The translations under genes were made by a program, and so were the position numbers. The notes beneath the pieces are model-generated. The model had not been told where the DNA came from and did not search any database. It saw only the letters and a list, made by a program, of their open reading frames with translations. Below are positions 1 through 64,000 of a DNA stretch of 64,000 nt, in pieces. This DNA is from Vitrella brassicaformis CCMP3155 (taxonomy: Eukaryota > Protista > Chromerida): the NCBI GenBank assembly GCA_001179505.1, contig CDMY01000603.1, positions 62,001 to 126,000 on the forward strand. The letters run 5' to 3'. Numbering within the stretch: position 1 is the stretch's first letter; every line of letters starts with the position of its first letter.

Positions 1-33
1 CCTTCTCCCTATCCGCCGGACGGCCCCGCACCG

Positions 34-232
34 ATGAGCACCACCAGCAGTGGTGGCGGTGGTGGGACCGACATGCCTCTGGCACCACTCAAGATGGAGA
101 CATCACCACCGCAGCCGCAGCCACAGCCGCAGCCGTCATCGGCCTCACCCACCACCAGCACCACTAACACTCAGGAGGGCCCCCGGCAGACCGGCCGCAT
201 GTCGCACCACCAGCAGCTGCTCTTGATGCGAC

Positions 233-263
<31 letters not shown>

Positions 264-1297
264 AAGTAGCCAGGGCATTAACCCCTATTTGCAGGCGGGG
301 ACGGGCTATCAGCCGTCTTACGAGCAGCCGCAGCAGTGGGGCCAGGAGGGCTATGCCAATGCCTACCAGGTGTATCCCCCGTCCTCGCACCAGCGCGCAC
401 ACCCTTACGCACACCCATCAGCAGCGGATTACCAGCACCAGCAGCACCAGTACTACGGCCCGACTGCTGCTGCTGCTGGCTGCGAGCCGTCGCAGGCCCT
501 GACGTTAGAATCGAGGTCACAAAGCGCCCCTGAGTGAGCAAAGCGGACCGACACACACACACACACACACACGCACGCACACAGACGAACGATATGCACG
601 CAACCCTCTCTGTGTGGCGTGCCAGTTCCCATCATGTGCCTTCGCCCGGTGGTGGCGGCACACTGCCGCCGCTGGTGGCGGGCAGTGGGGGCAGTAAGGC
701 CGGGGAGGACCCCGCCTCGTCCAGTGGCTTGAACAGACATAGAATGGGTCAGTGGATGCATGGCATGGTCGGAGGCAATCCTTGTGCTGACGCATGTGTG
801 CTTGTGTGTGTGTTGGGGGTGGTGTGCAGGAGGCGAAGCTCATGGCGACATCGACGAGACAAGAGCCATAAGGTGCCTGAACCAACACCGCCCAGATAAG
901 TCCCACATCAAATCCCCGTGTGTCCACCAGGTCTGCCTTCAGCGGGGGTCTGTTCTACCGCTACAGCCGCCCCAAGCGCAAGTACTTCTCATGCCCCAGC
1001 GCCATGATCGACGCACAAGCCACCATGGACAAGGAACGAAGCCAACTCAAGCAGCACATCGAGCAGCAGCGCGTGTGGCGACAGCAGAAGCTCGCCGCGC
1101 GCAATGCCGCACGCACCCCCGGCTCGGACGCCCCACGGGACAGCCCGACCGAGCTCACGACCAACGACGAGATGAGTGAGCACAATGTCAGGGGCGGGGA
1201 GGGCGGAACGGGCAATGGCAATGGGAATGGGAATGTGGTCGTGTCGCCTAGTGCTGGGGAGGGTCAGCGAGAGGGAGGGGGAGGGGATAATACTTAG
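34..1297 (+). CDS. Hypothetical Q/P/G-rich low-complexity protein, about 4 exons
   Basis: ATG at 34. GT-AG introns at about 534-625, 748-829 and 883-930 keep one frame: ...GEDPASSSGLNRHRM|GGEAHGDIDETRAI|RSAFSGGLFYRYSRPKRKYFSCPSAMIDAQ...GGGDNT*. No family recognised. Confidence 0.6.
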
Positions 1298-2418
1298 AAA
1301 GACAGACCAGACAGGCGCTAGAATGGCCAGAATTGGTGGACGGACAGGCAGCAACGTTTTCTCTGCGTGACTTGAATCAGTGAGAGAGAGGATGGCGGGC
1401 TTGCTTTCAATTCGGCTGAGTGTACCATAATGCTTCGTGTGTCTGGTGCTTGCTTCCACACGGGATGTGCTCGGGGGGGAGGGAGGGGGCGGCGGCAGCA
1501 CAGCCGCGCTAGAGTGTGGACACTCTACGCCTAGCACAAGGCTCCACTTGATGCCTGCACACAATACAGGCACCGCACCTGAGGTGTCTGTCTGTCTGTC
1601 TGTCTGTCTGTGTCTCTGTGTGTGTGTGTGTGTGTGGGTGCTATTCTTCCAGTGCGTGCATTTATGCACGAGCAGCAGCCGCGCACACACCACCCCACAC
1701 CTGGCCACCACGTGTGTGGGGTCGTTCTAAGTGCGTCCGTACGCTGTACCTACTTGCTCATGGGGCCCTTCTTCCTATATTGCTCATTCTGCCACACGTC
1801 CTTTCCGTCTGTGGTTTGGGTGTACGTCGGATGTGGGTGAGAAGTGCTTCCTCGTTCATGAGATGGATGAGCAGGCGCCCGTTACCCACGGCCGATGGAC
1901 ACACAAGCCGCGGGCTCCCTACCTACCCTCCTGTTTCATTGTACAGACTACCAGGTGTAGGCAGACGTGGTGCGTGTGCGGGAGTTTATGCACCGCACCC
2001 GCGATAGAGCTTTTTAATGCTGGCTGGCGCAGCACCACTCCGCTCCCCTTGGATCGAACCCTGCTTCTCTTTCATTTGTGTCTGTCTGTCTGTCTGTTGT
2101 GGTGGTGGTGATGTCGCTTGTGAGAGCGGCTGCTCAACTCAAATGCGTACGTACCGTTCCGTAGGCTGCATATGTGCACGCACAGACGAACGGACGGACC
2201 CCTTGCTTCCTTGGTTCATTCAACGATCATGGTCCATCATGATGATCCATCCAAAGGTCTAAATGCGAGAGAACTTGACTGCGATCGATACCCACCCATC
2301 GTGCCATGCACACGTACGCACGTGTGCTGCATTGTGCGTCAGGTCAAGTGGCTGCCACAATGAGTGCACCACTCACACCACTGCGATTATGAATGACCTC
2401 AGCTCGGCCATCCGTCCA

Positions 2419-5400
2419 TCACGCCCCGCCTCTTGGCCACCAGACTCGCCCTGCCTGTGTGGCCTTGTTCGTCGTGGTTGTTGTGATGAGGGACTCGTAC
2501 TGCGCGCCCTTGAGGATCTGTTTGGCCTGTACTAGCGCATCGATCTCTCTCTTGCGCTTCACACGCCGCGTCTCAAAGCTGCCCATCATCCAATCTGCAC
2601 ACACAATGAGTGGGTGCATGCCTGGACACACCATGAGGCAGACGGACACATGGGTTGCTGACCGCATGAGGGTTTGATCTTGCTGAGGTATGTGTGCATG
2701 TCGTCGATGAGTGCCTGCAGGCCGCCCGACTCCTTCTCAAGGCTGGCAACGGACCGCTCCAATGCAGCTATGTCACAATCATGACAAGAAACGCGGAGAG
2801 ACCATGCAGACGTGCGCATATATGGATAGTCACCGAACCTTTCCGCAATTTCAGGTCGAAATACTTCTTCTCCAGCGTCTCCATGCTGGCCACCATGTCG
2901 CCCTTCATCTGACGGAACTCGTCGCGGCTCGTCCGCTCCTCACCGTCCATCAGCTCAATGGATTTCTTCATGTCATTCTGCAGCGTCTCAAGCACCACCA
3001 AGATGCCCCTTGTCTGCATCTGCAGCCACAGAAAAGGGAAAGGTGAAAGCAGTGTCGCTTGTGTGCCCGCGGCAGGCCCACCTTCTTCGGCCCGCCAAAA
3101 GTGGCTTCGGGGTCGGCTGTGGGCGTGAAGGGGTCAGCATGCGACTGAAAGGCGCAGAGAGACCATAGACAAATCCATGACTGACAGCACGCAGTCTGTC
3201 TGTCTATGTGTCTACCTTGATTTGGGCGAGGGTCCCTTCTCCAATGTCGATTTTGTTGCGACGGTAGAAGTCCGTCAGTGCCCCGATCGTTTTATCCAGC
3301 AGCTCCACGGCAGCAATCGCATCTGGGAGACAGACAGACGGGCAAGGAGAAAACAATCCTGCAACCCATATATTCTGTGTATGTGTATGTTTGCTCATGG
3401 CATGGCGCCTTGCTCTGTTTTGCCTATTGGCGTTCTCGGCTTGGGTGCGGTTGGCCATGGCCTCGTACAGCGTCGTGTTGGTCGCTGACAACTCCTGAAC
3501 CGTCACATGCAGACAGACATCCATCAAAAAGAGAGACGCACATCCTTGTCCTGTCCGTCCGTGTGGGTGGTCGGGACAGTATCTGTGGCGTTCATGAGGC
3601 TTTCCACGTTAGTTCCCTCAATTTCCTTGTCAGCCAGCTCCTGCAGCTTCTTCTGGTGGGTGTGGCTGCGTACATAGACAGACAGACAGACAAGAAAGGA
3701 TCAACGAGGCATCGAGAGGCCCCTTGTTGCTGCTGACTTGGTTCTGTCGAGCTCATCAGCCTTGTCTGCACGCTCCTCGTCACACCTAAGTATGGCCAGC
3801 CAGAATGGCAGTAGCTATATGGCTCACTGGGTGGCTGGGTGGCTGGGTGGGTCTTTGGAAACAACAAACCAGTCTTTGTGTCTGATGTCCTCTGTCTCCT
3901 CCTTCCTGCATATGCCGATCATCTCATTGATGGCCTCCAACACTTGCTGGAACGAACCGTGCTACCACACCGATGGATGATAGACACACAGAAATGCAGT
4001 CATATATTTCAGAAATCGGGAGAGGTTCTCTCCATCGTTGTTCGACCTTTGTTTTGTCGGACAGGAGGTGTAGTCTTGGAGCATTTAGGACCGCGGCTGA
4101 CCTCTGCAGGTGCATGGCGACCTTGTTTCCCGATCGATGACGCGACACGTCCTGCAGCAGGGCCACACCTCTGCAGACGTGCACACAGACACACGCCCAT
4201 ACGAAGGCACAAGGAAGACATGCGGCTGCAGTTTAGTCACCCTCCGAGAAGTCTCTTGGCCTCGTCAGACTGCAGGTATCCGAGTGCCTCGTCGATGCCC
4301 TTGAGCTCCTCCGCTCGAAGGCGACTCCGGTCTGAGAGAATGGCAGCCAGGCAGGCGGCCTGCGAGACATGCCGGAGAAATGCGTTACTTCTTTACCAGT
4401 CCATTTCGCTGCCTTGTCCTTGCACGCCTTGTCAGTGTCCGCCACGAAGGCCTCGTCTGCGTGTCGGCAACGGAAAGCCGACAACCAGGATCAAAAGGGT
4501 GGGTTGTGGCTGGCATGTTTGCACTCGGATTCTCACCGACCGTTCTTGAGTTGCTTCTTGGTGTCTTCCATCGTCTGGCGGCTGTTGGTCTGACCACACA
4601 TAACATACACACAGAAGGGATGGATGGTGGGGTGTGTTGGATCTTGGGGTGGGATGGTGGGCATACGAGTGTCTGGCCGTGTGTGGCGTAGGCAGACTCC
4701 TTGTCCGTCAGCTCGGCCTGCATGTTGGTCAAGGCCGTTTGCTTCTCGCCCATGAGGCTTTCGTAGTTGGTGTGCTTGTCCTTCTCTTCCTACCCACACC
4801 ATGTCCATGCCAGCACATGTGCGCACACACAGACACACAGTGACGAAGATGTGTGGACGGGCTTACCGATATGGATGCGTCGAGGTTGTTCTTGAACTCG
4901 TCCTTCATGTTCTTGAGTATGCCGAATATGCTGCTCGACGAGGGCTGGTACTGCAGCCTGAACGTGGGAGACCTGACCATCGAAAGCATTGCAAACGAAT
5001 CCATCCATCCATCCATCAACACACGCGGACAAAAACGATTGTCGTGTGTGGGTACTGCTTGAGTTGTGGGTTGTCCGTGGCATCCGGCTGGCTGCTGGCG
5101 AGGAAGGTCCCCAGCGCCTGCCGCTGGTCCTCTGTGAGGGTCGACAGGGACGCCATCGAAACGGCATGACGGATCTCTGTATCAACGCCAAACACACATT
5201 CGGGTACACAGCCGTCCGTCGAGTGTGTTGCGTGTGTGTGTGCTCGTACACTCACTTGGCATGAGGTTTTTCAGTGCGACGCCCCGTGCAATGAGACTGG
5301 TGCTGCTGCTGGTGGTCAACGACTCGTCTTTGGCGCCGTGCACGGCTGTCATGACCTCTATGGCACGATCTAATGCATCGATGGCCTCCTCAAGCTCTGC

Positions 5401-6046
5401 ACACGTGATGCATTGGCATGGGAGCGATTCTTTGTTGTTCGCAAGCCCCATAAGTAAGCCCCATGTACCTACCTGCTTCGGTCTGTGCGTATGCCTGTAC
5501 TTCCTTATCGCGCATGGCCTCCGCCTCAGAGATGGACTTGTCGGCCTCGCCGATGTCCTGACCATCGATGATGCATATAGCCAGACAGGTGTAATGCCTC
5601 GTCATGACGCGGCTGGCCAGGGTGTGCACCTTCTTTAGTTTGGCGATTTGCGCCTCCAGCTGCCCTCGGCTGCCTTTATGGTTGAAGATCGTTGTCTGCA
5701 GCTCATCAATTAGGGCCCTGCAGTCAGTCGGCACACGACACGCACTGCAAACACCCCTGTATCTCTGTCCTTCTCTTCCATCTGACTTGGCGTCTTTGAT
5801 GTCTTTTTTCTTCCGGGCCAGGGTATCTTCGCACCAGCAGGCGTACTTATCATACGCACTCTGCTCGGAGGCGCCCCCCGCCACGATGTCGCCCCGCAGC
5901 TTGGAAATCATGCTCAAGATCTGCTGACGCGGACCTGCCGCTGATGGCGATGGTGCTGAAGGAGGATCTTGCCGCGGCTGCAAGATGGATCTTGCATTGC
6001 ACCTGGACCAGAAAAGGCCGACCAAAACGAAGGGAAGCACATTCAT
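2419..6046 (-). CDS. Secreted coiled-coil protein of the dinoflagellate/chromerid YDKYxCWC family, multi-exon
   Basis: Signal peptide MNVLPFVLVGLFWSRCNA. Motifs AYDKYACWCEDT, QYQPSSSSIFGILKNMKDEF, ACKDKAAKW...EELKGIDEALGYL and CDWMMGSFETRRVKRKREIDALVQAKQILKGA. Heptad-rich exons are separated by GT-AG introns. Confidence 0.75.
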
Positions 6047-6085
6047 TGCGGCAGATCAGTTGCCCCCTGTGGCCCCAAACCACTC

Positions 6086-6093
6086 GCGAGCTT
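6086..6093 (+). promoter_or_regulatory. GCGAGCTT motif in a 90-bp divergent intergenic region
   Basis: Lies between the ATGs at 6046(-) and 6137(+). The same motif recurs in other divergent promoters. Confidence 0.55.
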
Positions 6094-6136
6094 GAATATT
6101 CTCTCCCTTGTCTCCCGTGAGAAAGGCTACGATAAT

Positions 6137-7561
6137 ATGGGGAGGCTGCCTGCAATTCTGTATTCGTCCTATGGAGAGCGTATCCGCAAGGAGTCTCTGT
6201 CAGACATATCACATGCCTACAAGGAGCCTCACGACGTGAGCACCTTCGTCGACTACTATACCAGCCACCCGCTGCTGCGGCACAAACAGCGGCCCCCCTT
6301 CAACAGCTCCTATGAGTTCGCGCAGTGCCTCTGCCCAACATCACAACTGGTGAGAGCAGTGCCAGACATGAGCAAACCATGAGCAAACCACCATTCTGTT
6401 CTGTGCTTATGCGCACGCACTGATATCCATTGCAGGCGGGCGAGAGGCAGGCCAAGAAGCTCAACAAGAGGGACCCGCACTACCACCTGCGCCCCATCAT
6501 CGAGCCCCACTGCCAAGTCCGGCAAAACGACGCCGCCATGAGAGGTACACAAACGCAATAGAGGTGTGGATCATGCAGACAGGCTCCCTCATCCTGTTCC
6601 TGTGTCTGTCCGTGCAGCGTCCATCCGAGACCTTCTTTCTGTCTACCAGCCGGCCATCCGTCGGTCGAGGTCATCGGCCGACTTCGCCCTCTCGTCGCAG
6701 ATGAGAGAGCGGCCCTCCAAGCAGGTGGCCACCACAAACAGAATCCCGGTCCACACCAAGCTCTACAACCACACACCCGGCAGGTGGTACCTCCCTGACG
6801 GTGACCCTGACCAGCAGTCACCCCCTGACCATCCAGACGACCATGGCGACAATGGCAGAAGGAGAGACGGGACAGAGGTTGTGACGATACGAGAGGCGGT
6901 GCTGCATCCACCCGGTGGGGCTCTGGAGGGCGAGGACGAGTTTGTGTCCATCCTGTCGCTGCCTTTCTGCCCGCTCAAGAGCATGGACAGGAGCAAACCT
7001 TCTTCGCAGCTGCCGTCGTCATATGGTGGTGAGGGGCCGCCAGCCGCCGTGACGGCCATGAAAAGGCCTTTCACCAGCAATGGGATGGTGCGGCCCTCTT
7101 CCAGGCGACAAGGGGCGATGGACAGGACCAGCCAGATGCCCCCCCCTCCTCCCCCTCTGGCTTTCCCCCAGCAGCAGCCTCTCACCACTCATGACGTTTC
7201 TGTCGCCGCGCGGCCTGCCACGAGAGACGTGCACGCACAAACCATGATCCCGAGGAAAGAGAACAATAGTCACAACACGATCAGCCCTGGTGCACTCCCA
7301 GCCCATTCAGAAGACCCTCTGGGGATCCTGGAAGACCTCCCAATGCAGATAAGGTCGCTGGAGCCGTCACATGTCCGGCAGCCGACGGTGCCGAGGCCGC
7401 GGACGGGTGTGAGTGTGCCCAACAGCAGCCATCATCGGTACATGAAGAGCGCATTCCAGCTCAGAGGGGCCAGATATGCGCCAAGGCACCAGAGGGAGGG
7501 GCAGCAGAGGTGTCATGAAGGTGCTGGGGAGGATGGGTGGCTGCTGGAGGGGTGGACTTGA
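6137..7561 (+). CDS. Hypothetical protein, 3 exons, low-complexity C-terminus
   Basis: MGRLPAILYSSYGERIRKES...PTSQL|AGERQAKKLNKRDPHYHLRPIIEPHCQ...|ASIRDLLSVYQPAIRR...; introns at about 6350-6436 and 6544-6617; long terminal ORF ending at 7561. Confidence 0.6.
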
Positions 7562-8177
7562 TTGACTGACCGACGGGGTCATGCATGTGTGTGTGTGTGT
7601 GGAGGTGTGCAGTAGGTAGTCTCTTGTGGGTGGGTGGAGAATGCAATGCTTGGACACGGCGCAGCGCATGTCTGTCACGTCACATGAAACAAGTGAGGTG
7701 AAAGCGTTCGTTGTGTCTCTCTCGCGTCTCAAGGTCCCTCGTCTGTCTGTCTGTCTGTCTATGTACCATCGATGCCCGCCCAAAATGCGGCATCCATCGA
7801 CCCGACCCCATCGATGTGGTTGACTGGACATTTAACAAAGGCCTATATGTCTCCTTTCCTAATTTGCCGACCGGACGGGCGAATTAACCACAGGACGTGG
7901 GTAGGCAGGGAAGGAGAGAGAGAGGGAGGCAGTTCAGCACAGGGAGAGCGAGAGAGGGAGAAGGAAACCATGGCACCCGCCACGTATCGCATCATCAACA
8001 CGCCAGAATGGAACGTATAAAAGTACCCACCCGGCACACAACAAACGCATATATAGTTGCCTGCCTGACGCTAAACACACCTGAACGAGTAAATAATTCC
8101 CTCGCCACCCATATACACCCCCCACCCCAGACACACCTATTGACACACTGACCTCCATCCATCCATCCATCCATAAG

Positions 8178-11100
8178 TCAGCCCTTGCTGTCCTGGGGCG
8201 ACGACCTGCGCTCGCGAGACTTGCCGCCAAACAGCGCCCGCTGGTGGCCATGGCCATCCCCGTCCCTCTCTGCTGCTACCGGGCCGACATCGCCGCTGCC
8301 CGACTCCATCCGGTCCAGCATCTTCTGCCGGGGCGACTGCTCATCTGCAGAGGAGGTGCTACTATGGCGGTCCGGGTTCAGAGGGCTCTCCTCGGTCAGA
8401 AACGTTTTGTCAGACGGCTGCACATCACACAAGATGCCACAAACATATGGAGGGATGGGGCGAGGCGGGGAGAGTGCGTGTGGAATCGGCCCTGCTGCGA
8501 CCGAATGGCTGGTACCTACCGCGGTATCGTCTGTGCGTATAACCTGGTCAGTAGTCACGAGCGCAATGGCATGGTCTGGTGCGGCGGTGCAGGTGCCGGG
8601 GGCAGTGTCGGCACTCACCGGCGTGTAGGCCTCCTTGTTGGCACGCAGCCGGTCGTGGCGGTAGGTGAAGTGCAAAGACCCGTAGATGAAGAAGCAGATG
8701 CTCCAAGGCAACATCTGAATGGCCGGACACACAGACAGGAGATCACACACAGGGCTGGGCGTTGCGCGCGTCGCGCGCACCATTGAGAGGGTGAGTGAGT
8801 TAGCGAGCGCATTGACATTGTGTATGCGGGTCTCCTCCGACATGGTCTTCACGTCAAGCGTGCTCATCTTGTAGCCGAAAAACACCTGCACACATCGCAT
8901 CACAGCACAAACCGACATCAGCTCTCGTCTATCGTCTATCGTGTTTGTGCATCTGACATCGGACCTCAGCAAGGATGGCCACAGAAGGCTACACACACAC
9001 ACACACACACACACGCGTGTGGCTAGCACCTCCTCTACGGACCTACACCTTACCGCGCCGAAAACCGCAGCTGCCGCGCCCTCTATCGCCAGCAGCCACG
9101 CGAAGATCGTGGCTCGGTCCGCTGGGTCCACGATATCGGTGAGAATGGGGCGGTTGGTGGCCGCAGGGCACCACGCAGCCACCTGCACCACGCAGCGAGG
9201 TAGACCCCACAATTTCCCTCTGTTCCCTCCCTCCCTTCCTCCCTCCTTGCTCACTCACTCACCAGTCCTAGGAGGAACATGCCGATAAGAAAGGCCACGT
9301 ACCAGTCCGGCGAGCGGGGGATGATCTGCAGGATCAGGGCCGTCACGGGAATCCCCAGCGCGACAGACAGCTGAGCCGCTAAAGGGCGGCCGAGATTCTC
9401 GTTCCAGCGAGCGAGGGAGTCGCCCACATAGCCGCCGAGGAGGCCCCCGAGGCCGCCGCCCGCTTGCAGAGCAGCCCAGACAATCGCCGCTTGGTAGTCA
9501 GCAAAGCCGACGTATTGAAACCTTGAATGAAACGGACAGAGAATGGCCTGTGGTCGTTGTGGCCTCGCATTTGTGTGTCCTACCACATGGTGAAGAAGGC
9601 CATGGCGTTCCAGGGTATCCCGCCTCACGTCACACACACACACACAGCCACGGAGAGACGGTGAGATGGTGTTCGCGCCAGATGTGCGTTGCCTGCTCGT
9701 GTGTCCCATACCAAAGATGCCCTGCATCACGACGCCCCAGAATGTGGGCTTCCGGGCGATGAGGCGGATCTTCCGCACTTCCCGAAGCATACCACGCACT
9801 ACCTTCGCGCGCACGCCCTGCCCTCCCTCAGATGGGCTCTGGCAAACGAGAAAACACGCCAATAGGAGGTGGGTGCGGGGTAGTGTGTGCGATGGGGTGT
9901 TGTGCCTTCTCCTCTCTGCTTGCCTTTGAGGCGGTGGGCGAGTCATCTCCCTTGGTGGGCGCATGTCTTGGGAGACTCAGGTATGACATCGACACGAAGA
10001 CGCCGAGGCCGATGGACATCAGGCCCACCACCATGAAGCCAACGCGCCAACCGGACACACCTACACTCTCACACACAAATGAGAGGCAGCCGGAAGGCGT
10101 GTGGTTGCCTGGCTTCGTCCGTCGCTCACCGAGAATGTACATCTGGGACACGCTCGTGGTGGCAACTCCACCCACAATCGCCCCCACATTCTGCGACAGC
10201 TGCACCCAGCCTTCACACGCACAAACGCAACGCACATAAGGTAGATAGAGGGATGGACACAATCATCAGAGATAGTCAGTCCATTCTGTGTGCGAGTCGA
10301 GTTGCGTGTGCATCGATCATACCGAAGGCTCCGCCCCGCTCCTCGACGCCGAAGAGGTCCGCTATCATCGACTGTGAAAGGGGCCCAACGCCTGCACACA
10401 CACGCATATGCACACCACCATAGCTATCTTGTCCGTGTGCATGGGTCAGTGTGAATTGAGAACGCACTTGCAAGGGCAATGCCGTTGAGAGCGCGCAGTA
10501 CCACCATCTGCAGTGAGTGAAAAGGGAGGGACCCATCACACACACACACACACTCTCAGAAGGGGCAGCCAGCCAGGCCTACCTACCTCCCACAGTGTGG
10601 TCGAGGCCGCCAGCACTATCGTGATGACGCCCCACAGGATGCACCCGTAAGACTGCAGCACAAGACAAAACACACACGCACGATGCAGACACCCCTCCTT
10701 CCCACACCACCTTGTTTGTTTTGTGCCCTTTCCTTTTGTGACCTCTCCCTCCCTCAACCACTCAACAACTCACCAGGACGGTCTGCCTGCTGTAGCGGTC
10801 AGCCAGATACCCCCACACCGGCGCGCTGAGGCTCTGGAACAGACTCTGGTACAGCGACAGCTGGCTCAGATGCTGCGGCCGCAAGTGCAGCTCCCTCTCC
10901 AGAGCCCTGAATGTGCTCGGCAGCAGCTGCATATCCGCACCATCCAGCGCACAGGCCACGTTGAGGATGTTCTGGGTCTTCCGGCGGGTGCTGGGCGGGG
11001 CCTGCTTGGACTTGCCGCCGGGCTTGCCGCCCGGGGCCGGCCACACAAGGCCCGCCAGGCCGAAGCCGCCTCCGCCAAGTGAAGGGTTGTGGCCGGTGGT

Positions 11101-11184
11101 GCCGGGCTCGTCGGTATCGGTGGAGCTGTCGCTTGTGACTGACGGCATCGGCACCGCCGATCTCTCGTCTTTCCTTGCCGCCAT
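8178..11184 (-). CDS. Major facilitator superfamily transporter (spinster-like/MFS_1), multi-exon
   Basis: LNVACALDGADMQLLPSTFRALE; MFS motif A-like WGYLADRYSRQ; second-half GGYVGDSLARW; many hydrophobic TM exons; TGA at 8178-8180. Confidence 0.9.
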
Positions 11185-11313
11185 GCCTATCAGCGCTAAC
11201 CGGGAGGGAAGGGAAAAAGGTCCGGTATTTCGAGGTCAAGGGTTTCCGGGTCTAGGGTTTGAAATGCGTCGACTGGGCAAGCTGTTCGAAGCTGTTTCTC
11301 CCTCGCAGCACTG
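11185..11313. promoter_or_regulatory. 129-bp bidirectional promoter region (MFS/VPS28) with telo-box-like AGGGTTT x2
   Basis: Head-to-head ATGs. AGGGTTT at 11239-11245 and TAGGGTTT at 11253-11260. Confidence 0.45.
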
Positions 11314-12364
11314 ATGTATGACAGCGGCGGCGAGACCGTCGTCCTCACACCGGAGGAAACGGTGAATGGAACCACAGCCAGCACAGCGCACAGCACAGCA
11401 CATCACATCTGCAGGCCTCTCATCTCTTCCTGTCTGTCTATCTGTCTGCCCCGCAGCGTTCACTTCAGCACTCTGCGAACCTGTACTCCATCATCCGGAC
11501 AGTGGAGCACCTGGAGAAGGCCTTTGTCAACGGCTGGGTGATGGAGCAGGACTACGAGCGGGAGTGCATGTCGCTCATCGCACAGTTCAAGACGCTCCAG
11601 CGAGCCCTGAAGGACAAGTACCCCGACATCAGGGAGTTCCTCGACGAGTATGACCTCGACTGCCCTCTCGCCACCGACAGGCTGCTCGAGTCGGGCGTGC
11701 CCGCCACAAAGCTGTATGCCACCGGACAGGCGGCAAGCAAAGCCGAGGTGGGTGGGGTGTCTGTCTGTGTGGGCGTGTGGTGGTTTGGTTGGTGGCGAGG
11801 GGTCCTGGTGGAACGGATGGACGAACGAATTATGTGTGTGCAGTCGTTGCTGGTGTTTGAGTTGAGTGGGCATTTCATCACCCTGCTGGACGCTGTGAGG
11901 CTCAACCAACGCGCTGTCGACGAAGTAAGCCGAGAGAAACACACACACACGCTCATTGACGGACGGACGGCCCCACCCCACATGTGCACATCTCCCTGTC
12001 TGCCTGCCTGCTCGCCTGTGTTGACCCGAGCAGATTCAGCCATTGGTGTCTGAGTTGGTGTCGTCGCTGAACCGTGTGGGCAGTCTGCCCCACGACATGG
12101 CGGGCATACAGAAGGTCAAGGAATGGTGAGTGAGTGTGCACAGACAAAGTGCAGAAGAGAATGCCTGTGAGGCTCGCCTCGCACCGATGAGTGTGTTGGT
12201 TGTGTGTTGTGGCTGGATGTTGTGTGTACTATGTCTGCAGGATCTACACGCTGAACCGGATGTCGGCAACTGACGAGTTGTCGGACAGCCAGTCGCGTCA
12301 GCTGTCGATGGACGTGGAGAATGCCTACAGCGCCTTCAGGAACTGGCTGCAGTCACCACACTGA
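11314..12364 (+). CDS. VPS28: ESCRT-I subunit VPS28
   Basis: ANLYSIIRTVEHLEKAFV...YERECMSLIAQFK...CPLATDRLLESGVPAT; FITLLDAVRLNQRAVDE|IQPLVSEL; C-terminal MSATDELSDSQSRQLSMDVENAYSAF; TGA at 12362-12364. Confidence 0.93.
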
Positions 12365-13036
12365 CCGACCCGACCTACCGACTGCGGCCGGGTGTAACAT
12401 ACCTATCCAGATACATCTGTCTGCCTGCCTGCCTGCCTGCCTGCCTGTGGGGTGGGTGTGTGAGCATAGGCATGCACACACGCTGCTTGTTTTTGACCCA
12501 TGTTTGTTTTGATGTGTCGGCTGGTGCGGTGCGGTGCGGTGCGTGAGGAGATGATGAGCGGGGTGGGGTGGACGACACGACACACCTGTATAGGCGGGCG
12601 GGGCTGCGCGGGGGAAGGACAGGAAGAGAGAGAGGGAGCCATCCTTTATCATACAAACAATGACTTTCTTCCTGTTGTGTGTGTGTGTGAGTGATTCCGA
12701 TTGACTATTGGTTGCTTCCATCCATCGGACGAATGAATGCCAACATTGATGTCACTGTCATTGTCATTGTCCTGCCTTGAGGTGCATCGCCTCACTACGC
12801 AAACCAGGACAGACACGGACACAGCAACCCATCACATCAACCGACGGACGAAACAAACGCAACAACACCCTCTCACTCACACTCACACTCACACGCATCG
12901 CTCGTCTGGGCTGTACAGAGTAGATAGAGAGTGCAATGCAATGCCGACCCCTCCATGTATGTGCGCACAATGCACCCGGCACCCGGCACCCGCCGTATGT
13001 CGGTCGACAAGAAAGTGGGACGATCATCATGTGTGG

Positions 13037-16000
13037 CTATCTATCGTGTGGCACCGGTGCGTACGACACGCGCGACGATGCCCTCTCCTCCTCGACGGGC
13101 GGCAGGCCCAGTTTGGGGGATGCGGTGGGGGACAGGTGCTGCTGGTCCTCCTCGTACGCCTTCTGCACACACATGGATGGATGGATGGATGGACTCAGCC
13201 AGTAAGATCGAAGAGATGATGGTAGGGTGGGTACCTTGAGGATGTTTAGCGAGTGTTTGTCAGACGCACGCCTCTGCCGGTGGCGCCTGCACACACACAC
13301 ACACACACACACACAGAGGGCCAAAGGTCCAAATGGATCATCCCACCTTACTTACAACAAGCAGGCTGACCTGAGCATATCTTGGGCACTCGCATAGTTG
13401 AACTGCTCCTCCTGGCTGAGCGACGCCTTGGACGACCGCCGCGACCACCGCCGCCCGTCGCCCGGCGACCGCGGCGACATCTCGATTGAGGCGCCAGAGC
13501 GCATCCGCGCTGCCAGCCCCTGGATGCGGGGGACCGCCTGCTGCGGCATGTCTCGCGGGCTCCTGTCGGGCGACTGGATGGAGACGGTCTCCTCGCCGAT
13601 GGACGAGAGGGGGCGGTGGACGACGGTGTCTGGCGGGGAGGGGGCGGTGGACCGCTGGTATGCGATGAGGATGACGGTGGCGATGACCGTGGTGAAGAGG
13701 ACCGTCAGGAAGGCCACGATGAGAATCACCAGGGGGAACGGCAGGTTGCGCCAGAGACGCTGACCGACGGATGGACGGATGGACAAATGGACAAATGGAC
13801 AGATACAATATGGGGGAGGGAGGGAGGAAGGGAGGGTGGTGTGTGTGTGTGTGTGTGTACCCTGAAGAAAGTGGGTATGGCTGCCTGTTTGGGCCGCCAC
13901 CTCTCCGCGGGCACCGTCTCAGGGTCCTCGTAGAAGATGAGCTCCGCCTTGTCAACCGCCCACAGAGGCGATGACACAGACCCACCTGACGTGACGCCAA
14001 CACAGGAGAAGATGCGCAGCACTAATCAATCCGTCGCACATAGCTTCACCATACATACCATCGCTTTGTGCGGTCAGGTATATGTCCACGAAGCTCCTGT
14101 GTGCGGCGTGGTCGACCCAGGCGCCTGTGTGCACAATAGCTCGCGAGTTGAGGTTGGTGATGCCCGCGCGCATGGTGTGGCCGAGGACCACAAGGCTGGG
14201 CGCGTCCATGAGGATGCCCTCGTCGTTCTCCCGCATGGCGTCGATCTCGTACTTGCGAACCAGCTCGTGAAGATACCTGTTTGTTCGGTGGGGTGGGCAG
14301 GCAACGATTCACACACTCCTCACTCATTGAGTGTGGGTTGCATGTCATGTCATGTCATGTGTTGTGGTGTGTATGTGGTGGGCAGGGCGGGGCGCACCAG
14401 TCGTATTCGTTGAATGCGGTTGCGTAGAGAGCGCCGCTGGCGAGTTTGCTGCCCTCTCTGCCCTCCCACTCGGCCGCCAGGTTGGCGTACTCGTCCAGCA
14501 CCTCCTTGATGGACACGTCACTGCGGGAGGGGAGCGGCCGCGGCTGCATGAAATCAATCGACAGACAGGTGAGGGAATGAATGGGTATGGTGTGGTGTCC
14601 GTCGTGTGGGCGTCGGGTGTGTTGGAAGTTGACTACATTTCGTCCATCGTCGGTGAAGATGTAGTTCCAGTATCCATCCTTGACGACCGTCTCCTCCTCT
14701 ACCCAATCGCCGAAGTTGGCGAACCTACCGGTAACAACACCAACACGCACGCAGCGCAGACAGCCCAGCCCACAAGTGATGTCATGCAGTGCATGCCTCA
14801 GTTTCCTCCTGCCTGCTTCTGTCTGTCTTTGCTGGCTCTAAAGGCTGCCTACCTACCTGAGGAGTTCCGTCAGCAGCTCCCTCATGCGTGCCGGCTTTCG
14901 CAAATCGCGGAAAGTCCAACTGACCGCCAAGCGGCGTCTGCACAAAGGGAGGGGCATGCGCATTCACACACAGCGTGGCGGGTGGATGAGTGAGTGAGGG
15001 AGGGAGGGCGGTGGGCAGACAGACAGACAGAGTGTCGTTCGTTAGTTACTTCCTAAGGTAATTGCCCACGACCTCGTGCGCTATGTTCCACACAGACGCG
15101 GGCGTCTCGTGAGACGCTGAGACCCTGCCCACAAGCACCACACATCCAGCCATCAGTGCTCCGTGCCCCTCGGTCTGTCTCGCTGCGCTGCGCTGCGCTG
15201 GCTGACCTCTGCAGGTATCTGCTGAAAGGGATCCTATCAAGCGGGTCGTATGCGAAGAAGTCCAGCCTCTGGCCGTGCTCTATCCACACCGGCCCCAGCT
15301 TCAGCGTCTCCAGCCCCACCACCACACGACCCTCCGTCCGCCCATCCCCCGGCACCAGTGTGGGCGGGTTGCCCGACGCCTCCGGAAACAGACCCCTTAT
15401 GCCCTCGTCCGTGTCGCCCTTCATGACGACAACCTGCGTGCCTCTGCTCCCTGTCAAGGAGCAGTTGGTGGGGCGGTCGTTGACGGCCTCCAGCAGCGAT
15501 GTGAGTCGTTGGAAGTCGATGCCGCCGCCTTTGGTTCTGACTTTGCCGGAGAGGACGTCGATGGGCTGTGGGGGTGTGGCTGCGAGGGGCACGAGCTGAA
15601 GGTCGGTGAGGTCGCCGTTGATGACCAGGTGGGTGAAGTCCCTGTGGTCGGGGTGCGTGTTGTTCAACTGTAGGTCATTTCACACATACAGGGACGGGTG
15701 GCTGGGTGGGATGGGATGGGATGGGTGCTCCGCAAATCATATCGCCGGGTCGTGTCGTATACATGTGATTGAGTGATACATACCATGAGTTCGAGTAGCT
15801 CAAACAGCCGCTCAGCGTTGTCGTGCAACCAAGGCGAACCCGCGTGCAGATCCCTGACAACACACACCACACCACACCACACCACACCAGCATACCATAT
15901 CGACCATCGGCTGCATGACATGACATGACATGGCTGGGTTGCATGAGGAGCTTTTCTCACCCGATGATTCGGATCTTGGGCGCGCCGCTGCACTGTGAAG

Positions 16001-16233
16001 ATCTCTCCAAGGCACCGGCACCCGCTGCACCGACACCCTCACTCACAGCCGCCTGAGAGAGAGAAGCCAATTGATCCGCGTGGCCAAATGGAACGCATGG
16101 ATGATCCATCTGATTCATCGCCCACCTCCTGGATAAGCCGGCCGTGCTGCCGCAGCCATGGACGGCCACCCAATGTGTACAGGGCCACCAGGGCGAGTGC
16201 GGGAGGAACGCACCACAGCAGCCAAGACACCAT
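13037..16233 (-). CDS. Membrane-anchored calcineurin-like (LpxH-type) metallophosphoesterase with non-canonical motifs
   Basis: N-terminal anchor MVSWLLWCVPPALALVALY. Motifs in order: DLH, INGDLTD, KGDTD, IEHGQRLD, LGHTM, HTGAWVD. C-terminal TM LPFPLVILIVAFLTVLFTTVIATVILIAY. Spliced tail ends ...VPHDR* at 13037. Confidence 0.72.
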
Positions 16234-16328
16234 TCGTGCCAAGGACTGATCAGTCAACCACACTTCATCAGCATCTCTCTCCAGGACTCCTCAGCCACCA
16301 GAAGGCCCCCTTTCCCTTTTCGACTCCT

Positions 16329-16336
16329 GCGAGCTA
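16329..16336 (+). promoter_or_regulatory. GCGAGCTA motif in the metallophosphoesterase/CDC48 divergent promoter
   Basis: Lies between the ATGs at 16233(-) and 16508(+). Confidence 0.55.
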
Positions 16337-16507
16337 GACAAGAAGACGGGCTTGAATTCCGATTCTAGTTGGTGACGTGCCGCTGTGCCGCTGTTGGGCA
16401 TCGAGCGGTATCGTAATCCGCTGGTTGGGGAGTTCCTGCGTTAATCCTCTATCTATCGCATCGCATCTCGCATACGTCTGTGTGCGTGCATCGACACATC
16501 CCTGAGC

Positions 16508-20905
<4,398 letters not shown>

Positions 20906-23255
20906 GTGGACCAACCGGCCGAGCGGACGATTTATTCCTGTCATGATACCACACACCGACCCCACCCACCCCTGCACGCCTCCCTCCATCCTTACCTCTG
21001 CCCCTGCCTGTGCTGTCTGACTGCCTGACTGCCTGGCTGCCCACTGCATGTCGGCCCTTGGCCTGAGTGAGTGACTGAGCGAATGAGAGAGTGCCTCAAT
21101 TAATGGCTGCGTGTACCATGCTACCCGTGCCGCCGTCTCATCCCTCTCCCTTCTCTCTCTCCCTCCCTCTGTGGCCGTTGTTTCTTTATCAAAGAGGGCG
21201 GGGAATGCAGTGAGGGAGAGGGCTGGCTGGTAGCTTAGCTGCTTTGTGGGCGCTTCACAGACGAACAGACAGACAGACAGACAGGCAGGTTGCAATTGCG
21301 AAGATCCCATCCATGGCTGATGTCGATGCGTTTTGAATTCTCAATCAGGACTGCTGCACATGTGCGTGGCTGGCCCGCCCAAACCACCGATACGATACGA
21401 TCAGTGCAAGACTTTTTTCTCTCTGCCTGCCTGCCTGCCTCGCTCGTGCATGATGAAACTCATGTGCCGTGTGTCCTCGTGTGTGTGTGTGAGCTGTTTG
21501 CTTGTTTGTGAACTCTCTGCGGGCTTGGCCCCGCCCCATCCGGGTGAGTGAGTTGTGTTGACGTGAGAGACTCCCCCTGACTCGATCGTTGTGTGTTCAT
21601 GACATGAATACATACATACAGGCCATGCAGGGCGTAATCCCTCTCCACCCACCCAAGGACCGACACACTCCACACCAGAGGCAAAAGAGACAGACCCTTC
21701 GGTCCGGCCATCAAACCATGCCTCAGTGACGCACGCTCACACAGCTTGGCCAAGAATAAACAAACACGGAGACATCGTTGTGTGGGTCGGTGGCCGGGGT
21801 GGTGTGTGGTGTGCATATCTGCATCAGTGAAGGTGACCTGACAGACCGACAGGCTGACAGGCCGACAGGCAGGAAGAGACATGGTAGACAGGCAGGGGTG
21901 GTGGATGGTGTCGTGGTCATGATGATGGTGTGTGGTTTGTGGTGTGTCAGTGTAGTGGCAGAAAAATGCGCATGCACGCGTCTGGGGCTATCTACACGTG
22001 TGTGGGTGTGAGCGTGTGTTTACTATGGAAGGAACTAGCTTCAGAACAGACCATTTGTTGTGTTGACACTCCCTTCCCCCCTCCTCCCCTCCCCTCCCCT
22101 TCCCTCTCCTCCCCTCCCCCCACCCGTCCATCTATCCATTCATTCTGGCCTCGCCCTGTACACGCACCTCACATACTTACACATACACACACACACACCA
22201 CACGTGTTCGTGCGCATCCAGTTTAGCAACCTAAGCTCTCGACACAGAGTGCAGGCCAGCACACCACAGCCCGCCCATCGAATCGAATCGAATCGACAGC
22301 AGCTGGCTTTGTGGCCGGCCGGCCTGAAAAACGTGCACAGGGACTGACTGTCCGTCTGCCTGTCCGTCCGTCCGCTTGTATGCCTATACGCATCCATCGC
22401 CATGATGGGTATGCCACAGCGCCCGCACTCACGCATAGCTCGCATACAACTCAGTGCACGACACACAGCAGACAGACAGACGGTAGGTAGGTAGGTATTC
22501 ACACACCACACAGGGGGTGCCTGGCTGCCTGGCTGCCTGGCTGGGAGACACAAACGTTTAACACATGTGTCGGACGGATGATGGGAAAACCCGCCGTATA
22601 CTCACTCTATCGACAGGAGCGGCACACACATGCAATTTGCACCAGACAGAAGTAAGTAGTTTAGTTAGTAGTGAGTGAAGCGATGCGTCTCTCGGCTTGC
22701 TTGCGAGTCCGCAGGCAAACAGGGAGTGAGACAGACAGAAGAAGAAATTCAGAAAAAAGAGACTTAAACATGTTATCTATCGACAGGCACATTACACATC
22801 ACACATCACACATCATACATCATATGTTCACACATTACACATCACACATTATACCGCCGTCACGTCACGTCACGGCATAGCACACCTGGCATGTTAGGTC
22901 AGGTGTGCACAAAAAGTCGAGGAATCAATCAATCGTCCTATCTACCTTATCTGTTTGCAGTTGGTTAGTTATATACGCCGCCCTAGCAGTGCGTTGTCTA
23001 TGTATGTTGATCCATCGGTGGGTGGGTTGGGTAGGTGTGGCTATTTCCACAAGACAGCGAGGAAGGGGTGAGCATGTGATGTGCACAGACAGACAGACAC
23101 ACAGACACACAGACAGACAGACAGACACACATACACACAGACAGACAGAGGGTGAAAAAGAGACAGACATCGGCCAGCCAGAATGGGATAGCAAAGTAGA
23201 GTAGACACACAGACACAGACACAGACACCCACACATGCAGCATTCATTCACATGC

Positions 23256-23362
23256 TCAGAATGGCCGGAATCCCAGAGAGGTCGGCGTCTGGTAAGTGGC
23301 TGCCACCCACGACCTGATCAATCAATTCGAGAGACACACAAACACAGCCATCCCTCCTTGCA

Positions 23363-23398
<36 letters not shown>

Positions 23399-25009
23399 TC
23401 GCACATGACATTGAGCACCAGCTCCTCGGGCACTAGAGTGAACACCTCACCATCAGGAGAACGTACCTGCAGCACACACCACATCACACACAGCTTAAGA
23501 GAAGGCAATGGCCGCAGTGCAGTGCAGTGACGTATGGAAACATACATATACATACCGGCAGCCCGGTGTTGTTGGTGCTGCGTTTGGTCCTTCTCCTGGG
23601 TGGTGGGCTGCCCATGGCCGCCCCCATGCACAGCTCAGACTTGCAGGCGCGGTGGCCGAACTGGTGCACCAGGTCCACCGTCCACCCAAAGGTGTCCAGG
23701 GGCAGGAAATGGCTCTCGGCCTTGTTCGCCCGCCCCTCCAGCCGAAACAGCTGGTCGTGCACGTTCATGGCCACGTCGCCGGGGTCGGTCAGGATCGTCA
23801 CCACCTGGCCCCCTCTGCGCCTCATCTTGACGCGCATAATCTCCTCCTCGCTGCACCACTGAGAATGGTCGTCGTCTCCACACCCGCCCTGCAGCACTGC
23901 ACGGATGCGGGCGCGCAGCTGTCCGCTGTAGGTGCGCCTGACGCCGCCAACGCCCTCACCGCGTGGCGTGGCCTTGCTGGAGGGGGGCGGCATCATCTCA
24001 GCTGCCCCACCCCTCGCTCCCTTGCGGAAGATTGTGGCCTGGCTGCGGCGCGATGAGCGTTTGTGAGGTCCGATGAGGCTCCATCCGGTGTCAGGGACGC
24101 CCAGTGCTGAGTAAACAGTTCGCTGGATGTTGCCGGTGTCCTCATCTGAGACACTGCGGCGCTCGGTTGGGTAGCCCAGACAGGGGATGGAGGCGATGCG
24201 GTCGGTGCAGATGGTCGTGCTGTGGGGTGGGGGAGGTGTGGGGGTGTGGGAGGGAGTGGGGGTGGGAGGGGAGCTGTGATGTTGCTCCTGCTGCTGCTCG
24301 TGCTGGTGGTGGTGGTGCTGTTGGGGTGCATGGTAGCTCTCGCCGCTGCTGGGCATGGTGGTGACGGACTCGCACTCTGTGGCTGTTGCAGAATTCGAAT
24401 CACCGTCTCCACCCACACCCCTCCTCGCCGCACTGCTTGCTGCACACAAACACACGCAGCGACAGCGGCGTTGTCACTCGTGTGTTGGTGTGGGTGCATT
24501 GTGGTTACCAGGTGAGCATGACCCCGCTTCAGACACCACCGAGACGCCGAACCGTTTGGCCAGCAGCTGTGCTCTGACGGCGATGTTGAGCGAGAGAGTG
24601 AGAAGGTTGACGGAGCAGGTCTGGCCGCTCTTGACGTTGAAGTAGGTGCACGGCTGCAGCGGGCTGGGCCACGTCGCCGTCCTCTTCTTGGACGCCCCGC
24701 CCACTATCAGCGCCGCACACCCCACGTCCTCGGTCCTCTCAACCACACGCCGCCAACCGAAGTCGGGGTCGGGGTGGAACACCTCCACGTCGATGTCATC
24801 ACCGTACTCGCCGTCACCGGCTGCACAGCACAGGCAGTCACAACACAGTGAGGCGCGTGTGTGTGGCGTGTGTGTTGACTGACTGACTGCCTGCCTGCCT
24901 GACCAGGTGAGCTGCCTTTGCGTTTGAAGGTGATGGCTTTGAGACCGCTTGAGGCGCTTGAGGCGCCACTGACCTTCCTCTCGCCCAGGTGGCTGCTCCC
25001 GCAACCCAT
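23256..25009 (-). CDS. Hypothetical protein with N-terminal myristoylation/palmitoylation signal (MGCGSS) and ubiquitin-like segments
   Basis: ATG at 25009. Phase-consistent introns join MGCGSS...GSSP|AGDGEYG...SCSP|ASSAARR...TGLP|VRSPDGE...NV|MSWVAA...FRPF*. Confidence 0.65.
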
Positions 25010-25197
25010 CCTCCTGGCTCATCCACTCCTCTCTCTGCCTCTCCCACCAACTGCCGCTCAACGGCTGAACTTCTGCTGCGAAGTGGGGGGGGCGGCCTGA
25101 ATCGCAAGATTCGTGCCTCAGCAGCGATATCCTTCCTATCGCCGACGCAGCGGCAAGCCTGCCGTATTCCCCTCTGCCGCTCAAACCGGGCTGAGAT

Positions 25198-25205
25198 GCG
25201 AGCTT
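25198..25205 (+). promoter_or_regulatory. GCGAGCTT motif in a divergent promoter
   Basis: Lies between the ATGs at 25009(-) and 25251(+). Confidence 0.55.
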
Positions 25206-25250
25206 GAGATCGAGGCCAGCCGTTTCCTCCCCTCAAATCACCAAACAAGG

Positions 25251-28200
25251 ATGCCAGTGGACCATGAGGAGCTCGATGCCGAGATCTCTATTGAGTTCTC
25301 AGTCGAACGAACCTTCGACACGCCCGAGCTTCAGACATCCTCTCGCGCGAGCAGGAAGCGGGCGCCTGCAGAGGGGTTCGTGCAGGCCGCCTCGCTCCTC
25401 TGCGTTTCAAAGCCCGCATCGCCTGTCTACAGGGTATTCCTGGGGCTATCAAATGGTCGGTAATACGAAGGAAATGAAAATCTTCCCAAGTTTGGCCACC
25501 AATCAAATATCGCGACGTTGCTGTGCTGCATGCTGCAGGGAAGATTCTGTCTTACCAGTGCAAAAGGGACACCGATGGCCCGGGAGAGACGGCAGGGAAT
25601 GGGCAGCTGGTCCGCAGCGAGCCCGTCATCCACGAGGGCCACAGCGGCCCCGTGCGGTGTCTCATCTTCCTGGAGCGGCTCAACAGCGACTTCGACCTCC
25701 CACGGATCACTGACGACCATGAAGACGACGAGCTGGCCGGCATGTCTCGGGGCGGCCACAATGGCAACCCTTTGGACGTGTCGCCGTCCGTCGCGGCGCA
25801 GAGGAGCGATAAGGGAGGGTTTCTCTTGTCGGGGGGCTCTGACAGGGTGATCAAGGTGTGGGAGCTGTCCTACCACGACGATCCGGTCGGCAGGGGGGCC
25901 GCGCGGTGCCTGCAGACGCTCTACGGCCATGGGGGGTCGGTTCTTGCCATGGCGAGCTCGGTGTTTGGGGGGGAGGCGATCGTGGCCTCGTGCTCCACCG
26001 ACCAGCACATTATGCTGTGGAAGATGGACCCCGATAAGCGTGTGTTGCGGTTCCCACCCTTTCGCTGCTTCCAGAAGATACACGCGTCCATCCGGCCGCC
26101 TGTGCCAGACCAGCAAGCCGACGAAGATCCCAAGAGGACGTCGGAAAAAACGGAGAAGGACCGCCCACCACCACCGCCTCGTGCTGACGACGCCGGCTGG
26201 TTCACGGCCCTCACCTTCCGTGACGGCGGCGACACGTTGAGTCTCCTCGCCAGCGACACATCAGGGTGCGTGACACATTTCGCCTACTCGTTGCCTTATG
26301 AGCCGGCCAAAGAGCCGGCCAGGAGGGCATCAGGAGCATCATCTGAGAGACGGGGTGGCGATGGGCAGAGAAGGGGGAAGCGGGGGTCGATGGAGAGCAT
26401 TGCTGGCGACATGATGGTCGGCGGCGGGTCTTTCGAGTGCGTCAGGCGGGTGGCTTTCCACCACCGGGCGATCGTGGGGCTGCTATGCTTGCCTGGCGAG
26501 CAGCGGATCGTGACCCATGGTTACGATCAGAAAGTCAGGATCTCCCACCCGGACACACACGAGTGCTTCCTCGACGACACCCACCCCTCTGCGGCCATTT
26601 TCACTTGTGCGGCGTGGCACGGCACCTACCAGGAGCTGATGCTCGCCGACTCGCAGGGCCACATCTCCATCTACAACCTTCGATCAGACGAGAAAGTGAC
26701 CTATGAGCCGCTGCCGCTGGCATGGGGTGGCCAGGACGGATCGACGTCGTCGTCGTCGTCTGCTGCTGCTGCTGCTGCTGCTGCTGAGAGAGACAAGGAT
26801 GGCGGAGGGGGGAAAGACGGGAGCGGCAAGGAGAAGCCGGATGCGAAGCTGGTGGCTACCGACGGCCAGAGGCGTGTGTGGGCCATGATTGCACTGCCGA
26901 CCATGGAAGACTGGAAGTAGGTACATACATATTACCCGTCCACCCACCGCACACACGGACACAGTTGCATGATGAGAGACATCTCCTGTGTCTGTCTGTG
27001 TCTCGCTCCCTCACTTGCAGCCAGGGATTAGACCCCTCCTCAATGCCCTTTATCCCCCCAGCCACCACCACCACCGAGGAGCAGCAGGATCAGGCCAACG
27101 ACCAGCAGGCAGCAGCAGCATCATCATCAGGTGTCCCTGCAGACGATGCCACGGCAAGTGTTGAGGAGAGCGCCATTTATGACGGGCTGAACAAGCCGCG
27201 CCATGTGGTGGTGCTGACCGGCTGGGAGGCCGTCCAGCTGCGCCTGGTGCCGAGGGCGGCGTGCCCGTCCATCAAAGGACACTCAGGTGCGAAGCGGACG
27301 AAGGAACGAAGACGGCTCTCTCTCTCTCTCTCCTGACTCTCCTGACTTCGAGCATGAGCGTGTGTTGGTATGTATCTTCGTTCAGGAGCTGTGGTTCGCG
27401 CATTTTACCGACCGCTGGGTTGTGGCGAGCGTGCGTCGGAAAGGGAGAAGAACCCCCTGGGCGTGAGCGGCCACCTCTACTCGGCCAGCAGCGATAACAC
27501 CATCAAATGGTACGTGCGCCGTAAGTAAAGTCAGGCAGGTCTTGCAAAGAAGAGATTTGGCTGCTGAGCTTGATATATGTGTGTGTTGCACTGCACATAT
27601 GAAGCAGCTGGGACGTCGAGAATCAGCTGTGTTTGCGAACATTCAGGACATTCCGCTCAGAAATTACAGAGTACACACACATTCCTTCCTCCTTTGCAAA
27701 CAAAATGATCGGTTCATCTCTCTAGGTAGCTACGGTCTGTGTTGTGTGCCTGCCCTGCAGGTTTCTGTTCCTCCCATCGACGGAGATGTTCCTCACCGGC
27801 CACGAGAGCGGCGACATCAAGATGTGGAACGTCGACGACATGCAGTCCGTCACACTCAAAACACCTAAGGGCCAGCGACCCCACAAGAACACCATCTCAT
27901 CAATGGCCCTACTCGTCACATCACCCTCTGCGAAGAAAGAACCTACGCCCACACCCACACCCACAGCAGCAGCAGCAGCAGCAGCAGGAGGGCCGGCCAC
28001 CTACCGCTCGGCAGAGAGCCTCGAGAGTGACGAAAATGGCGGTGGTGACGGCGACGCTGCGTCGAGTGTGTCGTCTTTGCCTGTGGATGGGGCGGCCAGG
28101 ATGCGGGAGGGGGAAGGTAGTGGTGGTGATGGTGTGAGGTCTCGGGACAGGATGGATGCGGTGGTTGTGGGGTCGTTCGACTGCTATGTGTCGCTGTGGA

Positions 28201-29829
28201 AGATCGTCGATGAGGGAGACACCATCACGGCTAGAATGGAGGCAAGTCACGTACAGGGAGGGACACACAGAGAAGGCTAGGCTCACCCATTCGCTCATAT
28301 CTCTTGGTGTCTGTCGCACAGCGGTCGTTCCGTGCCCACCCGACGGATGACGACGAGCTCTTGTGTCTGTGCGTGTCGTCGTGCCACCCCACAGCCCCTC
28401 CCTCGCCCACCTCTCCCTCCCAGGTTGCACGCAACCTCACCCACCGCAGCACCACCAGCAACCTCAGCCACAGACTCACCGGACACGGACACCACACAGA
28501 CCGACATAGCCCTTCTACAGTCGTTTTGACCGGTGGGTGGGTCACCGGTGAGGGGAATCAGTGCACTCACTGCAGGGGTCCGGTGAATGATGTGTGTGTC
28601 CTTAATGTGTGTTATGTAGGTGGGAACAAGGGCGTGATATACTGCTGGATGTTGCCCAAGGCAAACCAGCCCGAGAGGCTCCTTTTCCAGCTGGCAGGAC
28701 ACCAGGTAGGTACGGTACAGCACGGGGAAGTCAATGAATAGCTTCTTGAAACGGACGCAGACAGACGCGACATTTCCCTGTTTGCCTTCGTGTGTCTTGT
28801 CACTCGACTGACTCACTCGCAGGATGCGGTGACCAGCCTCATAGAGGTGTCGGGCCGGCTCTTCTCTGGTACGCAGACAGACAGACAGACAGACAGACGC
28901 CCACAGAATCACACACATTCGCCGCCCCATCCACAAGAGAGCACAGGATCTCGCTCGCTCCCTCCTGCTTGCCACTTTATTTATTCTGTCCACCAGGTTC
29001 AGAGGACGGCACCGTCCGCATCTGGCTGCTGACCTCCTCCAGCACACAAGGGGCTCGCGAGAGCGCCCCGGAGGCCCTTGGCCAGGTCCGGGTGCCCGTC
29101 TCGCTCAGCCCGCCCCCGGCCGCCAAACGCCTCCCGTCGCGACTGCTCGAACACGTCAAGACGCCTTCACACGGCGACTCGTCGAGAACGGCGCATCAGG
29201 CTGCTCGGCCCAATGTGACCATGACACGGCGGAACACTGACAAGGGGCGGGCTGGTGATGAGGAACACCACATGGGAGAGCCGCATCGGACGGGAGGTTT
29301 CGGGATTGTGGAGCAGTTCGTTGCCGTGTGGATGTGGGCACATCCTCTGAAGAAAGGCTCAGAGCCTCAGGCAGGGACAGATCAGAAGGACCAGCCTGGT
29401 CGCTGGGTGGTATTCAGCTGCAGCCGCAACGGTGAGATCATCGGCTGGGACGTCCTCACCCTGCGCATCGTCTGGTGGACCCGGTTTGACGACACCGAGA
29501 TCCGCTCGGTCGCATACGCCGCCCCCTGGCGCACTCTGTGGCTGGGCAAGGAGGACGGCGGCATTTTTTTCTGCACCCTCCCGCCCACCCTGGCCTTCCC
29601 ACTGCAGAAGGAGCGACATGCCGCCTTCTTGGAGAGCGGCGGGCGTCCCATGGACATCGACCATGAGATTGTGGGCCTCCCCGAGTGGCACAGGCGGCCC
29701 CTTGATGATGTTGTGGAGATGGACAAGGAGCAGGATGTTGGCCGTTGGGTGGTGGTGGGGCCTCTGCCGCCTGAGCGGAGGAAGAGGCGGCGGCGGAAAC
29801 GGTCGTCCTTTGTCGGTGGAGGTGGGTGA
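25251..29829 (+). CDS. Large WD40-repeat protein with low-complexity insertions
   Basis: GH...WD/WE repeats: EGHSGPVRCL, LLSGGSDRVIKVWE, YGHGGSVLAM, ASCSTDQHIMLWK, LYSASSDNTIKW, LTGHESGDIKMWN, GSFDCYVSLWK, GSEDGTVRIW, SRNGEIIGWD. Confidence 0.88.
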
Positions 29830-30687
29830 GAGGGATGGCACGGCAGGGTGGGGAGGGAGGGTGTGGATGAGTGCAGGCAGGCAGGGCATTAGGGCTGGAT
29901 AGCTAGCTAGGGATTGTGGATATATTGTTGAGTCTTCACTCCCTCACTCTTGCTGTGGCGTGGAGACATCACATCCGTCCCGTCAGCCATGCAAGGCAAG
30001 GCGGCTTTGAGCTGCCAGCTGCTAATTATGTATGTGCTGTTCCTGTCTGACTTACTGAGAGATGGATGGATTTACTGCTGCTTGCTGTCTGTCTGCCGGA
30101 TCATCACATCAGCGGGTGGGGTGGCCATGGGGTGGGTGAGGTTATACTTAAATCTGCGTCCGTGTGCGGGCAGGTGAGGGTGTCTCGGGAAGTCTCGCAA
30201 GCATGCACAACAAGAAGGATGCAATGCATGCCATCGATGGCACACAGGAGTGAGTGAATCCAACACACACGCAGAGAGAGAGAGAGAGAGACAGAGATGC
30301 GGCTGGGAAGGAGAAAGTCAGTCGGGCAGGCAGATAGGCAGACAGACAGGCAGTTGACGGAGCCAGTGGGTGAGTGACGACACACACGTACATACGGGCC
30401 ATGGCAAGGCCGGCATGCGCACATCCATCCATCCATCCACACCACAACACGAGAATCCGAAAAAATGCGCCAATTGGTTCATTCCTTCAGCTAGCAGGAG
30501 CCAACCGATCACAGTGCCGAAAGGAATGGATGGATGGAGGCAGGCACGGATGGTGTCCCTCCACGCCTTCCTGCCTGCTATCCCTTCAAGAGCTCAAATC
30601 GAATCGGTTCGCTCCATTTTCATTGTCTGGCCTGGCCGTATGGTACACACACAGAGGAAGAGGAGGGCCCGGGGGGGGGGGGGGGGG

Positions 30688-30987
30688 NNNNNNNNNNNNN
30701 NNNNNNNNNNNNNNNNNNNNNNNNNNNNNNNNNNNNNNNNNNNNNNNNNNNNNNNNNNNNNNNNNNNNNNNNNNNNNNNNNNNNNNNNNNNNNNNNNNNN
30801 NNNNNNNNNNNNNNNNNNNNNNNNNNNNNNNNNNNNNNNNNNNNNNNNNNNNNNNNNNNNNNNNNNNNNNNNNNNNNNNNNNNNNNNNNNNNNNNNNNNN
30901 NNNNNNNNNNNNNNNNNNNNNNNNNNNNNNNNNNNNNNNNNNNNNNNNNNNNNNNNNNNNNNNNNNNNNNNNNNNNNNNNNNNNNNN
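30688..30987. other. Assembly gap (300 N) flanked by poly-G runs
   Basis: N run. G17 at 30671-30687 and G28 at 30988-31015. Confidence 0.99.
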
Positions 30988-31687
30988 GGGGGGGGGGGGG
31001 GGGGGGGGGGGGGGGAGACCGCTCGGCCACCCTCCCACACCGCACCGCACCGCACGACAAACGCTTTTAGGTATAGGTGGAACCATGCACACACACACAC
31101 GGACGACACACACACCGGGACGCACCCGCATGCAGAGAAGAGAACCAGGGGAGAAAGAGAGAGTGGCTCAGCTGGTCGAGTCGACGGAGAGGACACACGC
31201 TGGGCCGTGCCATGCACTGTGTCCGGCTATCGCACGGCACGTGCGCGTGTCGCCTCCCCTGTCCAGTCCACCATCACATCAACCAACCGGCTGTCCGTGG
31301 GTCGGAATTACACAGCCAGCCACAAGAGACAGACAAGGGGAAAAACACGCACCACCACCAGCAGCACCAGCACCACTTGCAGCAAAAGGAAAAGTCACTC
31401 ACATTGGATTGGCCGATCGGTCACACCGCCGACCGCATGACACATCAGAACACAACACAACACAACTATCGAGCAGCGCAAAACTGGGCCAGCACCGCAA
31501 TGGATGGACCACACGCCACGCAGTAACGACACAGAGTCATTTTGGTCTCTCTGTGTGTGAGTGTGCAAACAGAGAGAGACCCGTGGGCGTGGATAATGGC
31601 TGGCTGCTCGCGTGCTTGGCCGCTCGCCCGCCCTCACTCCTGCCTGCCTGCCTGCCCGCCTCCCTGCCAGCGAGCCTAGTGGGTCGA

Positions 31688-34600
31688 TCAGGCCAGGTAA
31701 TTGTACATGCGCCTGCACGGAGAATAGGATAGGATAGGATCGGCATGGCATCCCATCCCATTGCACACACAAACAAAACGCGACAGACAGAGAGGATAGG
31801 ATGGTGTGTGTCCGTGTGTCCGTGTGTGGGGTACGGGCCGTCGTGTCCTTCATGCGTACTGTACCTGTCCTCCTGGCTTCTCTCGAGGTATTCCCTCTCG
31901 ATGAGCTTCTCGATGCGCTGCTTTATCATCGTCGGGGTCGGGTTGAACCTAAACATATACACACACACACACACCGCCACACGGTGGCCACAGAGGGAGG
32001 GAGGCATCTGCCTGCACTGCACCGCACCGGACGCGTCGATGTGTGTCTTAATCTATCGTTGTGTGTACCGACCGCGTCTGCAGGTGTTTGGTGACTTCGA
32101 CGACCAGCTGGTTGTGCTCTAGCTTCTTGCGCATCTTCATGATCCGCACTATCGCCGCCTCAATCCTGACAGACAATGAATGCAATGCCGGCCCGACGCG
32201 TGCAGTGCAGTGCACGTGTGAGTGAGCAGACCACGGCTGGGTGTCTGGCCGTCTGTCTGGCCGTCTGTGTGTGTGTGTCTGTTGTCTTACAGGTGTTTGC
32301 GGTCCTCCTCGACGTTAGCGGGCACCTCTATGGTGGTCGCCGCGCCCGCAGCAGACGAAGAGTCCACACCGCTGCCCTCCAAACCTGGATAACAGCACAA
32401 CACACCAATAGGGGGTGGGTGGGCGTGTGTGTTGTGTTGTGTGTGTGGTCCACCGTGCGCACCTTTCGACCCGACGGCCACGAGTGGCACCTTGAGCCGC
32501 ACCAACTTGGACTCAAAACCAGGGTTAACCTAGAGATGCGCACATCACAGTGGGGCGGCCCTTGCTCGCGAGACGGGGTATAGGTCATGTGTGTGGGTTG
32601 GTACCTCAAAGACGTCGTCGTCGGCGATGTCCTTGTTCTGGTTGTTACCAGCCGCGTTGGTCTTGAGCAGCAACCTGACACACACATACACACACACACA
32701 CACACACACAGAGAGAGACAGAGAGAGAGGGACCGGTGCGGGCGTGTTAGTGGGCTGAAGGGTAAGTACGAGGGCTCACTGACTTGCACTTGGGGGAGAC
32801 GTAGAGACTCATCAGATGGCGCTTCAACTCCTCTATCGGAATCTGAGTCAACTCCTGCGACCGCACACAGACCAACCATCATCCCATCAACGCGCACTCA
32901 CGGGCATCCCATCCCCTCAGCCATCCGCCCCCACCCACACACATCCACACCACAGCACACAGACAGACCTGAATCTCCTTGTATGTGATCTTGTCCCGTT
33001 GGTTGAAGAGGTAGAGGATGCACATCTGGTAGGTCGTGCAGTTGAGGTCGTGGCGGGACTTGGGCAGCGTCGCCTTGATGTCAGCGGTGCCCTGCAGACA
33101 CACACAAAGGAAGACAGAAACAACACAAGAGCTCGTGTGCGTGCCCGTGTGCCTCCGTCTCTCTCGCGTCAGTTGCGCATGGACGCACCCCACCGCCGCA
33201 CCCACCAGATTGTATTGCCATGTGAGCCGCCGTCCGGTGTGCTTGCCCAGGTAGTAGGACTTGAAGTGGTCACACTCGTCCTGCACACACAGATGGATGG
33301 ATGGATGGATGGAACATCCTCCCACTGTCGGTCCCCCCCCCCGCTCATGAGTGGATGCGGTGTGGTGTGTGTGCGGACCGAGATTTCTCTTGGCATGTTG
33401 ATGACGAAGTTGCTGGCATTCGGCCAGTAGCCCGTCGTCAAGACGTGCACCTTCAACTCAACACACGGAGTCCGAGAACTGACACACATACACAACACAG
33501 ACACACACACACACAGACACACATAAGAGAGAGTGGCGAGCGTGTGTGGTGTTTGTACCCCTGCCCCTGCGTCCTGCATATCCTGCGGTAGTCCTTCATG
33601 AGGTCGTCCGACAAGCGGATGTCCGTGAACATGCCCTCCAACTTGGACGTATACAGGTGACCTTCACACATACAAACAAACAGCGATTGCAGTCATTGCA
33701 GACCATGCAGATGCAGCCATGGATGGATGGATGGATGGCGTGCTGGGCTGCGTTGCTCACCGCATTCGGACTTGAGCTTTTGGATCATCTGCTTCTCGGC
33801 CTCCTCGGAGAGGCTGCGCTGGTGGAGCAGACGCTTCGACAGATGCTGCACACACGCATTGCACACACGCATACACGACAGACCCCACCCCAACACGTCA
33901 GTCAATGCATTCAACGCAAACGTGTGCGCGCGTACGTCCGTATTCACCTTCACCTATTTACCTGTTTGTAGTAGTTTTCGAAGACGTCCTTGTCCTGCAG
34001 GAATCTGAAGATGGTGACGACCTGCTCCAGCTTGGCCTCAATGTCCGCATCCGTCAAACCCTTCACAGCTGACCGGATCCATCATACACAAAGTAAGTAC
34101 AGAGCACACCAACACACCACAGCACAGCACACACATATACAGGCAGGGTGTGGTGTGGTCGGATCGATGCGGTTGGCTGTCGGTGGAGTGTGGAGTGGGG
34201 TGGTTGAGCTCACTCTTCTTGAAGAGCTCGTCAACGTAGAGCGAGAGGAACTGTGCAGTGCGGGTGTCCTTGTTGATGAAACTCTCGAACGCCTGATGAC
34301 AGACACACAGACAGACAGACAGGTGGACACACGAGAAACCCTTGTGCGCGTGTGTGGACATCTGCCTTTGGCTGCCTCCCCCCCTGACGTACCGCCTTGA
34401 GGCAGGTCTGGAACTCCTTGGCCTCGCCGAAGGACTCCTTGACAAACGAGTCGTACCTGCACACACCACACACACATGGCGCACCGCACAGGCCACAAAT
34501 GCAATCAATGCATGTGTGTGAATGGGTAGGTGTGTGGGTGCATGGCTGGCTGACTTCTTCTTGAGGTCGAGCAGGGCGTCGATGAACATGACAGGCTCCT

Positions 34601-36706
34601 TAACCCTCTCGGGATCCTTCAGAATCTCCTCACCTGCGGTGGACAACACACCACACACCGACATGGCACGTGTGTTGTGTGACTGTCTGCGTGGCTGTCG
34701 GGGTGTGGTGTGTCAAGACAGTAGTAGAATATACCTCGGTCTACGATGCATTTCCTCATGACCTCCCGCACCTCGACAAGCGTGTCGGGGACGCGCTTGA
34801 ACAACTGAAACAGACGCTTCAAATCTGTACATACATATGTAATGATGGGATGGACGGGAGCACACCAACAAAACATAGGGAAGGAGGGAGGGACACACAT
34901 CATATGGCATTGGCGCGGACAGGCAGGCAGGCAGGCAGATAGTCTAATGTGTGTGCAGGTGAGGTGCAGGCAATGCAGTCATTGCAGCGACCCACCTACG
35001 CTACCTACCCTGCTTCTTGTCATCGTTGAACATGGCAGCGCAACCAGAGTTCTCAGCCTGAAGACACATAACATACACACACACAGCAGGCAGGCAGACA
35101 CCATACAGACCAGACGTGGCGAGTGTGCGTGTGTGGGTGGTGGGTGCGATTCCTGTGTGGGTGCTTACGTGCACGAGTGCCTTGTGGTGCTTTTGGATCC
35201 ACTCAGCGTCCATGATGGCCATGACCTTGTCGAGGCTGCTCGAGTGCAGGTAGTTGTCTACACGCTTCGTCTCCTCGCTTATGCGAGACTCAGCCTGGCA
35301 GGGGGAGCAACGTCACACCACACCACACACCACAAGGAGCCAATGACGCCACATCCATCCATCCATCCGTGTGTGTGTGGCTGGATGAGCGGACAGTACC
35401 TTCTTGAGGTAGTCGGGCACGCCGTTCTCCGAGATGTATCTCTGCGACTCGAGAGTGTAGAAGCGCTCCGTCTCAGCCAGGTAGAAGTCCTCAAAGTTGT
35501 CCTTGTAAACCGTGCGCGACTGCACGCCTGTATGGTATGCCCCCACACACCCACACACCCACCCACACACACGTACACTCCTCGGCTGGCCCGGCCTTCT
35601 TGTGTGTTTGTGAACTGTGTGGGTGTCGGCAGGGCAGGTGGGTACCGAGTTCGACGAGCATCTGGATGGTGTTCTTCATGAGGATGCGATCGATCTGCTG
35701 GCCGTCACGCTCATTCTGGATGTTCTTGAGCAGGATGGTCAGCAGCCGGTCCTTGACACGACCATGGCCCGACACCTGATCGACATAACCAATCGACACA
35801 TCACATCAACCACACCACACACAACACATAAACAAACAACACATATGGGTGGCTGAGTTGGCGACTGTCTGTCTGGCTGTCTGTCTGTCTGGCTGGCTGG
35901 CTGACCTCTTCTCTGAAGAGGTGCAGGCCGAGGTCGAATACGGGGACCTTTCTGTACTGTCCGACGAAGTTGCGGTCCATGTACATGAGAATGTCGCGGA
36001 TCATGATCATCGTCGTGCGGTGGTCCTGCCACTCGTCCTGCAACTTGTTCAACAACTCTACACAACAAACACACATAATGTAATATAACACCACCAGCCA
36101 TGATGCAATGCACCAGACACACAGACAGATGTATGCAGACCAGACCACTGTGTGTGTGTGGGGAGGGGCGTCAGTCAGTCAGTCGGTCCCTCTCTCACTC
36201 ACCGTCGTCGGTTGCGCAGATGACTCTATTGGCGACTTGTTTGAGGTGCTCCTTGACGGTGTCCTGCACACCCTTGTACAGCAGCTCACCGTACTTGTGC
36301 AACACCAAACTATACGCATTCCTGCAGGAACACACACACCGACCAGCACGAAGGACAGTGTGCAGCACAGCCGGGCAAGGCGCATGTGATGTGATGTGTG
36401 CCATGGCGCATCGTGTCGCATACTGCCTGCCTGCCTGCCTGCCTGCCTTCTCTCTGTCCGTGGTGACCGACCGACCGACCGACTTGCTCTGCTCCCTTCA
36501 CTCACTCACCTGTATAGTTCTTCGAAGGAGAGTGAGCCAGCGTTGTGGTTGTGTATGTGCTGGATGGCCGTCTTGAGGCACTCCCAGGTGGCCATGGCGT
36601 CGCGCTCATTCATCGGTTCGCCGCCTCGAAATGACGTTCGAATCAGGTTCTGGCTCTGCATAGATATCTCGATGCTATGCTGGTAGCGGCTAGACGAACG
36701 ATTCAC
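31688..36706 (-). CDS. CUL3: Cullin, cullin-3 type, many exons
   Basis: LSFEELYR|NAYSLVLHKYGELLY; ILMYMDR; LQDKDVFENYYK|QHLSKRLL; YTSKLEGMFTDI; VLTTGYWP; HTGRRLTWQ; neddylation region IEAAIVRIMKMRK; IEKLIEREYLER; YNYLA*. The start could be 36706 or 36661. Confidence 0.93.
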
Positions 36707-36918
36707 TCAACCACCGACGCACCGACCGACACACCGACCGCACGAGCAAGGAGGGAAGGGCACGACCATGCGACGCACAATGCGCCACCCTCTCCAGCAA
36801 AAGCAACGTCGGCAAGCAAAACTTGCCAACACGCTCAATCAGCCACACGCGGCCTGAGTCAAGTGAAGAAGGAGTCAGCTGCGGCCACGATAACAAAGGG
36901 AGTCAGCTGCGCGCTATT

Positions 36919-36926
36919 GCGAGCTT
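36919..36926 (+). promoter_or_regulatory. GCGAGCTT motif in the cullin/carbonic anhydrase divergent promoter
   Basis: Lies between the ATGs at 36706(-) and 37075(+). Confidence 0.55.
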
Positions 36927-37074
36927 TTGGCAGAAGGAGGCATATCGCAAGGCAGGCGTTTCTGGAGTTCGGCATCTAGCGCCAGAGTGCTCTATAGCAC
37001 CTCGCAGCTTCCATCGCAGGGCGAGCCGATTTTGCAGCTTCCGGCGGTGTCTGCGTGTGCAGTGTGCGGTGAGG

Positions 37075-38977
37075 ATGCGTAGGAAGGGGACGGTGACGCT
37101 ATGCCTCTTTCCTCTGATGGCGCTGATGCTCATCGACTTTTTCATCACCCCCGCCCTCTCGTTCTCCCTCCCCGCAAGGACACTCAGCAGATTACGGGAC
37201 GCAAACAGGCGGCGGACTCTGCTGCAACGAACTCGGAGATCACTCAGGCCGCCAGACGCCGACGCCGACGATGGACGGCCGCTGATGAGCGATGTTGACT
37301 TTGAAGCGCTCGAGAATGCGGCAGGCAGTGACGTGAGGCGAGATGGTGCCATGACGAGGGGAGAGCGGTTTAGGATGACGGGACTGAGGGGCGCCGGGCT
37401 GGGCCTGCTGCTGGCAAACGCCATGAGCGGCAGGGAAGAAGCAGGTGAGGGAGGGAGCAAAGCATTAACTCCCCACAGCTGCACTGCACTGCACCGCAAT
37501 CAACGAATGGTGCGTGTGGTGTGGTGTGGTTGGGTGTCTGCTTGTGTTCAGTTGCGGGCGATTGGGGTTACGCGACTCAGGGCAACGACTGGCCCGGCAT
37601 CTGCAATCCCGCCAGGATCACTCTGCGGCAGAGCCCCATCATGCTCAACGAGACGATAGCCATCAACGGACCCAAACAAATGAACCTCAAGATCAACTAC
37701 AAGAAATTCGGCGTACCTCTGCTCTGCAACAACAACGGACACACCATTCAGGTGCGAACCCACAGCACAGCACAGCACAGCCACGGAAGAAGCCTCACCG
37801 AGTGCCTCGCCGAGTGTCTGGCGGTCCGTCTGCAGGTGCGTCCCGAGTCGCAGAAGTTTGTGGACGCTGGTCTCGGTCTGGGTGGCGTGATGGTCAACGG
37901 CCGTGACTATGTCGTGCGACAGTTCCACTTCCACGCCCCGGCAGAGCACACCTACGTATGGAAGCAGGACGCCGTACCCGAGAGGAGAGGACTCGAGCTC
38001 CACATCGTCCACCAATCTGCAAGTGAGGGAGGAAAAGAGGGAGGACATATGGATGCCATCTGATGCTCTCCTTCACTCAAGCTCACCCACCATCGTGTGT
38101 GTATGTTATGTGTGTCTCGTATGTATATCAATGTCTGTCAGTGGGTGACTTGACCGTGTTGGGGGCGACGTTTGAGCCCTACCCGAATGGCGCGGACCCC
38201 AAGAAGTTCCCTGACGCCCCTGGGACCTTCCTCAAGACGCTGCTGGGGCTCAAGAACTTCCCATCAAACACAGGTCAGCAACAGTCAACGAACGAAATGG
38301 ACCGGCAACAAGCTCCAGAAAAGTAACTGTTTGTGATGTGATGTGTGGCTTCATTCAGGAATGGAGGTTAAGCTGCAGCCGAAGGAGGCGCGGCGGATCG
38401 CGTTGGACAAGGTCATACCGAAGAACGCACCCGCCTTCCACTACCTCGGCTCTCTCACCACCCCACCCTGCTCAGAGGTCGTCACATGGTGAGTGGTGGG
38501 TGGAGTATGTTAAATAAATGAGCCGCACAACGAGAAGGAAGCAGCCTGTCTGTCTGTCTGTCTGTCTGTCGTCCGTTCGTTGTGTCGCTTCTTTCGTTGC
38601 GCTGTGCGTGGGTGTAGGTACGTGTTGCGGGACCCTCTTTTTGTGCCGCCATGGCAGATCAAGACGTGGATAGATTTTTTCACACAAGACGGGTCGCTGG
38701 GCAACTGGAGGGAAGAGCAAAACACCGAACTCTACATCCCACCAAGGGTGAGTGAGCTCACGCACCACACCACCACGACACAACAGGACAGACACACCAA
38801 GGAAGGAAGGGAAGGAAAGCATCGTTGTGTGCGCGTATGGCTGTATGGTATGCCGGGTGTCTGTGTTCTGTTTGTTTGCAGGGTCTGCTCAAGACATCAA
38901 CGAGGAACAACCAGCAGCTTTATCGGGTGCAGGTCGAGCCGCTGGTGACTGACAAGGGGCTGCTCAAGCTCGCATGA
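37075..38977 (+). CDS. Alpha-carbonic anhydrase with a long plastid-type presequence
   Basis: WGY...W..IC; RQSPI; NNGHTIQ; QFHFH and ELHIVH zinc ligands; YLGSLTTPPCSEVVTW. The presequence of about 125 aa begins with a signal peptide. TGA at 38975-38977. Confidence 0.93.
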
Positions 38978-40767
38978 CACCATCCCAACACACATCGCAT
39001 CTGGCCCCTTCGCCCCCGTTCCTCTCCCCTCTCCCCTCTCGTGCCTTCATGCTGCTGCTCTCTTGTGTTGTTGGGTACTTACCTGGATGGATGGATGGAT
39101 GGATAGGTGGATCGGATGGGTCCATGCAACGATCGGTGGTGCCTTGCGACGCCTCGCATAAAGGAAGGGATCAGTCAGTCCAGCATTGAACGATGATTGA
39201 ATCCGACTACTGCGAAGCAGTCTGTCTGCATGCCAGCCAGCCAGCCAGATCGGTGGCTAGGTGAATGAGGGGCGTGTGTCCTCAGTACTGACTGAAAGTG
39301 TATGAGGTCAGAGAGATAGGAGGGGTTCGGGGGCAGGGGCGCGGGCCGAGGAGCGGCGAGAACAGATGGAGAGCGGACGAGAGATCTGAGATGAGATGAT
39401 ATGAGATGCGAGAAGGGAAGAGAGGAGACGATGACACGACTGCGCTGCCCAGTTTTGCCTGCCTGCCTGTCTGTCTGTCTATTTGTCGTGATGCCTGCCT
39501 GGGTCTGTCTGTCTGTGGCCTGGCTGGGGCGGCTGGCATGCATCACAGCTCCCATCCTCTCCGCTCCTAGTTGTGCTTGCGCATCGGTCGGCAGGCACGT
39601 TTGGGGAGTACACATTGAGTGCGGCCCGCCTGCAAGTCCTCTCTCACTTGCAGGCATGGCGTGTGCTGGCTGGCTGACAGGCTGAGTGAGTGAGGGGATT
39701 TGAGTATGATGGATGGGACATCTGTATGTACAGGGAGGGAGGGAGGGAGGCCTGATCGATCGAGTCTTTCGTTGTGCCTGCTGCCTGAGTTTTTGTTGAG
39801 CGAGTGGGTGCTGCAGACAAGTGCCCCGCCCTGTGGGTGGACGGATGGCTGGATGGATACGTGTGCGTCCGTGTCTCTTTATCCAAACGTGACAAGTGCA
39901 TTGCGTGACGGGCAAACCCGTATGCATCCCCAGCAAGTATCGCTCTTAAAGGAGCCGGTACCGGCCTCCAGCCCGATCACTCTGCAATCAGTCAAAATGA
40001 CTGTCAAGCAGACCCTTGATCACCTGTGAATGAAAGCAGACCGTGGAATAAGCTAGGAAGCTTAGAAGCATCACAGGCACGCACAGCTGGCTGCGTGGAG
40101 ACGATGCGGAGACATGTTTGTGTGCACGTGGGAATGCTTGGTTGTGTGGGCTTCCCGCAGCCTACCAAGTGCATGGCATGCACCAGACGGATGCAGCGTA
40201 GCGTTGGCGCGGTCACCCGGTGCCACTTAGTGACGTGCATGGTCCGTCCAAACATACACGCGTTGTCCACATGGATCCCATTAAACGATCAAATTCACAT
40301 CGCCAGCAATGTCTCAGGTGAGACACATGTGTCTGCATCCGACCCGACTTCTTGAACTGCTTCAGGGCGATGGCCACCCGCCGGATGTCCTTGACACCTG
40401 ACACACGGACGTACACAGCCACCGAGAGAAATGAATGGCATGAGCCAGACAGACATGCAATGAATGCCTCTCTGTCTTCTGTCTGTCTGGTCGTCTGCGA
40501 GTTGAAGGGTCCGCTCGACACCTTGGGGCGGGGATGGAACACGATGAGAATGGAACACGTGTAGCAGTCGACCTGACACCCATCCATCCATCCATCCATC
40601 CATCCTCCCATCCACCCACAGAGAGAAACCAACGTGAGTGTCGATCGACCGATCGACCGTGGCCGCCCTCGTGAATGAATGAACATGTACCGGTATTCGG
40701 TTGTGCCTCATGTGCGAAGGGCTGGATTTGCTCAGGAGAAGATGAAGAAGATAGTCGATGAGCGTGA

Positions 40768-41116
40768 CTACACAAGATTGGCCATGGCGGCTTTGCCTCG
40801 ATCCATTGGTGTCGCCATGGAGGTGTTATTGCTTAAACACCTGAACCTCACACACACATCCCATTTTCCCGCCCGGGCACTGTACTGTACTGTGTTGGTC
40901 TTTCTCATACAGCTGGAGAAACACATCCTTGATCGATCCATTTTTCAATCCATCCGTATACTGTACGAGCAGCACGAGGAAGGAGATGCTCAGGGCAGAC
41001 AGCTGCAGTAGCAAAAGCAGAGCGTGAATGACGGCTGCGTGCATTTCACCATAGTGGTGGCTGAATTGAGGATCAATCCGCTGTCTCTGCTTTCCAATGA
41101 ACACAGCATGACTCAC
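40768..41116 (-). other. Possible membrane-protein exon fragments of uncertain status
   Basis: Hydrophobic ORF AAVIHALLLLLQLSALSISFLVLLVQY. A plausible intron at about 40851-40910 is followed by a stop. May belong to the neighbouring pseudogene. Confidence 0.3.
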
Positions 41117-41518
41117 TCACTCAGGCACGACCCATACTTACATATACAGATGACCCATTCCAGGCCCTTCTCTCCTATGTGCCCATCCATTGATCCCAAC
41201 ACACGGCCACTTCGCCCCGCCTCCAATACGAAATCACTCCAATCCCATTGTGACGGGCCACCTTGATATACACGTCATGAGCCAGACACTTCTCTCTGGC
41301 CTGCCCGAGACATATGCGAAGACTCTGCCTAGCATGGCGCTGGCAGCCGGCTCACGATTCGTTCATTCTAGAGGGAAAGAGAAAGATATGGGCACAGAGC
41401 AGCCGGGTCGGACGACTCCGATTGCAGCACAAATCGGGGCTTTGCAACTGTGCGGCTGACTGCGCGCTGGAGAGACAAGGAGAGAAATGGCAGCCATGAG
41501 AAAATGCTGCGCACACGA

Positions 41519-44226
41519 TCACACAGACAGAGAGACAGAGGGACATGAGGTGAGCACGTGCACGTGGACATTAAACACTTCGCCTGACCAGAAGATGGCG
41601 ACCAGGAGCAAGGTCAGTAGTCTGCGGCGCACAACGCCTTTCTCGTGCCTGGAGGATAGCATGGGCAGGTTGTGCCATCTCATCATGACACACAGCACGC
41701 ACATCTCGAATAGCTGCTCGAAAGCCACCAGTAACACCAAACCAATGCCTCCCTCCACAAGCTGCTCCCATGGTGCGCCCGCATAACCTTGGACCGTAAG
41801 CACACTCAGGTTAGTAAACAGAAGGGCCGTCAACTCGCAATTGGACCAGATGTGAATTTGGTCGCACAGCGAACGTAGGTACCTTTGGAGAAAAGGGTAT
41901 AAAGATATAGTATCTCTGAGCTTCATGGTGTAGTGTACCATGACTGGGGATACCTTGGAGACACTTCAAGTAAGGTCAAGGCCGACTGCAGCCCTCCGAT
42001 CGGACCGCAGCCCAGCTGTGCGCCGCTGAGAGAGAGCGCTGCGCTCATAATAGAGCTTTGACGCCTCAGCGGATGGCTATCATTTCTCTCGCTCTCCTGC
42101 CTCTCCATCGCATCATTGTCTTTGCCCATAGGTTGCCCACTTATAGCCTCCTCCTTGGTTGTGGCGAGGGCGATGTTCGTCAGCTGATGACCTGTGGGTG
42201 TTCCTTTGTTGGAGCAAGCCTGGGCAAGCCTCTTGGCCCACACACACAGCAGGACCACTGAAATACACACAAACGGAAACAAGAATAACTGTAGAAGAAT
42301 GCACTCATCTTTCCATGGCCACTGACGCACGTACAGTAGGGGGCTGAGATGTCCGTGATCAGGTCGAAGAGTGACATGAAGACGCTGTGGACCAATTTGC
42401 TACTGAACTTGACGGCCTCGGACTGAAGCATTCTCGGGAAGAAAATGTATACCTGTTGAGAAATCAAATAGGCTACAGCCGAGGTTGTACCTCTGCGGGC
42501 CGAAATATCAATTCCTCAGCAATACCATCGCAGGCATCGTGATATGCAGCGAGTTGCATGTTGGGGGCCCCTCCTGAATACAGATTGGATCGTGAGAAAA
42601 AAGTCCGCTGTCATACTGTGGGTGTGTCTCTGTGTCAATTCGTACTTTGAGTGACCGCACGAGCTTGTTAACAAGTCCCATAGGGGCAAGAGGACGGCTT
42701 GGTAGATGACAGCCATACGTAATCGATCCCCATCAGTAGATGCTGCAGCAGCATACTTTGGCGAAAGGGCGTAGATCCAAACTAGGCCCATTGTGTATGC
42801 CACCGCGAAGGCTGCCGTAGCTTTAACCGTGTACTCTCGCTTGGCCCTCATACCCAGCGACCCCGCAGTGCGACGGAAGTACACACAGACGGCTACATAT
42901 GTTGAGCTCCATATGATGGGAGCAATGATTTTTCTTCTCTCCTGGCTGTCAGAATGAAGCTGATGATCAATCGAGATAAAGAGATTCAGCGCCATCATTG
43001 GAAGGAAGAGGACCGACTCCTTCTTCAGCCGCGTCATCATTCTTTGCAGGTCGGTCCCGTCCGTGATGTGCACGGCGAAGAGAGGTATTGCGAGAGACAA
43101 TATAATCCGGCGGAACACATCAAACACCACCCCGAAGATACTCGACGTGCACGAGTGCCCATAAATCAAACCAAAGCCAACAAGGACAATGGCGATGGCT
43201 AAGCTGGCCGCTAACTGCTGCATTGCGAATGTGAAAACCCGTCTCGTAGTCATGCAAAGCGGCTCCGGCTGAAACGTGGCACCGACAAGCACTTCTGCCG
43301 TGGTGCCGTTTGGATGGCTTATCGTCTTATACTCGAGCGTGGTGGGCCACTCTTCGTGAGCGGCTTCATAGCCCGCCGCTTCCCTGAACAGGCCAGGAGA
43401 ACCGAGAGACAGTCATTTGTATCTGCATGATCTGCTCTGACGCTTCATTCCAGTACCTGAATTCACCAACCATCGCATTTATAATCAGCTCCTCGCGACG
43501 CAACTCACGGCCAGAGGACTCTCTGCGTGGGACGCTTGTCTGCCTCGCTTCATTCAACTTGAATGTCGCGGCTGTGCTCGTGGCTGATGTGACAGATGCC
43601 CGTCTTTCATCATCGCCATGCGTTGTGGCCGTGATGTGGTCCCCTGGTCCAGGTGCTGACAGTGTCTTGTCCTTCTCTTCAACGTCATGGTGCTGTTGGC
43701 TCCACAGGCTGACAGAGGATGAGAGATTGGACGAGAAGGTCGAGAGGGCGGCTGGCTGGTCTTCGCATTGGTCCCCAGCTGATTGAGGAGGCCTCACAGC
43801 CTCTCCTATCGGAATCATACTGAACAGTGCGGAGGACCAAAAGAGACAGAATGCCAAGACTCATCGGATTTTACTAGTTGAGGCCTTCCGGAGTCCGCGG
43901 CTTGGGGGCCGCCCCCAGTCTACCAGTCTCCGAGTCTCTTCCAAGTTTGCTAGCAGGGGACTGCGGCCAGCTGACAACACCATGTCCAGTGCAGGTGCTG
44001 CAGCCATCGACCTTCCAGATGATGACGGATCAAAGTAAGCAACTTTGACATGCACAATCATGGCGCAGAGATTCAAGACGGCACACACGGCTATTGTGTG
44101 TGGGATATAAAATGCAGTGGTGGTGACGTATACATGTATGACAGGATGCCAGGCTGCCCCAACTGGCCGCTGCAGAGAAAGATAATCCACAGCCAGTCGA
44201 GTGAGTGGCCGTGTGCGAAGAGACAA
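41519..44226 (-). pseudogene. Intronless multi-pass membrane protein pseudogene
   Basis: TM-rich ORF pieces at 43861-44226, 43366-43857, 42516-43292, 42180-42467, 41923-42330 and 41519-41941. Single in-frame TGAs at 43861 and 42516. Frameshifts near 43400, 42340 (a homopolymer) and 41950. The region lacks microsatellite introns. Confidence 0.6.
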
Positions 44227-44624
44227 GGAGCCACGGACGGAGTGATAAGGAGGGGGAGAGGGGCCCCACCACAGGACTCACACAGACAGACAGATCGATG
44301 CGTGGATGGGCTCTTTTTTGTCTTGCTCTCTCTGTCTCGTCTTTCTATCTCTCTGTCTCTCTGTCTCTCTCTCTCTCTGGCCGTTTCTATGTGTGTGCGT
44401 GGGTGGGTGGGTGGGCGGTATTTGTCTTCCTCTGACAGACCTGTCTGCATGAGTGGATGGGTGCGTGAGTGTATGGTCTTTTTCGTCCCTTGTGCGTGCC
44501 GTGTGAGTCCTAAGGGGCGTGTATGTGTGTGTCTGAAAAATCGTTCGTTCATCTGTAAGCTTAGTCTCCTATGCCCGCATCCATGAAGCTGTCCCATCCT
44601 GGCAAACGCACATGCAGACAGACC

Positions 44625-45355
44625 TCACTCGGCTTCTATACCCCCAATGTCCTCCTCGCCCACTTCACGCCTCTCTCCCTCCTCGACCCCGACAGCAGCA
44701 GCAGCAGCAGCAGCACAGCTGTCGTCGGGCTGTTCTGCTGGCGGGGCCGCCTCTTCTTCTCTTGTCTCCTCGATAACAGTATTCTGGACCTCATCTCTCT
44801 CCATTTCACCTGCTGCAGCAGCTGGAAAAGAGAGGAGACAACAGCACACAACGTCATCAATGAAGACCGAGACATGACTAAAAGCACTGACCGTCTGTCC
44901 GCGAACGCTTCGACGGCTGTCCCTCCGCCTCCTCCATATGTTCATCCTCATCGCGTGTGCGTTTCATGTGTACCAGAGAAGGGGAGAAATCCGGAAACAG
45001 TGGGGGAGGGAAAAACGGCTGTCTCGGGCTCATCATTTCTGACGACGACCCGCTCGACGAAGACTTCTTGTCTTCATCCTCATCCTCGTACTTCGCCAGT
45101 ATTCTCCTCGGGTAAAAGAAGTCTGTCCACACACACACGTCCATACGACGAGAAAAGGTGAGCTTCAGGGGACAATGTTATGCGCCACTCACTCATGCGC
45201 TTGAATTGAGGCGTCGCATTGGGCGAGGGTGCATCGATGGTGGGCGACCAGACACGACGATAGATGCGCTGGGGCGAGAGGGAGGGCGAGGGCGAGGGCG
45301 TGGGATGTTGAGCCGGAGGCTCCATCGCGTCATCGTTGCATCCAGACGCAGCCAT
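44625..45355 (-). CDS. Small acidic, proline-rich hypothetical protein with a bipartite NLS-like segment
   Basis: MAASGCNDD...FKRM|NFFYPRRILAKYEDEDEDKK...KRTRDEDEHMEEAEGQPSKRSRTD|AAAAGEMERDE...; the 3' end is uncertain. Confidence 0.55.
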
Positions 45356-45479
45356 CGGTCGAACTCTGTTGGATCAACGGGAACAGAGGGCCTCTCAGGA
45401 GAGTCGCTTCGGCCAGACAAGCCCTGCCCGCGCAGGACGACTGCCTGACTGCCGATTCGGAGACGGAATGGCCCCCACT

Positions 45480-45487
45480 GCGAGCTT
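45480..45487 (+). promoter_or_regulatory. GCGAGCTT motif at the centre of a divergent promoter
   Basis: Lies between the ATGs at 45355(-) and 45613(+), essentially at the midpoint. Confidence 0.55.
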
Positions 45488-45612
45488 GGCCCCCACACAG
45501 AAACGGTTCATGTGGAATCCAAGGCTGAGACAAACATGTGGAAGCCGTCCGAGGATGATCTCACTGCCGCAGAGAACGCCATCACACGAGGTACAAAGAT
45601 CTGTTGGATCTG

Positions 45613-47596
45613 ATGCGCTTCATTCATCTTTCGTCGTTGCTGGCAGCATCAGATCTGCCCCTGGAAGTGAGGCGTTCGCTCAAGCAGTGCCTTGATCTGT
45701 GGCGCACAGTTGCAGAAGAAAACACGGACGATGAATGCAAGAGGTGGGAGGCACTTCACTTCCCTCCGTGACGTTCTCTTCTCATGTGTACTCATCGATT
45801 GCATCTTCTCTGTGTTGCCTTACTTATCGCTGCATCAGTACGTCACGAGAGGACGTGAAGAGCCTCGCGGATGAGCTGAGCGCACGAGCGTGGGAAAGGT
45901 AAGGTGAGCAAAGGCAAAAGAAGCAGTTCACTCACTCACGCGTGTTGCCACCCGACCCTATCCATCAATGCAGGTTGCATTCCGGCCCTTACAAGGACGT
46001 ATCGCTCTCGTGCCGGCAGCTGTATGGCCTCACCTGCCTCATCCAGTCGTCCCTGCACCTCACATCACTCAAGAGTGATGCGCCCCGTCCATCAGACCAA
46101 GACGAGCAGCAGCTGCAGGAGGCCTTCCGTGCAGTGGACCTCGGTATATATATTGCAAGGACTGACACTGTATGGGTGATGCGCTCGTGGCTGCCGGTGT
46201 GTGCCTGTGGAGGAGGTCTTCAGGTCTGATAATGGGCGGTGAGGGTCCGCAGCGGCAACTTCTTCTTGACCTGGCGAACCACTTGCAGCAGCTGTCAGAG
46301 CAGTGGGATGAAGCTGAACCACCAGCCAAGGTCAGCAAGGAGATTCCACACGAGTAGACCTTCCTGTCGTGCGGCACGGACAGGTCGTGATTGTGTCTGA
46401 CAGCGTCAGCGCACTCAGGGGCCGCTGGAGCCGTCAGTGGCCATCCCCACCGCGGCATCTGCATCATCCATCCCCACACTTGACGCAGGTGGGTGCGGAG
46501 GGACTGGGGAAGCTGTTCTTCAAGAGCGCACTCATCGTGTGTACGTGCTTGCTCCTCAGAGCCCGATCTGGAGACGTTCCTGGTGCAGTTCTTTTTGCCA
46601 AAGAAGCCCGTGCTGCTCAGAGGTGTGTTCAGGTCATGGCCTGCTGTGGACAAGTGGAGGGACTTCTCCTATCTGAGGAAGGTAAGGTAAACAAACCTGC
46701 GACACATCACATCGATCGCCTTCGGGCCACGCAAAGCACATGTTTGTGTTAATGCGTTTCTGCAGGTCGCTGGCCGTCGCACAGTCCCCGTTGAGATAGG
46801 TCCGTACGTAAGTAACACGACTCACCCACCTGTCTGCCAGAAAGGGCGCTCGTGTGGAAGGGAGGGACCTGCCTTTATCTGTGTCTGTCTGCAGGCAGCA
46901 GCTACATCGAGGATGACTGGACACAGCGGCTGATGCCTCTGCGAGAGTTCCTCGACACCTACATCGCCACCCAGGCCGACCACCCGTCAGCAGCAGTGGC
47001 CTACATGGCGCAGCACACGCTGTTCGACCAGGTCCCCCAGCTGGCCGCCGACATTCCGATCCCGGCCATCACTGCGTGCGGCGACACCTCCACCCTCATC
47101 CGCATGGCCTGGATCGGGCCAAAAGGCACTGTGTCGCCGCTGCACACTGACCCTTACGAGAACCTGTTTGCACAGGTCAGGGGGGCCAAGTATGTGCGGC
47201 TCTACTCGCCGGAGGAAACGCCTAGACTCTACCCTTTCAAAAAGGTCACAGTGAAGGCAGCACCATTCTGCGGACGGTGTGGGTATGCGTATGTCGGTTC
47301 GATGCAGGGTATTCTGACCAACACGTCGAGTGTGCAGGCCGACATACGAGACGGCTCAGTCGATGCAGCCAAGTTCCCTGTAAGCAAGCGAGCGACCTTG
47401 ATTCTGTTCTGTGTGAGCATTGCATTGCATTGCATATGTGTTCGTACGCTCATGTGTGTGGATGCAGGAGTTCGGCAAGGCGTCTTACGTTGACTGTGAG
47501 GTGGGGGCGGGCGATGCGCTGTTCATTCCCAAGGGGTGGTGGCACTTCATCAAGTCGCTCGACGCATCCATATCAGTGTCTTTTTGGTTCGAGTGA
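45613..47596 (+). CDS. KDM8: JmjC-domain hydroxylase JMJD5/KDM8 family
   Basis: AWE|RLHSGPY; KPVLLRGVFRSWPAVDKW; VAGRRTVPVEIG|SSY; YMAQHTLFDQVPQL; WIGPKGTVSPLHTDPYENLFAQVRGAKYVRLY; ALFIPKGWWHFIKSL...SVSFWFE* (HxD...H iron ligands). Confidence 0.92.
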
Positions 47597-48112
47597 GGGA
47601 GTGAGCGGGCGTGGCGTCGTGTCCTACATCCCCATGGGGACGGACGGGAGGTGTGCATAGCTAGGGACGTACATTCAGAATGGGTGCGTGTGTGACGACA
47701 GACAGACAGACGGACAGCACTGACTTGATGCGTACAAGGAGTGAATGTCGACAGTCCTCGACAATCGCATGAATGCAATGCATTGCACACCGGCAGTGAA
47801 GTGCCTGCCTTATCCAGCCAAGAAGGGGGAAAGCAGCCAGTCAGATGCCCTGCCTGCCTCCCGCTCGGCTCGCTCATCTCATCCATTCCTTCCACCATGC
47901 GACCATCAGTCGCTTGGAGCCATCCAGATCAGACACATACACACCATACACCTTCCCAAACTACACAGCAGCCGTGTGCACGGGCGGTCTTGGTGGGGCG
48001 GCCACTGAGCGCGACTGCATGTTGATACGTCTGCAGCAATGGCACGAACACACCGACCGCAGCGATGCATGCATACGACACGCACTCCTCTCCTCTCTCC
48101 TCGTTTGCTCGC

Positions 48113-48559
48113 TCACTTGAGGTTGTTCTGGTAGGCGTTGAGCATCCTCTTGATGGCCATCGCATTGGTGCCATCCACCAGCACCACCCGCCGTTTCTTC
48201 ATCTTCTTCTGCCCGCTCTTCTTGCTCAGGAGATGCTGCCTCCCCACTATCTTGCGCATCAGCTTGCCCCCAGCCGTCACCTTGATCCGCTTCGCCGCAG
48301 CCTTGACCGTCTTCCTTTCTCCGGGCGTGTGTTTGCGCATTGTCAGGACGCTTCGCGTCGACGGCAGCGGCATCGCAGAGGGGGAGAGGGCGAAGGGGGA
48401 GGGACGCACTGCCGCCACGTGGGGCAGAAAGGCCTCAGAAGACTCCAGCAGCAGATCACGCAGAACGGACGGGTGGATGTCAAGATCTTCAGATGAGGCC
48501 GCTCCTGCCTTCATGACGAAGGCCGCGACGGCCGATAGGCACACCCACGGCCACTTCAT
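48113..48559 (-). CDS. rpl35: Nucleus-encoded plastid ribosomal protein bL35, intronless, bipartite presequence
   Basis: KTVKAAAKRIKVTAGGKLMRKIVGRQHLLSKKS matches the L35 signature. N-terminal signal peptide plus an AF-containing transit region. Confidence 0.88.
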   Translation of the reverse strand: MKWPWVCLSAVAAFVMKAGAASSEDLDIHPSVLRDLLLESSEAFLPHVAAVRPSPFALSPSAMPLPSTRSVLTMRKHTPGERKTVKAAAKRIKVTAGGKLMRKIVGRQHLLSKKSGQKKMKKRRVVLVDGTNAMAIKRMLNAYQNNLK

Positions 48560-48592
48560 TGCGCAGACGGGTGGAACGGAGATCTACGGAAA

Positions 48593-48600
48593 AAGCTCGC
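48593..48600 (-). promoter_or_regulatory. GCGAGCTT motif upstream of rpl35
   Basis: AAGCTCGC on the + strand, 34 bp upstream of the ATG at 48559. Confidence 0.5.
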
Positions 48601-48722
48601 AATTGATGGAGGGGAGGAGGACGTGGCCGGTGGGTTGAGATTGTCAATGACTCATGGAGAGGCTGTGGCAAGGAGAGTAGCATCAGTGCAGGCTGAAAGT
48701 CTGCCGCGTGACGAGCGGCAGT

Positions 48723-48726
48723 AAAA
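48723..48726 (-). terminator. Pol III oligo-T terminator of tRNA-Asp
   Basis: TTTT begins 2 nt after the tRNA 3' end on the minus strand. Confidence 0.6.
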
Positions 48727-48727
48727 G

Positions 48728-48799
48728 CTCTCCGGCCGGGAATTGAACCCGGGTCTGCCGCGTGACAGGCGGCGATACTAGCCACTATACTACCAGAGA
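48728..48799 (-). tRNA. trnD: tRNA-Asp(GTC)
   Basis: TCTCTGGTAGTATAGTGGCTAGTATCGCCGCCTGTCACGCGGCAGACCCGGGTTCAATTCCCGGCCGGAGAG: 72 nt, 7-bp acceptor stem, anticodon arm GCCGC-CTGTCAC-GCGGC, T-loop GTTCAAT, G discriminator. Confidence 0.97.
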
Positions 48800-48973
48800 T
48801 CTGGGAAAAAGCGAGAAACACTGCGCATGGTCACGACCAACGTACTAGGCCTTGTGTATGGCGATGGGAGAGAGCGTCTCCACCTTGTTTGTCTGCTGTC
48901 ACGCGGCAGACCCGGGGGTTTGACCGGACACACTGCCTCTGTCACCAACGCATGGAATCAGATGGGGGAACCA

Positions 48974-49000
48974 AAGCTCGCGAATTCAATTAAAGCTCGC
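48974..49000 (-). promoter_or_regulatory. Two tandem GCGAGCTT motifs
   Basis: AAGCTCGC at 48974-48981 and 48993-49000, upstream of the + strand gene at 49285. Confidence 0.5.
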
Positions 49001-49284
49001 ACGGAGAGAGGAAGAGGAGAGACGCGCCGCGGCGCCATCACCACAACAACAGAGTGTGGCTCGGTGCAGCTTGATAGACGAGTCTGAACAACGTCGCGGC
49101 ATCGCATCCACTGAGATCTCCGACACCGCAGCGGGCCTCTGCGTGGAGCCTCAGACGTTCATCTGCAGCGTGTAGCTCACAACAGGCGGCCGAGTATCTC
49201 ATTAAGGACGGGGGAGACCCATCGGTTGTGTCATCATTCGCCAGCGTCAGTGCGTGAGAGCGTCACATCGGTGGGTGCGTCAGG

Positions 49285-52200
49285 ATGTATCGCATCAAGG
49301 TTGGCTTCTCGCGCGGCAATCTGCGTTGGATGCTGATTGATCCCAACATTACGTGGGAGGATTTTAAGAGGGAGGCACTGAGGAAACTGACGGGACCCAT
49401 GACAAAGCTGGACACCAGGTAGGTGCTGGTCAAATGGGAACACACAGAGGGAGGCAGGCAGGCAGGGAGAGGGGGCCGTGGAGGGGGTGGGCGATGGATG
49501 CAAGAAGGCCGTGGGTGGGTGCAGAGAGGGATGCATGGGTGTTGGCTGTCTGCACGAGACAGAGTGGCGTCTCCCGTGTGTGGACGTGTTGATGTATGTG
49601 TTTGTGTGTTGCCATGCCATGCAGGCTGTTGACAGCTCATTGCGATGGCGCTGCCGTTGACGAGATATCATTGCTCCGGGAAGGTCAGTCGATCCTAACT
49701 AACAGTGCACCCGTCGTGCACGTCACAGGGCTGTGCGTCGGTCGTTTCATTTAGGTGATGAAGTGATCTTGCAAACCCCAGAGGTGAGTGCCTGAGCGCA
49801 CACACCACACACCACACACACAGACACGCTCATCTGATCTCATCTCTCCCTGTGTTGCTTGTGTTCCCCTTGGTTGGTTGATTCATTCGTTCAGTACAAG
49901 GAGGAGCATGACGACCTGACCGAGAGCACCAAGCACCCAGCGTCCGACTCGCTCGGCAACGTGCAGCAGTCGAGCGACAACCTGGACGGCATGGAGGGGC
50001 CCGACACCGACAGGCAGCGCAACGCCGGGATGCTCACCTCGCCGGAGAGGAAACGCATTCTCGTCACTTACGAGGTCAGTCGGGCCTCCCAATAGAGAGA
50101 GTGGGGGGAGGGGTCTGTCTATCCAATTGGATATCACTCATTGTATGTATGTGTGTATGTGTTTATGTGTTTGCGTGTAACAATGATAGGCTGAGGACGA
50201 TGGTTCGCAAGTGACTGTGCGCAAGGGCGACATCGTTCAAGTCTACATTTACGAGGACTCGGGATGGGCATACGGAGAGTAAGGCAGACAGACAGACAGA
50301 CAGACCATCACACACTCATCGAGGGGAGGGAGGGAGGGAGGGAGGGACACACTCACTTCGATCACATTTAACTCGTTGCCTGTCTGTCTGTCTGTGTGCA
50401 GGACCCCATCCGGCCTCCGTGGCTGGTTCCCCAAGCACTGCATCGCCGACCTCGCCACCCCGCCCCGCGTCCTAGACCCATCGCAGCCCCATCCACACCC
50501 ACACGGGCAACACCAACCCCCAGCCCCACAGATACTCACACAAGACAAGCCCGGTCCCCGCTCCCCACAGATCATCCATGCCCTCGCCCGCGTCAACCAG
50601 CACCAGCAGCCCAACCCATTCTTGCACGACCAGCAGGACCACGGCCTCTACAACCGACAGCCGCCATACGGTCAGCACCCGCACCAGCAGCACCAGCACC
50701 AGCAGCAGTCCAACGGCATGCAGCAGAACGCATTCGGCGGCCCACCACCACACGCACAGGGTGGCGGAGGAGGCGGGATGGGCCGCGGGAGGGGCGGGCC
50801 CATCCCCATCCCATTCAACGCATCCGCGCGCCCCAACATGGGCCGGAGTGGGAGCGGTGGGGCTGGCCCTGGCCCAGGGGGTCCGCAGGGCGGGGTCTTC
50901 CCTGGCCGCGGCGGTCCTGGCGGTCCTGGTGGGCCGCAGCCTGTGCGAGGCGGTCCGTGGGAGCGGCCGCCCGCCAGATGGGGCAGCGAGAGGGGCCAGG
51001 CGGCTGGAGGGGGTGGGGGTGGGGGCGGGCCAGGCATGAGGCCGCCTATGGGAGGAGGAGGCCCAAGGGGACCCAGACCACCACCCCCAAATGACGGTAC
51101 GCTGAGACAGAGAGAGAGACAGAGAGAGAGAGAGCGTGAACCTTTCGCTTCGTCTGTGCATCCATATCCATCTGTCTGTCTGTCTGTCTGTGATATCCTT
51201 CATGTCTGAGCAGGGTGGGGCCCTCGTGGCGGCCAGCGTCCGATGTCGTTCGGCCGCCAGAATGTGTCCGATCAGTCCGACGCATCACCCTACCATGACA
51301 CCCGCCGCGGAACCCCCAACACCGTCTCGCGCTACTTCGACCGACATGACGACCGCGAGAGGGACGACACTGGCGGCCCTCGACGGCCGCCGGGGGGTGG
51401 GCCGGGGGGCGTGCGGGGCCCTGGGCGCCCTCCCGCCAACAATGGTGGGTTCGGTGCTTTTGAAAGGAGGGAGCCGATCCTGAACGAGCGGCACTTTTGC
51501 ACCCAGTGCCACAAGACCGAGATGGAAATCGGACGCGTGATGGAGGTCAGTGCGTCCGTGGATGGGATGGATCTGCGGGTGGGTGCGGTGCGCGAATGGA
51601 ATGGGGGGAGATATATATACAACGCAATTGGCCCCGCGTCTCTGTGTGATGTGCCTTGCAGCAGTGTGAGGGCTGCGGCTATGCGAGGTACTGCAGCAAG
51701 GCGTGCAACCAGAAAGACGCGCAGCGGCACACCGAGTCGGGCGAATGCGAGAAGTTCAGGCGCGCGGTGAGAAATATAGGCCACCCCACCTCAGCCCATC
51801 AGCTCATCTGCGTGTCTGTCTGTGTCGACATACACTGTCGGTGTTTGGATCAGAGGGAGCAGTTCAACGCCACGACAGAGTATCGTGGCCCTCGTGGCGG
51901 CAGCACTAACTCAGGCAGCTTCCGTGGAGGAGGAGGAGGAGGAGGAGGAGGACGGTAAGCCAACACCACAACACACACCATCCATCCCAGACCCAACAAC
52001 ACCCCTCTCCCTCTGCCCCTACATCCATCTAGGTCGTCATTCCCGTCCTCCGACGGCGGCCGCCACTTCGCCGCGTCGAGCACGTCCCGGTACCCGCCCC
52101 GGCCGCCAGGTCAGCGGTACATCCCACTCGACAGCCCGCCCTCGCGGCCCAAAGGCAACCGGTCGCTGCACCGCGACCCTGGTGCGGGCCGCATGGCGTC

Positions 52201-52489
52201 CATCTGGCCCGATGAGCTGGAGGAGCAGGACCAGAAGGATAACACCAAGGACAGCGACAGTGCGGCGGTGGCGGAGAATGGAAACAAAGATAAGGACAAG
52301 GCCAAGGACGGCAAGAAGGACGGCAAGAAGGACAGCAGCGGCGGCAGCGGCAGCAGCAGCAGCAGCAGCAACGCGACGGCAGACAAAGCGGGTGGTGCTG
52401 GGGGTGGCGGTGGTGCGGGCAAGGATGATGCCTCAGAGGGAGGCAAGAAGGCGTCGGCGTCTGGGGGCACGGAGGGGGACAAGAATTAG
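49285..52489 (+). CDS. KHA/ubiquitin-like + SH3 + RGG/Pro-rich + MYND zinc-finger protein
   Basis: N-terminal DGAAVDEISLLRE|GDEVIL; SH3 RILVTYE|AEDDGSQVTVRKGDIVQVYIYEDSGWAYG|ETPSGLRGWFPKHCI; MYND CTQC...|QCEGCGYARYCSKACNQKDAQRH....EC; TAG at 52487-52489. Confidence 0.78.
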
Positions 52490-53032
52490 TGACTGAGGGA
52501 AGATGGACGGACGGACGCAATGCCTATTTGTACCTACCTGATCGTGGGGTGGGTGGGTGGGCTGGCGCGTGCAACCGTGCCTCTGACACGGGGAGGGGGA
52601 GGGGGGGAACAAGGGCGGGGGGGGGTGCTCTTTGTGTGCTGCTTGGGCGTCTCTTCCTCGGTTCGCGAGTCAGGCGATGGCCACCTCACACCGAGACGGC
52701 TTTTCGCTCACAACTTATGAGGGAAAGGTCGTTTGGGAGGGCAATGCCATCGTCGCGCGAGCTGAGGGGAGAGCGACACGGTCGGTACTGCGTCACGGAT
52801 CACACGTGGGTGTGGGGGCTGGGATGGGTTAATTCGATTCACAGGGGGTAGGTGCATGGACGGACGTTCGGATGGATGGATGCCCGCCACATAGGCTCTC
52901 GTCTGCCTGTCGCTCTCTCTGCCTCTTGGATCCCTCCCATTTTTGATGTGACGTCTGCTCGCACCTCGGCCGGCGGACCAACCAACCGACCGACTGACTA
53001 ACTGACACAGACAGTCTGCTGTCTCTCGCTCC

Positions 53033-53830
53033 CCACTTGCATTCCCGTCTGTCTGTCTGTCTTTCTGTATTTGTTGAGAGCACGCCCGTCCCCCATGCCG
53101 CCCTCCCTCCCTCCCTCCCTCCCTCTGTCGCACGCCAGCCACCACCGCTCTCCCTCTCTCTAGCCACCTAGGTATCCTATAGCCCAATGCTAACTAACTG
53201 CGTGGATGCGTGGTGGTCATCATCCGTGTGTGGTGTGGTTGATTGGGATCAGTCAATGGTGTTTTCTGCCTTGCTTGCTTCACTTGCTGCCCGACGGTGT
53301 GGTGTGGTGTGCCGATGGCCTGGCCCGGCCCCCCTGCTTGCGGCCCGGATAGCTAGCCCCTGAGGTCTAGCCTGCGTGGGTGGCCACGTAGTGTGAGTCT
53401 CCCTCTCTCTCTCTCTGTCTCTCTCTCTCTCTCTCGCTCTGTGTGTGTGTGTGTGTGTGTGTGTGGCGAGAGTATCTGTGGAGTGTCTTGTCTGTCTGTC
53501 TGTCGCTGCGTGTGCGTGTTGGTGCGTGTTTGTCCATTGATTGATTGATGGCTCGTGCTCGTGTGTGGTGGTGATGTGATGGTCAGTCATTGTCTTTGTT
53601 GGTTGACTGGATGGTTGGGCGGGCTGTGGTGGGTGGCTGGGTCCAACACCACTCACTCCCCACCCATCCATCCATCCACTCAGCCATTGGTTCATTGCAC
53701 TGTTTTTGCTCGGCTCATCACTCTCTAGTGCAGTGCTGGCAAACCTTTCCTCTGACTCACTGACGGTGGATCCATCGGTGGGAGGGATGCATCCACACAC
53801 ACCTATCTGCATGCCTGCCTGTCTGCCCGC

Positions 53831-53865
<35 letters not shown>

Positions 53866-54110
53866 GGTGCGGCCATCCGTGACGGTGGCATGACGGGCGG
53901 AGAGGCGTGCAGATCAGATGGACGTGTAGGCTGCCAGAGAGCACATTCCATTCATTATTCCTTGTGTGTGGGTGTAAGATAAAGGACCGGCTCATCAGAC
54001 ACACACACACACATACAACATGGGACGCAGTGAGTGTGCTGCTGTGAGTGAGGAGGATGTGGTATGTGGCATGAGTGAGTCAATGCATGAAGAATGAAAG
54101 CTCGATAGCT
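53033..54110 (+). repeat. ~1.08 kb direct repeat, copy 1 (non-coding)
   Basis: Near-identical to 55482-56504, with scattered substitutions and microsatellite length differences. Confidence 0.9.
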
Positions 54111-54240
54111 CGCTCATTCACGAAATTCGCAAACCCTACGCACGCATAATTAGGGGTCAGCTGAGCACTTTATCGCTCCCCCCGCCCCCCTGCATTGGGG
54201 AAAAGCCTCCCGGTCGCAGGGTTCCAAACCCTGCGAGCTT
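54106..54240. promoter_or_regulatory. Orphan promoter-like cluster: 2x GCGAGCTW, 2x AAACCCT and a 10-bp hairpin
   Basis: TAGCTCGC at 54106-54113, AAACCCTA at 54131-54138, AAACCCT at 54226-54232, GCGAGCTT at 54233-54240. TCGCAGGGTT-cca-AACCCTGCGA at 54214-54236. Confidence 0.4.
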
Positions 54241-54908
54241 AGACGTGCTGGAAGGAAAGGGAGGCGCCCAAAGCGCACAGATCCCAACAGAGAGGCTCAC
54301 AGGAAGGCCATGCACGCAGCCAGGAGCAGCCAGAAGGTTAAATCTCTGCTGCTGACGTGCCTTTGTGTGTGTCTGTGTCAGAGATGGGCGTGTTGCGCCA
54401 AGGGGAGTGCCCCTGTCCTGGTGACGCACAACAAACTTACCATCATCTGTATTTCAAGAAGGTCATTATATACCAACACACGGTCTCCTGGGATGCTGTC
54501 CTTGGTTTGCTTGAGCCGTAATTGTGTCTGTATTGGTCAGATGCTCCGCTTAATTGCACCAGGGAGTGGATGGGATGGATGCATTGCCGCCCTTTAGATG
54601 TCACCGTGTTGGGCGAGGACATAGGTCCCTGGTGCCAGAGGTTCAAGGGCTCACGGTGACGTCACACGAGGAGGAAGGCACATATATTCCGAATGCTTGG
54701 TGCTGTGTGTGACGTGCTGCGACCCATGCGGCTCGACGAGGAATGCTTTTCCTTAGGCATTTTGCAGGTCATTATGTCCGCCAGCGAGAGGGCTTTACGG
54801 TGGTGTGGGCCGCGGGACTTTTGGAGCAATAGCGGAACTTTCTAGAGGGCATTTGTTTCTGTGGGCATAAGGCTGAGCATCTGGAGGGAGTCAGGGGGAC
54901 CTTGCCGC

Positions 54909-55011
54909 CCCTACAAAAGTTCCGCCCGCCTCTCTGCTGCCCTACAAAAGTTCCGCCAGCCTCTCTGCTGCCCTCTGCTGCCCTTCAAAAGTACCGCCAG
55001 CCTCTCAGCCG
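54909..55011 (+). repeat. 31-bp minisatellite, about 3 copies
   Basis: CCCTACAAAAGTTCCGCCAGCCTCTCTGCTG-type units at 54909, 54940 and 54981, plus a 10-bp partial unit at 54971. Confidence 0.85.
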
Positions 55012-55206
55012 GTCTTTATCTCATCGCTGAGGGTGCTGCTGCCGTCAGACAGCACTCACAAGGAGCATGGCTCGTGCATTGGGATGCGCTGCTGCTGATA
55101 TGCGGCCGTGTGCGTGTGTGCTGCGCTTCAATGGCCGGCTGCATCGACAGCCGCTTAGGTGTGCCAAGCAGACAGAGCGAGGGCGGATATTTCTGTGTGT
55201 GGCCAA

Positions 55207-55242
<36 letters not shown>

Positions 55243-55481
55243 TGGGTGTGTGGACGCGTGGAAACCTCTGACCATTCTGCTGCTCGGCGGGTGAAGATAC
55301 TGAACTGATTCCGACACATTGCCGGCATGGCTGTGTGCATTCACGCACTCATGTGTTTGGCTGGCCTCCCTGCTGCTGCACACACACACACACGTGTGTT
55401 TCTCTTGTGTGTGTGCAGCACCAGCAGCAGCAGCAGTGGATGGCAACGGACGGATCTGCCTTGCTGCGGTCTGAAGGCCTG

Positions 55482-56504
55482 CCACTTGCAATCCCGTCTG
55501 TCTGTCTGTCTTTCTGTATTTGTTGAGAGCACGCCCGGCTGCCTGCCCGTCCCCCACTCCCCCACTCCTCCCTCCCTCCCTCCCTCCCTCTGTCGCACGC
55601 CACAACCGCTCTCCCCCTCTCTAGCCACCTAGGTATCCTATAGCCCAATGCTAACTAATTGCGTGGATGCGTGGTGGTCATCATCCGTGTGTGGTGTGGT
55701 TGATTGGGATCACNNNNNNNNNNNNNNNNNNNNNNNNNNNNNNNNNNNNNNNNNNNNNNNNNNNNNNNNNNNNNNNNNNNNNNNNNNNNNNNNNNNNNNN
55801 NNNNNNNNNNNNNNNNNNNNNNNNNNNNNNNNNNNNNNNNNNNNNNNNNNNNNNNNNNNNNNNNNNNNNNNNNNNNNNNNNNNNNNNNNNNNNNNNNNNN
55901 NNNNNNNNNNNNNNNNNNNNNNNNNNNNNNNNNNNNNNNNNNNNNNNNNNNNNNNNNNNNNNNNNNNNNNNNNNNNNNNNNNNNNNNNNNNNNNNNNNNN
56001 NNNNNNNNNNNNNTGGGTGGCTGGGTCCAACACCACTCACTCCCCACCCATCCATCCATCCACTCAGCCATCCATCCATCCATCCAGTGGTTCATTGCAC
56101 TGTTTTTGCTCGGCTCATCACTCTCTAGTGCAGTGCTGGCAAACCTTTCCTCTGACTCACAGACGGTGGATCCATCGGTGGGAGGGATGCATCCACACAC
56201 ACCTATCTGCATGCCTGCCTGTCTGCCCGCCTCTGTGTGTGTGTGTGTGTGTGTCGGTGCGGACCTCCGTGACGGTGGCATGACGGGCGGAGAGGCGTGC
56301 AGATCAGATGGACGTGTAGGCTGCCAGAGAGCACATTCCATTCATTTCATTCCTTGTGTGTGGGTGTAAGATAAAGGACCGGCTCATCACACACACACAC
56401 ACACACATACAACATGGGACGCAGTGAGTGTGCTGCTGTGAGTGAGGAGGATGTGGTATGTCGCATGAGTGAGTCAATGCATCAAGAATGAAAGCTCGAT
56501 AGCT
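55482..56504 (+). repeat. ~1.08 kb direct repeat, copy 2 (contains a gap)
   Basis: 55482-55712 matches 53033-53251, and 56014-56504 matches 53630-54110. Confidence 0.88.
55714..56013. other. Assembly gap (300 N)
   Basis: N run inside repeat copy 2. It corresponds to about 378 bp of copy 1. Confidence 0.99.
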
Positions 56505-56728
56505 AGCTGGCTCGGTTCGATCTTCCGTCGCGGCCTCGCGCGCTTCAGTCGGTCGGTCATCTTGATGCTTACGTCCAGTCCACACACCCATGCATAGCAC
56601 AGCACAGCACACATCACCAAAGCGGCCAGCATGGCACTCTCAGTCCTCGGCTACTTACCACACCACACCACACCACACCACCAACCATGAGCATGAGCAG
56701 TGGTCCAATCCACGTTGCCATCCGTCCA

Positions 56729-57948
56729 TCATATCGGTTCTTCGTCACGTCCTGTCGCTCTGCTGTGGGTATGATGTCTTGTGGCTGCCGTCTGTGTCTG
56801 TCTATTGTGAGTTGAGGTACCGACGCCACTTGAGGTATGAGCTGCGGATGCCCTGGTTGCTCCGCTGGTCGGGGATCTCACCCGTGAAGGCCAACTTGTG
56901 AGTCGTGATGAAACGACGCTTGCCAGGAGCAAACAGACCTGCAGGCGCAAAGGAGCCGTGTCTGCAGCCGGCATTGGTCCGTGTGTGTGTGCGGTGCATG
57001 CTATTTCTTGCCGTGGTCGAATTTGAGTGTCGATGCGTTCCACTTTGGCAGAGTCGGGTTGGGAATGGCATTGCGCTGCAGAGGTGCACAGCCGCACACA
57101 GGGAGACAGGGAGACAGGAGCCACATTGTGCGTGTCCGTCCCATCCATTCCATGCATGTGGCTCACTGACTGACCGATCTGAAGGCCAGGGGGTTGTACG
57201 GGCCATAAAGAGGCTTGCTGTCCATCGAACAGTACTCGTACGGCCGCTTAACATACGACAAGCTGACACAGAAAGCAATGAGGGAGACAAGACGGTACCC
57301 GTACGTGTCTCTTCAGACACCCACGGGCGCACCCATATTCCGATTTGTCCTTGATCCGCCGCTGCAGCCCCACCGCCTCGGGGGTGCGGATGGGTATCAT
57401 CTTGTACGGCGTGGCGAAAACCTCACCACTCACGGCAAACTTGCCTGCAGTGCAGGGAGGGAGCGGAGCGAGACGCAGACATCCATCCACTACTGATCGA
57501 CACACATACTCAAAGACCAGCTCCTACCTTACCTGTGCTGGTAATCGTGTGGACGCCATCAAACATCTGTAAAGACACCGCCCGCCACAGATCCCGTCAC
57601 CACACACATGATGCGCCACGCACCTGGTGGCCGCAAACATCTGCAACCAGAAGAAAGAGAGAGAAGAGAACAACGCAATTGATGCAGAATAAGAAAGCGT
57701 CTCAGGGTCTGCTGCCTGTGGTCACTTACCAGGTCGGAGCCTCAGCGTCGGGTTGATAATTGTAGGAGCGCTCTGCGCGGAAACAACACAGCAAATGGAC
57801 CGACTTTGCGATGCTGGAATATTCCATTTTGCATGGCAAACTACATACCTACCTTGGGCCGGTTCAACCTTCGGGAGGTGTTGGTGACGCCATAGAGGGA
57901 AGGCAGGCCCTCGGGAATGTCGTAGCGCAGTCGCGTCTCAGTACCCAT
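56729..57948 (-). CDS. Hypothetical protein, many small exons
   Basis: MGTETRLRYDIPEG...NRPK|SAPTIINPTLRLRP|DVCGHQ|MFDGVHTITST|GKFAVSG...KSEY|GLSYVKRPYEY...|...KFDH|GLFAPGKRRFITTHKLAFTGE...; the 3' end is uncertain. Confidence 0.55.
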
Positions 57949-58322
57949 GGCCAGCTGCTGTCCTCCCGAGACTATGGGGGACACGTGAGACTGAGACGCC
58001 GGTGGGCGCCCCCAAAGCGCATGCATGCAGCTCCTCGGTCGCCCGCATGTTTCGATCACACGGCCGTTGCGTCATTCTTTGTTCCCACCCACTGGTCCGC
58101 TCCTAGCTGCCCGTTCCCCTCAGTCATTTGGTCATGACATTCATATCAGCCATCCGCACCAAATGAATGGCACATCGCATCGCATCGCATAGATGCGGAC
58201 CCCCACAAAGCCACGCGTCCACGCGCACAGCCACGCACCACGTGTGTTCCCCAAAAAGACCTACAAAAATCGCTGCAAGCCAAATCAATCGCCGACCATC
58301 AATCTCATCTATCTCATCTCAG

Positions 58323-61300
58323 TCAGATGGGTCTGAAGGCAAACATATCCATCTTGACGTTGAGGAATCCGCGGGGATTGAGCCTGATCATCTTGTAGGC
58401 CGACAGAACACCGTTGGCCCCACCCTCGCCCAGCTGCGTCAGCGGCACGGTCGTCTGGCCGAAGGCGCTGGAGGTGAAGCTGCTCTGCTTGGCCGACGCA
58501 TCCACCACCTACATACACACACACACACACACTCACAACACACATAGATATCCCCAACTGACAGCCAGTCATCCAGTGACCACGCTTACGCGGAAGTGCA
58601 GCTGCTCTGTCTGGGGATTGGCAACGAGGAATGAGAAGCCCTGCGCCCACACGGGAGTGCGGGACATCCTGATGGTCTGGTGTGTGCCGCTGAGGTATGC
58701 GTCGATGTCCTCTGCGTGGACGTCCAACACACTCGCAATCTCCTCGTTGGTCATCCGGCGGTCCTTCAGCAGCTTCAGCTTGCGCAACAGAGTGTCCAGC
58801 ATCACATTGCCTGCATCACAGACACATGTGCAGCCGAGCCATCTATCTATGTGCGTGATTCTGCTCTCCCGCTCTCCCTGTGTCTCCGTGTCTGCGTGTC
58901 TGTCTGTCTGTGTGCTTTGTGCCTACCGGTTTGTCCGTCCTCGGCTTTCGGAGGTATCCACGGCTGTGTTTCGCAGGTCGACCGCTGCTCGCCACCAGGT
59001 CCCACCAAAGACACCAACACCTACAACGCAAGATAACACAACACAACACACCACAACACACCGACCCAGCCATTGATCCATCCGTCCATCCATCCGTCCA
59101 TCCATCCATCCGTCCAAGCTCCCTCCCTCCCTCCCTGTGTAATGACCACCGCACCTTTGGCTGCGAGGATGTCTTAAGCCGCAACTCCTCCGCCCGATCG
59201 ACAGCCACCCACACCAGCCACCCATTGCCATCCCCAGAGCCACCGGCGCTGTCCTCTGCTGCTGACGACTTTGGTGAGGGGAGCTTTGGCAAAGGCACCT
59301 CGCGAGATAGCGAGAACCACTCGGGTCGCAGGTAGACGAACGACGCGCCCCGCTGTTTGTCCTTGTTGGTTGCGTCAATAAGCTTGTGGTGTGGGCTCTC
59401 GAGCGGCAGCCGGATGGTGGCTGCGGCGGCGTGGTCGTCGGTTGTTGAGTGGGTGTAGATGAGGGGGTCGGCGAGGCCGCCGCCCACTGAGAGGTCGAGG
59501 GCGACTTTGATCTCGGTCTCCTTCTTGCCCGTCTTCTCCTTGACCCACATCGGCGGCCGCTCGCCCTCAGCCGGCTTGTACCTGACACACACAACACATG
59601 TGTGTGGGTGGTGTGGTCTGCTCTGCTGACTGCGTTGTGCAGTCATTGTATTGTTTTCCTCTCTCGTGGCTCTCGGTGTGAACGTACCCGATGAAGCACC
59701 ATGGCTGTCGATAGGAAGGTCGGTCGCCCTGACCCTGACACACCACGGCACGCCACGGGCCAAGCCAAGCCAAGCAAGCAAGGGTTATGGGAGAACTTGC
59801 TGCACGCCTTATGCTACGCTATGCTGTCTGTGTGCGTTGGTTGCGTGCAGGCCTACTGGTTTCAGTAGTTTGGATCCGCAGTTGAGCAGCTGGCTCCTGG
59901 CGTCCCACCAGGCCTCCCCGCTGTCCTGGATGGCGCACATGACCACGGTACGGCAGGGCAGGCCGTCGATGAACTCGCGCAGCTGCTTGTCCTGCGAGCC
60001 ACCGGGGGTGTCATACCTACAACCACACAAACACGAGCCAGCCCATTCTCATGTTGGGGTGGGGTGGGGTGGGAGCTGGGGGGGCTGTCGCTCACCAGCA
60101 GTCGAAGGTCTCGGCTTTGGTTACATCGCCGGTGACCCCGTCCATGGCGACCACATGGATGCCGCGGCCGCTCACGTCACGCCGCTCTCCGTTGACGACG
60201 ATGCCGGGCTTGCCCTTCTTCCCGCCAGCCGACCTGCACTCGATGCTGACTTTCTTGGCTTCAGGCGGCGCGTCGTCGCCCCGCATCTCCTCGGGAATGT
60301 CGCCCCGGGCTGCCAGCTTGGCTGTCTGAAGCAGGTCCTTGACTGTGATGCTGACGGACGGATTATCATGACAGACAGGAAAGGGGCTGGGCTGTGGGGT
60401 GCGGGGTGTGGTGTGGCGTGAGGGTGTGTGGGTCTGGCCTGGAGGGGAGGCTAGCTACCTTACCTGACGTGTCCGATGAGTGAGTTCTTGCCGAGGACCT
60501 CCTGGTCGAAGATGCTCACCTTGACCTCCTGCATCTCGCGATCGTGCACGATGAAGTCATCCGTCTGCAAGCACCCACACACACTGGGCATGAAAGCGGG
60601 AGGGTTCTTCAGAACTTTCTGTTGTTCCGCGTGTAATGCATGCGATGTGCTCACCTCGTTCCATCTTGCGTTGTTGTCGTCACTGACCACTGATGTCACC
60701 ATCTCCTGAGCACCCACCTTGACCTCCACAAACGGGTCAGCCTGCCAATCAACCAACCACGCATTGCATGCAATGTGCTGCGAATTCCCTGCCTTCCTGC
60801 TGTCACTGACCTTGTCGTTTTTGAATATGCTGCCGATGCCCCTCCACTCGGACCTCAGCCCCTCCGCCCTCACCACCGTCAACCGCAGGATCCCCACACC
60901 AGGCGGGTTCCGCAGCTGGATCAAATCCACAGCCTCGGACAAGTTCAGAGCGATGCTGTTTGTGACACATCAAGTCACGACACACACATTTGGCTATATG
61001 TCACTCACACACACACACACACACATACACACATACTTACCGGTTTGGGACGACGAGTGCGTTTGCGATTGATGAGGTGATGACATTGTTGACGATGCCG
61101 GCAAGGAAGGGGAAGTCGGCAATGTTGGCCAGACCCGTGAACTCGATCGACACCTGGGGCGGGTTCTGGAAAAATACCTGACAATCCAATCCACCGAGCA
61201 GACAGACAGATCAGCAGCTCGTGTGGTGTGGGTGTGTGTATAGGTGGGTGGAAGGCTGGAGGCCTATGTCGGTTCAATACCTGCATGCCTCCGACAAGCG

Positions 61301-62247
61301 GCGGTGTGGCGATGAGTGGCGTCATGAGCACCACCAGCTGGCCCGACATCGACAGCTGCGACACACCGAACTCACCTGCACACACAGACACACACACACC
61401 CTGGCCTGCATCCACTGGCCGAGCCCGGCAATGCAATGCGTCCGTACCAAGGTAGTTGACGGCGAGGGCAATGTCAGCGTCGCCATGGTAGTCGATGTCC
61501 AGGACCATCCTGATGGCGTCGTGGCCAAGGGCATCCTGCAGGCAGGCAAGCCAACATCACACACATCACTAACACGCACAGCCGATGCGATGCATTCACG
61601 AGTGCAGTGCTGTGCTGTGATGTGTGTGACCTTGAGAGGCGATATGTGCACCCGCTCGATGGTCAAGGGCTGCAGGAACAGACAGACAGACAGACAAGAT
61701 GCTGGCAGCCTTGTCTCTCTGTCGGTGCGTCGCGTCACCTCCCTCACCTTTTTGCCGAGTTTGGTTTTGGTGAAGCGGATCTTCTTGATCGCATTCGGCA
61801 CCGACGCCTGCAGCACAGGCTCGATCTCATCTACAGGACATGACATTACACACACATACGCAACACGCACACACAGAGTCATGACCACGAAGAGATCACC
61901 CATCCATCCATCCATCCACCTTTCATTGTCTGCGCAGCGGCCTGCCCAATGTAGGGCCACAGGTTCACAATCAGCCCGTTCAGCCACTCAGCACCGGTCG
62001 AGCCAGACACCTTCGAGCCCATCGTACGCAGTCCGCCGCGGAATAATGATGGGATGCCGCCGCCATGGCCGCCGTGCCCTCCGATGAGTGGCAGCTGGTC
62101 GGTAGGTAGCTCCCGCGACGATGTGCCTGCATCCTCAGCGGATCTGTTGCGGCGGCCGCACAGCGCTGCGAGAGAGTTGATGAATCGTTTGAGAAAGGGC
62201 AAATTCGTCAGCAGGGCGTACGAGTACATCACGGCGGATCGACGCAC
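58323..62247 (-). CDS. Extended-synaptotagmin-like SMP-C2-C2 protein with an inserted ILEI domain
   Basis: SMP: [18 protein letters not shown]...FTKTKLGKK|PLTI...VVPNR. C2A: [13 protein letters not shown]...[10 protein letters not shown]...WNE...SIFDQE. ILEI insert. C2B: [13 protein letters not shown]...[25 protein letters not shown] at 58323. The start could be 62247 or 62229. Confidence 0.88.
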
Positions 62248-62314
62248 GCACCTCTGTTTCTCTTGCCTCTGTCCTGTGTTTTTTTGTTTCCGTGAAACCG
62301 ATGGAGGTTTGGCT

Positions 62315-62322
62315 TAGCTCGC
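62315..62322 (-). promoter_or_regulatory. GCGAGCTA motif in the E-Syt/CHERP divergent promoter
   Basis: TAGCTCGC on the + strand, between the ATGs at 62247(-) and 62421(+). Confidence 0.55.
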
Positions 62323-62420
62323 CTTGCGGAAGAGGAGTGTGCCTGAAGATGAGATGCGCATACGAGCGGATCTGTGACTGAAGGAGCTGACTGCGGCTAC
62401 CTCTCTCAGTGAGGTGACCC

Positions 62421-63649
62421 ATGTGGCCGAATCCCCAGCTCCAGCAGGCGCTTCAGCAGCAGCAGCAGCAGATGGTGGCCGGCGTCAACATGCAGTTCGG
62501 CGGCATGCAGCCCAGCCAGATGATGGCGCTCCAGCAACACACCATGAACCAGATGCAACAACACCAGGTGCCGCTTCAGCAGCAACAGCAGCAGCAGTGG
62601 GGTGGTCCGTTCTCTCCCCCCGCACCGCCCGCTGCTGTCCCAGTAGCACCACCTGCGGACATGGAGCTCAAGAACGTCATCGAGCGAATCGCCGGTGGGT
62701 CAGCCACTCACTCCTGTCATGTGTCTTCAAAGGGACGATGTTTGTCTGTTTGAACAGATTATGTGACCAAGAACGGCCCGCAGTTTGTGGATGTGGTTCG
62801 CGAGAAGCATCCCAACGATCCCAAGTTCGCTTTTCTCAGCGGCGGGGAGGGACACGACTACTTTCGATTTTGCCTCTCTGCCGCCCAGCAACAGCAGCAC
62901 CCCGGCCAAATGACGCAGATGAACATGTTCTTCGGGGGCATGCGGCCACAGGTGAGGTGCGAGGGAGCGAGAGAGAAATAAAGGGGAGGGAGGAGTGGGC
63001 ACAGCACACACACACACACACATCCATCCACCGATGCTCTCATTCATTGTGTTGCTGTGGTGTGTCCGCCCGGCATGGCATGGCTACAGGCGAGCGTCAG
63101 CGGCCCAGCTCCTCTCCCCCCTGTCGCCGCGCCCCCCACTCCCCCAGTGACATCACTGCCCATCCAGATGAACGGCAGTGGCGCTCAGCAGCCACCACCA
63201 CCACCGCCGCCACTAAATGGGCCGCTGGAGGCCGGGGGCGGCGACATGGAATCGCTCCTTATGCAGTTTCAGGGTCGGTCAGTGACAGACAGATCAGCAA
63301 GGGCGGTTGGTTGTCTTATCGCACTGATGGCATCTGTGGTTGTGTTTCAGAGCCTCCGAGGGGACCGCCGCTTCCCCCTGATACGGAGAAAGGGCTCAAC
63401 GGTACGCACGCACAGACGATTGGACGAACCCGTTCGTTTTGTGCAGGACTTTATCCATCTCTCTCTCTCTGTGTGTGTGTTGATGTCAGACGTGTTGTGG
63501 TCTTTGGAGAAGAAGGCGTCGGGTGACAACATCCGCAGCGGCCACCAGTGGATGAAACTCAACGCAAAAAACATCAAGCAGGTCGGTGTCAGGCAGTGGC
63601 ACACACACACACACACACGCGCACACACACAAGAGGACACTGGCACTGC

Positions 63650-63682
<33 letters not shown>

Positions 63683-64000
63683 TGTTCACAGATAGCGTGT
63701 GCGCTTCGCGAGAGGATGGCTGACCTGCGGACATTTGCGCACAAGCTGCACGTGCTGTACCTGGTCCACGACGTCATACAAGTGAGGCTACAGTCAATCA
63801 AGGACAGATAGCTGCAGCAGTGGGGTGCTACCTCACACGCACAACCAACCAAAACGACTTAACGACTGCTGCGGTCTTGGTTGAACGAACTTACCCTCAT
63901 GGATGGATGGATTGATCGCAGAGCGAAGTGGCCGAACAGCCAGCGGTACACTCACCCGAACGACCCACTTACCCCACCCACCGCACCACCTCCCTCCCTC
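62421..64000 (+). CDS. CHERP-like SURP + CID RNA-processing protein, runs off the window end
   Basis: Q-rich start; SURP ELKNVIERIA|DYVTKNGPQFVDVVREKHPNDPKFAFL...YFRF; CID-like ASGDNIRSGHQWM...KLHVLYLVHDVIQ. Confidence 0.8.

Follow-up and report, generated by a model that had tools for sequence, protein, structure and literature searches.

Proteins in which an SMP domain is followed by C2 domains are textbook ER–plasma membrane lipid-transfer tethers, usually targeted by a transmembrane (TM) anchor together with the binding of phosphoinositides by C2, and both SMP and C2 domains act on the cytosolic faces of membranes. Known eukaryotic members of the ILEI family are secreted, Golgi-lumenal or extracellular, and occur either by themselves or in company with glycosyltransferase, G8 or PbH1 modules. 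Chromerids are photosynthetic relatives of apicomplexan parasites, with a plastid of four membranes to which lipids must be delivered. In all known extended synaptotagmins (E-Syts), an N-terminal TM hairpin is reported as the ER anchor (PMC8093936). The C2A and C2B domains of E-Syt2 and the C2B domain of the Trypanosoma brucei protein (TbE-Syt) have type II topology (PMC8093936). In the last of these, the beta-6/beta-7 loop, on the side away from the calcium site, contains a helix (PMC8093936). As for ILEI domains, sugar binding in vitro has been reported for the POMGnT1 stem, FAM3C, FAM3A and a nematode Fam3L2 domain, the POMGnT1 stem contacting GlcNAc through R129, D179 and R207 (PMC9802357). 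In the literature searched, we found no paper linking the ILEI domain (PF15711) to SMP or C2 proteins, and the papers and reviews consulted on apicomplexan contact sites only name parasite E-Syts as a family.

The Vitrella brassicaformis CCMP3155 gene described here combines these domains. It lies on the minus strand of a stretch of 64,000 nucleotides (the window, to which all positions refer). Our overall reading, to which we give slightly better than even odds (roughly 0.55), is that it encodes an expressed, anchorless E-Syt-like protein with an ILEI domain nested in C2A, which would work as a sugar-recognising tether.

Gene structure and expression

The gene is real, expressed and single-copy in V. 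brassicaformis (Table 1). All 15 introns of the predicted model are of the GT..AG type, and nine of the 15 predicted junctions are reproduced by spliced transcript contigs from two studies (X7 and X1), including the four that concern the ILEI exons (60464/60350, 60096/60016, 59857/59734 and 59688/59581, in runs X7 and X1). One 2783-nt contig of X7 (record 19), which covers the entire CDS from 58300 to 62276, and three contigs of X1 join the exons with 0–1 mismatches. These data bear directly on the possibility of a gene-model artefact, in which the ILEI exons would be part of another gene or would be missing from the spliced SMP-C2 mRNA, the latter an outcome that the initial annotation had named as fatal to its proposal. 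Contigs from both studies include upstream C2 exons and downstream 3' exons alongside the ILEI exons, joined at the predicted GT..AG sites, which refutes such an artefact; nothing was found in its favour, and its probability is negligible. The coding region opens with the ATG at 62229, which no other in-frame ATG precedes downstream of the stop at 62316-62314, and a divergent neighbour gene begins ~190 bp upstream of it, so there is no room for an extra upstream exon. Searches of the V. brassicaformis genome for paralogues, with exon 6 and exon 13, returned the gene itself only.

Table 1. Features of the SMP-C2-ILEI gene, with positions in the 64,000-nucleotide window
Feature	Position	Strand	Basis or remarks
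Whole CDS	58323..62229	minus	16 exons, 2475 nt, 824 codons plus TGA stop at 58325-58323
Exons 1-4 (high to low)	62229-61920, 61830-61748, 61669-61631, 61535-61448	minus	frames and GT..AG borders
Exons 5-8 (high to low)	61375-61281, 61177-61041, 60955-60811, 60741-60655	minus	frames and GT..AG borders
Exons 9-12 (high to low)	60564-60464, 60350-60096 (exon 10), 60016-59857 (exon 11), 59734-59688 (exon 12)	minus	GT..AG borders
Exons 13-16 (high to low)	59581-59155 (exon 13), 59020-58927, 58810-58590, 58508-58323	minus	GT..AG borders
N-terminal 79 residues, weakly hydrophobic start and His/Gly-rich stretch	61993..62229	minus	reading frame, hydropathy
SMP domain, exons 1 to 6	61041..61992	minus	Pfam SMP_LBD and weak SMP_MUG190-like matches
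C2A core, beta-1 to beta-6, type II C2, ILRLTVV to SITVKDLL	60329..60891	minus	exons 7-9 and first 7 residues of exon 10
Linker, 25 residues, C2A core to ILEI; probably helix and acidic proline-rich spacer	60254..60328	minus	helix inferred from composition
ILEI/FAM3/GG domain, ~155 residues, three internal introns	59491..60253	minus	Pfam, homologues, profile alignment
Arg codon in GRGIHV, counterpart of POMGnT1 Arg129	60164..60166	minus	exon 10 aligned to stem chain positions 33-64
Asp codon in AIQDSGE, counterpart of POMGnT1 Asp179	59923..59925	minus	transitive: exon 11 to bacterial profile to TVKDEG
Arg codon in SYRQPW, counterpart of POMGnT1 Arg207	59708..59710	minus	exon 12 weakly to bacterial profile; GYRNSW to GWRDTW
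Segment after ILEI, 55 residues, with ATIRLPLES resembling a C2 strand	59326..59490	minus	no Pfam or PDB match
PEWFSL, presumed beta-7 of C2A	59308..59325	minus	beta-7-like pattern match
Pro/Ser-rich linker before C2B	59224-59307	minus	sequence
C2B, exon 13 from residue 120 onwards and exons 14-16	58326..59223	minus	weak Pfam C2; strands read from sequence
C2B helical insert, ~50 residues, beta-3/beta-4, calcium-loop side	58635..58775	minus	faint helix-turn-helix-like pattern

An E-Syt-like protein without a predicted anchor

Scanned exon by exon with Pfam, the protein has the domain order SMP, C2A, ILEI/FAM3/GG, C2B. SMP_LBD (PF17047) is found on exon 6 alone with 29.7 bits, above the curated 27 (profile 129-173 of 180), and at this locus with 32.3 bits in a six-frame scan of the whole genome, together with weak collinear SMP_MUG190-like matches in exon 1 (profile 3-21) and exon 2 (profile 29-53). 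The C2 profile (PF00168) gives 33.5 bits on the stop-free read-through 60463-60969, against a curated 22, and the single-exon matches of exons 8 and 9 correspond to profile positions 23-52 and 56-85. The nearest solved sequences to C2A in a PDB sequence search are plant CAR4 and the C2A-C2B fragment of E-Syt2 (4npk), exon 7 by itself retrieving nothing useful from the PDB. Its calcium loop, as read from the sequence, has Glu and Ser at the positions that we take, by textbook Syt1 numbering, to be those of D232 and D238, in keeping with the partly degenerate calcium-binding aspartates of the initial annotation. C2B is fainter, with a weak Pfam C2 match on exon 15 (profile 40-68, E 0.045; nothing significant in the PDB) and a faint sequence resemblance to the C2B portion of 4npk, and its insert gives an HTH_19 match (E 0.019, 15.3 bits) well below the cut-off of 30.2.

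Pfam thus recognises a central SMP domain followed by two C2 domains, where E-Syts have two or more, and this E-Syt-type SMP directly before C2 domains is shared with the SMP_LBD and C2 tethers known as E-Syts, tricalbins and plant SYTs. TbE-Syt, the closest in size, also has two C2 domains, and the C2A sequence resembles that of E-Syt2 C2A-C2B. Apart from the ILEI domain, the differences from E-Syts are (i) partly replaced calcium ligands in C2A, (ii) the helical insert on the calcium-loop side of C2B and (iii) the N-terminus, where the hairpin is missing. No TM segment is predicted by 19-residue Kyte-Doolittle windows placed within every single exon, in which a level of 1.6 was looked for: the best mean is 1.58 in any exon and 1.08 in exon 1, which confirms an earlier impression that there is no clear hairpin. 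Since this hairpin is present in all known E-Syts (PMC8093936), the name 'extended synaptotagmin', under which the protein was initially annotated, is too strong, even though the SMP domain and the two C2 domains behind that name stand. As judged from its sequence, the product is an E-Syt-like SMP-C2 protein of 824 residues without a predicted membrane anchor.

Could a cryptic N-terminal signal nevertheless lead to secretory entry or plastid import, which would place the ILEI domain on the lumenal side, where it lies in the majority of ILEI proteins known so far? Residues 16-25 are mildly hydrophobic (mean 1.63 over 10 residues), and L001, the second ILEI gene in the genome (see below), seems by eye to open with a hydrophobic leader. 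However, the stretch is short, broken by Asn and Ser and then followed by RRNR, and SMP and C2 domains work on the cytosolic side of membranes, all of which makes such an entry improbable.

The ILEI domain and its relation to C2A

An ILEI/FAM3/GG-type domain is spliced into the SMP-C2 transcript of this myzozoan, with a match that lies far beyond chance. The domain is assembled from residues 33-84 of exon 10, the whole of exons 11 and 12, and residues 1-30 of exon 13. Its first base, 60253, begins the codon for the Lys of KVSIECRS, its last base, 59491, completes the codon for the final Leu of IKVALDL, and the peptide strings quoted in the initial annotation are all encoded on the minus strand where it had placed them. 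Pfam ILEI matches exon 10 residues 62-84 (profile 1-23, 14.5 bits) and exon 11 residues 1-50 (profile 21-72, 25.4 bits, E 2e-5; 25.1 bits in the scan of the own genome), that is, adjacent exons match adjacent profile segments, and simple addition of these singly scored exons, neither of which reaches the curated 27 by itself, gives ~40 bits. Among 1.84 billion representative proteins, exon 10 is significantly similar only to P0001 and P0002 (E 7e-5 and 1.7e-4; best matches, with 37-42% identity over ~55 residues), which are undoubted ILEI members with five such domains each (360-399 bits in Pfam), and a profile built from their repeats aligns exons 10, 11 and 12 collinearly (positions 4-60, 67-94 and 116-124, the exon 12 match being weak). 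These matches bear out the ILEI/PANDER consensus originally proposed. In the PDB, even the weak sequence matches to exon 10 are confined to the POMGnT1 stem and FAM3A. Matches of exon 11 in the PDB (CP43) proved to be chance matches only, and an ESM Atlas search with exon 10 gave no usable match.

These two proteins, the closest relatives in sequence, share with the Vitrella domain a unit length of ~150 residues. They are membrane proteins in which ILEI units occur five times in tandem, together with a single hydrophobic segment and a weak match to Raptor_N (caspase-like), and they lack SMP and C2 domains; P0001 additionally has a ChW repeat. The gene for P0001, the one of the two that was traced, sits among bacterial-type genes on contig JAICJU010000062 (GCA_025928295.1). 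In our own reading, no signal sequence is evident at the start of these bacterial ILEI-repeat proteins, and their repeats precede the hydrophobic segment; the repeats might be cytoplasmic. Compared with FAM3A-D, the POMGnT1 stem and the GG domains of CEMIP and TMEM2 (all PF15711), the Vitrella domain matches the profile in order over three exons, but identity is low and the domain is embedded in an SMP-C2 protein without predicted signal or TM segment. The combination of SMP, C2 and ILEI was found nowhere else in protein and metagenome searches. Exon 10 found no orthologue among the 1.84 billion representatives, which is weak evidence since the protein itself is also absent from that set, seemingly for want of the Vitrella proteome, and JGI metagenomes scanned with exon 10 and exon 13 returned no relatives.

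The initial annotation had ILEI inserted inside C2A. Splicing into the SMP-C2 transcript stands, and the position inside C2A is a probable one, read from motif order. C2A strands 1-6 are contiguous, the Pfam C2 match running from profile position 2 in exon 7 to 85 at the end of exon 9, where exon 10 carries on with SITVKDLL; a candidate for beta-7, PEWFSL, is not reached until ILEI has ended, and there is no clear beta-8. No other C2 beta-7-like motif than PEWFSL, ~230 residues after SITVKDLL, occurs in the gene, and the chance of such a motif in this 88-residue segment is about 1.3-2.0%. The order of the C2 pieces and this one EWFSL motif make it likely that ILEI is nested in C2A, the beta-6/beta-7 loop being the most likely site. 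This loop and the loops that bind calcium and lipid are at opposite poles of the domain. Where other E-Syt C2 domains, such as C2B of TbE-Syt, have a short helix, Vitrella C2A would accommodate a 155-residue ILEI domain and ~80 further residues.

The same pieces could also be read in tandem, as a truncated or degenerate six-strand C2A, a separate ILEI domain between C2A and C2B, and a PEWFSL that is a chance motif or an unrelated linker element. This would account for the failure of exon 13 to match C2 in Pfam or the PDB (its residues 50-105 also find nothing useful in the PDB), for the 55-residue segment of no detectable family between ILEI and PEWFSL, and for the missing end of C2A: the 14-residue strand after PEWFSL has the same RAE-x-L signature as beta-1 of C2A and fits beta-1 of C2B better than beta-8 of C2A, so that C2A may lack a normal last strand, no clear beta-8 being left because the RAE-x-L strand belongs to C2B. 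However, a C2 sandwich ending after beta-6 is not expected to fold, the Pfam C2 match ends exactly where the ILEI-bearing exon starts, and the only beta-7-like motif of the gene stands at the expected place (p about 0.01-0.02). We therefore consider the tandem arrangement rather unlikely and favour a nested ILEI domain.

Sugar-contact residues and possible roles

All three POMGnT1 ligand-contact residues (Arg/Asp/Arg) have counterparts in the Vitrella ILEI domain by direct and transitive alignment, with POMGnT1 numbering obtained as chain index + 86, an offset that fits the whole triad, and GRGIHV, around the first Arg, is identical in the POMGnT1 stem. Because these sugar contacts are kept, a lectin-like role is reasonable. 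The triad is also kept in the aligned bacterial repeat unit, which means that it may be a family hallmark and not proof of sugar binding. With the architecture unchanged, ILEI might be a non-lectin module of the SMP-C2 protein, serving protein-protein contact, dimerisation or autoregulation, a possibility to which the occurrence of the triad in that bacterial unit, the possibly cytoplasmic bacterial repeats (by our own reading) and a FAM3 functional mechanism described as unclear (PMC9802357) all lend weight. Set against it are the family members that bound sugars in vitro (POMGnT1 stem, FAM3C, FAM3A and nematode Fam3L2; PMC9802357) and the complete set of contact residues in the Vitrella domain, and we hold a non-lectin module to be a serious, if less probable, alternative to a sugar-binding one.

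Sugar binding, together with a nested topology, a cytosolic location and a tethering role, is what we infer for this protein, and a possible mode of action would combine three elements: (i) the SMP domain would carry glycerolipids, (ii) the C2 loops would dock on an acidic membrane and (iii) the ILEI domain would offer a second recognition surface, in place of the missing TM anchor. Given the conserved triad, the ligand recognised by this surface would carry a sugar, and could be a glycoprotein or the head group of a glycolipid. With no predicted anchor, this SMP-C2 protein has instead a domain of lectin type that is otherwise found chiefly in secreted or lumenal proteins, and if that domain binds a sugar-bearing lipid or protein on the cytosolic side, this would be a new way of addressing a lipid-transfer protein to a membrane as well as a rare example of a cytosolic function for an ILEI domain. 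A glycolipid or plastid-contact function is speculation. Its most specific form, in which a cytosolic, C2-nested ILEI domain senses sugar head groups (e.g. the galactolipids of the outermost plastid membrane) as the second attachment point of an anchorless SMP protein, is a long shot, but would amount to a membrane contact site guided by a lectin, in an alga whose plastid is of the complex type.

If, on the other hand, the ILEI domain is merely a lineage-specific add-on without orthologues, the gene would be a curiosity of domain shuffling. The same genome has a second ILEI gene (contig 419, locus L001), which scores 33.2 bits, above the Pfam cut-off, and has no SMP or C2 nearby. Its ILEI domain is only 26% identical to the one studied here over 54 residues, so L001 was rejected as a recent donor of that domain. 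By eye, L001 differs further in an apparent hydrophobic leader and an upstream fibronectin-III-like sequence.

Gene model and transcripts

The SMP-C2-ILEI architecture is real and unusual, and it is that of an E-Syt-like lipid-transfer protein. Three-frame translation and border inspection place the gene, single-copy in its own genome, on the minus strand as 16 exons (E1 to E16, 5' to 3') from ATG 62229 to TGA 58323, with 2475 nt of coding sequence (824 codons), consistent phases and GT..AG ends for 15/15 introns. Every peptide string quoted in the initial annotation was found in it, and the limits proposed there for the ILEI domain are exact, 60253 being the first base of KVSIECRS and 59491 the last of ...IKVALDL.

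When public-run contigs were placed on window 58300-62300, run X7 yielded a single 2783-nt contig over 58300-62276 that skips the introns, and run X1, from a different study, three shorter spliced contigs. Nine listed joints (Table), all CT..AC on the plus strand, match predicted introns to the base, and the ILEI exons therefore share one mRNA with the SMP and C2 exons; the RNA check proposed by the initial annotation thus finds them spliced into the SMP-C2 transcript in both X7 and X1. No ILEI-exon-skipping joint was found among the joints listed for these contigs. Those of run X6 are unspliced and genomic, and deep pile-ups at 58836-59103 and 61650-61783, which are repeat-rich intron/exon-edge sequence, were left out of the transcript evidence. 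In each of the four runs, unrelated contigs produce numerous false joints at both intervals, and the gene's introns contain scattered (CCAT)n-, (GACA)n- and (CA)n-type simple repeats. Run X2, from the same study as X1 and labelled as a different organism ('organism B'), includes spliced contigs that match the gene's final two exons (window 58300-58809) without a difference; these seem better explained by carry-over, or by one organism carrying two labels, than by an orthologue.

Table. Coordinates of exons, spliced joints and sequence features.
Feature	Reference	Coordinates	Strand	Remark
E10	window	60350-60096	(-)	ILEI-bearing
E11	window	60016-59857	(-)	ILEI-bearing
E12	window	59734-59688	(-)	ILEI-bearing
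E13	window	59581-59155	(-)	ILEI-bearing
PEWFSL	window	59308-59325	(-)
Arg in GRGIHV	window	60166-60164	(-)	POMGnT1 Arg129 counterpart
Asp in AIQDSGE	window	59925-59923	(-)	POMGnT1 Asp179 counterpart
Arg in SYRQPW	window	59710-59708	(-)	POMGnT1 Arg207 counterpart
Spliced joint	window	58810/58927		contig-supported
Spliced joint	window	59581/59688		contig-supported
Spliced joint	window	59734/59857		contig-supported
Spliced joint	window	60016/60096		contig-supported
Spliced joint	window	60350/60464		contig-supported
Spliced joint	window	60564/60655		contig-supported
Spliced joint	window	60741/60811		contig-supported
Spliced joint	window	61177/61281		contig-supported
Spliced joint	window	61535/61631		contig-supported
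ORFs	L001	663-1148, 1048-1788, 1834-2814	(+)	second ILEI locus

Domain composition and the sugar-contact triad

Pfam domains were scored per exon or on stop-free stretches. SMP_LBD matches E6 (29.7 bits, cut-off 27, profile 129-173 of 180), and E1 and E2 give weak SMP matches collinear with the profile. For C2A, E8 covers C2 profile positions 23-52 and E9 56-85; since exons 7-9 are in one frame with both introns stop-free, they could be scored as a single reference, which gives 33.5 bits (cut-off 22) from profile position 2, the nearest solved sequences being plant CAR4 and E-Syt2 C2A-C2B. The C2A calcium loop, [13 protein letters not shown], has Glu and Ser at what we take, from the textbook alignment, to be the Syt1 D232 and D238 positions, in line with the earlier view that its Ca-binding aspartates are partly degenerate. 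C2B is matched weakly (E15 residues 44-72, C2 profile 40-68). On its calcium-loop side, between beta-3 and beta-4, C2B has a helical insert of ~50 residues (window 58635-58775 (-), exon 15), faintly reminiscent of Cro/C1-type helix-turn-helix domains (Pfam HTH_19, E 0.019, 15.3 bits, under cut-off) and the second unusual insertion in this protein besides ILEI.

The ILEI assignment holds, with Pfam ILEI on the adjoining E10 (residues 62-84, profile 1-23) and E11 (residues 1-50, profile 21-72, E 2e-5). A HMMER search of 1.84 billion representative proteins with E10 returned only two matches (E 7e-5 and 1.7e-4), P0001 and P0002, membrane proteins that each combine five ILEI domains (360-399 bits) with a single hydrophobic segment and match Raptor_N (caspase-like) weakly; genes surrounding P0001 are bacterial-type. 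A profile of their ten repeat units aligns with E10 (29-83 to 4-60), E11 (8-35 to 67-94) and E12 (7-15 to 116-124), so ILEI begins near KVSIE and extends into exon 13. Among PDB sequences, E10 touched only the POMGnT1 stem and FAM3A, GRGIHV being identical to POMGnT1, and the bacterial unit aligns to the POMGnT1 stem, FAM3A, FAM3B, FAM3C and TMEM2 (E 1e-10 to 1e-12), which fixes the POMGnT1 numbering. In POMGnT1, beta-linked GlcNAc is bound directly by Arg129, Asp179 and Arg207, residues that FAM3 proteins conserve; the study describing this also reports in vitro sugar binding by FAM3A, FAM3C and a FAM3-like domain from a nematode (PMC9802357). All three residues have counterparts in the Vitrella ILEI (Table).

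In P0001 (L004 4001-7600, GCA_025928295.1, JAICJU010000062), which also has a ChW repeat, and in P0002, the five tandem units are N-terminal without an evident signal sequence; they may face the cytoplasm, and that would be an uncommon orientation for the ILEI family.

Position of ILEI relative to C2A

The initial annotation placed ILEI inside C2A, to which we give a probability of about 0.7. The C2 profile is consumed up to position 85 by the end of E9, and SITVKDLL, next in E10, is on sequence grounds the remainder of strand beta-6 of a type II C2, the type of E-Syt2 C2A, E-Syt2 C2B and TbE-Syt C2B (PMC8093936). The TbE-Syt C2B beta-6/beta-7 loop holds a short helix, at the pole opposite the calcium site (PMC8093936), whereas that of Vitrella C2A would carry a 25-residue linker, ILEI (~155 residues) and 55 residues without assignment. 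PEWFSL follows this last segment and fits the conserved C2 beta-7 pattern, which occurs once in the whole gene (chance in its 88-residue segment, 1.3-2.0%). Profile order, SITVKDLL and PEWFSL thus favour nesting, but neither Pfam nor PDB gives a C2 match for exon 13, and the strand after PEWFSL, [14 protein letters not shown], shows the C2A beta-1 signature [12 protein letters not shown] again and is therefore assigned to C2B, so that C2A has no evident beta-8.

Anchoring, possible function and origin

The absence of an N-terminal TM hairpin, remarked on earlier, stands: in 19-residue Kyte-Doolittle windows scored within each exon, none reached the usual TM threshold (maximum 1.58, in the SMP domain; 1.08 in exon 1). 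ATG 62229 is the first in-frame ATG after a stop and a divergent neighbour begins ~190 bp upstream, which makes it unlikely that a TM exon further 5' was overlooked. This neighbour (window 62420-64000 (+)) probably encodes a splicing factor of the SR140/SCAF type, judging from its poly-Gln tracts, SURP-like motif (KNVIERIA...GPQFV...DPKFAFL) and CID-like segment; a short bidirectional promoter region would serve both genes.

In related proteins the SMP domain transports glycerolipids, and acidic membranes are bound through the C2 loops. Tethering without a TM anchor would need a second contact, to a membrane or a partner, and the obvious candidate would be ILEI, presented at the end of C2A opposite the calcium loops and with its triad kept. 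That it recognises a sugar or glycolipid is plausible from these residues, a role in protein binding or regulation is about as likely, and a plastid galactolipid as the target is pure speculation. No other protein combining SMP or C2 with ILEI was found among the 1.84 billion representatives or in metagenome scans, nor any literature linking them in one protein; the window's own product was not returned either, which indicates poor coverage of the proteomes of chromerids and other protists.

Only one further ILEI gene could be detected in the Vitrella genome, L001 (own assembly G000, contig 419:71197-74427; 33.2 bits); its product, with an apparent hydrophobic leader and fibronectin-III-like sequence (judged by eye), resembles an ordinary secreted member of the family. 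With only 26% identity between the two domains, the ILEI of the SMP-C2 gene did not arise from L001 by recent copying. That ILEI begins within exon 10, ends within exon 13 and is split by three introns, which argues that the fusion would not be a recent exon insertion.
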